The notes under the pieces: generated by a model
Seen by the model: the letters and a program-made list of their open reading frames with translations, nothing else
Database searches by the model: none
What the model was told of the DNA's origin: nothing
Program-made: the position numbers and the translations under genes
Part shown: one piece after another, positions 1 to 35,579 of the stretch
Numbering within the stretch: position 1 is the first letter of the stretch
How the letters are laid out: every line of letters starts with the position of its first letter
Virus record (IMG/VR): IMGVR_UViG_3300042879_001731
Length of the DNA: 35,579 bases
Reading direction: 5' to 3' (one strand)
Origin: an uncultured virus (IMG/VR IMGVR_UViG_3300042879_001731)
Taxonomy: Duplodnaviria > Heunggongvirae > Uroviricota > Caudoviricetes

Positions 1-725
1 TGGACTCCTTGCATTTCCTTAGAGTCCATTATTTGAACTACGTCATTTTCTCCAATAGATACACCTGCATATTGTAATATCTTAATTGCAACTTTTGGCA
101 TGTCACTTAATGGCAATTCAAAATCTTGATAATCTGTGGCAGAAGCAGTAAATAAAGGCTCTCCACCAGATAGAGACACATATGTCCATTTAGGATCTTT
201 TGGATGCCTAACATATGCCATTGTTACATCATCTATAATACTTGAAGGATATACACTTATACTTGCTGTATCAAATGTGTTATAATCATTTAATGTATAT
301 ACTGGATATCTTTCTGTAGGAGCAACAAGATTTGAATTTATTAAATATAATATTTTATTAAATGAAATCTTTTCTATCTCAGTATTATTATTGTATGTTA
401 ATCTTATAGCCTGGTATTGTTTTGGTGTAAGAATATCATTGTCGCCAGGAGCATAGAACTTATTAGATATAGTGTCATATGTCAACGTAATATTTACTAA
501 AAATCTATCTATAACTTCAGCTAGTCTTTCAGGTATATCTGAATATCCTGAATTTTCTAACCTTGCATTTCTTTTATTAAGATGATTACTATAGTTATAA
601 AAATACTGTTCAAATATTTCTAATTGAGCTTGTTTAGCAAATAGGTTAAATTCCTCCGGAGTAACATACCCTCTATTGTCTTTGCTTAATACAGACAATA
701 CAGTATTTCTAACATCGTTAATCAT
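1..725 (-). CDS. Tail ring / tail tubular (head-tail adaptor) protein, truncated at the window edge
   Basis: Manual translation from ATG 725: MINDVRNTVLSVLSKDNRGYVTPEEFNLFAKQAQLEIFEQYF...YVRHPKDPKWTY...DFELP. These motifs resemble crAss-like ring proteins. The gene lies downstream of the capsid operon. Confidence 0.7.
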   Translation of the reverse strand, partial: MINDVRNTVLSVLSKDNRGYVTPEEFNLFAKQAQLEIFEQYFYNYSNHLNKRNARLENSGYSDIPERLAEVIDRFLVNITLTYDTISNKFYAPGDNDILTPKQYQAIRLTYNNNTEIEKISFNKILYLINSNLVAPTERYPVYTLNDYNTFDTASISVYPSSIIDDVTMAYVRHPKDPKWTYVSLSGGEPLFTASATDYQDFELPLSDMPKVAIKILQYAGVSIGENDVVQIMDSKEMQGV

Positions 726-729
726 AATG

Positions 730-737
730 CAAAGATA
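730..737 (-). promoter_or_regulatory. Bacteroidetes -7 promoter element TATCTTTG, 4 nt before ATG 725
   Basis: Matches the TAnnTTTG consensus and follows a terminator. Confidence 0.7.
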
Positions 738-739
738 AT

Positions 740-768
740 AAAAAAGGCACTAACAATTAGTGCCCTTT
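740..768 (-). terminator. Intrinsic terminator
   Basis: GGCACTAA-ttg-TTAGTGCC stem followed by a T-run on the minus strand. Confidence 0.75.
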
Positions 769-794
769 ATTACCATGTTGTTATATATGCAGTA

Positions 795-1415
795 TTAGTT
801 ATATACTCTTATTTCTATCGGAGTATTATATAGTAGTTCATTTAAATTTCCACTAACCAATCCTGTTCTTATATAAACATTTCCAAGTTCAACAAATGTT
901 GAAAATTGATTTGACACACTGCCTGTTTGGTTTATTAATACAAAAGTCTTATTAGAATCAAAATCACCATTTATTACGTATGCACCATTTGATTCATAAT
1001 CATATGTTACATCAAAATCTAAAGTATTCTCCAAAACTGTTGCTACTGGGGTTCCTGTGTTGTAATCTAGCTGTCCATCAATACCCCAACTTGCAGGAGT
1101 AGTGCCTGTAGCAACAAATTTTGTTCCTATATTATTATTAGGTGCACCTACATTTGTGAAATCCCAATTACTACCTGCATTATCAATTATTTCATAAGTA
1201 ACTCCTATTGTTAAATCACCTGTCCCAATACTCATAACATCATCTCCACCACTTTGTGTTAATAAAGCTGCGTAAACCTTATAAGGTCTAGATGCATAAA
1301 TTATGTCCTCAATGGTGCAAATTTCTGTATTTTCATTTATAACTGCAGATTTTGTCTCTGTTAAATTTACAGAAGGTGATGCTCCTATGAATTTTGTTCC
1401 TTGCTTGATTGCCAT
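795..1415 (-). CDS. Putative virion structural protein (likely start MAIKQG at 1415), paralog of 11542..11967
   Basis: Shares KVYxAxLTQSG...PxAxVxxNT...IEIRVY with the 11542 ORF. The upstream extension in the ORF track overlaps a promoter and a terminator. Confidence 0.65.
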   Translation of the reverse strand: MAIKQGTKFIGASPSVNLTETKSAVINENTEICTIEDIIYASRPYKVYAALLTQSGGDDVMSIGTGDLTIGVTYEIIDNAGSNWDFTNVGAPNNNIGTKFVATGTTPASWGIDGQLDYNTGTPVATVLENTLDFDVTYDYESNGAYVINGDFDSNKTFVLINQTGSVSNQFSTFVELGNVYIRTGLVSGNLNELLYNTPIEIRVYN

Positions 1416-1431
1416 ATTTATATTTTTTTTG

Positions 1432-1439
1432 CAAAGATA
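1432..1439 (-). promoter_or_regulatory. TATCTTTG -7 promoter element
   Basis: Consensus match upstream of ATG 1415. Confidence 0.6.
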
Positions 1440-1441
1440 AC

Positions 1442-1471
1442 AAAAAAGGGTCAACAAAATGTCAACCCTTT
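1442..1471 (-). terminator. Intrinsic terminator
   Basis: AGGGTTGACA/TGTTGACCCT stem with G-U pairs, followed by a T-run on the minus strand. Confidence 0.65.
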
Positions 1472-1492
1472 ACTATGGATATATATGAATTA

Positions 1493-2221
1493 TTATGATT
1501 CGTATTCTCTCAATAGAAATTTATATGACTCTTGACCTTCCTCTGTTTTTAACCATGCGGATAGTGCTGTTTCTGGAGTCTCATTCAGTGGAACAGAAAA
1601 CGCACGTTTTCTATTATCTTTTAAGTTAAAATGAACATCTCTTCCATGATTTCTAGTGGCAAAATAGCCATCTTTAAATGCACGAAATGCTATATCTTCA
1701 ATTACTAATTCAGGATCTTCTAAAGAGTCCATAAAGTCTTGAGGATATGCCTCAGCAATATTCATAATTTCCCATTTTAGTTCACTTGATGACATCTTAT
1801 CTGTATTTTTACCTGTAAATACACGAATAACTGAAGCCATTCTATCTGGAGTCAATGATCTAGCTGCAATTTTAGCATCAAGAACAAGATCTTCATTTTT
1901 AAGTTTTTCTTCAGCATCTTTAGCTGGATCCCATTCGAAAAATACATCTCCATTTTCTGGATGCAATTTTAAGAATTCATATAAAACAGGATTCTTATCT
2001 GACACTTGAAGAATTCCATCTTCAAATACAATAGCCTCTAAGATAGCATTATCATCTTGTTCGTCTTGGAATGGAGATGTTTGATTACTTGCGTATCTCA
2101 AGCTTCTATTTCTTCCTGACTTTTCGTCAAAATATAAAAGTCTTTTTGTAGGGGTATCTCTCGATTGTAGAATAAATGATACGGGAGATTTTTTGCTTCT
2201 CAGCATGAACATTCTAGTCAT
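1493..2221 (-). CDS. Hypothetical protein immediately downstream of the major capsid gene
   Basis: 242-aa ORF with an AT-rich start context; position in the head module. Confidence 0.7.
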   Translation of the reverse strand: MTRMFMLRSKKSPVSFILQSRDTPTKRLLYFDEKSGRNRSLRYASNQTSPFQDEQDDNAILEAIVFEDGILQVSDKNPVLYEFLKLHPENGDVFFEWDPAKDAEEKLKNEDLVLDAKIAARSLTPDRMASVIRVFTGKNTDKMSSSELKWEIMNIAEAYPQDFMDSLEDPELVIEDIAFRAFKDGYFATRNHGRDVHFNLKDNRKRAFSVPLNETPETALSAWLKTEEGQESYKFLLREYES

Positions 2222-2240
2222 TTTGATTTGAATTTAAATT

Positions 2241-2271
2241 AAAAATAAGGAGGAGGCCTAAGCCCCCTCCA
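2241..2271 (-). terminator. Terminator after the major capsid gene
   Basis: GGAGGGGGC-ttag-GCCTCCTCC followed by TTATTTTT on the minus strand. Confidence 0.7.
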
Positions 2272-2287
2272 GGTATTTGTTTTTCTA

Positions 2288-3673
2288 TTACTTGAACAAC
2301 ACGAAGTTGTTAGCACCAAGTGTACACAATGCACGCTCAGAAAGGAAGTGTACTTCCATTGCATCCAAGTCGCTAGTTTGTGCGCCACCAGCAGAACCAG
2401 TAATCCAAGTCTTATACTTACGATTTTCGTTAGCAGTCTCGCGGTAACGAACATGCAAGAATGGACGAGTAGTATTCTTACCAAGAACTTGGTCATACAC
2501 GTTAGTAGATCCAGCAGGAACCAATACGCCATTTACAGCACCTCCAACAAGACCTCCGCGAAGAGTAGCATCGTTAAGGTATTTCCAGTCAGACTTGTAG
2601 AAGTCATAACCTCCACGACGGAAACCTGTAAACCCAAGGTTCAATGCCATTTGCTGATCATTGTCAAACAAACCGTAAGAAGTACCACCTAAACCGTAGC
2701 TGTTTTGCGCAGCAAGCATATCGTCAATGCTCAAAGAGAAAGTACGATTAGCGAAGATAGTGTTCTCAGCAATAGCTCCTTGTTTGTCAAGACGTACAAG
2801 AACTGTATCGAAATCAGCAAGAGTTGAAGGAACACCACCGGACCATACGTTACCTCTATCTTCGATAGATGCCAACATACCTTGAGAACCAGATGCAGTT
2901 CCAAGAGCAGCCGCAGCACCTGAACCAGCTTCAGTTGGAACATGCTCTACCATCATCATTTCAAGATAGTCTTCGAAACGTAGACGAGTCTCATGCTTAG
3001 ATTTCAAGTACCAAAGGTATCCTGTTCCATTGTCTCCTTCTACTTCAATCCAACCGATTTGAGCCATGTCAGAACCAGAGATAGCAAATTTATCCTTAAT
3101 GATAACTGGCTTAACTTCGAAGATTTCAGTTTGAGCCTCCAAAGAACCTTGCATTCCGCTAGTTCCTTTTTTGAATTCAGAACCGTAAACGAAAGCAGTA
3201 ACTGTATCATCTTGAGCAAATGGTGATCCAGCTGCTTCATAAAGACCTACTGTAAATTGAAGTCCTGAAACCGCTGTAACAACTCCTTTTGCGCTCAATG
3301 AACCAGAGTTAGCAGATAAAAATACAGTTTGACCTACACGGAAGTTACACTCTGAAATAGATGGATCTCCAACTGTAAAATTAGCTGTATCAGTTCCAAG
3401 AACATCATCAGAATTTACATCGATGTATTTAGTGTGAAGACGACCTTCTTCTGACCATTTGATCAAGTCAGAGTTAGAAGGAATCTCTGCACTCATGTTA
3501 CGAAGGAAAGCTCCGATAGAACGATCTCCATAACGTCCGAATTCTTTCTCCATAGTATCAGGAAGATACTGATTCAAGAAATCGAAATTTGTAAGGTAGT
3601 TGGTAGACAACGTAGCCTTAATTTGACTGGGTTGCAACTGATAAGTTGGTGAACCCGCTAATGAACCTGCCAT
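2288..3673 (-). CDS. Major capsid protein (HK97 fold expected)
   Basis: 461 aa, G/A/S-rich. Follows the portal and an acidic scaffold-like gene and ends in a terminator. C-terminal 'HFLSERALCTLGANNF' resembles capsids of crAss-like and Bacteroidetes phages. Confidence 0.85.
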   Translation of the reverse strand: MAGSLAGSPTYQLQPSQIKATLSTNYLTNFDFLNQYLPDTMEKEFGRYGDRSIGAFLRNMSAEIPSNSDLIKWSEEGRLHTKYIDVNSDDVLGTDTANFTVGDPSISECNFRVGQTVFLSANSGSLSAKGVVTAVSGLQFTVGLYEAAGSPFAQDDTVTAFVYGSEFKKGTSGMQGSLEAQTEIFEVKPVIIKDKFAISGSDMAQIGWIEVEGDNGTGYLWYLKSKHETRLRFEDYLEMMMVEHVPTEAGSGAAAALGTASGSQGMLASIEDRGNVWSGGVPSTLADFDTVLVRLDKQGAIAENTIFANRTFSLSIDDMLAAQNSYGLGGTSYGLFDNDQQMALNLGFTGFRRGGYDFYKSDWKYLNDATLRGGLVGGAVNGVLVPAGSTNVYDQVLGKNTTRPFLHVRYRETANENRKYKTWITGSAGGAQTSDLDAMEVHFLSERALCTLGANNFVLFK

Positions 3674-3695
3674 TTTGTTTTGTTTTTAGTTGTTT

Positions 3696-4805
3696 TTACT
3701 TTTTACTTTTTATTTTATAATCTGTTACCTCAGATTCTAAAGCTCTTACAGAGAACCCCTGCTTTGGTGTTATTGTAGTTGCAGGTCTTCCCATGTCTAA
3801 GTTTTTAGACTCTTCAGCGATGCTTCCTACTCCATCCGATTTGCCTTTATCATAAAAGAATTTAGCAAATTTTTCAGGATTGGATGCGATTGCAATTGCT
3901 CTGTGAAATGTAGCCGCGTCTTTAAGATATCCGTCTTCATTTAAAAATCCTTTTACAAATTTCGCCATGTCTGACTGCTCCTTAAGAGTACTGACATCTG
4001 CTGGCTTATAAACAACCTTATTATCATCTAAATTAAATTCGAAACCTTCGAATCCTTCAGAAAACAACTCATTTGTTTTAGCAACAAAATACTCAGACCT
4101 TTTACGCGTATCCGTTTCAGCTTGAACTGATTGCTCTTTATATTGCTTGAAAGACTCATACTCTTCGTCCACAAATGTCGCAGAATTCTTACTTGACTCA
4201 AGCGGAATTCTATATTGCTCCTTTTGCTTTTCAAAGAACTCTGAAGCCTTTTTAAGCTCTTGTTTCATCGCTAACTTTTTAGACTTGATAGTCTTTTCAT
4301 CATCGTAATCCTCATCGTACATCAACTCATCAATTTTCCATGATACGTCTTCAGTGTCGAATTCTGGATTTGTTATTGAATAATATTCAGCAAGAAGATC
4401 TTTGTCCTTCATTTTACTGTAATCTTTATTCAATTTAACGAAATCCTCAAGGCCACGCCCAGTTTCTTTCTTAAATTTTAAGAAAGCAGCCGCGTCTTCA
4501 GGTAACTCATCGTTAGCTTCTCTTTGCGCAAACAAATCATCCAAAGAATTTATCTCTTTGTTATATCTGTTTCTAATATGTGAAAGAACGTCTTCGTCTT
4601 TTATTTCAAAAGCAAACTGCGATTCCGGTTTACTTGTTTCGTCTTTTACTACCGTCTCTTCAGTTACCTCTTTTGACCCTTCAGAAACAATACTTTCTGC
4701 AATTTCACCGTTAACTTCTTTTTCATGTTTGTCAACGAGTTCTTGCTCTATTTCAACTGCAGACTTCTCTTCGAACTCAACAGCTCTAACCTTAAACTCA
4801 CTCAT
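3696..4805 (-). CDS. Capsid scaffolding/assembly protein
   Basis: 369 aa, highly acidic and probably helical; directly upstream of the capsid gene. Confidence 0.7.
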   Translation of the reverse strand: MSEFKVRAVEFEEKSAVEIEQELVDKHEKEVNGEIAESIVSEGSKEVTEETVVKDETSKPESQFAFEIKDEDVLSHIRNRYNKEINSLDDLFAQREANDELPEDAAAFLKFKKETGRGLEDFVKLNKDYSKMKDKDLLAEYYSITNPEFDTEDVSWKIDELMYDEDYDDEKTIKSKKLAMKQELKKASEFFEKQKEQYRIPLESSKNSATFVDEEYESFKQYKEQSVQAETDTRKRSEYFVAKTNELFSEGFEGFEFNLDDNKVVYKPADVSTLKEQSDMAKFVKGFLNEDGYLKDAATFHRAIAIASNPEKFAKFFYDKGKSDGVGSIAEESKNLDMGRPATTITPKQGFSVRALESEVTDYKIKSKK

Positions 4806-4826
4806 TATATTTAATTTAAATTGTTA

Positions 4827-4834
4827 CAAAATTA
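4827..4834 (-). promoter_or_regulatory. TAATTTTG -7 promoter for the scaffold-capsid operon
   Basis: TAnnTTTG match in the intergenic region. Confidence 0.55.
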
Positions 4835-4950
4835 ACTAAAAAAACAATATGTATGTTTTAATTAAACTTACCTGTTAGTAAGTTACTATTTAGTAAGCTT
4901 TGATTTTTTATATGGATCATCTTTATGCCATTTTACTCATGTAGAACTAT

Positions 4951-5229
4951 TCACCACTTTACGGTATTACTCCAGTATCTAGCAGATAATTTACTAGGAT
5001 TTGGATCTTGAGCATTATGTCTTGCATAATAACTCTTTTTCCTAGCCTTATCTTTTTCTGTTTTAGGATTTTTTCCAGCTCCAACTACTCCTTGCTGGCC
5101 AAATCTGATTGTCTTTACTTTTGAACCTACTTTAGCTACAACAACATGAGATTTAGTAGGATGACTTGGAGTTTTCTTTGGCTTATTATATCCTTCTACT
5201 CCTGCACGAGTAAGTCTTGAGTCTTTCAT
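4951..5229 (-). CDS. Small basic protein
   Basis: 92 aa, K/R-rich, motif IRFGQQG...RKKSYYARH...SARYWS..VKW. Confidence 0.7.
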   Translation of the reverse strand: MKDSRLTRAGVEGYNKPKKTPSHPTKSHVVVAKVGSKVKTIRFGQQGVVGAGKNPKTEKDKARKKSYYARHNAQDPNPSKLSARYWSNTVKW

Positions 5230-5372
5230 TTCTTCTTAGCTGTTTTAGCGGCTTGTTTAAATGCTTTTTCTGTAGGGGCACCTTTAGTTCCTGGCTTTCT
5301 CATTCTTTCTCCAGATCCAGCTTTAATGCGCTCTTGTTTAGCATGTATATTTGCGTACAATCCTTTCTTCAT
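5226..5372 (-). CDS. Small basic protein (48 aa, not in ORF track)
   Basis: MKKGLYANIHAKQERIKAGSGEKMRKPGTKGAPTEKAFKQAAKTAKKK. Starts just after the portal stop and has an ATGA overlap with the next gene. Confidence 0.75.
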   Translation of the reverse strand: MKKGLYANIHAKQERIKAGSGERMRKPGTKGAPTEKAFKQAAKTAKKK

Positions 5373-5373
5373 A

Positions 5374-7797
5374 TTATTTAGGTCCAAATGATTCTAAATC
5401 AAATCCATCTAAAGAATCTTCTGTAGATTCAAAGTTCTTTGCAGGAAGTTGTTTCTGTCTCTGTTCGATAAGTTCTGACTGACGAGTTGCTTGAAGGTCT
5501 ACACGTTTATCTTTGGCCTTCTCTCTATCATTCTCTCTTTTACTTAAACTATCAACATCTATTCCTTTAAGTTGCATGTTATATTGGAATTCAATATCCA
5601 TCAACTGACGCTTTAGTTCTGCCTCAAGTTTCATTTTCTCCATCTCTGCAGCAATCTCAGCTTGTTTAACTTGTGCCTTTACTTGTGCTTCTGCTTGTAC
5701 TTTTTGAATGGCCGCCTCTGCTGCAGATTGTTGAGACATAGCATTATTATTAGCTTGCATCTGAACAATTTGATCTTCTCGTTGTTGCTGAGATGCAAGT
5801 TTTCGTTTACGCTTAACTTTTAATAGTTCGTTAGCTATCTTGATATTTTTAACATTCCTAATGTCAATAGCATCCTCAAGGTCAATCTGATCTCTTTGCA
5901 ATGCTATTTGAATGTTTCTCTCAAGCATTTCTTTTTCATCTTCATCTGGATCCAACTCTATAAAAATTCCAAAATCATGCAAGTATAAGTCCTTTACGTC
6001 TTTTAATATCGCCATATTGTATTTACCAATTTGCATAGCAAACTGTTCTTTATATGGTGAGTATTCAAGAATATCTGAAAGTCTTACAGTTATACATTCA
6101 GAAAGTTTTTTTACGATTGAAAGACTTGCTTCTAATACATGTCTTGTTGCTGTATTGCTATTCAATGCAGCAAGCTTTTGAAGCCCTACTAATGAATCTG
6201 GATTTGGGTTAGACCCATCTCTTGCTTCATTTAACCCTGTCACATCTCTAATCATATTTAGATAGTGATTGTAGCTTCCAATCAAAGACATTATTTTAGA
6301 CTGACCAGAATTTGTTGATAATTCCTGAATAGGAACACGGGCATTATTGAATTCACCATCTCCGGTATATGAACGACCGATTACAGATCCAGTCTGGAAA
6401 TATAATCTTAATGCATCTTCGGGGTTATATGCTGCGCCTGTTCCTAAGTCTACTTCACTTATTCCATCTGCATCAATAAATACACCATCAGGAACAATTC
6501 TAGATTGTACTTGTTGTAGCTTTAAATGTATTAATTGTATTTGATCCGCAAATGGAATCATTCGTTTTACCAATGAGTCAAGCTGTCCTTTATACATACG
6601 TGGAGCATAAAGAACGTAATTAGGAAGGGCCTTATTAGTCGCAGATTTAGGGCGAACCATGTTTTTACACATCTCCCATTTAAGCAAAATATTACTTCCT
6701 GCAACAAGAACTCCTTCGTACCAAACTTCTTTTGAAATATCTAGCCTATCAAAGTATTCATTTTCTTCAGGGTTGAAAGCTTCATCCTTACGAATAACTC
6801 TTTCTCCTCCATTGTCAAGTTTCTTTTTCTTATAAACAAACTTTTTGTCAGTCTTATAATTAAAATATATAAGAGTTACTAATTCATTTGAAAATAAATC
6901 GTCTTGATATTTATATATAACTGGAAACGCACTATACCATGCCGAGCCTTGATCTTTTATTTCTTGAAGCTCTTCATCAGTAATATCAGGCTTTATTTTT
7001 CTTATCTCAGTAAAATGAACTTGTTTTATCTCACCAAAATAATAACAATCAGAAAAATCAGGTTTCTCAGTATAACTCCAAATAAGATTTGCAGGATCTA
7101 CATATTCTACAGATACGCCCTTGCCTTTTACAAATTCATGCTTAACTGCTCCAATTCCTATTTCTGTTTGATCTCTATCTACCATTTTCTTTACAGTAGA
7201 AAAATCATTCATATTTAAAATGGTATCAATAGCAATCTCTTCGGCAATTTCTACAGATGGCTTATACTTTAAATTCATATATAAAGCCAATTCCTCATCG
7301 TTTTCAGGAAGTTCTGATGGATCTACATTGAATGCATTTACACCTAGCTCGTTTTTAGCCTTAAGCAGCAATGGCTTGGCAATCATATCTGCCTCTACCA
7401 TGTCTTGAAATAAATTCTTTTTTTCTGCTGATATAACGTCTTGCGCCTCTGCTTTTATTTTATACAGTCTGTCATGCATTCCATTAACAACTATATCAAC
7501 AAACTTTGGAATGATTGGAACAATTTCCCAGTTGAGATTCATGTATGATAAATCTCCATCAATAGATAACTCATTTTTATATTTAGCTATAGGCTGTTGC
7601 CCTCTAGCGTATAGTCTTAATCTATGAAAATGACCAAACTGATCATAATATCTACAACTTCCTCCTTTTCGTTTGAACCATTCTGCTTCAAGAGCCTTAC
7701 CAACTCTTAAGCCATATTCTTGCGTAGCTTTTTCAGCGTCTGAAGCAAGTTGATTTGGAAAAGCATTATTGCTAATTATAACATTTGGTTTATCCAT
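5374..7797 (-). CDS. Portal protein
   Basis: 807 aa directly after TerL. 'IPKFVDIVVNG' and 'IRDVTGLNEARDG' motifs. Long Q/A/E coiled-coil C-terminus as in P22/crAss-type portals. Confidence 0.85.
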   Translation of the reverse strand: MDKPNVIISNNAFPNQLASDAEKATQEYGLRVGKALEAEWFKRKGGSCRYYDQFGHFHRLRLYARGQQPIAKYKNELSIDGDLSYMNLNWEIVPIIPKFVDIVVNGMHDRLYKIKAEAQDVISAEKKNLFQDMVEADMIAKPLLLKAKNELGVNAFNVDPSELPENDEELALYMNLKYKPSVEIAEEIAIDTILNMNDFSTVKKMVDRDQTEIGIGAVKHEFVKGKGVSVEYVDPANLIWSYTEKPDFSDCYYFGEIKQVHFTEIRKIKPDITDEELQEIKDQGSAWYSAFPVIYKYQDDLFSNELVTLIYFNYKTDKKFVYKKKKLDNGGERVIRKDEAFNPEENEYFDRLDISKEVWYEGVLVAGSNILLKWEMCKNMVRPKSATNKALPNYVLYAPRMYKGQLDSLVKRMIPFADQIQLIHLKLQQVQSRIVPDGVFIDADGISEVDLGTGAAYNPEDALRLYFQTGSVIGRSYTGDGEFNNARVPIQELSTNSGQSKIMSLIGSYNHYLNMIRDVTGLNEARDGSNPNPDSLVGLQKLAALNSNTATRHVLEASLSIVKKLSECITVRLSDILEYSPYKEQFAMQIGKYNMAILKDVKDLYLHDFGIFIELDPDEDEKEMLERNIQIALQRDQIDLEDAIDIRNVKNIKIANELLKVKRKRKLASQQQREDQIVQMQANNNAMSQQSAAEAAIQKVQAEAQVKAQVKQAEIAAEMEKMKLEAELKRQLMDIEFQYNMQLKGIDVDSLSKRENDREKAKDKRVDLQATRQSELIEQRQKQLPAKNFESTEDSLDGFDLESFGPK

Positions 7798-10005
7798 CTA
7801 TCGAATTATCTGACTGCTAGAACCTCTATTGTCGTATCTCGCAAAGTTAATCATAATTTTCGATTTCTTAGGCTCTGTCTTGAACATATGTTTTCGAGTT
7901 GCCATTATAGCGAGACCGGAGCTAATTGAGGCATCAAATTTAGTCCTGTTATTAATATCATATCTAGCCCAATCTTCAAGTGTTCTTATAAAATACATGT
8001 TTCCAATCTCTTCAGAATTTCTATATGTCTCTTCTGAATCAAATCCTACATATTGTTCTATATATGATTCTATACAAGATGCATGGGCTTGCTTTATGTC
8101 TTCAGATGTATTTGGTATTCCTCCTATCTCAAGTTCTGTTTTACTTAATTGATTCAAATGTTTATCAGGTCTATTCATAGCATACCCTCTGTATCCCCTA
8201 TTTTTAAAGTGATACAACATCCTTGCCTTGTTATTTTCAGCTAGTACTGGCATTCCATAAAATATGCATGCCATAAGAACTTCTTCAAAGAATATATCTG
8301 CTGTTTGAGGCCTAGCTACATACTCAAGAAAAAACATATTTGATGGAACATCATTATCAAGTGTAGTCGAAGTCAGTCCATGAAGAGCACCGTTAGATCC
8401 TCCACCTCCAACAACTCCTGATATATCATATGGGTCACATCCAAAAGCACCTAAATCTTCATTTGCAGGATACTTTTTACCGTTCTTCATTATGAATTTA
8501 TTTTGAAGTCTTTCTGGAGGTATCCATGACACAAGGAAACGTCCTCTTGAATCTGGAGTCCATACTACTTGAGTATCTTTCTCCCCGTTTTTCCAATGGA
8601 ATGAACCTCTAGTTAAAACCCTGTCTTTTACAAGAGAATCATTATAGTCTATCTGTTGATATATTTTTGTTAAATTGAACAAGGACTGTTTTGACTCATC
8701 TCTAAATGCATGAGATTCTGTCCTTGGATACTGACGATAGAATTCATTTAATGCATCAGAATCATTCTTTAATGCATCTACTTCATTTTGCCAATATGAA
8801 ACAGCCCCCATTTTTATTTCTCTTCCATCTATTCCCATGGTGGGAACACTTGGATCTTCTATAACTGGATGACCATATTCATCTATAAATCCTTCCATGT
8901 TATATTCCATAGGAATAAACAAAGAATACAGACCGCTTTTAGTCTGTCCATTGGCATTCCTTTTAGTTGGATTTGAATCGTAGTATAAATTCTTAAAATT
9001 ATTACCTCCTTTTGCAAGTGCATTAACAGTAGAACCCATCATACACTTACCTATTATCCTGCTACCAAGGCGAAGACATGTCTTTGTTACACGCCAATTA
9101 TTTAGTATATTGTTTGGAGCTACCCATTTTCCAGCCTCATCCTGGACAAGATTTAATAACTTTTGACCATCATAAGAGTTGTCAGCAGTATTAAGCCAGT
9201 CAATTGTTGTATCAAGACCCAATATTTCATCAGTATCGGTCTCAGACATATTTTTCTTTGTTATCTTCTTAGCTGGAACTCTAAATGACAATTCAGTCTT
9301 AGGGTTGTCCATACCGTCCTGTATGGGCTTGAAGAAGAAAGGATAATTCCTTACAATAGGAACAACCTTATTGATAAACATCTCCTTGGCATCGGCTCCT
9401 GTCTTTGATAGTATGCCCAACTTTGCATCCTTAGATATAGTTCCAATGTTTGCCGTTTCAGATGAGGACATAAATGAGAATCCAGAACGTCTATTTTTTA
9501 AATAACACATTCCAAATGCTCTATCATCAGCTTTACATGCCTCCCAAAAAATAAAAAATATTCTATTTGACTCACGAAAATCAGGCAAGCCTACATCTAT
9601 TTTTGACCATTGCAGATACATATAATGACTGCCTGTGATATAGGTGGGGCATCCATTATTCATAAACCAATAGCCGTTATCTCTATTTTCGAACTCTGCC
9701 TGTATATAATCAACCCATTTTACCTTAAACTCATTAGATTTGGCATTCCATTCAAATATGCTTTTTATTTTCAATAACTCTTGTGGATATTCTTTTGGCC
9801 TCCATCTATTATCTCCTTTTATTATTCCATTTTTAGCAGTTTTTGGCAGCCCTACCTTTAGTCCATTTATATCGTATATATCTCCTAATGTTCCATCTTT
9901 TGATATAACAACAATATCATATTTTTCATTATAGCCATACTTCCACTCTTTATTATTTTTTACAGAGTTAGACACATAATCAGGAAGTATGCTATACAGA
10001 CTCAT
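7798..10005 (-). CDS. terL: Terminase large subunit
   Basis: Walker A-like KNRRSGFS, Walker B LVQDEAGKW, coupling motif GST, nuclease GCDPYD and C-terminal KFDA. Confidence 0.9.
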   Translation of the reverse strand: MSLYSILPDYVSNSVKNNKEWKYGYNEKYDIVVISKDGTLGDIYDINGLKVGLPKTAKNGIIKGDNRWRPKEYPQELLKIKSIFEWNAKSNEFKVKWVDYIQAEFENRDNGYWFMNNGCPTYITGSHYMYLQWSKIDVGLPDFRESNRIFFIFWEACKADDRAFGMCYLKNRRSGFSFMSSSETANIGTISKDAKLGILSKTGADAKEMFINKVVPIVRNYPFFFKPIQDGMDNPKTELSFRVPAKKITKKNMSETDTDEILGLDTTIDWLNTADNSYDGQKLLNLVQDEAGKWVAPNNILNNWRVTKTCLRLGSRIIGKCMMGSTVNALAKGGNNFKNLYYDSNPTKRNANGQTKSGLYSLFIPMEYNMEGFIDEYGHPVIEDPSVPTMGIDGREIKMGAVSYWQNEVDALKNDSDALNEFYRQYPRTESHAFRDESKQSLFNLTKIYQQIDYNDSLVKDRVLTRGSFHWKNGEKDTQVVWTPDSRGRFLVSWIPPERLQNKFIMKNGKKYPANEDLGAFGCDPYDISGVVGGGGSNGALHGLTSTTLDNDVPSNMFFLEYVARPQTADIFFEEVLMACIFYGMPVLAENNKARMLYHFKNRGYRGYAMNRPDKHLNQLSKTELEIGGIPNTSEDIKQAHASCIESYIEQYVGFDSEETYRNSEEIGNMYFIRTLEDWARYDINNRTKFDASISSGLAIMATRKHMFKTEPKKSKIMINFARYDNRGSSSQIIR

Positions 10006-10286
10006 TTCTTTTTCTCTTTAGCCATTGATTCAACAAAACTAACTGGTATCTCCGCAGCCTTTGCCTTTATGCTTGACTTGTCATCAGCATTACTCAATTG
10101 TTCAACTCTTTCAAGCATATATAAAGCATCGTCAAAAGCCAATCTTTTTGCAGCCGCTGCATTCTTCATTTTATCAGCAGATAAAGCATCTTCAGGATTA
10201 GACACAATAGGATCTTTTAGTACTCCTATCAACTCATCTATAGCCTTCATTGCTGCATTTAATATCTCTTGTCGTTTATCAGACAT
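10002..10286 (-). CDS. Small helical protein, candidate terminase small subunit
   Basis: 94 aa, ATGA-coupled to terL; assignment is positional only. Confidence 0.5.
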   Translation of the reverse strand: MSDKRQEILNAAMKAIDELIGVLKDPIVSNPEDALSADKMKNAAAAKRLAFDDALYMLERVEQLSNADDKSSIKAKAAEIPVSFVESMAKEKKK

Positions 10287-10831
10287 ATATTCTGAGTTCT
10301 CATTCTATATAATATACGACCATCAATTCTAAATTCATATTCAGTATCAGGACTGAAAACTACTTGGTCGCCTTCTTGGACGTTTTCTTGGTCGCTATTC
10401 TTATATACCATCGTTCCAAATTGTGCTTCATTTATCTCTCCGGACAATATTTCCTTTTCCTTTGCTTTTATTGGCTCTACAAAACAATATGGCGCAGGTG
10501 CGCACCAATCACAATTGGGCTTTCTATAAAGAAATAACTCTTCAGTAGTGACCATAAATGTATTGTCTCTTAAGAATGACCAAGAACTTTTCTCTCTGCC
10601 CTTCATGTCATAATAAAGTCTAAATACATTATGATGAACTATAACAACATCTCCAGGCTCTATAGGACCATTGTAATAAAGAGGAACAGAAATAACTACT
10701 GCTTGTCTATTAGTTGTAGTATGATCTTCTTTTGATGCAGACAAAATTAATTCATGTCCGTCAAATTCCTTAGTGTTGCTATATCTTTTATCACCAACAG
10801 GTTCTATGATAAAGCAATATGGCGATTGCAT
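10259..10831 (-). CDS. GroES-like co-chaperonin with two apparent tandem GroES-like halves
   Basis: Motifs 'AVVISVP...IEPGDVVIV' and 'GTMVY...VQEGDQVVF...EFRIDGRILYRMR'. Confidence 0.6.
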   Translation of the reverse strand: MQSPYCFIIEPVGDKRYSNTKEFDGHELILSASKEDHTTTNRQAVVISVPLYYNGPIEPGDVVIVHHNVFRLYYDMKGREKSSWSFLRDNTFMVTTEELFLYRKPNCDWCAPAPYCFVEPIKAKEKEILSGEINEAQFGTMVYKNSDQENVQEGDQVVFSPDTEYEFRIDGRILYRMRTQNICLINDKRY

Positions 10832-11043
10832 CAGAAATCTATTTTATATTCAATAGTAATAGGAACATTTGCATTTAAAGACTTCCATCTTAATATCTCA
10901 TCATTTCGTTTTATGTATATAACAAGATGTATATCTTCATATCTTATTGCTTCAATTATATAGCTTTTGTCAAGAACTGACTGACCAACTACATAATGCA
11001 TAGCATTAAGCAAATCATTTCCTATAGATATCTTTCGTATCAT
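10831..11043 (-). CDS. Hypothetical protein
   Basis: 70 aa, overlap-coupled to both neighbours. Confidence 0.7.
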   Translation of the reverse strand: MIRKISIGNDLLNAMHYVVGQSVLDKSYIIEAIRYEDIHLVIYIKRNDEILRWKSLNANVPITIEYKIDF

Positions 11044-11270
11044 TTAAATTTACCAGTAGTAGTATCAATAGATACTTCTCCATATTTAGAAACTAATTCA
11101 TCCTGAAGTTTTTGAAGATTGTTTTCTGTTACATCAAGAACATCTACGCTTCTTTTATAAAACAATGCAGCATCACCAACGCGATTTTTTGCTGTTATAT
11201 AAGCTTCATTCAATCCTTTTAAGCTATTAAACTCTTGTTCAGTAAGTCCTGTGCTTTTTTCTTTTTCCAT
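11040..11270 (-). CDS. Small coiled-coil hypothetical protein
   Basis: 76 aa ending KYGEVSIDTTTGKFK; TATATTTG promoter at 11298-11305. Confidence 0.7.
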   Translation of the reverse strand: MEKEKSTGLTEQEFNSLKGLNEAYITAKNRVGDAALFYKRSVDVLDVTENNLQKLQDELVSKYGEVSIDTTTGKFK

Positions 11271-11325
11271 TTTGATTTGATTTAATTAATAGTGTCGCAA
11301 ATATAGTAGATTTTTGCGACAAAAT

Positions 11326-11352
11326 AAAAAAGGAGAGCTTTATGCCCTCCAA
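11326..11352 (-). terminator. Intrinsic terminator
   Basis: GGAGGGC-ataaa-GCTCTCC followed by a T-run on the minus strand. Confidence 0.65.
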
Positions 11353-11372
11353 TTAAAAACTAATTATTGAAA

Positions 11373-11552
11373 TTATTTTTTCTTTTTTGGCATAACAACC
11401 TTTTTAAGATTTGGATTTTTTGCCTTTGCAGAAGGGCTTGCTTTTCTAGCTCCTACAGCAAGGATAGCTCCAGCCCTTTCCATTCCAATACCTTGTTTAG
11501 CAGCAATTGCTTTTGCAGCTGCCTTAAAACCCATTCCTTTTTTAGCTTTCAT
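11373..11552 (-). CDS. Small K/A-rich basic protein (59 aa, not in ORF track)
   Basis: MKAKKGMGFKAAAKAIAAKQGIGMERAGAILAVGARKASPSAKAKNPNLKKVVMPKKKK, followed by a terminator. Confidence 0.75.
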   Translation of the reverse strand: MKAKKGMGFKAAAKAIAAKQGIGMERAGAILAVGARKASPSAKAKNPNLKKVVMPKKKK

Positions 11553-11967
11553 ATACTCGTATTTCTATAAATTGATTTGTTAAAAAACCATCATCTTGAC
11601 CACCATCGTCATAAACTAATAATGATATATAATTATTTGTTTTTGAATATTGAAATGTAGTAGTTCCATTTGGACATATAATGACAGCTACATCTTCTAC
11701 AAAAGCACCTTCCAAAGTTCCTAAATAACTGCCTAATCCAATTCTACTCCATACAATATTTCCTACTGTATTTAATCCTATCACATTTGCTGTTGGTGCA
11801 TCTGTTCCTGACTGAGTCAAGAAAGCTCTATACACCTTCATGTTTGCATTAAGTTCAGCTATAGATTCAGGAGACACGTTTTTTGTCTTCCCCGTTTCAC
11901 CATCTGAAGCTAATATCTTGTCGTTTACTTTTAACGAAGATACTGTATAACTATTAATATTTGCCAT
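11542..11967 (-). CDS. Putative structural protein, paralog of 795..1415
   Basis: KVYRAFLTQSGTDAPTA...IEIRVY; promoter TATCTTTG at 11972-11979. Confidence 0.7.
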   Translation of the reverse strand: MANINSYTVSSLKVNDKILASDGETGKTKNVSPESIAELNANMKVYRAFLTQSGTDAPTANVIGLNTVGNIVWSRIGLGSYLGTLEGAFVEDVAVIICPNGTTTFQYSKTNNYISLLVYDDGGQDDGFLTNQFIEIRVYES

Positions 11968-11987
11968 AATGCAAAGATAATTAAAAA

Positions 11988-12125
11988 TTACCTACCTTGA
12001 GATCTATATGATTTCTTATAGTTCTTAGAAGACTTTAATTTTGATGCCTTACTTTTAGAGTGAACTCCTGGTCTTTTAACACTCTTCTTGACCAATGATT
12101 TTACTGAATCTAATTTCTTGCTCAT
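11988..12125 (-). CDS. Small basic protein (45 aa, not in ORF track)
   Basis: MSKKLDSVKSLVKKSVKRPGVHSKSKASKLKSSKNYKKSYRSQGR; ATGA overlap with the endolysin gene. Confidence 0.7.
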   Translation of the reverse strand: MSKKLDSVKSLVKKSVKRPGVHSKSKASKLKSSKNYKKSYRSQGR

Positions 12126-12691
12126 GGTCTAAATGTTTTTACATAATCAGCTAGACGATTTAACCATCCGCGCAAAAATTTATTGTTCTTAGTTCCAGGG
12201 CGGCCTATATATTCGAAGAACCTCTTTCTCTCTGCAACTAAAGCATCAAATATCTTTCGAGACTCAATACTATTTGCAGCTGCTATAGTCTTATTTCCTA
12301 GAATACCATCCTTGTCCACAGCCACTCCGCAATTTATAATTGCCTGTTGCAAAGACTTAACGGCCTGACTCTTTCCACTTCCCCAAGCCATACCTGTCAC
12401 AAATATCGCTACATTTTGTGACTTGAACTCATCCCCTCTAACTGTATTCCAATATAACGTCTTGAATACATTCCACCAGTCCTCAGCATTCATAGCGAAA
12501 AAACGAGCGTCATTATTCTTTCCATACATACTCTTCCATACAGCATATGTAATACCTACGTTAGTGTGCCATCCTGTAAGACCTTTATGTGGTGTTGGGC
12601 ATGGAGTTTTTGACGCACTATCTGCCTTATCTCTTGATAGTCCACCTTCGTGTCTCTTTGTAAATTCTACGTATTTTTCAATTAAACTCAT
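12122..12691 (-). CDS. Endolysin, glycoside hydrolase family 108 with C-terminal peptidoglycan-binding domain
   Basis: N-terminal HEGG...D...TNVGIT motif and C-terminal KFLRGWLNRL. Confidence 0.85.
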   Translation of the reverse strand: MSLIEKYVEFTKRHEGGLSRDKADSASKTPCPTPHKGLTGWHTNVGITYAVWKSMYGKNNDARFFAMNAEDWWNVFKTLYWNTVRGDEFKSQNVAIFVTGMAWGSGKSQAVKSLQQAIINCGVAVDKDGILGNKTIAAANSIESRKIFDALVAERKRFFEYIGRPGTKNNKFLRGWLNRLADYVKTFRP

Positions 12692-13224
12692 AACTTAGGA
12701 TACAATTTAATTATTACATAAACAACAGATAAAACAACCAATAGCCAAAGTAGATTCTTTACAAAGCTTACCGGACTGTTTTTCCTATTTGTCTTTTGCT
12801 CATGCTTTACCTGCTTTGTTTTATACTTAAGTGCTTGCTTTAACCTTGCACTTTGTAGCTCATACAATTCTCGAATGTGGCTCAATGAATCTCTATATCT
12901 AAGTCTTTCTTGTCTTGACATTGGAACATATATCTTCTGAGTGATAACGTAAGGTATACTGTCAATAGCATGGCGCGTAATAGTGATAGTATTTGTCTTT
13001 TCGTTGTATATAGTATCAATATCATATATATACTTATATAAAGTATCTGGTTTTATAATAGCTCCTTTCTCTATAGCTTTTTTTATATGTTTATCAGCAG
13101 CTTTTAAATGATGTGTTACTGTGCATCTAGACATTAAAAACATCATATAGAATAAAAATGACATCCATAAAATAGATGCTATAAACATTCTAATAAAATT
13201 TATTTTATAATCTTTTTGCTCCAT
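12688..13224 (-). CDS. Putative unimolecular spanin (likely start MEQKDY at 13224)
   Basis: N-terminal hydrophobic segment ending LMSRC (lipobox-like) plus a C-terminal TM helix; lies between holin and endolysin. Confidence 0.55.
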   Translation of the reverse strand: MEQKDYKINFIRMFIASILWMSFLFYMMFLMSRCTVTHHLKAADKHIKKAIEKGAIIKPDTLYKYIYDIDTIYNEKTNTITITRHAIDSIPYVITQKIYVPMSRQERLRYRDSLSHIRELYELQSARLKQALKYKTKQVKHEQKTNRKNSPVSFVKNLLWLLVVLSVVYVIIKLYPKL

Positions 13225-13433
13225 GCATCTGTTATTTTTATACCTGTAGCTACAACTACAAGTGTAACCCATATGTCAAACTGCATACCTCTTTTAAAAA
13301 AATCAAATAATGACATGAAGACAACAACTATCCATGCCGAAAACATAGTTAATGATGTACGTGACCACTTACCATCTTTCTTTAGTGTGTCATTCAAAAC
13401 GTCCGAAATAAATGACGCTATTAAGACAAACAT
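13200..13433 (-). CDS. Putative holin
   Basis: 77 aa, two TM segments, basic C-terminus, in the lysis cassette. Confidence 0.6.
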   Translation of the reverse strand: MFVLIASFISDVLNDTLKKDGKWSRTSLTMFSAWIVVVFMSLFDFFKRGMQFDIWVTLVVVATGIKITDAWSKKIIK

Positions 13434-13687
13434 TTAATCTTAAGTTTTTCCGGAAGTATAGCTAGAACTGGGTGTTCATATATATATTTTCTCTGTATTA
13501 ATTCAGAATGGATAACTTGCGCCTTATCATTTAGACAATCATACAAATTGCTTTCAACTCTTTCTAATTTCTCTTCAACTTTATCAAGTCTATTAGAGAA
13601 AAAATTATACATCAGAAATATAAAAATAGTCAATACGGATACAACACCATGTTTTTTAATTGATTCAGTTGCAGATATTGGATCCAT
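13421..13687 (-). CDS. Single-TM coiled-coil protein (holin- or antiholin-like)
   Basis: N-terminal TM plus coiled coil; first gene after the promoter at 13692-13699. Confidence 0.55.
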   Translation of the reverse strand: MDPISATESIKKHGVVSVLTIFIFLMYNFFSNRLDKVEEKLERVESNLYDCLNDKAQVIHSELIQRKYIYEHPVLAILPEKLKIKCLS

Positions 13688-13705
13688 GACACAAAGATAA
13701 AAAAA

Positions 13706-13942
13706 TTAATTTAATGGTGGTATTTCAATATCAAATATTTCAGGTGTACCTAATACTACATCAAGTGAATCATCATATCTTATATACCAAAAAATAGGAT
13801 CATTAAATTCAGCCATTTGATAATCAACCCAATTTTGTGTAACATCATCTGTAGAAACAGGAATTCCATAATAAGCATCACACGCTTCTCTTGCATCAAT
13901 AACTGCTTGTTCTGTGTAGTATTTATAGCCTGTAATTTCCAT
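13706..13942 (-). CDS. Small acidic tail-associated hypothetical protein
   Basis: 78 aa, coupled to the upstream gene. Confidence 0.6.
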   Translation of the reverse strand: MEITGYKYYTEQAVIDAREACDAYYGIPVSTDDVTQNWVDYQMAEFNDPIFWYIRYDDSLDVVLGTPEIFDIEIPPLN

Positions 13943-14763
13943 TAGTAGATTGAATAGAATGTGTTAATATTACTATTTATTCCTGAACGATTAGAGGATT
14001 GGTCTGAATTGTAAATTATTATTTCTTGAAATGAACCGCCATATTCATATCCACTATATTTACCAATATTAAAAGCACTCCAGGGACCAGTTAAATTAGT
14101 TCTAAAGTTTTCGTGACCTACTAATTTATAACCATTCAAAGCAGTATATACGTTATCTCTTGTTGTAGGTGATTGTAAAGCATTGTTTACATAAAGTGCT
14201 GGTGTAGAATCGGGATTGTAAAATAAATTTGTACTTGCGCTTCCGCTTTGTGCAACATAACCATAAGAATTATTCCCTCCAAAATCATCAGGATATAACC
14301 AAGAAGTATCTGAATCATTATTTGTAATAAAATAAATATCTCTTCTTGTTGCCGTAGGTATAGCAGCAGTCATCCATTTAGTGCTTACCCAAGATATTTT
14401 AGGTTTTGAAGATTGTGTTAATATAGTTCCACTTGATACAATTTGAGGCTGACTTATAGCAGTGGTTTGTGTCAAATTTTTAGCGTTACCACTTTGGTCG
14501 TACCAAGTAGTTACAAAGCCATTATTTGCACCTACAAATGTAGTCAGTGCTGATTCATCTAATAGATTACCAGCAGTATATCCTATATCTTGCTCTGTGT
14601 TGTCTGAGCTTCTACGAACACGAATTAATGATCCAGTATAAGTAGATGATAATCTTCTTGTAACTGAATACGCACCAGCAGCTCCTGTGTATGTGTCAAG
14701 CAAAAAGCTAAATGCAGGAATACTCGTAGGTCTTGCCGTTATGCCGTGTGTACTTACAAACAT
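13942..14763 (-). CDS. Tail-associated ConA/LamG-like protein (arabinofuranosidase-B catalytic-like domain)
   Basis: AYSxxRRLxxxYTGxLIRVRRSSDNxEQDIG...GFVTTWYDQSGN motif. Confidence 0.65.
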   Translation of the reverse strand: MFVSTHGITARPTSIPAFSFLLDTYTGAAGAYSVTRRLSSTYTGSLIRVRRSSDNTEQDIGYTAGNLLDESALTTFVGANNGFVTTWYDQSGNAKNLTQTTAISQPQIVSSGTILTQSSKPKISWVSTKWMTAAIPTATRRDIYFITNNDSDTSWLYPDDFGGNNSYGYVAQSGSASTNLFYNPDSTPALYVNNALQSPTTRDNVYTALNGYKLVGHENFRTNLTGPWSAFNIGKYSGYEYGGSFQEIIIYNSDQSSNRSGINSNINTFYSIY

Positions 14764-14765
14764 AC

Positions 14766-15104
14766 TTACGTTGTTATATCACCTGCTAAATACCACTCGT
14801 TTGTTCCTCTCTTTATAAGAGTAGCTAAACCATATTGTGCAGCAATCTTTGTTTTACCACCACTTGAACGTAATGTAACTCCAGTGTCAGGTACAATAGT
14901 AGTCTGTCCTGCACCATATTGAGCAATCAATATTTGAGAACCAATAGGAAATGGAACAGCTGTATTTGTAGGAATAGTTAAATTATTAGCTGTAGCTACA
15001 TTCATCTCTACAATAGTGTCGCTTGTCTGATCATTTGCAGCAAGTGTATAACTTGCAGTCTGTGTGTCAAATGCTAAAATAGCATTATAATATGTACCTG
15101 CCAT
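14766..15104 (-). CDS. Tail fibre-associated small beta-domain protein
   Basis: TASYTL..D...TIP...FPIG.QI...Q.GAGQ.TI...LIKRGTNEWYLAGD, a common fibre C-terminal module. Confidence 0.65.
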   Translation of the reverse strand: MAGTYYNAILAFDTQTASYTLAANDQTSDTIVEMNVATANNLTIPTNTAVPFPIGSQILIAQYGAGQTTIVPDTGVTLRSSGGKTKIAAQYGLATLIKRGTNEWYLAGDITT

Positions 15105-15107
15105 GTG

Positions 15108-15398
15108 TTATGCGTTTTGTATTTCTTCTACTAATTGATATATCAATGCTGAATCCAACTCTGAATACTCAACTCTGAAATATCCATCTATTGCGCTGTA
15201 ACTTCCAAAGATGTTGTTTAGTATAGTCACGTTTTGATAGTCAGTTCCTGCCGTATTTCCTTCGGGTTTCAAAGCATATACCATATCAACTACCGCTTGT
15301 GCTGATGGGCATAGTTCAGTTGCTACTTTAATGTTCTCGGTGTCCGTGATTACTTGGCATTCTCCGTAGCTAAAGATGTGTAAAGTGTTGTAGTTCAT
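15108..15398 (-). CDS. Hypothetical protein, possibly a fibre chaperone
   Basis: 96 aa acidic ORF directly after the tail fibre gene. Confidence 0.6.
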   Translation of the reverse strand: MNYNTLHIFSYGECQVITDTENIKVATELCPSAQAVVDMVYALKPEGNTAGTDYQNVTILNNIFGSYSAIDGYFRVEYSELDSALIYQLVEEIQNA

Positions 15399-15408
15399 AT
15401 TTTATTTA

Positions 15409-18297
15409 TTAAGCGTAAATAACCTCTGTTGTTTCTATTGTGCAAGTCCACTGGATGTTAGTAGTTGCCGCACCTATAACTTGCACTCTCAATCCTCCGT
15501 TTGTAGTATCAGCGGCAAGTGTTGGCGTACCCCATGCAGGAGTATTTGAAACTAAGTTTACATTTGATACTACCAGTGTAGTTGCAGCAGCGTTTGCTCC
15601 TCTTACAATAAGTCCATCAACATCCCATGCAGCTATATTTGTGCTTCCTGATTGTTTACCTATGATAGTTCCTTTGAATCTATATGCTGATTGATTAGAT
15701 AGAATTACTTGGTTGTTTGTAGATGCTGCTGCATTTGAATCTGTAGTGATAGTTGTAGCTGTATTTCCAGTAGTTCTTTCTCTTAAAATAAATTTAGATG
15801 CTTGTGAGTCACCTTGAGTTGCTTCAACACCTGCCGAATGTGCTTGCCTTCCTGAAATTCCAAAAGTATGTGAATTGGCTCCAGTAGCAACAGAATGCCT
15901 ACCACTCGCAATATTACCAGGACCTATAGCTAAAGAATAGTCCCCACTTGCAGTTGCACCTCCTGAAGCAAAAGATGATTCCCCTGATGCAGTTGTTGCG
16001 CCATAATTATAGCCCCCGATAGAAACTGAATTTAATGCTGTAGCATCAACTCTTGAACCTGATGCAAAACTATTACTACCTGTTGCTGTTGTCCAACTAC
16101 CAATGGCAACTGAAGAACCACCTGATGAAATAGAACCACTTCCCCCAAGTCCAACTGCAAATGAATTGGCATTTGTTGCTCTTGCATTTTCACCGATAAC
16201 AATAGATGATGCTCCACTAGCTACATCAGCAGCATTTGTTCTTTTTGTTGATAAATCTAACGCATTTGCACCCCTTTTATTACCTCCTGTTACAGTGTTA
16301 TCAGGTATTGCAGCAATGATTGCTCCTGTACCTTTTGGTCTAATAGCAAAATCTGCGTTTGTTGTTGCTGTTACAGGAGTTAATGAATTAACAGCTACCG
16401 TTGCGTTGGGTGCTGCTGTGTTTTCTGCCTCAGTAAATTCTGTTAGACCTCCTGCATATTGAGGAATATTTAAAGTACTTCCTATTAATGTAGCTGCTCC
16501 AGAAGTTCCTGTTGTGGTTAACGAAGTTACTGTACCAACGCTCCAAGTTCTATCTGCTGATAAATCTTGGGTTATTCCATTAATTGTTATATTTCGTGAT
16601 GCCGGAGCAGATATTATCTCATAAAACACTATGTTAGTTGTGCCAACAGCCGTACTTGATAAAGAAGCTAAATTAGTAGAATACCTTGCTCCGTATTTAG
16701 TGCTAGATGGATTGTTTACCTTCCATTCTCTTTCTAGCATTGTAAAATTACCTCCTGAAGCATCAACACGAGTAAGCCTCCATCTAGATGTAGCACTTCC
16801 AGCAGAAGATACAACATACACGCCATTGTGCGCTTGGTTTACTTGATCTTTAACAAGAAGTCTTCTTCCGTTTGTTAAAGTAAAACCATTAATAGTTCCT
16901 AATGCTCCGTTTACAGTTGCTTGTAAATATGCACCCGATCCAGGAACTGAAGGATTTGTTCCGCTAGTATATGTGCAACTAGGTAAAGCGGCAGAAGTTG
17001 CTGTGTCTACATGGAGCACAGGTGTATTTGTAATTCCAATTGCAGTAGTTGTGAATACAATATTGCTTGTTCCCAAAACTGGATCTGCAGTTTTTTGCAA
17101 GAAAACAACATTTGAAAGAGATGCCCCTCCAAAAACATTTACCTGCAATGGATACAATTCATCTTGAGTATCAGCATCTGTTGCTCTTGTAAGAATAAAA
17201 GGTTGCGTAGGACTTCCTAATTGCGTAACTAAATATAAACCATTTTGAGTTTGATTTGCCTGGTTTTTAACTAGTATAATCTGATTAAGTGCCGTTACAA
17301 CATTATCTATTCTATCAGTAAAAGAAATTGTTGATAGTTGACCATTTGAATTTCCAGTAAGTGTAGCACCTACACCTAGTGTGCCGTTATTGTATGTACA
17401 TGGTTTTAATGCCTCGGTAGTGCCTAAGTCAGCAAATAAAACTACTTGAGGAGTAGGGGTACTGCTTGGAGCTTCATTTTTCCAAAGACCAGATATGCTG
17501 TCATATGTAAGAACCTCTCCATCTGAAGGAGCAACTGTAATAATGTCTACATCATTAAGATCATTAAGGCCTATTGTCTGAAGCTCCCAAATAGCTGCTG
17601 TAGATGTATTGTCTGTACAAACATAAACATCACCATTGTCTAATACCCATCTCGAACCAATAGTAAAACCTTTTGTTACGTCATCAGAACTAGAAGGTGA
17701 ATACCCAAATGTATATCTAACCTCTCTAATTTGTGTGCCTCCGTCATTCATTATATATAAACGACCAGCTTCCCACTTCATCTCATAACCTACACCACAA
17801 ATTTGAGCAATACCCTTATTACCACCATATCCAGCGTCAATACTTCCTTCTCTTAATCTTGAACTGTTATTTAACAAGATACCAACTCCACTATCAAACT
17901 GAATGTCATTATCAGTAGTATTGCCTGAATCAGTTACCTGCTGCAATGTAGGAATGGGTTTCTCTGAATTGTCAATCTTCTGCCATGTAGATGATCCAAA
18001 TATAATCCAGTCGTTAATATCCCAATCAGATATACCGTCAATACTTGTACTTCCTGGTGTTCCTACAACATAATAATCTCCAGGAGATCCAACTCCAGAA
18101 GAAATACTAGGAGAATTTGTACTAGCATCCCATAAGCCCAAATAGTTAAGCCCTCCAGTTCCAGCCGAAAGATATGATGCTCCATTCCAAGAATAAATAA
18201 ACCCTGTGTCCCTATCTACATACAGTAAGTCTTTAGATCCACTAGTAGGAAATGATGCAAGATCTGCATAGAAATATATATCTTTTCTTAAGTCCAT
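15409..18297 (-). CDS. Tail fibre / receptor-binding protein
   Basis: 962 aa, T/G/S/A-rich. Two internal copies of an LVKxQxNQxxNGxYxV..GS...LTR module, and YadA-head-like ASGxxSxAxG repeats. Confidence 0.8.
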   Translation of the reverse strand: MDLRKDIYFYADLASFPTSGSKDLLYVDRDTGFIYSWNGASYLSAGTGGLNYLGLWDASTNSPSISSGVGSPGDYYVVGTPGSTSIDGISDWDINDWIIFGSSTWQKIDNSEKPIPTLQQVTDSGNTTDNDIQFDSGVGILLNNSSRLREGSIDAGYGGNKGIAQICGVGYEMKWEAGRLYIMNDGGTQIREVRYTFGYSPSSSDDVTKGFTIGSRWVLDNGDVYVCTDNTSTAAIWELQTIGLNDLNDVDIITVAPSDGEVLTYDSISGLWKNEAPSSTPTPQVVLFADLGTTEALKPCTYNNGTLGVGATLTGNSNGQLSTISFTDRIDNVVTALNQIILVKNQANQTQNGLYLVTQLGSPTQPFILTRATDADTQDELYPLQVNVFGGASLSNVVFLQKTADPVLGTSNIVFTTTAIGITNTPVLHVDTATSAALPSCTYTSGTNPSVPGSGAYLQATVNGALGTINGFTLTNGRRLLVKDQVNQAHNGVYVVSSAGSATSRWRLTRVDASGGNFTMLEREWKVNNPSSTKYGARYSTNLASLSSTAVGTTNIVFYEIISAPASRNITINGITQDLSADRTWSVGTVTSLTTTGTSGAATLIGSTLNIPQYAGGLTEFTEAENTAAPNATVAVNSLTPVTATTNADFAIRPKGTGAIIAAIPDNTVTGGNKRGANALDLSTKRTNAADVASGASSIVIGENARATNANSFAVGLGGSGSISSGGSSVAIGSWTTATGSNSFASGSRVDATALNSVSIGGYNYGATTASGESSFASGGATASGDYSLAIGPGNIASGRHSVATGANSHTFGISGRQAHSAGVEATQGDSQASKFILRERTTGNTATTITTDSNAAASTNNQVILSNQSAYRFKGTIIGKQSGSTNIAAWDVDGLIVRGANAAATTLVVSNVNLVSNTPAWGTPTLAADTTNGGLRVQVIGAATTNIQWTCTIETTEVIYA

Positions 18298-18298
18298 C

Positions 18299-18652
18299 TT
18301 ATTTAGATATTACAAATGAAATATATCCAGTTGTTGAAGCTGCATTATAAACCAATTTCATATATCTAACTGGCATAATCATGTCGTATATGATCCAATT
18401 GTTGTAATCAGACATATCCATGGCAATTGTACTAGGACTATATGGAACATATTCTCCATCTAATGTGTTTGACACTAGTATGTCCATTGTCGCACCATTA
18501 AAAGATGCATCATTAAATGTAGTTTGTAAAGACCAATCCTTTAGACTCATTGGAAACTCAATAAAATCAGTTGTGAAACTTACACTTGCATCATACAAAG
18601 TAACTGGTACTGTATTTACTGTTGGAATAAATTGTTCCTTTTGTGCTATCAT
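18299..18652 (-). CDS. Hypothetical beta-rich virion protein
   Basis: 117 aa adjacent to the tail fibre gene. Confidence 0.6.
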   Translation of the reverse strand: MIAQKEQFIPTVNTVPVTLYDASVSFTTDFIEFPMSLKDWSLQTTFNDASFNGATMDILVSNTLDGEYVPYSPSTIAMDMSDYNNWIIYDMIMPVRYMKLVYNAASTTGYISFVISK

Positions 18653-18657
18653 TTTTT

Positions 18658-18903
18658 CTACTTTTTAAGCGCACCGCCTCTAGCGCGATTCTGTTTTCTA
18701 TGCTCTTTAACTATTTTTCCATTCTTATGACTAGCATCTATAGGGCTTCCTTTAGGTATGCCTAATTCCTTTCTAGCCTTATTTGCCTCAGCCCTTTTTC
18801 TTTTAGCTTCAGGTTTAGCAGCTGCCTTTTTAGATGTCTCTCGGTGCTTAATTCTAGCATCCGGATTTTCTTTATAATACTTAGCTGTTCTTCCCAGTGC
18901 CAT
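18658..18903 (-). CDS. Small basic protein with a degenerate HNH-like tail
   Basis: K/R-rich; DASHKNG......NRARGG. Confidence 0.6.
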   Translation of the reverse strand: MALGRTAKYYKENPDARIKHRETSKKAAAKPEAKRKRAEANKARKELGIPKGSPIDASHKNGKIVKEHRKQNRARGGALKK

Positions 18904-19090
18904 ACAACATTTTATTAATAAACAAATCAGGATTATTCAAGTCTTCCTTTCTCTTTTCACAAGGCCTACAAGGTTGATTAATATCTCCATTCTGTATAGC
19001 GTTAGCTATATAATGAACTCCAGTTGTCTTCAATACAGACTCAATCGTATCTCCAACTCCCTTATGTCTCTTAATCAATCTGATTTGCAT
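18881..19090 (-). CDS. Hypothetical protein (likely start MQIRL at 19090)
   Basis: GVGDTIE...TG...CxPCEKRKEDLN; TATCTTTG promoter at 19099-19106. Confidence 0.65.
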   Translation of the reverse strand: MQIRLIKRHKGVGDTIESVLKTTGVHYIANAIQNGDINQPCRPCEKRKEDLNNPDLFINKMLYGTGKNS

Positions 19091-19120
19091 ATCAGATGCA
19101 AAGATAGTAATTTTAGCAAC

Positions 19121-19606
19121 ATGAAAATAGTTAAACAATTACAAAGAAATTATATAAGAAGAGAGCCTAAATCAGATTTTCTTAAATGGTGGAGAGTAAT
19201 AAGAAGATATACATGCATACGATATGATATCACATCGCCAGATCTTGATATAATACTATATTTATACTCTGAAGGTTTATTTAATTATTGGGATTTTACA
19301 AAATATGCCAACTGTTTTGGATGGGATAGACATAGATTTACTAGACTTAAAGAAAATGGATGGATACATGTATGGAGCAAAAAGAAAGATAGCGAGTATA
19401 AGCTATATGAACTTACAAGACACGGAAGACACGTGTGCACCAATCTGTACAAGATGCTTAACTATCAAATCGAGATACCGGAACACCCAACAAATAATCC
19501 AATAATGAAAAAAAGGACCTTCTCAGAGAAAGTCCTAGCATTAAGTATTAAACAGTTTAATGAGGAAGTTAGAAAACAAAATCCTAAAAGAAGGATAGAT
19601 TATTAA
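19121..19606 (+). CDS. Winged-helix (MarR-like) DNA-binding protein (likely start MKIVKQ at 19121)
   Basis: ITSPDLDIILYLY...FTRLKENGWI......LYELTRHGR wHTH pattern; the only credible plus-strand gene in the late arm. Confidence 0.65.
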   Translation: MKIVKQLQRNYIRREPKSDFLKWWRVIRRYTCIRYDITSPDLDIILYLYSEGLFNYWDFTKYANCFGWDRHRFTRLKENGWIHVWSKKKDSEYKLYELTRHGRHVCTNLYKMLNYQIEIPEHPTNNPIMKKRTFSEKVLALSIKQFNEEVRKQNPKRRIDY

Positions 19607-19770
19607 CGCTTACGGCCAAATTTAAGTTTTGGCATATTTTCTTCAAGTTTCTTTTTAAGCATATACTCGTCAACCTCTTCGGCCATGTCTTTCATCTTTT
19701 CTTGCTCCTTTTTTATTCGGATCAATTTTTCGATGCCAGTCTCTACTATGTAAAATTGTTTGTTTTTCAT
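19603..19770 (-). CDS. Small hypothetical protein (55 aa, not in ORF track)
   Basis: MKNKQFYIVETGIEKLIRIKKEQEKMKDMAEEV...; TAAATTTG 5 nt upstream of the ATG. Confidence 0.6.
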   Translation of the reverse strand: MKNKQFYIVETGIEKLIRIKKEQEKMKDMAEEVDEYMLKKKLEENMPKLKFGRKR

Positions 19771-19793
19771 AATTGCAAATTTACCAAAAAAAA

Positions 19794-20720
19794 CTAATAT
19801 ATTTTGTTTAACACAAATATATCTGAATATATTGAATTCAATGCGTTATTACTACTAAACTGTGCAGTAATATCCAACGTATTGCTTATTGTAGTATTAA
19901 ATGTAGTATTATTGATAGTATTCCAAGCAAATCCCTCTTGAGTTCCTGATGCTGCTTTTAATATATGAAATTGTGCTACACTAACAATAGAAGCTACTCC
20001 GGCTGTTCCAAGAGCTCTTATTGTAAACTGACCAGTAAGATACCATACTTGATTAGTAATTTGAGGCATAGTTAATGGACCTGAATTAGCCAAAACAACA
20101 GATCCAGTTTTTAATCGTATAGTAATAGTGTCATTGTTCTTTGCAGAAATCATTCCTCCCATACTTACCTGAAATGAATCACCAACAGAAAAACCATTTG
20201 CTGGAACAGACAATGTGCCAACTCCTCCATCAATAAGCGTGCCCTCTGATGTAGTTGCAGTTAATATAGGACTGTTTGCAGTTTGAGAAAATAAACCGTA
20301 ATTAGTGGCAGGTATGTTTCCAGGTATAGTTACAATAGTTTTTCCGACTCCATTAGTAGCAGTCACACCAGTGCCTTGAAAATCTATTATTGTATGCTGC
20401 GTCAAGTCAGTACCCTCATCCTGAATAGTGCTATATGCCTGTTGAATTGGAATGCTGACTTGAGTCTTTCCACTTACATCACTAGCCGTAACTCCTCCTC
20501 CAACAAAGTTTAATATATTCCTTTGAGTTAAAGGAACACCTTCGTCTTCTACAGTAGAATAACATTGAACTGTATCAATATTACGCCACTCACTATTACC
20601 ATATAATACAGTTGTGCTAGTAGGAGTTCCGCTGCCTAAAGTAGTTGGATGTAAATAACTATTCTTTGGAAGCTTAATTATCTTACCTAAAACATCTATT
20701 AGCGGACGAATGATTATCAT
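19794..20720 (-). CDS. Secondary tail fibre or decoration protein
   Basis: LGSGTPTSTTVLYG motif and two tandem YSTxxDEGxxLTQxxIxxFxGxGVTA...GKTxVxIP repeats. Confidence 0.65.
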   Translation of the reverse strand: MIIIRPLIDVLGKIIKLPKNSYLHPTTLGSGTPTSTTVLYGNSEWRNIDTVQCYSTVEDEGVPLTQRNILNFVGGGVTASDVSGKTQVSIPIQQAYSTIQDEGTDLTQHTIIDFQGTGVTATNGVGKTIVTIPGNIPATNYGLFSQTANSPILTATTSEGTLIDGGVGTLSVPANGFSVGDSFQVSMGGMISAKNNDTITIRLKTGSVVLANSGPLTMPQITNQVWYLTGQFTIRALGTAGVASIVSVAQFHILKAASGTQEGFAWNTINNTTFNTTISNTLDITAQFSSNNALNSIYSDIFVLNKIY

Positions 20721-20736
20721 ACCGCAAAGATACTAA

Positions 20737-21033
20737 TTACTTAGGATACTCTCCGTTCCACCACTCGTACTCTGAATTGCCAGTCTTGAATTTTATATAA
20801 TGAACGTCATCAGAGTTTATCTCCTCTAATATCTCAGTAACAACAGTAGTCAACCAATAGTCTTGAAAAGAATAAGATCTCGCAGATAAAGACCCTACAA
20901 GCATAGAATAACCAACCGTTGGCTTATAGTCCACTACCTTGTCAAATCTGTTATCATCTCTCCATGCAATAGCTTCGCTCCTTGCACCTGAGTCTCCAGC
21001 TCCGTCTCTTGTTCGTCTTAAATAAAATGCCAT
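20737..21033 (-). CDS. Hypothetical protein
   Basis: 98-aa ORF ending in ...FKTGNSEYEW. Confidence 0.65.
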   Translation of the reverse strand: MAFYLRRTRDGAGDSGARSEAIAWRDDNRFDKVVDYKPTVGYSMLVGSLSARSYSFQDYWLTTVVTEILEEINSDDVHYIKFKTGNSEYEWWNGEYPK

Positions 21034-21100
21034 ATATTATTTAAAATGGTTAATACTGATGAAAAATGGTTAATATGTTGACTGTCATAGGAAAAGTGCT

Positions 21101-21358
21101 TTACAGTACTGCTACAACGTCACGTTCTTGAATAACCGTCAACATCTCTCCGTCTATCTTTAAATCAAAAGCATGAACCTTGTCAAAATATATCTCATCT
21201 CCCTCCTTGATATAATCAACCATAGTTCCTGGTGATAATACTACACCTATCTGATACCTAAATTCAGACATCTCAGCCTGTGATAAAAGAAGACCACCCT
21301 TAGTAGTTGCATCCTCGTTAGATCTCTTGATAAGCAAAAATTTGTTAATCGCGCGCAT
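21101..21358 (-). CDS. groES: Co-chaperonin GroES (cpn10)
   Basis: TTKGGLLL mobile loop, GVVLSPG, IKEGDEIYF, ERDVVAVL. Confidence 0.9.
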   Translation of the reverse strand: MRAINKFLLIKRSNEDATTKGGLLLSQAEMSEFRYQIGVVLSPGTMVDYIKEGDEIYFDKVHAFDLKIDGEMLTVIQERDVVAVL

Positions 21359-21560
21359 TACAGAATGTTTTATTGTACCACTTCATTGCTTCATATTTCT
21401 TTCTATCAGCTTCCATTTCAGCCTCTAAATCAAATGGAATAGATGCATTTTCATAGAACACTTTATGAGTAGTTATGCTCCTATCTCCATTTTCAAACAC
21501 GTGTATGTTTGTGTCTTCAAGATATATAATACCTTTAAACTGAATGCTGTTATTTGTCAT
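21345..21560 (-). CDS. Hypothetical protein between groEL and groES
   Basis: 71 aa, overlaps both neighbours. Confidence 0.5.
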   Translation of the reverse strand: MTNNSIQFKGIIYLEDTNIHVFENGDRSITTHKVFYENASIPFDLEAEMEADRKKYEAMKWYNKTFCNARD

Positions 21561-23136
21561 CTTGTCTCATATTAGTTACAACAACCTCAGTAGATAGTAT
21601 AGTAGTGGCTACAGACACAGCGTTTTTAAGAGCACTCTTAGTTACCTTAGACGGATCTATAACTCCCATCTTAACCATATCTCCATATTTATCGTTCTTT
21701 ACGTCATACCCAAACCCATATACATCTTTGTCAATTATAGGCTGTGATACACTAACTTTATCCAAACCTGCATTCTCAACAATACGAGCAAATGGTGCGG
21801 TAAGTGCCGTCTTTATTATGTCAACGGCAGCCTGATAGTTTATGTCCTCAGCGTTGTCCTTTATCCTCTGAGAGGCATTGATAAGAGCAATACCACCCCC
21901 TGGCAAGATGCCTTCCTCAATAGCTGCAGCTACAGCTCTAACAGCGTCATCAACCCTGTCATACTTCTCCTTCTGCTCAATGTCACTATTGGCCCCTACA
22001 TAAATAACTCCAACACCTCCATCAATATTAGCTATCCTCTCTTGTAAAAACTCCTTCTCATACTGCTGCTTTACCTCAGAATGCTTGTTCTTTATAGACT
22101 CCAAATGCTGATTAACCTCCGTGTCATCAACAGCGTCATGTCGCATGATAATAGTTCTATCCTTTGACACAACTATCTTTGCAGCTCTACCCAACCCATC
22201 AAAATCAATTAGTGACAAATCGTCACCAGTTGACTCAGAATAATATCTAGCACCCAAAACAATAGATAAATCCTTCATCAAATCAGCCTTTCGCCATCCC
22301 ATACTAGGCGGCTGAATATGGCATGCCTTAATATTTCTCTTGGCAACATTCAAATTTAACGCGTTTAACGCGTTCGCGCTCAAATTGCCAATAATAAGTA
22401 TAGGTCGGCCCTGCTGAATGACAGGCATCAAAGCCTTCTCTATAGACTGTAAGTTGTTTATCTCTACATCAGACAGAAGAACATATGGGTTGTCTAACAC
22501 ACTCTCCTCAGTCTCCTCATTTGTGATGAAATACTTACTAGACCATCCCCTGTCGATCTTCATGCCGTGAATAATGTCAATATAGGTTACCGGAGTAGCA
22601 GAGTTCTCCACAGTAACAACGTTAACCTGCTTGAACGCGTCAGCAATAAGGTCTCCAAGCTCCTTGTCATTGTTTGCCGAGATAGCTGCAACGTCATTTA
22701 GTAACTTTTTAGTTACCTTCTTAGATAACTTCTTGTCCAAAAACTCAACAATACCGTCAGTTATCTTGTTCATATGACGAATAACCTCAGTTCGGTTGTG
22801 CTCCTCATCAATATACTCGTCAGCAGCATCTATCAAAGCCTCCGTCAGTACAACGCTAGTTGTCGTTCCATCGCCAGCAACAGTTGATGTCCTGTCAGAT
22901 GCCTGCCTAACCAACTGAACAGCCAAATTCTCCACCGGATCAAATAAATTTATAGTCTTAGCAACAGTAATGCCGTCCTTCGTAACTGTAATACCACCAA
23001 TATGATGCTCTGACTCCAGTAATACAGTCTTGCCTCTAGGTCCTAACGTGCTGCCTACCGCCTTAGCGATCTTGTGAATGCCATTTCTGAGCTTATTTTG
23101 CCCAACATTGTCGAAAAATAACTGCTTAACTATCAT
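21550..23136 (-). CDS. groEL: Chaperonin GroEL (cpn60)
   Basis: TLGPRG, TKDGITVAK, AGDGTTT, PGGG, GVIDPSKVTKSAL; lacks the GGM tail. Confidence 0.97.
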   Translation of the reverse strand: MIVKQLFFDNVGQNKLRNGIHKIAKAVGSTLGPRGKTVLLESEHHIGGITVTKDGITVAKTINLFDPVENLAVQLVRQASDRTSTVAGDGTTTSVVLTEALIDAADEYIDEEHNRTEVIRHMNKITDGIVEFLDKKLSKKVTKKLLNDVAAISANNDKELGDLIADAFKQVNVVTVENSATPVTYIDIIHGMKIDRGWSSKYFITNEETEESVLDNPYVLLSDVEINNLQSIEKALMPVIQQGRPILIIGNLSANALNALNLNVAKRNIKACHIQPPSMGWRKADLMKDLSIVLGARYYSESTGDDLSLIDFDGLGRAAKIVVSKDRTIIMRHDAVDDTEVNQHLESIKNKHSEVKQQYEKEFLQERIANIDGGVGVIYVGANSDIEQKEKYDRVDDAVRAVAAAIEEGILPGGGIALINASQRIKDNAEDINYQAAVDIIKTALTAPFARIVENAGLDKVSVSQPIIDKDVYGFGYDVKNDKYGDMVKMGVIDPSKVTKSALKNAVSVATTILSTEVVVTNMRQDDK

Positions 23137-23187
23137 ATTTAATTTAATTTAGGTGCAAAACTAATGAAATTTACTAAATAATTCCAA

Positions 23188-23499
23188 TTATTTACTAGGA
23201 ATTAAATTATCAGCCCTGTTATTATAATAATCTCCATCTCTTCTTATATACTTGCCATCATGATTATGGAATATCGACACAACCAACCTGGGTATAGACA
23301 TACTTGTCCTCTTTCCATCATCACTCACAAGATTAACATACATCGCTCTAGACCTATTAAAAGTAGGCTTCAAAATAAACTCCTTGCTTATGCGATGAAA
23401 CTTGTCACTGTCAAATTTTCTCTTCAGAGATTTTACCTCCCCAAAGTTTGATACCTTGTAATTTGAAAAACCAGGTATCGGCCTCCACATCTTAATCAT
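23188..23499 (-). CDS. NUMOD4-domain protein with a degenerate HNH remnant
   Basis: WRPIPGFSNYKVSNFGEVKSL; C-terminal DGDYYNNRADNL without the catalytic His. Confidence 0.75.
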   Translation of the reverse strand: MIKMWRPIPGFSNYKVSNFGEVKSLKRKFDSDKFHRISKEFILKPTFNRSRAMYVNLVSDDGKRTSMSIPRLVVSIFHNHDGKYIRRDGDYYNNRADNLIPSK

Positions 23500-23605
23500 T
23501 GTTTTGCGTTTTACTACTCGCGCTTAAAATGAAAAATGAGGAAGGAGTAAACGCTTCACCTTTTCAGTTGGGGATCAATCCAACCTATCCTCACATGCAA
23601 ATGTA
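23500..23605 (-). ncRNA. Candidate three-way-junction cis-regulatory leader (copy A)
   Basis: TACATTTG promoter; P1 TGAGG/CCTCA, ATA, P2 GGTTGG/CCAACT, GAA, P3 AAGG/CCTT. Same architecture as 29426-29494. Confidence 0.6.
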
Positions 23606-23662
23606 ACAACTTTTAGTCAAGTGACAACTTGCTTGGATTCTTTTGACCCTTGAAATTTTCTT

Positions 23663-24322
23663 TTAATCCCATGATGCAAAGGTGGTGATTTTATTTCCTT
23701 TTCTTAAATTCTCATCTGCCCATAGTGGCTGTAGGTTGGTGTAATGGTTCAACTGTAACAAATGTTGCTCGTCTTTTGCTTTCGACACTGGGTATATGTG
23801 GTCGATATGCCAATATCCATGATTCTCCCACGTCATGCCAGGTTTGAATAAAGATTCAAAGTAAGCTTTAAATGTTTCATATTCGCATCCGAGTATGTCG
23901 AACGTGTGACTTTTCTTTTTGTAACCTTGTTTTTTTATAACTGCTTTTATTAGTGATCTTATATTGCATCTCATTCTAAAGTCAACATCCATAGCCATTC
24001 TATTTCGTTTGTATATTCTGTTGTATTCTTTTTTTGAATTACATTTTATTTTTTCTACTACTGGCTCTAATGTCTTTCTTAATTCATATTTTTTTAAATA
24101 TCTATTCTTTTTTACTACTTCTTCCTTTCGTGATTTTTTTGCTAAATCAAGAGCATGTCTATTTTTGTAAGACTCTTTATTTTTTTCTTTGTGTAATTTG
24201 AAATAATTAGACATGCATTTTCCACAATGATTATATCTACCGAATGTTGACGAATCATGTTTTTTAAATTCATCTAATAGTTTTTCTTCGTTGCACTTTG
24301 TGCATTGTTTAAATACCCACAT
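23663..24322 (-). CDS. HNH endonuclease with N-terminal CxxC...CxxC zinc finger (likely start MWVFKQC at 24322)
   Basis: CTKC...CGKC; WHIDHIYP...NHYTNLQPLWADENLRK. Confidence 0.85.
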   Translation of the reverse strand: MWVFKQCTKCNEEKLLDEFKKHDSSTFGRYNHCGKCMSNYFKLHKEKNKESYKNRHALDLAKKSRKEEVVKKNRYLKKYELRKTLEPVVEKIKCNSKKEYNRIYKRNRMAMDVDFRMRCNIRSLIKAVIKKQGYKKKSHTFDILGCEYETFKAYFESLFKPGMTWENHGYWHIDHIYPVSKAKDEQHLLQLNHYTNLQPLWADENLRKGNKITTFASWD

Positions 24323-24431
24323 AATAAAAAATCCTAACAGAATCCAATAGGGTCTCACGTCTATTTTCATCTATTAGGATAATAATGTTTTACAAAGATA
24401 CTATAGTGAGACCGTATCCACAACAAATATA
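24323..24431 (-). ncRNA. Candidate kissing-loop leader RNA of the HNH gene
   Basis: Two hairpins whose loops carry the complementary sequences GGTCTCAC and GTGAGACC. Confidence 0.6.
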
Positions 24432-24467
24432 CAAAATATTATGTTACAAGTACACGAAGTGTTGGCC

Positions 24468-24766
24468 CTGACGGATAAAATGCTCATTTCCAAGCACATT
24501 GACGGAACGAGTATGATTCACTGACGGATTTTCACCAGTATTTACTGGTATACTGACGATATGACGATAAAACTCCAGTTATTATATATATATTATACTT
24601 TTATACCTATTTACCTATTCTATTTAACATAATATTTATTTTTTCTAACCGCTCAATAGGAAATTATCGTCAACTCGTCAAGAACCGCATAAACAGTACA
24701 AAAAACCGTCAGTAGATCATACTTGCTTCGTCAAGATTGTTGATTATCAGCACTTTATCCGTCAGC
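24468..24766. repeat. Symmetric TGACG repeat array around an AT-rich core (origin-like element A)
   Basis: TGACG at 24469, 24500, 24522, 24554, 24562; CGTCA at 24668, 24676, 24707, 24729, 24760. Confidence 0.75.
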
Positions 24767-25097
24767 CAACTAAAAATATAATTTTAATAATTAGCAGATT
24801 CAAATGAAATTCATAATAATCAGCAAAATCCTCAGGCTGGTAAAACTCAAATCCGACATTCAGACCTGTCGGTATCATGTTGTGTATCTCTATAGTCATA
24901 CAACAAAGTTATATATTTTGACTGCATATGCGGAGGGTTTGGATAATATACCCATTTCACGTGATGACCCGTCAAAAGAAAACGACATGAATTTCGCATG
25001 GGGGGTATCCATTTCAAAACTTTCGGCTGAACTTTTTGGCTTTTTGTCTGAGGGGTGTGCCTGTAGGCATGGCTATTTGTTGCACGACCGCCCCTGC

Positions 25098-25203
25098 GGT
25101 ATACATGTCGCGCGCTAGGTATGTGTGTATGCATGTGTATGTGAGCGCATGTATGCCTGTGTGTACGCATGCACGCACGCGCGCCCAGTCGCACGCACGC
25201 GAG
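25098..25203. repeat. Mostly alternating purine-pyrimidine low-complexity tract
   Basis: GTATGTGTGTATGCATGTGTATGTG...GTGTGTACGCATGCACGCACGCGCGC. Confidence 0.7.
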
Positions 25204-25574
25204 ATCTGTAGTCCGTTTCACTTTGTAACCATGTCGACGGAATGCAAGTCTATTTAACATAATGTTACAATGCATGAAGTTAGATTAACATGACTGCCGT
25301 TCGTACTGAATTGCTGACGAAAATTCCGCCCGTTCGTTTTACGCGTTTATACGTCTGAAGGGAAGGAATAACCCCACCCCTCTACCTATCCCTCTTTAAA
25401 CCCATTTAACGCGCTTACATACGCGCGCACGCGTAGGGAGGTCTAACTATCTGATTATCAATATCAAAGCAATGTAATGCAAAATTACTTTATTATTCGT
25501 CGAAATAAATGTATTAATTCATCGATGAAAATATGCCATTCGTCTAAAAAAGTAAAATATTTTCGTTGATATCC

Positions 25575-25604
25575 TTGCAAGTGTTAAAATCTTGCCTACC
25601 TTTG
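25575..25604 (+). promoter_or_regulatory. Early promoter, TTG(-33)...TACCTTTG(-7)
   Basis: TTGC at 25575 and TACCTTTG at 25597-25604; Bacteroidetes primary sigma consensus. Confidence 0.7.
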
Positions 25605-25821
25605 TTTCAAGCAAACGAGCTAAAAACATCAAAAGTCTAAACGTAATTAAAAGGGGGTGACAAAGCCCACCACGGAACAAGACGAGATAAGCAAGTTTGA
25701 AATTCTTTGAAATATTGTAACATGCGTTTCCTGAGGTAACACCAAGGGACAAACAAAGAAGCCCGATGAGATATCGGTCAAGGCTTTGATTAAATGGTAA
25801 CTTTTCACGCATGGGGTTACG

Positions 25822-25870
25822 CCGTCACAAAGTGAGTACTTTGTCTGATGAGTTCAAAAGAACGAAACGG
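25822..25870 (+). ncRNA. Type III hammerhead ribozyme; predicted cleavage after C25826 (GUC)
   Basis: Stem III CCGT/ACGG; stem I ACAAAGT-gagt-ACTTTGT; core CTGATGA; stem II GTTC-aaaa-GAAC; core GAAA. All conserved nucleotides are present. Confidence 0.92.
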
Positions 25871-25898
25871 GTTAACAAACAATTTAAATTTTTGAGTC

Positions 25899-25961
25899 AT
25901 GTGGATTATATTAATAGTTTTATTTGCCTATGTAGGTAAGTTAATAAATGAGAGTAAATAA
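25899..25961 (+). CDS. Possible 20-aa membrane peptide MWIILIVLFAYVGKLINESK
   Basis: Shares the TTTGAGTCATG start context with the next gene. Confidence 0.4.
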   Translation: MWIILIVLFAYVGKLINESK

Positions 25962-25979
25962 CAATAAATTCTTTGAGTC

Positions 25980-26687
25980 ATGAAAGCAATTTTTAGAAAT
26001 GAGAATACTATTCAGGTATTCAGATTTGACACTACGTCAAACGACAAAATCGAAGCTAACAAGAAAAGAAAGATAGTTCAATCGTATACATTCAGTCATA
26101 AACAATACGAACTAATTTTAAACGGCACAAATGAGGGGATGCGAATGTTTTTCAGCAATGCCGATAGTAATTGTTTAGACTGTCCATTCAACGAATTTGG
26201 AAAATGCTATACGCACAAGTTCAATCAGTATGTCGGATTTGTATCCATGCTCAAAAGTATAGCTTCAGAGTATGGACAATTTGAAAACATCCCGACATTT
26301 AGCCGTGAAATTCACAGACAAATAGTAAAGATGTCACAGGGAACTTACGTTCGATTTGGGACATATGGCGAACCATCTATACATCCATTGCAATTAATAA
26401 AGGACGTTATCAAGGTAGCTAATAACCATACTGGTTATACTCACCAATGGGACAAAAAACCTGAATTATCGTCGGTATTCATGGCATCAACACATGACGC
26501 AGTTAATGAACGCATTGCAAGAGACAAGGGCTTCCGTTCATTCATTGCTACAGACAAGCCAATTGAGGGGGCTGTAAATTGTCCCGCTAGTAAGGAATCC
26601 GGATACAAAAGTCACTGCTCAAAATGTGGTTTGTGTAGTGGTTCGGAGGGCAAAGGAAACAAATCGGTTTACATTTTAATGCATTAA
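25980..26687 (+). CDS. Cys-rich putative Fe-S protein (radical-SAM-like / gp88-like early phage protein)
   Basis: CLDCPF....CY, VRFGTYGEP, GYTHQW, CPAS...CSKCGLC. Confidence 0.6.
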   Translation: MKAIFRNENTIQVFRFDTTSNDKIEANKKRKIVQSYTFSHKQYELILNGTNEGMRMFFSNADSNCLDCPFNEFGKCYTHKFNQYVGFVSMLKSIASEYGQFENIPTFSREIHRQIVKMSQGTYVRFGTYGEPSIHPLQLIKDVIKVANNHTGYTHQWDKKPELSSVFMASTHDAVNERIARDKGFRSFIATDKPIEGAVNCPASKESGYKSHCSKCGLCSGSEGKGNKSVYILMH

Positions 26688-26690
26688 GTC

Positions 26691-26870
26691 ATGAAATCAG
26701 TCAGCAATTACGAATACACGACGAGGGCAAAGGTCATCAACAAGGATATGCCCTCATACGGGAAGATAGTTAACATAATTAAGAAGGTCAATAGGTTTAA
26801 ATATCTGATAGAGTATACGCCTGGGGGTCGGTCTTACTACATGGATGTAGATAGTTTGGAATTAATTTAA
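26691..26870 (+). CDS. Small hypothetical protein (59 aa, not in ORF track)
   Basis: MKSVSNYEYTTRAKVINKDMPSYGKIV...DSLELI fills the gap between neighbours. Confidence 0.6.
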   Translation: MKSVSNYEYTTRAKVINKDMPSYGKIVNIIKKVNRFKYLIEYTPGGRSYYMDVDSLELI

Positions 26871-26882
26871 ATTTTAGAAATC

Positions 26883-27116
26883 ATGGAATTAAGTAGAGAG
26901 ATTGCAATAGCAAACGCAAAGTTAGTATTGAAACAAGCGGGATATTTTGTAGATAATTTGTGGACAATTCAAGATGTCCAGGATAGGTTTGAGTGCGATG
27001 ATAATACCGCGCAAGGTATATTGTATGATGCGTTAACGAATGAATATATTATAGAGAGAATATTTTCTCAGATAATAGATTATGCTGAATGTGAAAACTT
27101 AAAAGAAAAGGAGTAA
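26883..27116 (+). CDS. Hypothetical early protein
   Basis: 77-aa ORF with the repeated start motif. Confidence 0.7.
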   Translation: MELSREIAIANAKLVLKQAGYFVDNLWTIQDVQDRFECDDNTAQGILYDALTNEYIIERIFSQIIDYAECENLKEKE

Positions 27117-27140
27117 AAATAAATTTAAAATTTAGAAAAT

Positions 27141-27521
27141 ATGGGATTTTTTAGTTGGAAGACAGTTGATACTGGCAAGAGTATTGCCAATACATATTCA
27201 AGAAAGAAGACGTTCACGGTGTTCATGGTTGCACCTAGCAATGGCTACGATGCATTGGAGGTATTCCGTGAGGACGACTACAATGGCTATGGTATATTCG
27301 GTGGCAAGGACTACTATGAATTGTTAGCAGAGATTAATGGGTTCACTGAGAAGGATGATTGTGAACTTAGGGATGTAGGGATCAATTTAGAGTTTCATCC
27401 CGAAAAATTTAATTTAGATAAACCAATTATTTTTCCGCAGTTATTTGAGGCCGTTCCGATTAGAGAGATAAACTTTGAGGTTAAGCCGCCTAGCTGCCCA
27501 GACCAAGGATATTTTTATTAA
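27141..27521 (+). CDS. Hypothetical early phage protein
   Basis: MGFFSWKT...YNGYGIFGGKDYYELLAEIN...CPDQGYFY. Confidence 0.75.
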   Translation: MGFFSWKTVDTGKSIANTYSRKKTFTVFMVAPSNGYDALEVFREDDYNGYGIFGGKDYYELLAEINGFTEKDDCELRDVGINLEFHPEKFNLDKPIIFPQLFEAVPIREINFEVKPPSCPDQGYFY

Positions 27522-27535
27522 TTAAACTTAGGTAC

Positions 27536-27727
27536 ATGAAAAAATTAAAAGACATCAGAGAAGGAGCTATAGTTAGATACAGAAATAGCAACTTAGAGTA
27601 TTACATCAGAGGAAAAGCTAAAAATGGGCGTGTACATCTTAAGTGTTTTACGCTTATACATGAGAGATACTCTCACTTGGATTGCTATCCGAAGAAAGAA
27701 GAGAACGTTGAACTATTTAAATTTTAG
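27536..27727 (+). CDS. Hypothetical protein
   Basis: 63-aa ORF within the operon. Confidence 0.6.
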   Translation: MKKLKDIREGAIVRYRNSNLEYYIRGKAKNGRVHLKCFTLIHERYSHLDCYPKKEENVELFKF

Positions 27728-27732
27728 AAATC

Positions 27733-27957
27733 ATGAGAGAGAAAATTTTGCAAAAAGGAGGCCGTATTTTTTCGGTTACCTTCATTAAGAAAGATGGAAC
27801 GGTTAGACGAATGGCAGCAAGGTTGGGAGTTCGTAAGGGAGTTAAGGGAGTAGGCTTAAAATTCGATCCTTCAGAACGTGGTTTAATGGTTGTGTTTGAT
27901 ATGCACAAAAGAGAATTTAGAATGATTAATTTAAACACTATAATTGAATTGAGATGA
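27733..27957 (+). CDS. SH3-like / WYL_2 (DUF2693-like) protein
   Basis: FSVTFIKKDGTVRRM...VVFDMHKREFRMIN pattern. Confidence 0.65.
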   Translation: MREKILQKGGRIFSVTFIKKDGTVRRMAARLGVRKGVKGVGLKFDPSERGLMVVFDMHKREFRMINLNTIIELR

Positions 27958-28241
27958 AAGCGAGTATAAAAATATCTAGTTCGTATGGATTCGATCATAA
28001 CTGGACTTTAGTAATTGAGACAAGCAAGAAAGCATATTCTTTCTATCTAGGTCAAGATGTAAAATTTTGCAGTAGAGTCTTAGGAATGGACACTTCTTAT
28101 ATAGTTAGAAAAATAGGCACGCGCGAAATAAGTGAAGGCCAAAATGGAAATGAAAAGCTTGCCAGGTTTATATGCAAGGAATTGCAAGTTAACGGAAGGA
28201 ATGCAAGTAAATTTGAAACGTGGGCATTTTGCGCTCAATAA
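27954..28241 (+). CDS. Hypothetical protein
   Basis: 95 aa, ATGA-coupled; FYLGQDVKFCSRVLG. Confidence 0.7.
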   Translation: MKASIKISSSYGFDHNWTLVIETSKKAYSFYLGQDVKFCSRVLGMDTSYIVRKIGTREISEGQNGNEKLARFICKELQVNGRNASKFETWAFCAQ

Positions 28242-28333
28242 AATTCAAGAATCATGACCGAACAAACGCACCATTTGTTGAATGGTATTGGGTGGAGTAG
28301 TAATAAATGAGTATTAAAATTAAAATTAAAATT

Positions 28334-28891
28334 ATGAAAGTTAAAACATTTTTACCGTTATTTAGTGGCTTCTATGGGTCAAACTGGGATGACCCTTGTT
28401 TCGATGGGGAAGATGAATATTTCGATTTACCGGAAGGCACGGAGTTTTGGGAGTATGTTGATTGGGAAAGATACCATCATCAGATAGCTAATAAAATGTG
28501 CGAAGAGATAGGATGGCTTCTGTCTGATTTTGTTAATGGAATTGAATTCGAATGCATAAGCAGTCCGAAGTACTACAACTTTGAAAATGATGCAATACAC
28601 TGCGATATTGACTTTAATAAGAAGTTAATAGAGTCATACATAAACGCAAATAAAGATGCCTTTGACAATTATATTAAAGATAGATACACTAGTCGCGACG
28701 GATTCATATCTCACTATGAGAATGAAGGAAGTCAATTTTTGGATGGATGGCAAGATGACAGTCACAAGGTAGGTTCTGTGTTGCAATTTATTTGTGAGAA
28801 CGAAGGATATGAAGAGCCTTATTATTTGGATGATTGTCATATAAGCATGTTTTATAAGGAAGAAATTTACCAGTATGAAAGATCTATTTGA
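28334..28891 (+). CDS. Acidic, aromatic-rich early protein (likely start MKVKTF)
   Basis: FSGFY...SPKYYNFENDAI...YTSRDGFIS; very D/E-rich. Confidence 0.7.
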   Translation: MKVKTFLPLFSGFYGSNWDDPCFDGEDEYFDLPEGTEFWEYVDWERYHHQIANKMCEEIGWLLSDFVNGIEFECISSPKYYNFENDAIHCDIDFNKKLIESYINANKDAFDNYIKDRYTSRDGFISHYENEGSQFLDGWQDDSHKVGSVLQFICENEGYEEPYYLDDCHISMFYKEEIYQYERSI

Positions 28892-29096
28892 AACCCCAGA
28901 ATTAATACCGAACGAAATACAAGCGATTTTAGACACTATCGATCAAGATGCCGACCAATATGTCGAACTGACTAGGATAGTGCGAGAGATCGAGCCTTTA
29001 GGGTATACATTCGATTTCTACCTAGATGCCGAGCCATTTGGCTTACGGCCTATTGATATTGATTTATGTCAGTTGGAAGGATGGGAGGATGTTTAA
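28875..29096 (+). CDS. Small acidic hypothetical protein
   Basis: DLFETPELIP...GYTFDFYLDAEPFGLRP. Confidence 0.7.
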   Translation: MKDLFETPELIPNEIQAILDTIDQDADQYVELTRIVREIEPLGYTFDFYLDAEPFGLRPIDIDLCQLEGWEDV

Positions 29097-29114
29097 AGCA
29101 TGATTGTGAACGTT

Positions 29115-29401
29115 TACCCCTTTCAGATTAACGTAACTAATTGACTAACAACATTTTGTTAAAAATCCCTGACAAATTGTACCCCTTTCAGTGACGGTTT
29201 TTTTTCTGATTATCAGGCAGTTTGACGGTTTGAATATAAAACTCTATTCATTGTACGTAAAAATGGAAAAATAGATATATAGGTATAATAATATGTAATT
29301 ATATATAATATGTAGAACTTTATCATCAAATCGTCAGAAGTATAGTGTTTATGCGGAAATATCCGTCAGTAAAAGGGGTAAAGTCCGTCAGAAACCGTCA
29401 G
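29115..29401. repeat. Second TGACG array around an AT-rich core (element B), inverted homolog of element A
   Basis: TGACG at 29192, 29223; CGTCA at 29332, 29364, 29386, 29396; TACCCCTTTCAG at 29115 and 29180. Confidence 0.75.
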
Positions 29402-29414
29402 GAATGTTTTTTTG

Positions 29415-29530
29415 TATCTTTGTGAGATAGGGATAGGGTTGGAGTAGCTACCAATTCGAAAAGGCGTTTGTCACACGTTTTCGCTTTCCCTATTTTCAAA
29501 GAAACGTGTTCATTAAAAGTGTGTGACATG
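29415..29530 (+). ncRNA. Promoter plus candidate three-way-junction leader (copy B)
   Basis: TATCTTTG 29415-29422; P1 29426-32/29488-94, P2 29436-42/29451-57, P3 29461-66/29482-87. Confidence 0.6.
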
Positions 29531-29890
29531 ACAAAGCAAAAATGGAAACCCATTCCAGGGTGTAGCAACTATGCGATAGGATCGTATGGTCAAGTTAAAC
29601 GTCTTCGACATAGAGCGAGGGGAAAGAATCATAAAATTTTAAAGGAGCAAATTGTAAAACAGATATACGATAGGTATTGGAAGCCAACTGTTCGTATCAT
29701 TGGTGACGATGGGAAGCAACACCAATTAAGCGTGGAAAAATTAGTCATAACTCAATTCCTTGAGCCAGGACGAATTTACTATAAAACTACGGCCGACAAT
29801 ATGGTAAACAGAATTGATCGGTACGTTGACGCTGATGCGTATGAGAAGATGAAGTATAAACCTAACAGATATAAAATAGTAAAGACATGA
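29528..29890 (+). CDS. NUMOD4-domain protein without HNH (start MTKQKW at 29528)
   Basis: WKPIPGCSNYAIGSYGQVKRL. Confidence 0.75.
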   Translation: MTKQKWKPIPGCSNYAIGSYGQVKRLRHRARGKNHKILKEQIVKQIYDRYWKPTVRIIGDDGKQHQLSVEKLVITQFLEPGRIYYKTTADNMVNRIDRYVDADAYEKMKYKPNRYKIVKT

Positions 29891-30540
29891 AAATAGGAAT
29901 TTACAAAATTGTTTCTCCTGACGGTAGTGTGTACATAGGCCAATCGGTAGACATGGAAAAGAGATTTGCTCAACACAGGCGAAACAGATCGAAAGATTAT
30001 AGCAAGTTAAAGAGTTCATTTAATTATTACGGCCCGTATAACCATAGGTTTGAGATATTGGAGGAATGTAAAACAAAAGAATTAAACGAAAGGGAAAGAT
30101 ATTGGTTTAATCATTATTCTGAAATGGGTTGCGACATGTTAAATTCTGTTTCAATACCATCAGGTGTAACAAAGAAAGGAGGCAGAACTAAATGGGTTAA
30201 AATTCCAAGATGCGAAAACTTTGTGATTGGATCTAACGGAAAAGTTAAAAGGTTAAAACATAGATCTACTGGAAAGCTTTACAGGATACTAGACGAAATG
30301 ATGGTAGAACCACAAGTAAATAATTCGAAAGTTGCGTATGTAAATATAACCACCAACGAGGGAAAGCAAAAGGTATTTGCATTGCAAAAGTTAGTTGTTA
30401 AAACATTTCTAACTCCAGGCAGAATTTACTATAAGACAGCAGATAATCCTCTTATAAATAGCGTTAATGTATTTATAGACTCAGAGGATTATACTAAAAT
30501 GAATTACAAACCACAAATTTTTAAAACTATTAAGACATGA
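29887..30540 (+). CDS. GIY-YIG nuclease fused to a NUMOD4-like domain
   Basis: GIYKI...VYIGQS..R..H...E; the C-terminal half is paralogous to the 29528 protein (FLxPGRIYYKTxxN). Confidence 0.85.
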   Translation: MKIGIYKIVSPDGSVYIGQSVDMEKRFAQHRRNRSKDYSKLKSSFNYYGPYNHRFEILEECKTKELNERERYWFNHYSEMGCDMLNSVSIPSGVTKKGGRTKWVKIPRCENFVIGSNGKVKRLKHRSTGKLYRILDEMMVEPQVNNSKVAYVNITTNEGKQKVFALQKLVVKTFLTPGRIYYKTADNPLINSVNVFIDSEDYTKMNYKPQIFKTIKT

Positions 30541-30680
30541 AGTACGTTCTATTGATATTATTGTTCAACGTCTGGTTGATCTTTACGTTGATGTATCTGA
30601 TGGCTATCTCGCCATATTTATTATTCAGCTTGGTATTTATTGTACCAGGATTTTGTAAACTTTTAAATTTTGTAAGATGA
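30537..30680 (+). CDS. Small membrane protein (47 aa)
   Basis: MKYVLLILLFNVWLIFTLMYLMAISPYLLFSLVFIVPGFCKLLNFVR; ATGA overlaps on both sides. Confidence 0.55.
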   Translation: MKYVLLILLFNVWLIFTLMYLMAISPYLLFSLVFIVPGFCKLLNFVR

Positions 30681-30769
30681 AAAATATATTTTTGATGTTA
30701 GTTGTGTATCCTATTATCAACTTGTTTATATTTGTTTCGATAGTTAAGATTGTCGGACTGATGTATTAG
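30677..30769 (+). CDS. Small membrane peptide (30 aa)
   Basis: MKNIFLMLVVYPIINLFIFVSIVKIVGLMY; ATGA overlap. Confidence 0.45.
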   Translation: MKNIFLMLVVYPIINLFIFVSIVKIVGLMY

Positions 30770-30927
30770 CCCTCTGCATGTGCACGTGTATGGATCGAAG
30801 ATGGGGATGGCCTCTTGAACGTTTAGTTAGAATGCTTGGGCATTCTTTAATCAACGCTCACTACACCCTCCGAATCGTGGGTCGGCACAGTTTGTACGTT
30901 CTGGGGATATTTTAAAAACGTACATAC

Positions 30928-31083
30928 GGAGAGATGGCGGAAGGGTAGACGCTAGGACATACTGTGTGTTGCAATATCTACATAGTGCTGAAGTAGATTA
31001 ATGGTATAGTATGTTTGAACACTGGCAAGTGGAGAATGGTTATAATACATCATTCATTGCATGTTCGAATCATGCTCTCTCCA
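30928..31083 (+). ncRNA. Expanded tRNA-like RNA (tRNA-Leu-like ends, no canonical anticodon arm)
   Basis: Acceptor GGAGAGA/TCTCTCC+A; D arm GCG-GAAGGGTAGA-CGC; T arm GCATG-TTCGAAT-CATGC; about 106 nt between the D and T arms. Confidence 0.8.
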
Positions 31084-31106
31084 CATGACTCAGTTAGGTA
31101 AGCCGT

Positions 31107-31137
31107 GCGACAGGGGGATGACTGTCGCTATTTTTTT
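31107..31137 (+). terminator. Intrinsic terminator after the tRNA-like RNA
   Basis: GCGACAG-ggggatga-CTGTCGC followed by TATTTTTTT. Confidence 0.75.
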
Positions 31138-31156
31138 GTATATTTTTGTAAATGTA

Positions 31157-31360
31157 ATGGATATGTATCGTACTTTTGTATCTGTCAAGGGGCTTCCTGA
31201 ATTGTGGGTCATTGACGTTGAGACTGACCAATTGATTGGTATATCTTATGGTATTTATGAGTATATGTCTCGTTTTGATTATGAATGGGAGGTAGTCAGT
31301 ATTGGCAAACTCAACACCAGTAATATTGACGTATTAGTTGAAGATATAATTTTGAATTAA
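31157..31360 (+). CDS. Hypothetical protein (likely start MDMYRT)
   Basis: TATTTTTG promoter at 31141-31148; the longer ORF in the track overlaps the tRNA-like RNA. Confidence 0.55.
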   Translation: MDMYRTFVSVKGLPELWVIDVETDQLIGISYGIYEYMSRFDYEWEVVSIGKLNTSNIDVLVEDIILN

Positions 31361-31591
31361 ATGGAGAAGAAGGTAAAAATTTTGAGAATGTGGAAGGTAG
31401 ACATGGATGGCGAGTGGAATGTAGTTCTTAAGGACTGCGAGAACCACAACGAGCATATTATCTTTCATGACATCAATGGCGAATACAGTCCTGTTGATGT
31501 TGCTGTTCAGTATTTAAATCGCAAGGGATTTCACATTAAGTTTTATGCTGTAGACAGCGACTACAGTGTAGTGTTGTTATCAGAGAAATAA
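31361..31591 (+). CDS. Hypothetical protein
   Basis: 76-aa ORF abutting the previous gene. Confidence 0.6.
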   Translation: MEKKVKILRMWKVDMDGEWNVVLKDCENHNEHIIFHDINGEYSPVDVAVQYLNRKGFHIKFYAVDSDYSVVLLSEK

Positions 31592-31788
31592 TGTTAGAAA
31601 GAAAAATTTTAATTGCTGTCGCATTCGCAATAGCAACAATAATTATCTATATATGTTTATAATTTTATTGTTTTTGTCTATATATGGGATGTATATAGGC
31701 AGTTTACAGAGTAGTTCTTACTTACGTTTGCCGTTAGTATACGGTGGGTTCATAGGTAGTATAGTATCAATTTTAAATCTTTTAAGTT

Positions 31789-32259
31789 ATGCGATCAATT
31801 AGCATTTGGGTGATTGTCATATTGACAACATCTTTTATTCCTGGTCCTACCTTACAGAAGGTAGTTAATGTAAACAAGGTTGTTTACTATTCAGCGATTG
31901 ATGATTTAGAGTTTTCTGAAGAAAACTTAATGATTGTGATAAAGAGGATGGGCATAAGATTTGCCGACATTGTTTTAGCTCAGGCTAAGTTGGAGACTGG
32001 CAACTTTACATCTAAGTCTTTCACTATTCATAACAATTTATTTGGCATGAAGATCCCTAAGTCTAGGCTGACTGTTGCTACTGGAGAGCGTTTTGGTCAT
32101 GCTAGTTATGAGCATTGGACATATTCAGTTATGGACTACGCATTGTTTCAGAGTACGTTTGCTCGGAAGATCAGGACGCGCAAAGGATATATGCGTTATT
32201 TAAGTCGTAATTACGCTGAGGACGAGAATTATATAAATAAGATAGGTAAGTTATTATAA
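31789..32259 (+). CDS. Glucosaminidase (GH73-like) peptidoglycan hydrolase with N-terminal signal/TM segment
   Basis: AQAKLETG, NNLFGMK and YAEDENY motifs. Confidence 0.8.
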   Translation: MRSISIWVIVILTTSFIPGPTLQKVVNVNKVVYYSAIDDLEFSEENLMIVIKRMGIRFADIVLAQAKLETGNFTSKSFTIHNNLFGMKIPKSRLTVATGERFGHASYEHWTYSVMDYALFQSTFARKIRTRKGYMRYLSRNYAEDENYINKIGKLL

Positions 32260-32282
32260 GTTAAATTCTAAATTAGAGTAAG

Positions 32283-32423
32283 ATGTGTTTTATATTAGGA
32301 ATGTTTATTGGGGCATGTATTATGTGGGTTATTGCTAAAATAATCCAGATTGAATGGAAAAAAGATTTAGAAAGATTAAAAGATTTTGAGATATGGGAAG
32401 AATGGAAAAACAGACATCAATAG
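32283..32423 (+). CDS. Small single-TM protein (46 aa)
   Basis: MCFILGMFIGACIMWVIAKIIQIEWKKDLERLKDFEIWEEWKNRHQ. Confidence 0.55.
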   Translation: MCFILGMFIGACIMWVIAKIIQIEWKKDLERLKDFEIWEEWKNRHQ

Positions 32424-32626
32424 AATGGTTGGTTGAGCAATGGCCAATATTAGAATCACAATTACCACAACAGTTAATTAAACAAGCCAAAGAAATGGAG
32501 AAAAACAATATATGTGATGCTTGGGATAATGGATATGATAAAGGAACAAGAGATAGGATTGAAAAAATATCAAATCCAGTTGGCAATGCAGAACAATACT
32601 ACAATCAAACCTATAAATCGGAGTAA
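32402..32626 (+). CDS. Small helical protein of the 'TxxEWL...QAKExEK...EQYYNxTxKSE' family
   Basis: Paralog of 32628..32846; ends TYKSE. Confidence 0.7.
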   Translation: MEKQTSIEWLVEQWPILESQLPQQLIKQAKEMEKNNICDAWDNGYDKGTRDRIEKISNPVGNAEQYYNQTYKSE

Positions 32627-32627
32627 G

Positions 32628-32846
32628 ATGAGAACAGCAGTAGAATGGTTACGAGAACATTATCTATTAGAGATGAAAGTCAATGGAGAAATTCATTTAG
32701 ATTTACTAAATAAACTATTTGAACAAGCCAAAGAGATTGAGAAAGAGCAGATATTAAATGCTTTTGAAAATGGAGAGGTCTGCACATTATTTAAAAATGA
32801 AGGTGCTTCAGAACAATACTACAACGAAACCTTTAAATCAGAGTAA
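32628..32846 (+). CDS. Small helical protein (start MRTAVEWL)
   Basis: Starts at the ATG within the repeat and ends TFKSE. Confidence 0.7.
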   Translation: MRTAVEWLREHYLLEMKVNGEIHLDLLNKLFEQAKEIEKEQILNAFENGEVCTLFKNEGASEQYYNETFKSE

Positions 32847-32847
32847 G

Positions 32848-32943
32848 ATGAAAACAACCGCATTTATAGTCTTGGTACTTGTTACCATAGTAATACTTTA
32901 TCTAATAGGTAAAGACTTTAACTCACCCTTTAAATCAGAGTAA
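32848..32943 (+). CDS. 31-aa single-TM peptide
   Basis: MKTTAFIVLVLVTIVILYLIGKDFNSPFKSE runs in frame from repeat to repeat. Confidence 0.6.
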   Translation: MKTTAFIVLVLVTIVILYLIGKDFNSPFKSE

Positions 32944-32944
32944 G

Positions 32945-33121
32945 ATGACGACAGGATTTAGATTTATAAATAGAAGTAAAAACAAACTTGAAAAACATAT
33001 TGATTATTGTGAGTATATGCTTGAAATATGCAATAGAAAAAATAATAATCTAAAAAGATATTATTTTAAAAAGCAGATTGAGGCAACTAAAAGAAAGTTG
33101 CTAACCTTTAAATCAGAGTAA
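32945..33121 (+). CDS. 58-aa basic protein (not in ORF track)
   Basis: MTTGFRFINRSKNKLEKHIDYCEYMLEIC...KRKLLTFKSE runs in frame from repeat to repeat. Confidence 0.65.
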   Translation: MTTGFRFINRSKNKLEKHIDYCEYMLEICNRKNNNLKRYYFKKQIEATKRKLLTFKSE

Positions 33122-33122
33122 G

Positions 33123-33377
33123 ATGGATTTAGAAAAGGAAGCAGCAAAGTATGCAAACATTGGTAAAGAAATAGATCCTGTTTATGCTAATGGTTTATTC
33201 TATGGTTACACCGCAGGTGCTACATCAAAATATGTAGAAGCTGAGAAGATCAAGGCAAAGATTGAAGCAGTAGATCACTTCTGTAAATTAAATGGATTTG
33301 GAAGCACTAATATGCATAGAGCAGTTATTGGGATGTATGAACAACAACTTAAAGAATTAGAAGATGAAAGAATTTGA
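33123..33377 (+). CDS. Small helical protein, paralog of 34253..34492
   Basis: MxLEKEAxxYA...AGATSKxVxAEKIKAxIEAV...QLKEL. Confidence 0.7.
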   Translation: MDLEKEAAKYANIGKEIDPVYANGLFYGYTAGATSKYVEAEKIKAKIEAVDHFCKLNGFGSTNMHRAVIGMYEQQLKELEDERI

Positions 33378-33696
33378 AAGTAGTATCCAAGAAAAAGACA
33401 AAATGGAATTGTCCATTCAAAAAAAACAACAAAAAGAAAAAGAATTAGTGGGTAAAATTATTCCACATAAAGGTCATAAAGTTTGGGAGATAAATACTGA
33501 AACTTTATCAATACAACTAGCAGAATTTGAAAAACAAACATTTTTTATTGGACAAAATCACCCTAATCTTGAAATAATTATTAGAGATGGTCATGCTTAT
33601 GTTTCTGCTATGAATAAATCAAATGCATTGAAAAAATATAAGAAAGGATTAAATGGCAGTAAACAATTAGAAAATATGCCACTAAAGTTATTCTAA
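33364..33696 (+). CDS. Hypothetical protein
   Basis: 110 aa, PHKGHKVWEIN...YVSAMN. Confidence 0.7.
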   Translation: MKEFESSIQEKDKMELSIQKKQQKEKELVGKIIPHKGHKVWEINTETLSIQLAEFEKQTFFIGQNHPNLEIIIRDGHAYVSAMNKSNALKKYKKGLNGSKQLENMPLKLF

Positions 33697-33707
33697 ACTA
33701 AAAAAAG

Positions 33708-34241
33708 ATGAAAGCAAAACTGATACATCGAGGTAATGGTGACTACAAGTTATACGTAAATGAATCAACCTATGCACAATCGGCTCCTAATCCACATAGA
33801 AAACTATCCAAACAAAACTGTGATGAGATATTTGGAGTAGTTGATGTTGAGAAGTTGGCTATGGATTGGAGAGAAAGTACTGGCTATCATGATGCAGATT
33901 CTTACAGTTATATTCTAGGCTTCAACAAAGCAATGGAGTTGAATAAAGACAAGTTGTTTACTTTGGAAGATATGTATGATGCAGTCATGCTTGGTGTTTG
34001 TTTTGAAGATTCGGGTATTCAAGGAATTTCAACTTATGAAGAGTTAAAGGAATTAGCAATTAAAAGAGCATTAAAACCAACAGAAATTGAAGTTGAGATT
34101 GAGCATTATGAAATTAAACAAACAAAAACATATAATGCAATTAAAGGAGTTAAGGGTAGTGGGCATAAGATAACAACTACTGGATATAGACTAAAACTAG
34201 ACTCAGAAGGATGTTTAATACTTAAAAAGATTAACCATTAA
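33708..34241 (+). CDS. Hypothetical protein
   Basis: 177 aa, KLSKQNCDEIFGVVDVEKLA...KLDSEGCLILKK. Confidence 0.7.
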   Translation: MKAKLIHRGNGDYKLYVNESTYAQSAPNPHRKLSKQNCDEIFGVVDVEKLAMDWRESTGYHDADSYSYILGFNKAMELNKDKLFTLEDMYDAVMLGVCFEDSGIQGISTYEELKELAIKRALKPTEIEVEIEHYEIKQTKTYNAIKGVKGSGHKITTTGYRLKLDSEGCLILKKINH

Positions 34242-34252
34242 AGCAAAGTAAG

Positions 34253-34492
34253 ATGAATTTAGAAAAGGAAGCATTAGAATATGCAGTAAGTGTATATGAA
34301 GGTGAAAAAAAAGATGTCTATGAGAACTCATCAAGATTAGACTTCATAGCAGGAGCTACATCCAAGTGGGTAAAAGCTGAAAAAATTAAGGCACAAATTG
34401 AAGCAGTCAGAGCAGTAGATACTTATGGTCTAAAACACATGACCGAACATTACAAAAATCAATTAAAAGAATTGAATGAGAGTAAAGAATAG
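34253..34492 (+). CDS. Small helical protein, paralog of 33123..33377
   Basis: Shares the motifs above and a degenerate junction repeat upstream. Confidence 0.7.
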   Translation: MNLEKEALEYAVSVYEGEKKDVYENSSRLDFIAGATSKWVKAEKIKAQIEAVRAVDTYGLKHMTEHYKNQLKELNESKE

Positions 34493-34964
34493 CTTTGGAT
34501 CATTTCATATAAATGATGGTAAACCATTAGAAATTGAATCAGATAAGTATCATATTGACTATTCACGAAGATTCTATTTATTTGACATCGTTCCAAGAGG
34601 AGCAGTACGCATGACCCAATCTGATCGCTGGAAAACTAATCCTAATCACATAGATCCAAATAAAAGGCAAAGAAAAGCAGTAACAGAGTACTTTACTTTC
34701 AAAAATGTATTGGTTTTACAAGCTAATTTAATGCAATTTCAACTTGGTAAACTATTCGATGCTGTTTATCTCATTCCTATGCCTGACTCATGGTCTGAAA
34801 AGAAAAAAGAACGAATGAATGGTATGCCATGCGAAGTTAAACCTGACACTGATAATATTACAAAAGCAATAAAAGATGCATTACGTAAAAATGATAGTGA
34901 CATTTGGTATGAAAAAGCAGAAAAGCGTTGGGCTTACAAAGGATCAATAATAATTTACCAATAA
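34476..34964 (+). CDS. rusA: RusA-family Holliday junction resolvase
   Basis: KPDTDNITKAIKDAL..ND catalytic motif; PDSWSEKKK. Confidence 0.85.
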   Translation: MRVKNSFGSFHINDGKPLEIESDKYHIDYSRRFYLFDIVPRGAVRMTQSDRWKTNPNHIDPNKRQRKAVTEYFTFKNVLVLQANLMQFQLGKLFDAVYLIPMPDSWSEKKKERMNGMPCEVKPDTDNITKAIKDALRKNDSDIWYEKAEKRWAYKGSIIIYQ

Positions 34965-34986
34965 AAACCTAAATATATAACATAAT

Positions 34987-35017
34987 AAAAAACCTCTTAT
35001 CATTTATAATAAGAGGT
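34987..35017 (-). terminator. Terminator between convergent genes
   Basis: ACCTCTTAT/ATAAGAGGT stem; the A-run at 34987-34992 gives a minus-strand U-tract. Confidence 0.6.
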
Positions 35018-35046
35018 AATTTAATCGTAACAAGGATTTGGAAGTA

Positions 35047-35349
35047 TTAAGCAGTAATAACTTTACGAGATGTAATGACTTTTAAATTTCCAAACAATGG
35101 TCCAGGAGCTGCTTTTCCAGAATAAGTGCATGTTCTATCTGAATTATATACACCACCTAATGTTTCTTCACAATAAGATTGACATTTTTCAGGTGTTGCA
35201 CCTGAACCACTACAAGGTCCAACTGTTTTTGTTGTTCCAGACGCATTTGATTTCTTTTCTTCAGCTTTAGGCTTACGAATAAATAAATACCAAGTACCAT
35301 ATATAGCTGCTCCTGCACCTAATAATAGAAGTATGTTTTTTCCTTTCAT
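35047..35349 (-). CDS. Small membrane-anchored protein with a four-Cys domain
   Basis: N-terminal TM (ILLLLGAGAAIYGTWYLFI) and a C...C...C...GG....C segment. Confidence 0.65.
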   Translation of the reverse strand: MKGKNILLLLGAGAAIYGTWYLFIRKPKAEEKKSNASGTTKTVGPCSGSGATPEKCQSYCEETLGGVYNSDRTCTYSGKAAPGPLFGNLKVITSRKVITA

Positions 35350-35353
35350 TTTT

Positions 35354-35579
35354 TTAAATTATTGTGTCTTTTAAATCTGATGATGCAATGTCAAGTGCAC
35401 CATCTTTACCCATTATTTTTTGAATATAAGATCTAGTTACAGCGTTAACTACATTAGAAAGTGCTAATGGAGTTGGATGATTACCTAATCGAGCAGCTTT
35501 ACCAGTAGAACCATAAGCACCTGCATTGTAAACAGCAATAACACGATCAAGTCTAATGACACTGTTTTGAGTTCCCCAG
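35354..35579 (-). CDS. C-terminus of a putative lytic transglycosylase (SLT-like), truncated at the window edge
   Basis: Manual translation ...RLDRVIAVYNAGAYG...VTRSYIQKIMGKDG; AxYNAG and TRxYxxK motifs. Confidence 0.6.
   Translation of the reverse strand, partial: WGTQNSVIRLDRVIAVYNAGAYGSTGKAARLGNHPTPLALSNVVNAVTRSYIQKIMGKDGALDIASSDLKDTII

Follow-up and report, generated by a model that had tools for sequence, protein, structure and literature searches.

A conserved three-way-junction leader RNA that probably throttles translation of selfish nucleases in Bacteroidota phages

The analysed window, a 35,579-nt stretch of DNA from an uncultured lake virus of the Caudoviricetes (IMG/VR record IMGVR_UViG_3300042879_001731), carries two copies of a leader RNA, one on each strand, each lying between a TAnnTTTG motif and a short ORF that matches NUMOD4. 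Both copies share the plan P1-AUA-P2-GAA-P3-P1′; the first-pass annotation had described this arrangement of promoter motif and three helices, and its coordinates proved correct. The features are listed below, with scores from covariance model R1 and domain matches from Pfam.

Copy A
23605-23598, minus: promoter motif TACATTTG (TAnnTTTG), read directly
23532..23598, minus: three-way-junction leader RNA (R1 73.6 bits, E 1.1e-18; MFE fold gives the junction)
23594/23593-23589 with 23541-23537/23536, minus: P1
23588-23586, minus: AUA
23585-23580 (GGTTGG) with 23571-23566 (CCAACT), minus: P2
23579-23572, minus: P2 loop ATTGATCC, with the palindrome GATC inside
23562-23557 with 23547-23542, minus: P3, one T.T mismatch
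23556-23548, minus: P3 loop (L3) AAGCGTTTA, complementary to both downstream sites
23526-23520, minus: putative docking site 1, TAAGCGC; 7 pairs with L3, one G.U; 20 nt upstream of the ATG
23515-23506, minus: putative docking site 2, AGTAAAACGC, (AGTA)AAACGC; 6 nt upstream of the ATG
23499-23497, minus: start codon ATG
23188..23499, minus: downstream ORF, 103 aa, NUMOD4 only (E 3.1e-12)

Copy B
29415-29422, plus: promoter motif TATCTTTG (TAnnTTTG), read directly
29423..29497, plus: three-way-junction leader RNA (R1 59.1 bits, E 1.4e-14; MFE fold z −2.51)
29426-29432 with 29488-29494, plus: P1
29433-29435, plus: AUA
29436-29442 (GGGTTGG) with 29451-29457 (CCAATTC), plus: P2
29443-29450, plus: P2 loop AGTAGCTA, with the 6-nt palindrome TAGCTA inside
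29461-29466 (AAGGCG) with 29482-29487 (CGCTTT), plus: P3
29467-29481, plus: P3 loop (L3) TTTGTCACACGTTTT
29502-29509, plus: putative docking site 1, AAACGTGT; pairs with the 3′ part of L3 (−10.1 kcal/mol)
29516..29528, plus: putative docking site 2, AAAGTGTGTGACA; partner of the 5′ part of L3, taking in the A of the ATG
29528-29530, plus: start codon ATG
29528..29890, plus: downstream ORF, 120 aa, NUMOD4 only (E 3.5e-05)
29887..30540, plus: GIY-YIG nuclease ORF (E 8.2e-11), ATGA overlap

In copy A, the AAACGC of site 2 makes six contiguous pairs with L3, and more with one bulge. In copy B, site 2 makes 13 pairs, 11 of them Watson-Crick (−13.8 kcal/mol), and the stretch TGTGTGACA at 29520-29528, already singled out in the first-pass annotation, is complementary to L3. 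The 'competing partner' proposed there for copy B is present at 29502-29509 but is nothing special, as the family always has two docking sites. Both downstream ORFs match NUMOD4 as claimed; they are shortened relatives (103 and 120 aa) of mostly full NUMOD4+HNH_3 endonucleases, ending inside or before the HNH motif. Aligned with its full-length relatives (alignment A5), the copy A ORF stops partway through the HNH motif, and one further locus (L060) has the same 103-aa form, 76% identical to it.

The same element occurs in 50 distinct sequences. They come from viral contigs, from metagenomes and from two phages in culture (Parabacteroides phage PD491P1 and Bacteroides phage C3_41T2LP), and the end of the element always lies about 25–50 nt upstream of an ORF. 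Pattern scans yielded 25 distinct leaders; model R2 matched 14, 12 and 12 of the protein-anchored loci (80+80+80), each match stopping about 25–50 nt ahead of the ORF; and whole-record scans gave 24 matches in 20 phage records. Within the 35.6-kb window, the next best R1 score after the two copies is 8.8 bits. Family members are about 60–75 nt long and consist of P1, a conserved AUA, P2, a conserved (U)GAWAA, and a P3 that runs directly into P1′, with variable information held in two loops, L3 and the P2 loop. Rfam 15 contains no match for the element at the gathering score, nor at E ≤ 10 for the two window copies, in agreement with the earlier view that it is not a known family. We read it as a well-conserved folded RNA, not catalogued before, at the message start of selfish nuclease genes that Bacteroidota phages carry.

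Folded singly, the two copies form the three-way junction with unremarkable energies (z −1.16 for A and −2.51 for B; 0.00 and −1.71 with the spacer included), so that the case beyond chance rests on the homologues. From 22 seeds aligned with plain MAFFT, RNAalifold predicts the same three helices, with compensatory changes in 6 of 13 pairs. Alignment A9, which was fitted to the model and comprises 50 distinct rows, shows pairing in 94.7% of its cells and two-sided changes at 16 of 19 pairs. Its pair counts, like those of A8, are biased towards that model, and because many leaders are closely related, counting cells makes independent events seem more numerous than they are. This level of pairing and compensation is reached in 0 of 500 shuffles, and sliding the 3′ partners lowers pairing to at most 56.6%, with the same trend in A8. 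The covariance-model search suggested in the first-pass annotation thus returned homologues with compensatory changes, which are present in all three helices and uphold its reading of a conserved structured RNA. Junction letters and much of P2 are conserved in sequence above pairing needs, with invariant columns.

L3 falls into 18 sequence families, and in 18/18 the spacer downstream pairs best with its own cognate loop (13/13 in a smaller set). The complementarity between loop and start region noted for copies A and B is a family trait, L3 covarying with start-proximal sites. L3 matches two sites in the A/U-rich spacer, site 1 at 14–29 nt upstream of the AUG and site 2 at −3 to 12 nt from it, mostly 0–9, a negative value meaning overlap with the ATG; read from the leaders, the sites are spaced about 13–19 nt apart, and no further L3-complementary site was found within 1.5 kb. 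Summed over both sites, the mean energy of cognate pairs is −17.6 kcal/mol, against −5.1 in the 306 non-cognate pairs. Loop shuffles equal the observed energy 0–1 times per 200 in 13 of 18 families; among the weaker ones the counts are 32 (L365), 11 (L358), 7 (L449) and 4 (L292), and in some families the second site or the statistical support is weak. Helix length discriminates poorly: at least 7 pairs form in 16 of 156 non-cognate combinations, and shuffles match it in 307/1000 (L346) and 711/1000 (L365) cases. Across 40 distinct duplexes the non-Watson-Crick positions comprise 12 G.U and 1 A.C, two classes that the scoring treats alike, which points to pairing in RNA. An A.C mismatch lies in site 1 of L255, and L364 has, on our reading, an apparently uncompensated loop change that breaks one site-1 pair. 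Identity between the two sites often extends past the L3 complement, as with AATCACTGAGG, which L395 has twice; this could reflect a protein site or recent duplication.

The P2 loop follows a different rule. All 19 distinct loops contain a palindrome of at least 4 nt and 14 contain one of at least 6 nt, either count being reached in 0 of 2000 shuffles. The palindrome is usually of the form U-NNNN-A, with 6-nt cores including TAGCTA, TAATTA, TGGCCA, TCGCGA, TCATGA, TTGCAA and TGTACA, and some members have only a 4-nt core (GATC, CATG or AGCT). No second copy of the palindrome was found at a fixed place in cis, and the loops suggest kissing-loop dimers. This feature had escaped the first-pass annotation.

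A TAnnTTTG motif, which we take by name and role to be the Bacteroidota-type promoter, stands at most 40 nt upstream of 42 of 49 distinct leaders. Among 43 leaders with the motif, the outermost paired P1 nucleotide lies 0–11 nt past its G in 41 and precedes that G by 1 nt in the remaining two. We infer that the RNA starts at or near the transcription start, the exact position of which the motif only suggests; in 16 of the 43 the distance from the final G is −1 to 3 nt, and there the outer P1 pairs may fall upstream of the start of their own transcript. Most downstream genes encode full NUMOD4+HNH_3 homing endonucleases of 147–205 aa. The earlier proposal of a NUMOD4-specific RNA–protein module is weakened by leaders ahead of an HTH_36 gene, a NUMOD1/GIY-YIG-like gene and a zinc-finger (DUF723-like) gene. 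These three copies precede genes without NUMOD4 by Pfam, so the RNA is not tied to that domain. The same L3 (AAGCGTTTA) occurs with different proteins and different L3 loops occur with near-identical protein types, and in records with two copies the L3 loops differ in 5/5 and the palindromes in 4/5.

The most likely function, as read from sequence, is pseudoknot control of translation initiation, in which the leader probably throttles the nuclease genes. Hosts of these phages largely lack Shine-Dalgarno initiation, and L3 would most likely dock on its sites as a pseudoknot covering the ribosome's Shine-Dalgarno-less landing region and so limit translation of a nuclease that is dangerous when overproduced. 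The palindromic P2 loop would most likely let two leaders kiss; such a dimer could present two L3 loops to two sites, and repression would then rise with transcript concentration. We infer both the direction of the translational effect and dimerisation. Counting against this mechanism, if site 1 is bound first and more strongly, occupancy of site 2 would go unexplained without a second L3. As a whole, we consider it reasonably probable that this is a new 5′-leader family which moves together with its promoter as a single unit in front of free-standing genes of the homing-endonuclease type, and in which an L3 pseudoknot restrains translation and P2 loops dimerise.

An attenuator-derived small RNA is one alternative. 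There, P1 and a U-rich run would form a branched intrinsic terminator, at which most transcripts would stop as a free RNA of about 75 nt; this RNA, perhaps dimeric, would use L3 to act in trans on the two sites in messages that read through or start upstream. In most members P1′ does lead into a U-rich run, such as CCCCGTTTTTCTT or CCTCATTTTTCATTTT, and two targets with a palindromic loop suit a bivalent trans-acting regulator; however, other letters interrupt the U runs, some members (L389, L365) lack them, and a consensus terminator scan, which is blind to branched stems, was empty at both window copies. We consider this unlikely. A host or phage protein or a small molecule might instead bind the junction (AUA, GAWAA) and P2 and pick the site of L3, making the leader a true switch. 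Conservation of the junction and much of P2 beyond pairing needs fits such a partner, and two mutually exclusive docking sites resemble two switch states, but junction strands of 3, about 5 and 0 nt leave little room for a pocket and the copies ahead of genes without Pfam NUMOD4 make a NUMOD4-specific partner unlikely; we give this reading a small chance.

L3 and its sites could be three copies, one inverted and two direct, of a DNA operator bound by the encoded nuclease or a phage regulator, much as I-TevI represses its own promoter through an operator resembling its homing site (PMC2988022). Sites sometimes share flanks past the L3 complement, as an operator might, but duplex DNA should yield equal numbers of the two sense-strand transition mismatches rather than 12 G.U and 1 A.C. 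The roughly 13–19-nt site spacing, the exchange of L3 loops and protein types, the position of the elements downstream of the promoter and the leaders of the same plan ahead of unrelated proteins further argue against it, and transcriptional autorepression of this kind seems improbable. Finally, the junction might only shield the 5′ end of the message from decay, with loop–site matches as duplication by-products; its place at the extreme 5′ end (41/43 leaders) agrees with this, but the 18/18 cognate matches, the G.U bias and the palindrome rule would go unexplained, leaving it very improbable.

Translational restraint by RNA structure has precedent in T4-type homing endonucleases, where structures sequestering the ribosome-binding site (I-TevI, I-TevII, I-TevIII, segB and Aeh1 mobE) lie directly ahead of the nuclease ORF with a gene-proximal promoter and are thought to limit nuclease translation (PMC2988022). 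Those are simple Shine-Dalgarno-holding hairpins, idiosyncratic to each gene and formed only on read-through transcripts, whereas the leader combines a conserved three-way junction and a palindromic loop with two docking sites and a predicted pseudoknot between loop and spacer, and the two share no sequence or structural homology. The leader is predicted to pair a hairpin loop with a short stretch beside the start region of the downstream gene, as do plasmid rep genes. In ColIb-P9 repZ and IncB repA, loop-to-leader pseudoknots set translation, the pseudoknot activating it and an antisense RNA opposing it; the leader differs in having two sites and no antisense partner seen. P2 loops resemble the HIV-1 DIS, a kissing-loop dimerisation site with a 6-nt palindrome in the retroviral genome, in their 7–10-nt hairpin loop, self-complementary hexamer and one to three unpaired letters on the 5′ side, and, as in the DIS, lineages carry different palindromes, the covariation expected for self-pairing. 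The leader, however, belongs to bacterial-virus mRNA, its dimerisation is putative and some palindromes span only 4 nt.

Structured RNAs also accompany other mobile nuclease genes. GIR1, a lariat-capping ribozyme of about 190 nt derived from a group I intron, combines a three-way junction with a pseudoknot at the start of the I-DirI homing-endonuclease message, much as predicted for the leader, but it is catalytic, whereas nothing suggests catalysis in the leader and Rfam models gave no match. HEARO/omega RNAs (IscB) and IS110 bridge RNAs lie beside mobile-element nuclease genes and have variable loops complementary to nearby sequence; they differ in being 150–300 nt long, guiding a protein to DNA and accompanying RuvC/HNH or DEDD enzymes, whereas the sites of the leader are on the same transcript beside the AUG, with none further within 1.5 kb. 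The Rfam library, which presumably includes HEARO, gave no match for the leader. In the window, the stop of the copy B NUMOD4 ORF overlaps the start of the next ORF (ATGA, junction read directly), and the GIY-YIG nuclease encoded there is probably co-translated with it.

Both leader RNAs described in the first-pass annotation, copy A on the minus strand and copy B on the plus strand, are present where it had placed them. Each follows the same promoter motif and is built on the same plan, with the parts of copy B in the same order as those of copy A: P1, AUA, P2, GAA, P3 and P1′.

Leader copies in the window and the ORFs behind copy B
23605–23598, minus strand: copy A promoter motif TACATTTG, read from sequence
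Minus strand: copy A P2 loop ATTGATCC, read from sequence
Minus strand: copy A P3 loop AAGCGTTTA, read from sequence
23541–23536, minus strand: copy A P1′
23499, minus strand: copy A ATG
29415–29422, plus strand: copy B promoter motif TATCTTTG, read from sequence
Plus strand: copy B P2 loop AGTAGCTA, read from sequence
Plus strand: copy B P3 loop TTTGTCACACGTTTT, read from sequence
29488–29494, plus strand: copy B P1′
29528, plus strand: copy B ATG
29528–29890, plus strand: NUMOD4-only ORF behind copy B
29887–30540, plus strand: GIY-YIG ORF, with an ATGA overlap with the copy-B ORF

The ORFs behind the two copies each match Pfam NUMOD4, as had been proposed. Thermodynamic folding of each copy singly recovers the three-way junction with ordinary z-scores (−1.16 and −2.51 for copies A and B; 0.00 and −1.71 with the spacer), and because the folding energies are ordinary the structure is not provable from two copies alone. 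R1, a covariance model built from 22 leaders found by pattern scans, matches copies A and B only within the window (73.6 and 59.1 bits; next match 8.8 bits). The window sequence is almost fully present in two lake-water metagenome runs, one of which may be its source, and none of the runs listed as containing it is an RNA run.

Pattern scans, protein-anchored searches and whole-record scans reveal a family of related leaders. A P2-core pattern located at least 80 loci in viral contigs, of which 35 have a promoter–leader–ORF layout by eye and the remainder are chance matches within genes. A tighter pattern returned 78 loci in metagenomes, about 36 of them true by eye, and 28 loci among one genome per prokaryote species, none of which by eye has a promoter, P1 and P3 arms and an ORF behind; two narrower scans of viral contigs gave 2 loci, the single true one having been found before, and 11 loci with no true member. 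From these scans came 25 distinct leaders, a set that leaves out L043 (no ORF behind) and L010 and L042 (inexact promoter motif). R2, a refined model, was applied to 240 loci encoding relatives of the downstream proteins, arranged as three partly overlapping sets of 80, and matched 14/80, 12/80 and 12/80, with every match ending about 25–50 nt upstream of the ORF; the majority of NUMOD4–HNH genes are therefore without a leader. Scanning 20 phage records from end to end yielded 24 leader matches. There are two cultured carriers, Parabacteroides phage PD491P1, with one copy preceding a gene annotated as DNA endonuclease I-HmuI, and Bacteroides phage C3_41T2LP, with two. Distant-mode blastn with both window copies and their genes found no matches in 50,697 phage records, and R2, with candidates scored in part, found none in three Bacteroidota genomes or in 151 sampled genomes from the order of Bacteroides acidifaciens, the species whose genome (G019) stands behind leader L179. 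The covariance-model search that the first-pass annotation had suggested has succeeded, returning homologues with compensatory changes that include the two cultured phages. The leader family is widespread, has strong covariation support and is carried by phages that can be grown.

Covariation defines three helices. When the 22 seeds are aligned plainly with MAFFT, RNAalifold predicts P1, P2 and P3, with compensatory changes in 6/13 pairs. In an alignment fitted to the model, with 53 matches of which 50 are distinct, standard pairs fill 94.7% of 912 cells and both sides have changed in 16/19 pairs (203 cells). These counts overstate independence, given the fitting to the model and the close relationship among many rows. 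None of 500 shuffles attains any of five pairing measures, sliding the 3′ partners by 1–3 columns leaves pairing at 37.6–56.6%, and 42 distinct rows give the same picture. Whole helices change between lineages, P2 appearing as GGTTGG/CCAAC, GTTCGG/CCGAA, GAAAGG/CCTTT, GGGCGG/CCGCT or TTGAAGG/CCTTCAA; AUA and (U)GAWAA, which join the helices, scarcely vary, and there is no gap from P3 to P1′. The family and its three helices are firmly established. The outermost paired P1 nucleotide falls anywhere from 1 nt before to 11 nt after the final G of the promoter motif, and the position of the true start determines whether the gene's own transcript includes the outer P1 pairs. A small ORF within the leader was considered and dropped because the helix changes are compensatory rather than codon-wise.

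The P3 loop (L3) is wholly different between lineages and falls into 18 families, including AAGCGTTTA, AAGCCAACA, TTRCCGAAT, ATGCARCCA, AAGCCTATC, CTCAGTG, GTCGAAA and TAGGCATGA. In every family, the spacer before the ATG contains two stretches complementary to L3, site 1 ending 14–29 nt upstream of the ATG and site 2, the nearer, ending between 12 nt upstream and −3, where it overlaps the ATG. The earlier claim that the P3 loop is complementary to its own start region extends to the whole family: by duplex energy, which we used in place of a length-only helix statistic, L3 finds its best partner in its own spacer in 18/18 families (13/13 in a smaller set), and the mean two-site energy sum is −17.6 kcal/mol for cognate combinations versus −5.1 kcal/mol for 306 non-cognate ones. 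Loop shuffles equal the observed energy 0 or 1 time in 200 in 13 families; in the other five the counts are 4, 7, 11 and 32 per 200, with one more at 1–4. A cruder count of helix length discriminated poorly. The exceptions are L255, with an A·C mismatch, L364, with an uncompensated loop change, and L365 and L292, with weak second sites. Within 1.5 kb there is no third L3-complementary site, scattered 7-mer matches occurring at chance level. Unpaired probabilities for L3 and the sites (0.58, 0.40 and 0.53) come from a nested-only partition function and are uninformative because the pairing at issue is a pseudoknot.

Across 40 distinct L3–site duplexes there are 12 G·U pairs versus 1 A·C under a scoring that treats both alike. 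This excess is the signature expected of pairing by the sense-strand RNA and not of a protein site in duplex DNA. Operator repeats in duplex DNA, as in I-TevI-type autorepression, would show the two transitions equally, and were rejected on the same 12-to-1 count. As in leader pseudoknots, a 5′ loop complements the initiation region and the complementarity is kept despite sequence change. On comparative sequence evidence, the complementarity of L3 to its sites, with RNA-type wobbles and with site 2 at the start codon, is firm.

The P2 loop follows a second rule. A palindrome of at least 4 nt is present in 19/19 distinct P2 loops and one of at least 6 nt in 14/19, against shuffle averages of 9.0 and 2.1, and none of 2,000 shuffles attains the observed counts. 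The list of longest palindromes has 12 distinct entries. The hexamers are TAGCTA, TAATTA, TGGCCA, TCGCGA, TCATGA, TTGCAA and TGTACA, all of the form U-NNNN-A and mostly with 1–3 unpaired letters ahead; GATC, CATG and AGCT are shorter. One hexamer can turn into another only through paired changes, which amounts to a sequence covarying with itself. No second copy of the palindrome lies at a fixed nearby place, and the loop dyad is offset from the P2-arm dyad, so the two do not form a single coherent DNA palindrome. As far as sequence can tell, the palindrome rule is firm. The loop is self-complementary and stays so through change, as a kissing loop that dimerises would be, and loop–loop pairing between two RNA copies would be its simplest reading. 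Five records contain two leaders (the window, G006, G007, G009 and phage C3_41T2LP); the L3 loops differ in 5/5 and the palindromes in 4/5.

The view that the leader matches no known family is upheld by Rfam 15, which gave no matches at gathering threshold across the whole window and 16 related loci. At E ≤ 10, the two copies drew chance-level hits only (ceN22, BtsR1, GlsR6 and RT-11; 9.9–14.1 bits versus cut-offs of 45–143.5). In the hammerhead ribozyme, helices I and II are separated by a CUGANGA core and helices II and III by GAAA, and cleavage follows helix III; this ribozyme was rejected, the P1–P2 strand being AUA, not CUGANGA, in nearly all members and no match to a hammerhead model appearing at E ≤ 10. 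HEARO (omega) RNA is a large multi-helix RNA beside an IscB gene, which encodes RuvC and HNH domains. It was likewise rejected, with no matches in an Rfam library that presumably includes a HEARO model and no RuvC among the Pfam matches listed for the downstream proteins, which span 103–322 aa and have NUMOD4/HNH_3, GIY-YIG-like or HTH domains. Another ribozyme, a bridge RNA and a guide RNA were also considered and dropped, and ARAGORN found no tRNA or tmRNA genes in the window. Our literature search found no description of the element. One survey lists thousands of gut RNA candidates (PMC8040213); its main text makes no mention of HNH or homing endonucleases, and its supplementary tables might list gut members. 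With its conserved junction, one loop complementary to itself and another that can be rewritten and matches two sites, the leader is, judged by these comparisons, new in design.

Nearest to the family in function are leader pseudoknots and the hairpins of phage T4. By docking on the spacer, L3 would form a pseudoknot that would block the ribosome landing region and limit nuclease synthesis; the likeness to T4 lies here, as RNA hairpins are reported to limit synthesis of T4 endonucleases (PMC2988022). The stretches of L3 that the two sites use overlap, so that one loop cannot bind both. A kissing dimer would provide two L3 loops for the two sites, joining the three conserved features and making repression dependent on RNA concentration. 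A possible but rather doubtful scheme is that each cassette carries a self-addressed RNA regulator, an RNA-only dose sensor in which the palindrome would act as a dimerisation code and L3 with its two sites as an address code. Accumulated transcripts would kiss through their P2 palindromes into homodimers, each of which would use its pair of L3 loops to clamp both sites of a message and turn nuclease synthesis off. Free rewriting of both codes would let several cassettes share one phage genome without cross-talk.

Two other explanations assign the junction a different role. It could be a branched terminator, formed with the U-rich run that follows P1′ in most members, that releases an attenuator-derived small RNA; a consensus scan, blind to a stem that closes a multiloop, found no terminator-like sites at either copy. 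Alternatively, a protein or ligand bound at the junction could determine which docking site is used.

To our knowledge, only in a few T4-type genes is it understood how the levels of free-standing homing endonucleases are controlled, and we know of no such case in phages of Bacteroidota, whose hosts initiate translation without a Shine–Dalgarno sequence. Here, a compact and strongly covarying RNA moves with homing-endonuclease-type genes in gut and freshwater phages, and its two cultured carriers make immediate bench tests feasible. A loop that remains palindromic as its sequence changes and a variable loop matched to two start-codon sites are unusual for a leader of a bacterial virus, and together could yield a small re-addressable expression-control part for Bacteroides and Flavobacterium. 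If the two-code dose sensor is real, it would be a natural modular, programmable RNA–RNA regulator spreading with selfish nuclease genes.

The leader also serves as an annotation marker for the 5′ boundary of a homing-endonuclease cassette. Among 12 representative downstream proteins, 11 match NUMOD4 and 10 match HNH_3 in Pfam, and some also have AP2, NUMOD1 or I-HmuI NUMOD-like domains; by domain content, these proteins of 147–205 aa are predicted free-standing HNH homing endonucleases. The proposed link to NUMOD4 genes holds for these 11 of 12 representatives, but three leaders precede other genes. One, L448, at 51603–51991 of the phage C3_41T2LP record, lies upstream of a 93-aa HTH_36/DnaD_N-like protein that is not a nuclease; this leader is complete, with a UAGCUA loop and matched sites, and the leader is therefore recruitable to other genes. 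Another precedes a NUMOD1 protein whose match to GIY-YIG is weak (17.8 bits, under the Pfam cut-off), and the third a protein of 322 aa that matches DUF723 and zinc-finger domains weakly. The RNA therefore accompanies homing-endonuclease-type cassettes generally and not NUMOD4 specifically.

The window ORFs (103 and 120 aa) and a 103-aa ORF behind leader L060 align with the N-terminal part only of these proteins. The 103-aa form ends within the HNH motif, at a point where RR stands in place of DH, and is not a fresh wreck because it recurs at 76% identity. The copy-B NUMOD4-only ORF and the overlapping GIY-YIG ORF may constitute a two-piece homing endonuclease, with separate, translationally coupled DNA-binding and nuclease proteins. 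A wastewater-run contig, at 85% likeness a relative and not the same phage, retains 23246–23620 (leader and N-terminal coding part) and has 883 other letters in place of 23160–23245 and 52 letters in place of 23621–24465, which fits a cassette bounded upstream by its promoter. The replaced stretch 23621–24465 contains a 235-aa ORF (23663–24370) with no Pfam match. Three gut phage contigs have an intact leader before a broken or shortened endonuclease ORF (no ORF of at least 40 aa behind L043, 55 aa behind L044 and 134 aa behind L033), and in some gut-phage copies the leader seems to survive the loss of its gene.

The copy-A NUMOD4 ORF is followed immediately downstream by a gene of like orientation for a 528-aa Cpn60/GroEL-type chaperonin (21550–23136, minus strand; Pfam E = 1.5e-60). 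Upstream of copy B is a 320-nt gap (29097–29420) with CCGTCAG at 29331, 29364, 29386 and 29395 on its right, the complement TGACGG/CTGAC at 29169, 29192 and 29223 on its left, and an A/T-only palindromic centre at about 29271–29314 between them; the arrangement resembles that of an origin or of a regulatory region with multiple sites. CGTCAG also occurs just upstream of the promoter of leader L060.

Follow-up and report, generated by a model that had tools for sequence, protein, structure and literature searches.

A predicted type III hammerhead ribozyme in the 5′ leader of a divergent operon of a Flavobacteriia-type podophage and some of its relatives

In this study, we describe a hammerhead ribozyme predicted in the DNA of an uncultured virus, IMG/VR record IMGVR_UViG_3300042879_001731; the whole stretch analysed, 35,579 nucleotides long, is referred to here as the window. 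Judged from its letters, its fold and its homologues, the site at 25822-25870 is very probably a genuine self-cleaving hammerhead. The explanation that we consider likely is that it functions in the 5′ untranslated region (UTR) of a + strand operon, where it would cleave the transcript during its synthesis and remove the leader. The hammerhead is non-coding, no ORF of at least 50 aa overlapping 25822-25870, and it lies on the sense strand of the + strand genes downstream. Self-cleaving ribozymes are common in phages, and what they do there is still largely a guess. The recurrence of this one at the same position, from uncultured lake phages to the cultured phage vB_FspP_elemoA_7-9A, makes the function of a phage hammerhead testable in a laboratory phage-host pair, with Flavobacterium sp. 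BAL314 as the host.

The window is phage DNA, most likely from a roughly 60-kb freshwater podophage of Flavobacteriia type. Its − strand encodes, within positions 1-25275, the portal, the large terminase, virion proteins, a GroEL-like gene and an endonuclease, while from 25899 the + strand carries many small ORFs together with GIY-YIG and NUMOD4 homing-endonuclease-like genes, a glucosaminidase and RusA. Near 25000 the GC skew reverses. Terminase identity is 69% with MW202828.1, an uncultured podovirus of 60.9 kb, 45% with the Flavobacterium phages vB_FspP_elemo* and 33-38% with Cellulophaga and Tenacibaculum phages. From its gene content, it is plausible that the + strand operon is an early one. 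The positions of the features discussed here are provided in Table 1.

Table 1. Positions of the predicted ribozyme, its parts and the neighbouring features in the window.
Feature	Position	Strand	Basis or remark
Bacteroidota-type promoter candidate: TTG 25575-25577, 19-nt spacer, −7 box TACCTTTG 25597-25604	25575..25604	+	
Leader RNA, ~215 nt, predicted release by cleavage	25611..25826	+	5′ end inferred from promoter
Conserved 114-nt 3′ leader module, proposed three-way junction	25703..25816	+	RNAalifold consensus
Type III hammerhead ribozyme (predicted)	25822-25870	+	Rfam alignment, minimum-free-energy fold, covariation
Stem III CCGU/ACGG, 4 bp	25822-25825/25867-25870	+	contains A15.1-U16.1 pair
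C17 in canonical GUC triplet	25826	+	predicted cleavage between 25826 and 25827
Stem I, 7 bp, loop GAGU	25827-25833/25838-25844	+	
Core CUGAUGA	25845-25851	+	
Stem II GUUC/GAAC, 4 bp, loop AAAA	25852-25855/25860-25863	+	
GAA of core	25864-25866	+	
A/U-rich spacer, 28 nt, ends TTGAGTC before start codon	25871..25898	+	
Candidate first ORF, 20-codon hydrophobic peptide MWIILIVLFAYVGKLINESK	25899..25961	+	28 nt after ribozyme
First sizeable gene, 235 aa, phrog_2554, function unknown	25980..26687	+	

The motif had been proposed in an earlier sequence-only reading, and the + strand letters at 25822-25870 are exactly those noted there (CCGTC/ACAAAGT-GAGT-ACTTTGT-CTGATGA-GTTC-AAAA-GAAC-GAA-ACGG). That reading had also claimed a full catalytic core and the three stems of a type III hammerhead, with which core, topology and covariation agree. 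All nucleotides of the conserved core (C3-U4-G5-A6-N7-G8-A9 and G12-A13-A14) are present. Three helices surround them, both in the alignment and in the minimum-free-energy fold, two of them (stems I and II) capped by loops and the third (stem III) open; the A15.1-U16.1 pair is formed and the cleavage position 17 is occupied by C, not G. The cmscan check suggested at that time was run and gave a divided result: RF00008 (Hammerhead_3) aligned over its full length (25819-25873, model positions 1-54), but the score was 36.1 bits, below the gathering score of this family, which is 48.5. The E-value was 4e-6 in a 601-base stretch and 2.4e-4 for the whole window, both strands and all 4227 families. 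Given that its score is under the cut-off, the hammerhead is missed by standard annotation and by a default Rfam scan, in which it was not listed.

For 25810-25885, the fold of minimum free energy reproduces the three-way junction of a hammerhead, with an ordinary stability (z −0.9). A descriptor scan of the window found exactly one hammerhead site. To estimate the chance rate, the window was simulated 1000 times with a first-order Markov model: a motif with stems of 6/4/4 bp or longer arose in one simulation, and one with stems of 3/3/3 bp or longer in 26. The site scored 73.4 bits against the family covariance model R1, which has the window sequence itself among its members. With respect to GenBank phages, 24300-26700 had no DNA match, and the 66-nt ribozyme stretch had eight weak partial matches and no more. 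In the DNA contigs of runs X2-X5, whose coverage is patchy, none of the 40 differences listed, out of 266, falls within 25822-25870. One X3 contig agrees with the window up to 25870 and then continues with a spacer of the type found in contig L150.

Homologues were sought through the 24 nucleotides of the core and stem II, which occur exactly in 56 IMG/VR stretches, many of them on contigs of about 60 kb. The same 24-mer is present in eight stretches of metagenome-assembled genomes (MAGs) from several phyla, namely four Saccharibacteria and one each of Paceibacteria, Chitinophagaceae, Gammaproteobacteria and an unclassified bin. The unclassified bin contains three copies of it in 1.1 kb. The alignment comprised 48 sequences, 47 distinct ones plus the window; duplicates were left out, and so were L018 and L027, which were rejected as type III because their flanks make no type III fold. 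L018 resembles a type I hammerhead behind a tRNA-like end.

Pairing is kept in 99.6% of the 720 cells of this alignment. Changes on both sides were seen in eight of the 15 pairs, of which six belong to the seven pairs of stem I and two to the four of stem III, so that the helices are backed by compensatory change in the homologues. The covariation score was 0.63, against 0.19 for shuffled alignments (none of 500 reached 0.63) and at most 0.12 with slid partners. It must be noted that stem II is invariant in the 48 sequences because it was fixed by the search pattern, and that CTGATGA and GAA are likewise invariant by construction of the search. At position 17 only C and A occur. An invariant UG opens loop I (consensus UGWGUR), and loop II reads AAAA; together they hint at a contact between the two loops, of the kind that fast cleavage requires at physiological Mg2+. 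As for their surroundings, counted in 50 distinct family contexts, a same-strand ORF of at least 40 codons starts within 60 nt downstream in 48 (median 27 nt), a same-strand open frame ends within 70 nt upstream of the hammerhead in 41, and a hairpin of −8 kcal/mol or stronger, often the near-identical GUGUCUUCAAAGACAC, lies directly upstream in 35. Therefore, the usual setting of this family is a gene, a hairpin, the hammerhead, about 27 nt and the next gene.

Positional homologues were found by means of covariance model R1 and a metagenome scan with the leader motif. Five lineages have a hammerhead in the corresponding genomic position, ahead of the first ORF of the operon pointing away from the structural genes: the window and, in diverged form, the uncultured relative G003, the contigs L150 and L152, and elemoA. 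The spacer between hammerhead and ATG measures 14-28 nt. The terminase of G003 is 77% identical to that of the window, and in both the hammerhead lies about 15 kb upstream of the terminase, on the opposite strand. L150 is identical to L153. The cultured Flavobacterium phages elemoA_7-9A and elemoB_14-3B carry a hammerhead scoring 36.5 bits. In vB_FspP_elemoA_7-9A it occupies 19082-19141 on the minus strand of NC_055852.1, and 16 nt separate it from gp62, with which the operon diverging from the structural genes begins; this arrangement mirrors that of the window with its + strand genes from 25899 and the terminase, portal and GroEL genes on the − strand. In Cellulophaga phage phi19:3, the equivalent operon has instead a type I hammerhead, after its second gene and before its third; the same phage has a Pistol ribozyme above the Rfam cut-off.

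Among the five lineages CUGANGA, GAA and A15.1-U16.1 are constant, and the core varies only at N7 (U/C/A/U/A, in the order window, G003, L150, L152, elemoA) and at N17 (C/U/C/A/A, never G). All three stems covary, with partner strands that match. In the same order, the stem I strand reads ACAAAGU, UACUGGU, ACGGGAU, UACAAGU and UAAGGAUG; that of stem II GUUC, CCA, GUCC, GUCC and GUCA; and that of stem III CCGU, GCAU, CGU, UCGU and AAGCGU. Stem II itself covaries in these positional homologues (GUUC/GAAC, GUCC/GGAC, GUCA/UGAC and CCA/UGG). The G003 copy has a U-U mismatch at 10.1-11.1 in stem II, adjoining the core, and L150 has only three strict stem III pairs. The RF00008 scores of elemoA, L152 and L150 were 36.3, 33.0 and 27.8 bits, respectively, all under the cut-off. 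Since the gathering threshold is a curated score and not a structural criterion, the whole phage subgroup, at 27.8-36.3 bits, is under-called.

The sub-threshold Rfam score, together with the lack of a hammerhead in the closest relatives, might point to a sequence that resembles a hammerhead by chance or through decay and is unable to cleave. Nevertheless, the perfect core, the canonical GUC triplet, the frequency of 1 in 1000 simulations and the strong covariation, both in the 48 sequences and in the five positional homologues, make such an origin hardly credible.

A consensus promoter had been claimed about 220 nt upstream of the ribozyme, and a promoter-like TACCTTTG is indeed present at 25597-25604. 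TAnnTTTG is the −7 promoter consensus of Bacteroidota, and TACCTTTG is the sole + strand TAnnTTTG among those listed between 24160 and 26984, with 222 nt from its end to the cleavage site. The arrangement TTG-N19-TAnnTTTG is kept in three of four lineages (window, G003/L147 and L150), the −7 box having as its counterparts TATGTTTG in G003, TACATTTG in L150 and CAACTTTG in L152; in the relatives, TTTCAAGCAA or a close variant follows the promoter-like box. TAnnTTTG boxes stand directly before many gene starts, with a mild overall enrichment (62 vs 47.8 expected). A scan for sigma-70-type promoters did not exceed shuffled sequences (10 found vs 7.6 expected), and no terminator-like site was found on the + strand between 25600 and 25900. 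With the hammerhead lying downstream of this box, cleavage would detach a leader of about 215 nt; this length had been estimated before, and a transcript start near 25611, placed from the promoter position, agrees with it.

The 5′ part of this leader contains a sub-module with the hairpin GGGGGUGACAAAGCCCACC that is common to L150, L152 and L155 and absent in G003. No other sequence of the region is conserved as well as the 3′ module, whose identity reaches 96% with L150 and 93% with L152, whereas the hammerhead stretch has 76-82% and the flanks have 46-58%; the module ends 10 nt before the cleavage site. In the RNAalifold consensus, its helix P1 is CAUGCGU/ACGCAUG. Helix P2 changes from CCU/AGG to CUU/AAG in G003, and P3 shows compensatory changes from CAAAG/CUUUG to CGAAG/CUUCG in L150 and from CCGAU/AUCGG to CCGAC/GUCGG in L152, while G003 has a GGGAAACC hairpin in place of P3. 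The single strand GAUUAAAUGGUAACUUUUC is conserved. As a model drawn from four lineages, this three-way junction is suggestive only. The folding energy of the whole leader is ordinary (z −0.3), and Rfam searches of the leader and of the whole of 24300-26100 returned nothing credible but the hammerhead; matches to mir-297, mir-466 and snoRNA families were discarded as low-complexity or chance. A leader 16-mer had six matches in IMG/VR, one of them a homologue (the G003 contig) and the other five, in high-GC contigs, attributed to chance. A leader 29-mer had no match in prokaryote genomes. A 24-mer of the 5′ module had one match in IMG/VR, L155, which has a different 3′ leader and no hammerhead.

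Given this conservation, it must be considered that the leader might be the main product and the hammerhead the maker of the 3′ end of a new phage non-coding RNA, the role of the ribozyme in the mRNA being secondary. The released RNA, be it the 114-nt module (25703-25816) or the leader in its full length of about 215 nt, would end in a 2′,3′-cyclic phosphate and act in trans or bind a protein, in host takeover, in control of the operon, or as a regulator or decoy early in infection. The identity of 93-96% in the module, while ribozyme stems and neighbouring genes have been replaced, argues for this, as do the compensatory changes and swapped hairpin within it, its end 10 nt before the cleavage site and the upstream hairpins in 35 of the 50 family contexts. 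Even so, we judge it unlikely. The module is found in four lineages only, three of them about 95% identical, which leaves its covariation thin, and the leader fold is neither unusually stable nor assigned to an Rfam family. Furthermore, L155 has a related leader with the GAUUAAUGGUA motif before an ORF that is not preceded by a hammerhead, so release is not obligatory, and the ATTGTAACAT box recurs inverted at 25262, so the conservation could equally reflect a site at the DNA level.

The ribozyme is not general among related phages. The R1 search gave no credible match in 12 of 13 uncultured relatives (G001, G002, MW202828.1 and G004-G012). Five of these negative genomes are 99-100% complete according to CheckV (G001, G002, G007, G008 and G010), six are fragments, 49-70% complete (G004-G006, G009, G011 and G012), and MW202828.1, which has no completeness estimate, is recorded as a complete circular genome. 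In G007 the model gave a 13-bit fragment only. A match in MW202828.1 (14.4 bits, E 0.1-0.17) was rejected, as it has no A15.1 and lies in the structural-gene part. Nothing was found with R1 in Cellulophaga phi38:1 or Tenacibaculum Gundel_1, nor with RF00008 in G001, G002 and MW202828.1, and when L001, L002 and L060 were scanned permissively with all Rfam families, no class of ribozyme came up. The 235-aa gene has its closest holders in L001-L003, whose intergenic DNA cannot be aligned and lacks a hammerhead. Therefore, the ribozyme is accessory, patchily distributed and dispensable.

Such a distribution raises the question of whether the hammerhead marks the edge of a moron-like cassette, mobile or exchangeable, made up of hairpin, hammerhead and small ORF, and is kept as an expression insulator wherever the cassette lands, with no specific role in the phage programme. 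It fits with this that one of the 13 uncultured relatives is positive, yet the distant elemoA and elemoB have the ribozyme, and that the hammerhead and the genes behind it differ among L150, L152 and the window next to a nearly identical leader. The near-identical upstream hairpin is found in many otherwise different contigs, and the 24-mer in eight MAG stretches of several phyla, one of them with three copies in 1.1 kb. On the other hand, the same position in five lineages whose terminases are 45-77% identical speaks for retention rather than random landing, and no mobility gene is attached. For these reasons we regard a travelling cassette as decidedly doubtful, and we return to leader removal in the operon as the preferred explanation.

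The first small ORF had been placed about 30 nt downstream of the ribozyme, and a 20-codon ORF does start at 25899. Similar hydrophobic mini-ORFs are seen by eye in L001 and L150. The TTGAGTCATG of the spacer recurs at 25973, and each of the two ORF starts has a TTGAGTC-ATG motif that could itself serve as a promoter; if so, part of the mRNA would bypass the ribozyme. The 235-aa gene has orthologues that are 71% identical in L001-L003. Two − strand ORFs of the region (25519-25812, which overlaps the leader, and 24847-25275) were rejected as genes, as they have no PHROG or Pfam family and the open frame is lost among the leader homologues.

For this operon, the following course of events is proposed. 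The most likely start of transcription is about 7 nt past the TACCTTTG box. On the emerging RNA, stems I and II would fold and the short 4-bp stem III would close, and by analogy with hammerhead chemistry the RNA would cut itself after C25826. Hammerhead cleavage leaves a 5′-OH and a 2′,3′-cyclic phosphate. The upstream product is proposed to fall off because stem III has only 4 bp, and the freed leader of about 215 nt would end in its 2′,3′-cyclic phosphate 13 nt past the closing helix. The mRNA left behind would have a 5′-OH, its first 18 nt forming the stem I hairpin, followed by stem II, by the 28-nt spacer, expected to be unstructured, and by the first start codon. With the leader cut off and a base-paired 5′ end in its place, the hammerhead would act as a 5′ UTR insulator and end-maker. 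In this manner, the coding RNA would be uncoupled from the conserved leader and would obtain, near its start codon, a defined, base-paired and non-phosphorylated 5′ end, which may affect its stability or its translation. The same logic may apply to the wider family, in which co-directional genes flank the ribozyme, with a hairpin ahead of it and the next ORF about 27 nt behind.

Cleavage could also be conditional. A 13-codon upstream ORF (MVTFHAWGYAVTK) at 25794-25835 starts in the leader and stops in loop I, and its translation would unfold stems III and I and block the ribozyme; equivalents in L150 and L152 also end, by reading, at the loop I UGA. However, in G003 the ATG is directly followed by TAA, the window, L150 and L152 are identical at all codon positions, without a coding signature, and the UGA is merely part of the loop I consensus UGAGU. 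Translational control of this kind therefore appears very improbable, and leader removal continues to be our preferred reading.

Phage hammerheads are already known, and what is distinctive here is the conserved promoter-proximal position, the subgroup below the Rfam threshold and the adjoining conserved leader module. Our searches of an open-access collection turned up no account of ribozymes in phages of Flavobacteriia or in Elemovirus. An earlier survey reported hundreds of bacterial hammerheads, many of them in or near prophages, and proposed for them a role in processing long phage transcripts; three multi-hammerhead fragments were shown to cleave in vitro, and one did so in E. coli (Perreault et al. 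2011, PMC3088659). The hammerhead of the window resembles those phage cases in its consensus core, its location in a phage genome, its orientation on the coding strand and its patchy occurrence. It differs from them in that it occurs as a single copy in 35.6 kb rather than as a gene-flanking cluster, that it is of type III, its stem II being fixed (GUUC-AAAA-GAAC) and its loop I opening with UG, and that it lies in a promoter-proximal leader instead of between two genes. In the haloviruses HF1 and HF2, the first ORF of an early transcript is preceded, at a distance of 13 nt, by a hammerhead (HHphage), and mapping placed the 5′ end of the HF2 transcript no more than 3 nt from the cleavage site; the core of HHphage contains an atypical insertion (2a, 2b), and its relative HHmeta, the variant that was assayed, requires high salt (Perreault et al. 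2011, PMC3088659). Both belong to tailed viruses and are placed a few nucleotides (13 there, 28 here) before the first ORF of a polycistronic transcript in the early-gene part, a transcript that is predicted, and plausibly early, in the window. In contrast with HHphage, the present core is fully canonical and the host domain is Bacteria (Flavobacteriia-type).

The site shares with the type III hammerheads of viroids, satellite RNAs and plants in RF00008 the open stem III, the core, the GUC triplet and the hairpin-closed stems I and II. Unlike them, it has a loop II 4 nt shorter than the model consensus and a stem III of only 4 bp, and it is encoded in phage DNA and not in a rolling-circle RNA replicon. 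The glmS ribozyme also cleaves itself in a 5′ UTR and leaves a 5′-OH on the downstream mRNA, in a metabolite-dependent manner, and in Bacillus this 5′-OH marks the mRNA for decay by RNase J1. Self-cleavage in the 5′ UTR and a 5′-OH are likewise predicted here, with no indication of ligand dependence. In eukaryotic RNA viruses, according to one report, ribozyme cleavage in the 5′ UTR can enable translation (PMC13725137).

The proposed leader removal comes close in its working to RiboJ. RiboJ, engineered and used in E. coli, is a type III hammerhead located between a promoter-derived leader and the translation start, which cuts off the leader and stays on the mRNA as its 5′ structure. To our knowledge, translation initiation in Bacteroidota does not rely on Shine-Dalgarno pairing. 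Unlike RiboJ, the hammerhead described here is natural, belongs to a phage of Bacteroidota type, precedes genes without obvious Shine-Dalgarno use and is coupled to a conserved leader. If it shapes the 5′ ends of mRNAs in Bacteroidota, it would be a natural counterpart of RiboJ, which is described as a synthetic hammerhead-based 5′ UTR insulator (Clifton et al. 2018, PMC6206723).

The non-coding 114-nt module located directly upstream of the type III hammerhead ribozyme was 93–96% identical, by sequence comparison, to the corresponding sequences of L150 and L152, two uncultured lineages with a hammerhead at the same genomic place, and identity in its flanks was about 50%. A three-way junction is proposed for this module on the basis of modelled folding, with a few compensatory changes, and the single strand GAUUAAAUGGUAAC is conserved within it. 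No Rfam family matched the module. In its initial part lies ATTGTAACAT (25714-25723), of which an exact inverted copy lies 442 nt upstream (25262-25271), near the beginning of the − strand side; the pair may be a protein-binding box shared by both divergent transcription units. The coordinates of the features are provided in the table. By inspection, the arrangement of the small ORF running into hammerhead loop I was alike in L150 and L152, and it was not found in G003, a third uncultured lineage with a hammerhead at this place.

Features of the window and of related sequences
Feature	Location	Strand	Remarks
Phage-encoded GroEL-like chaperonin	21550-23136	−	phrog_5725, E 3e-131
Stretch without convincing genes, ~1.2 kb	24370-25600		At divergent junction
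Alternating purine-pyrimidine (TG/CA/CG) tract	25095-25205		Within the large non-coding region
Counterparts of the tract	L150:152-223; L152:1239-1322; G003 (contig L141, about 1890-1930)
Short direct repeats	25494-25550; same place in L147 (G003 contig), L150 and L152		Just upstream of promoter candidate
Non-coding 114-nt module	25703-25816	+	Directly upstream of hammerhead
13-codon ORF MVTFHAWGYAVTK	25794-25835	+	Starts in leader; stop is the UGA of hammerhead loop I
Pistol ribozyme, Cellulophaga phage phi19:3 (NC_021789.1)	L163:88-155	−	Rfam
Type I hammerhead, same phage	L163:1501-1548	−	Same operon as the Pistol ribozyme

One possibility is that the large non-coding region serves as an origin or terminus, or as an operator region. 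It contains an imperfect inverted repeat of 65 nt (24468-24532 / 24701-24765) around an AT palindrome (24580-24597), TGACGG/CCGTCA repeats (24460-24770) and TCTATTTAACATAAT repeats at 24619 and 25249 with an inverted copy at 24434. Its TG/CA/CG tract was retained in L150, L152 and G003, where it precedes the leader by a comparable distance, and breaks in metagenome contigs tended to fall at this tract. The Rfam matches to mir-297 and mir-466 in the window were rejected as false, being produced by the same alternating sequence. The short direct repeats look like operator sites, and inspection indicated that their unit varies among lineages, with ATTCGTC shared by the window and G003, AGTACGT / GTAGAAATAC present in L150 and CCGTTCAT in L152.

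In several − strand genes (boxes at 730-737, 11972-11979, 13692-13699 and 20725-20732) the distance from TAnnTTTG to the ATG was exactly 4 nt, and on the + strand the start codons at 25899 and 25980 were immediately preceded by (T)TTGAGTC (25892 and 25973). Should these sequences be −7 boxes, such spacing would yield mRNAs with a very short leader or none. At the place equivalent to that of the GroEL-like gene, MW202828.1, an uncultured podovirus related to the window, carries GroEL plus a GroES-like gene.

The 24-mer comprising the hammerhead core plus stem II was also found in MAGs of Saccharibacteria (four) and Paceibacteria (one), and three copies lie within 1.1 kb in the MAG contig CAIZLB010000006.1 (L170, 184-1837). 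In the IMG/VR contig L018 (~1501-1524, − strand), the 24-mer was seen by eye directly after the T-arm and CCA of a tRNA-like 3′ end. There it apparently adopts a type I hammerhead fold, and the arrangement may represent ribozyme-made tRNA 3′ processing. Among cultured phages, Cellulophaga phage phi19:3 carries a Pistol ribozyme (46.5 bits vs. an Rfam gathering score of 34.5) and a type I hammerhead in one leftward small-gene operon.
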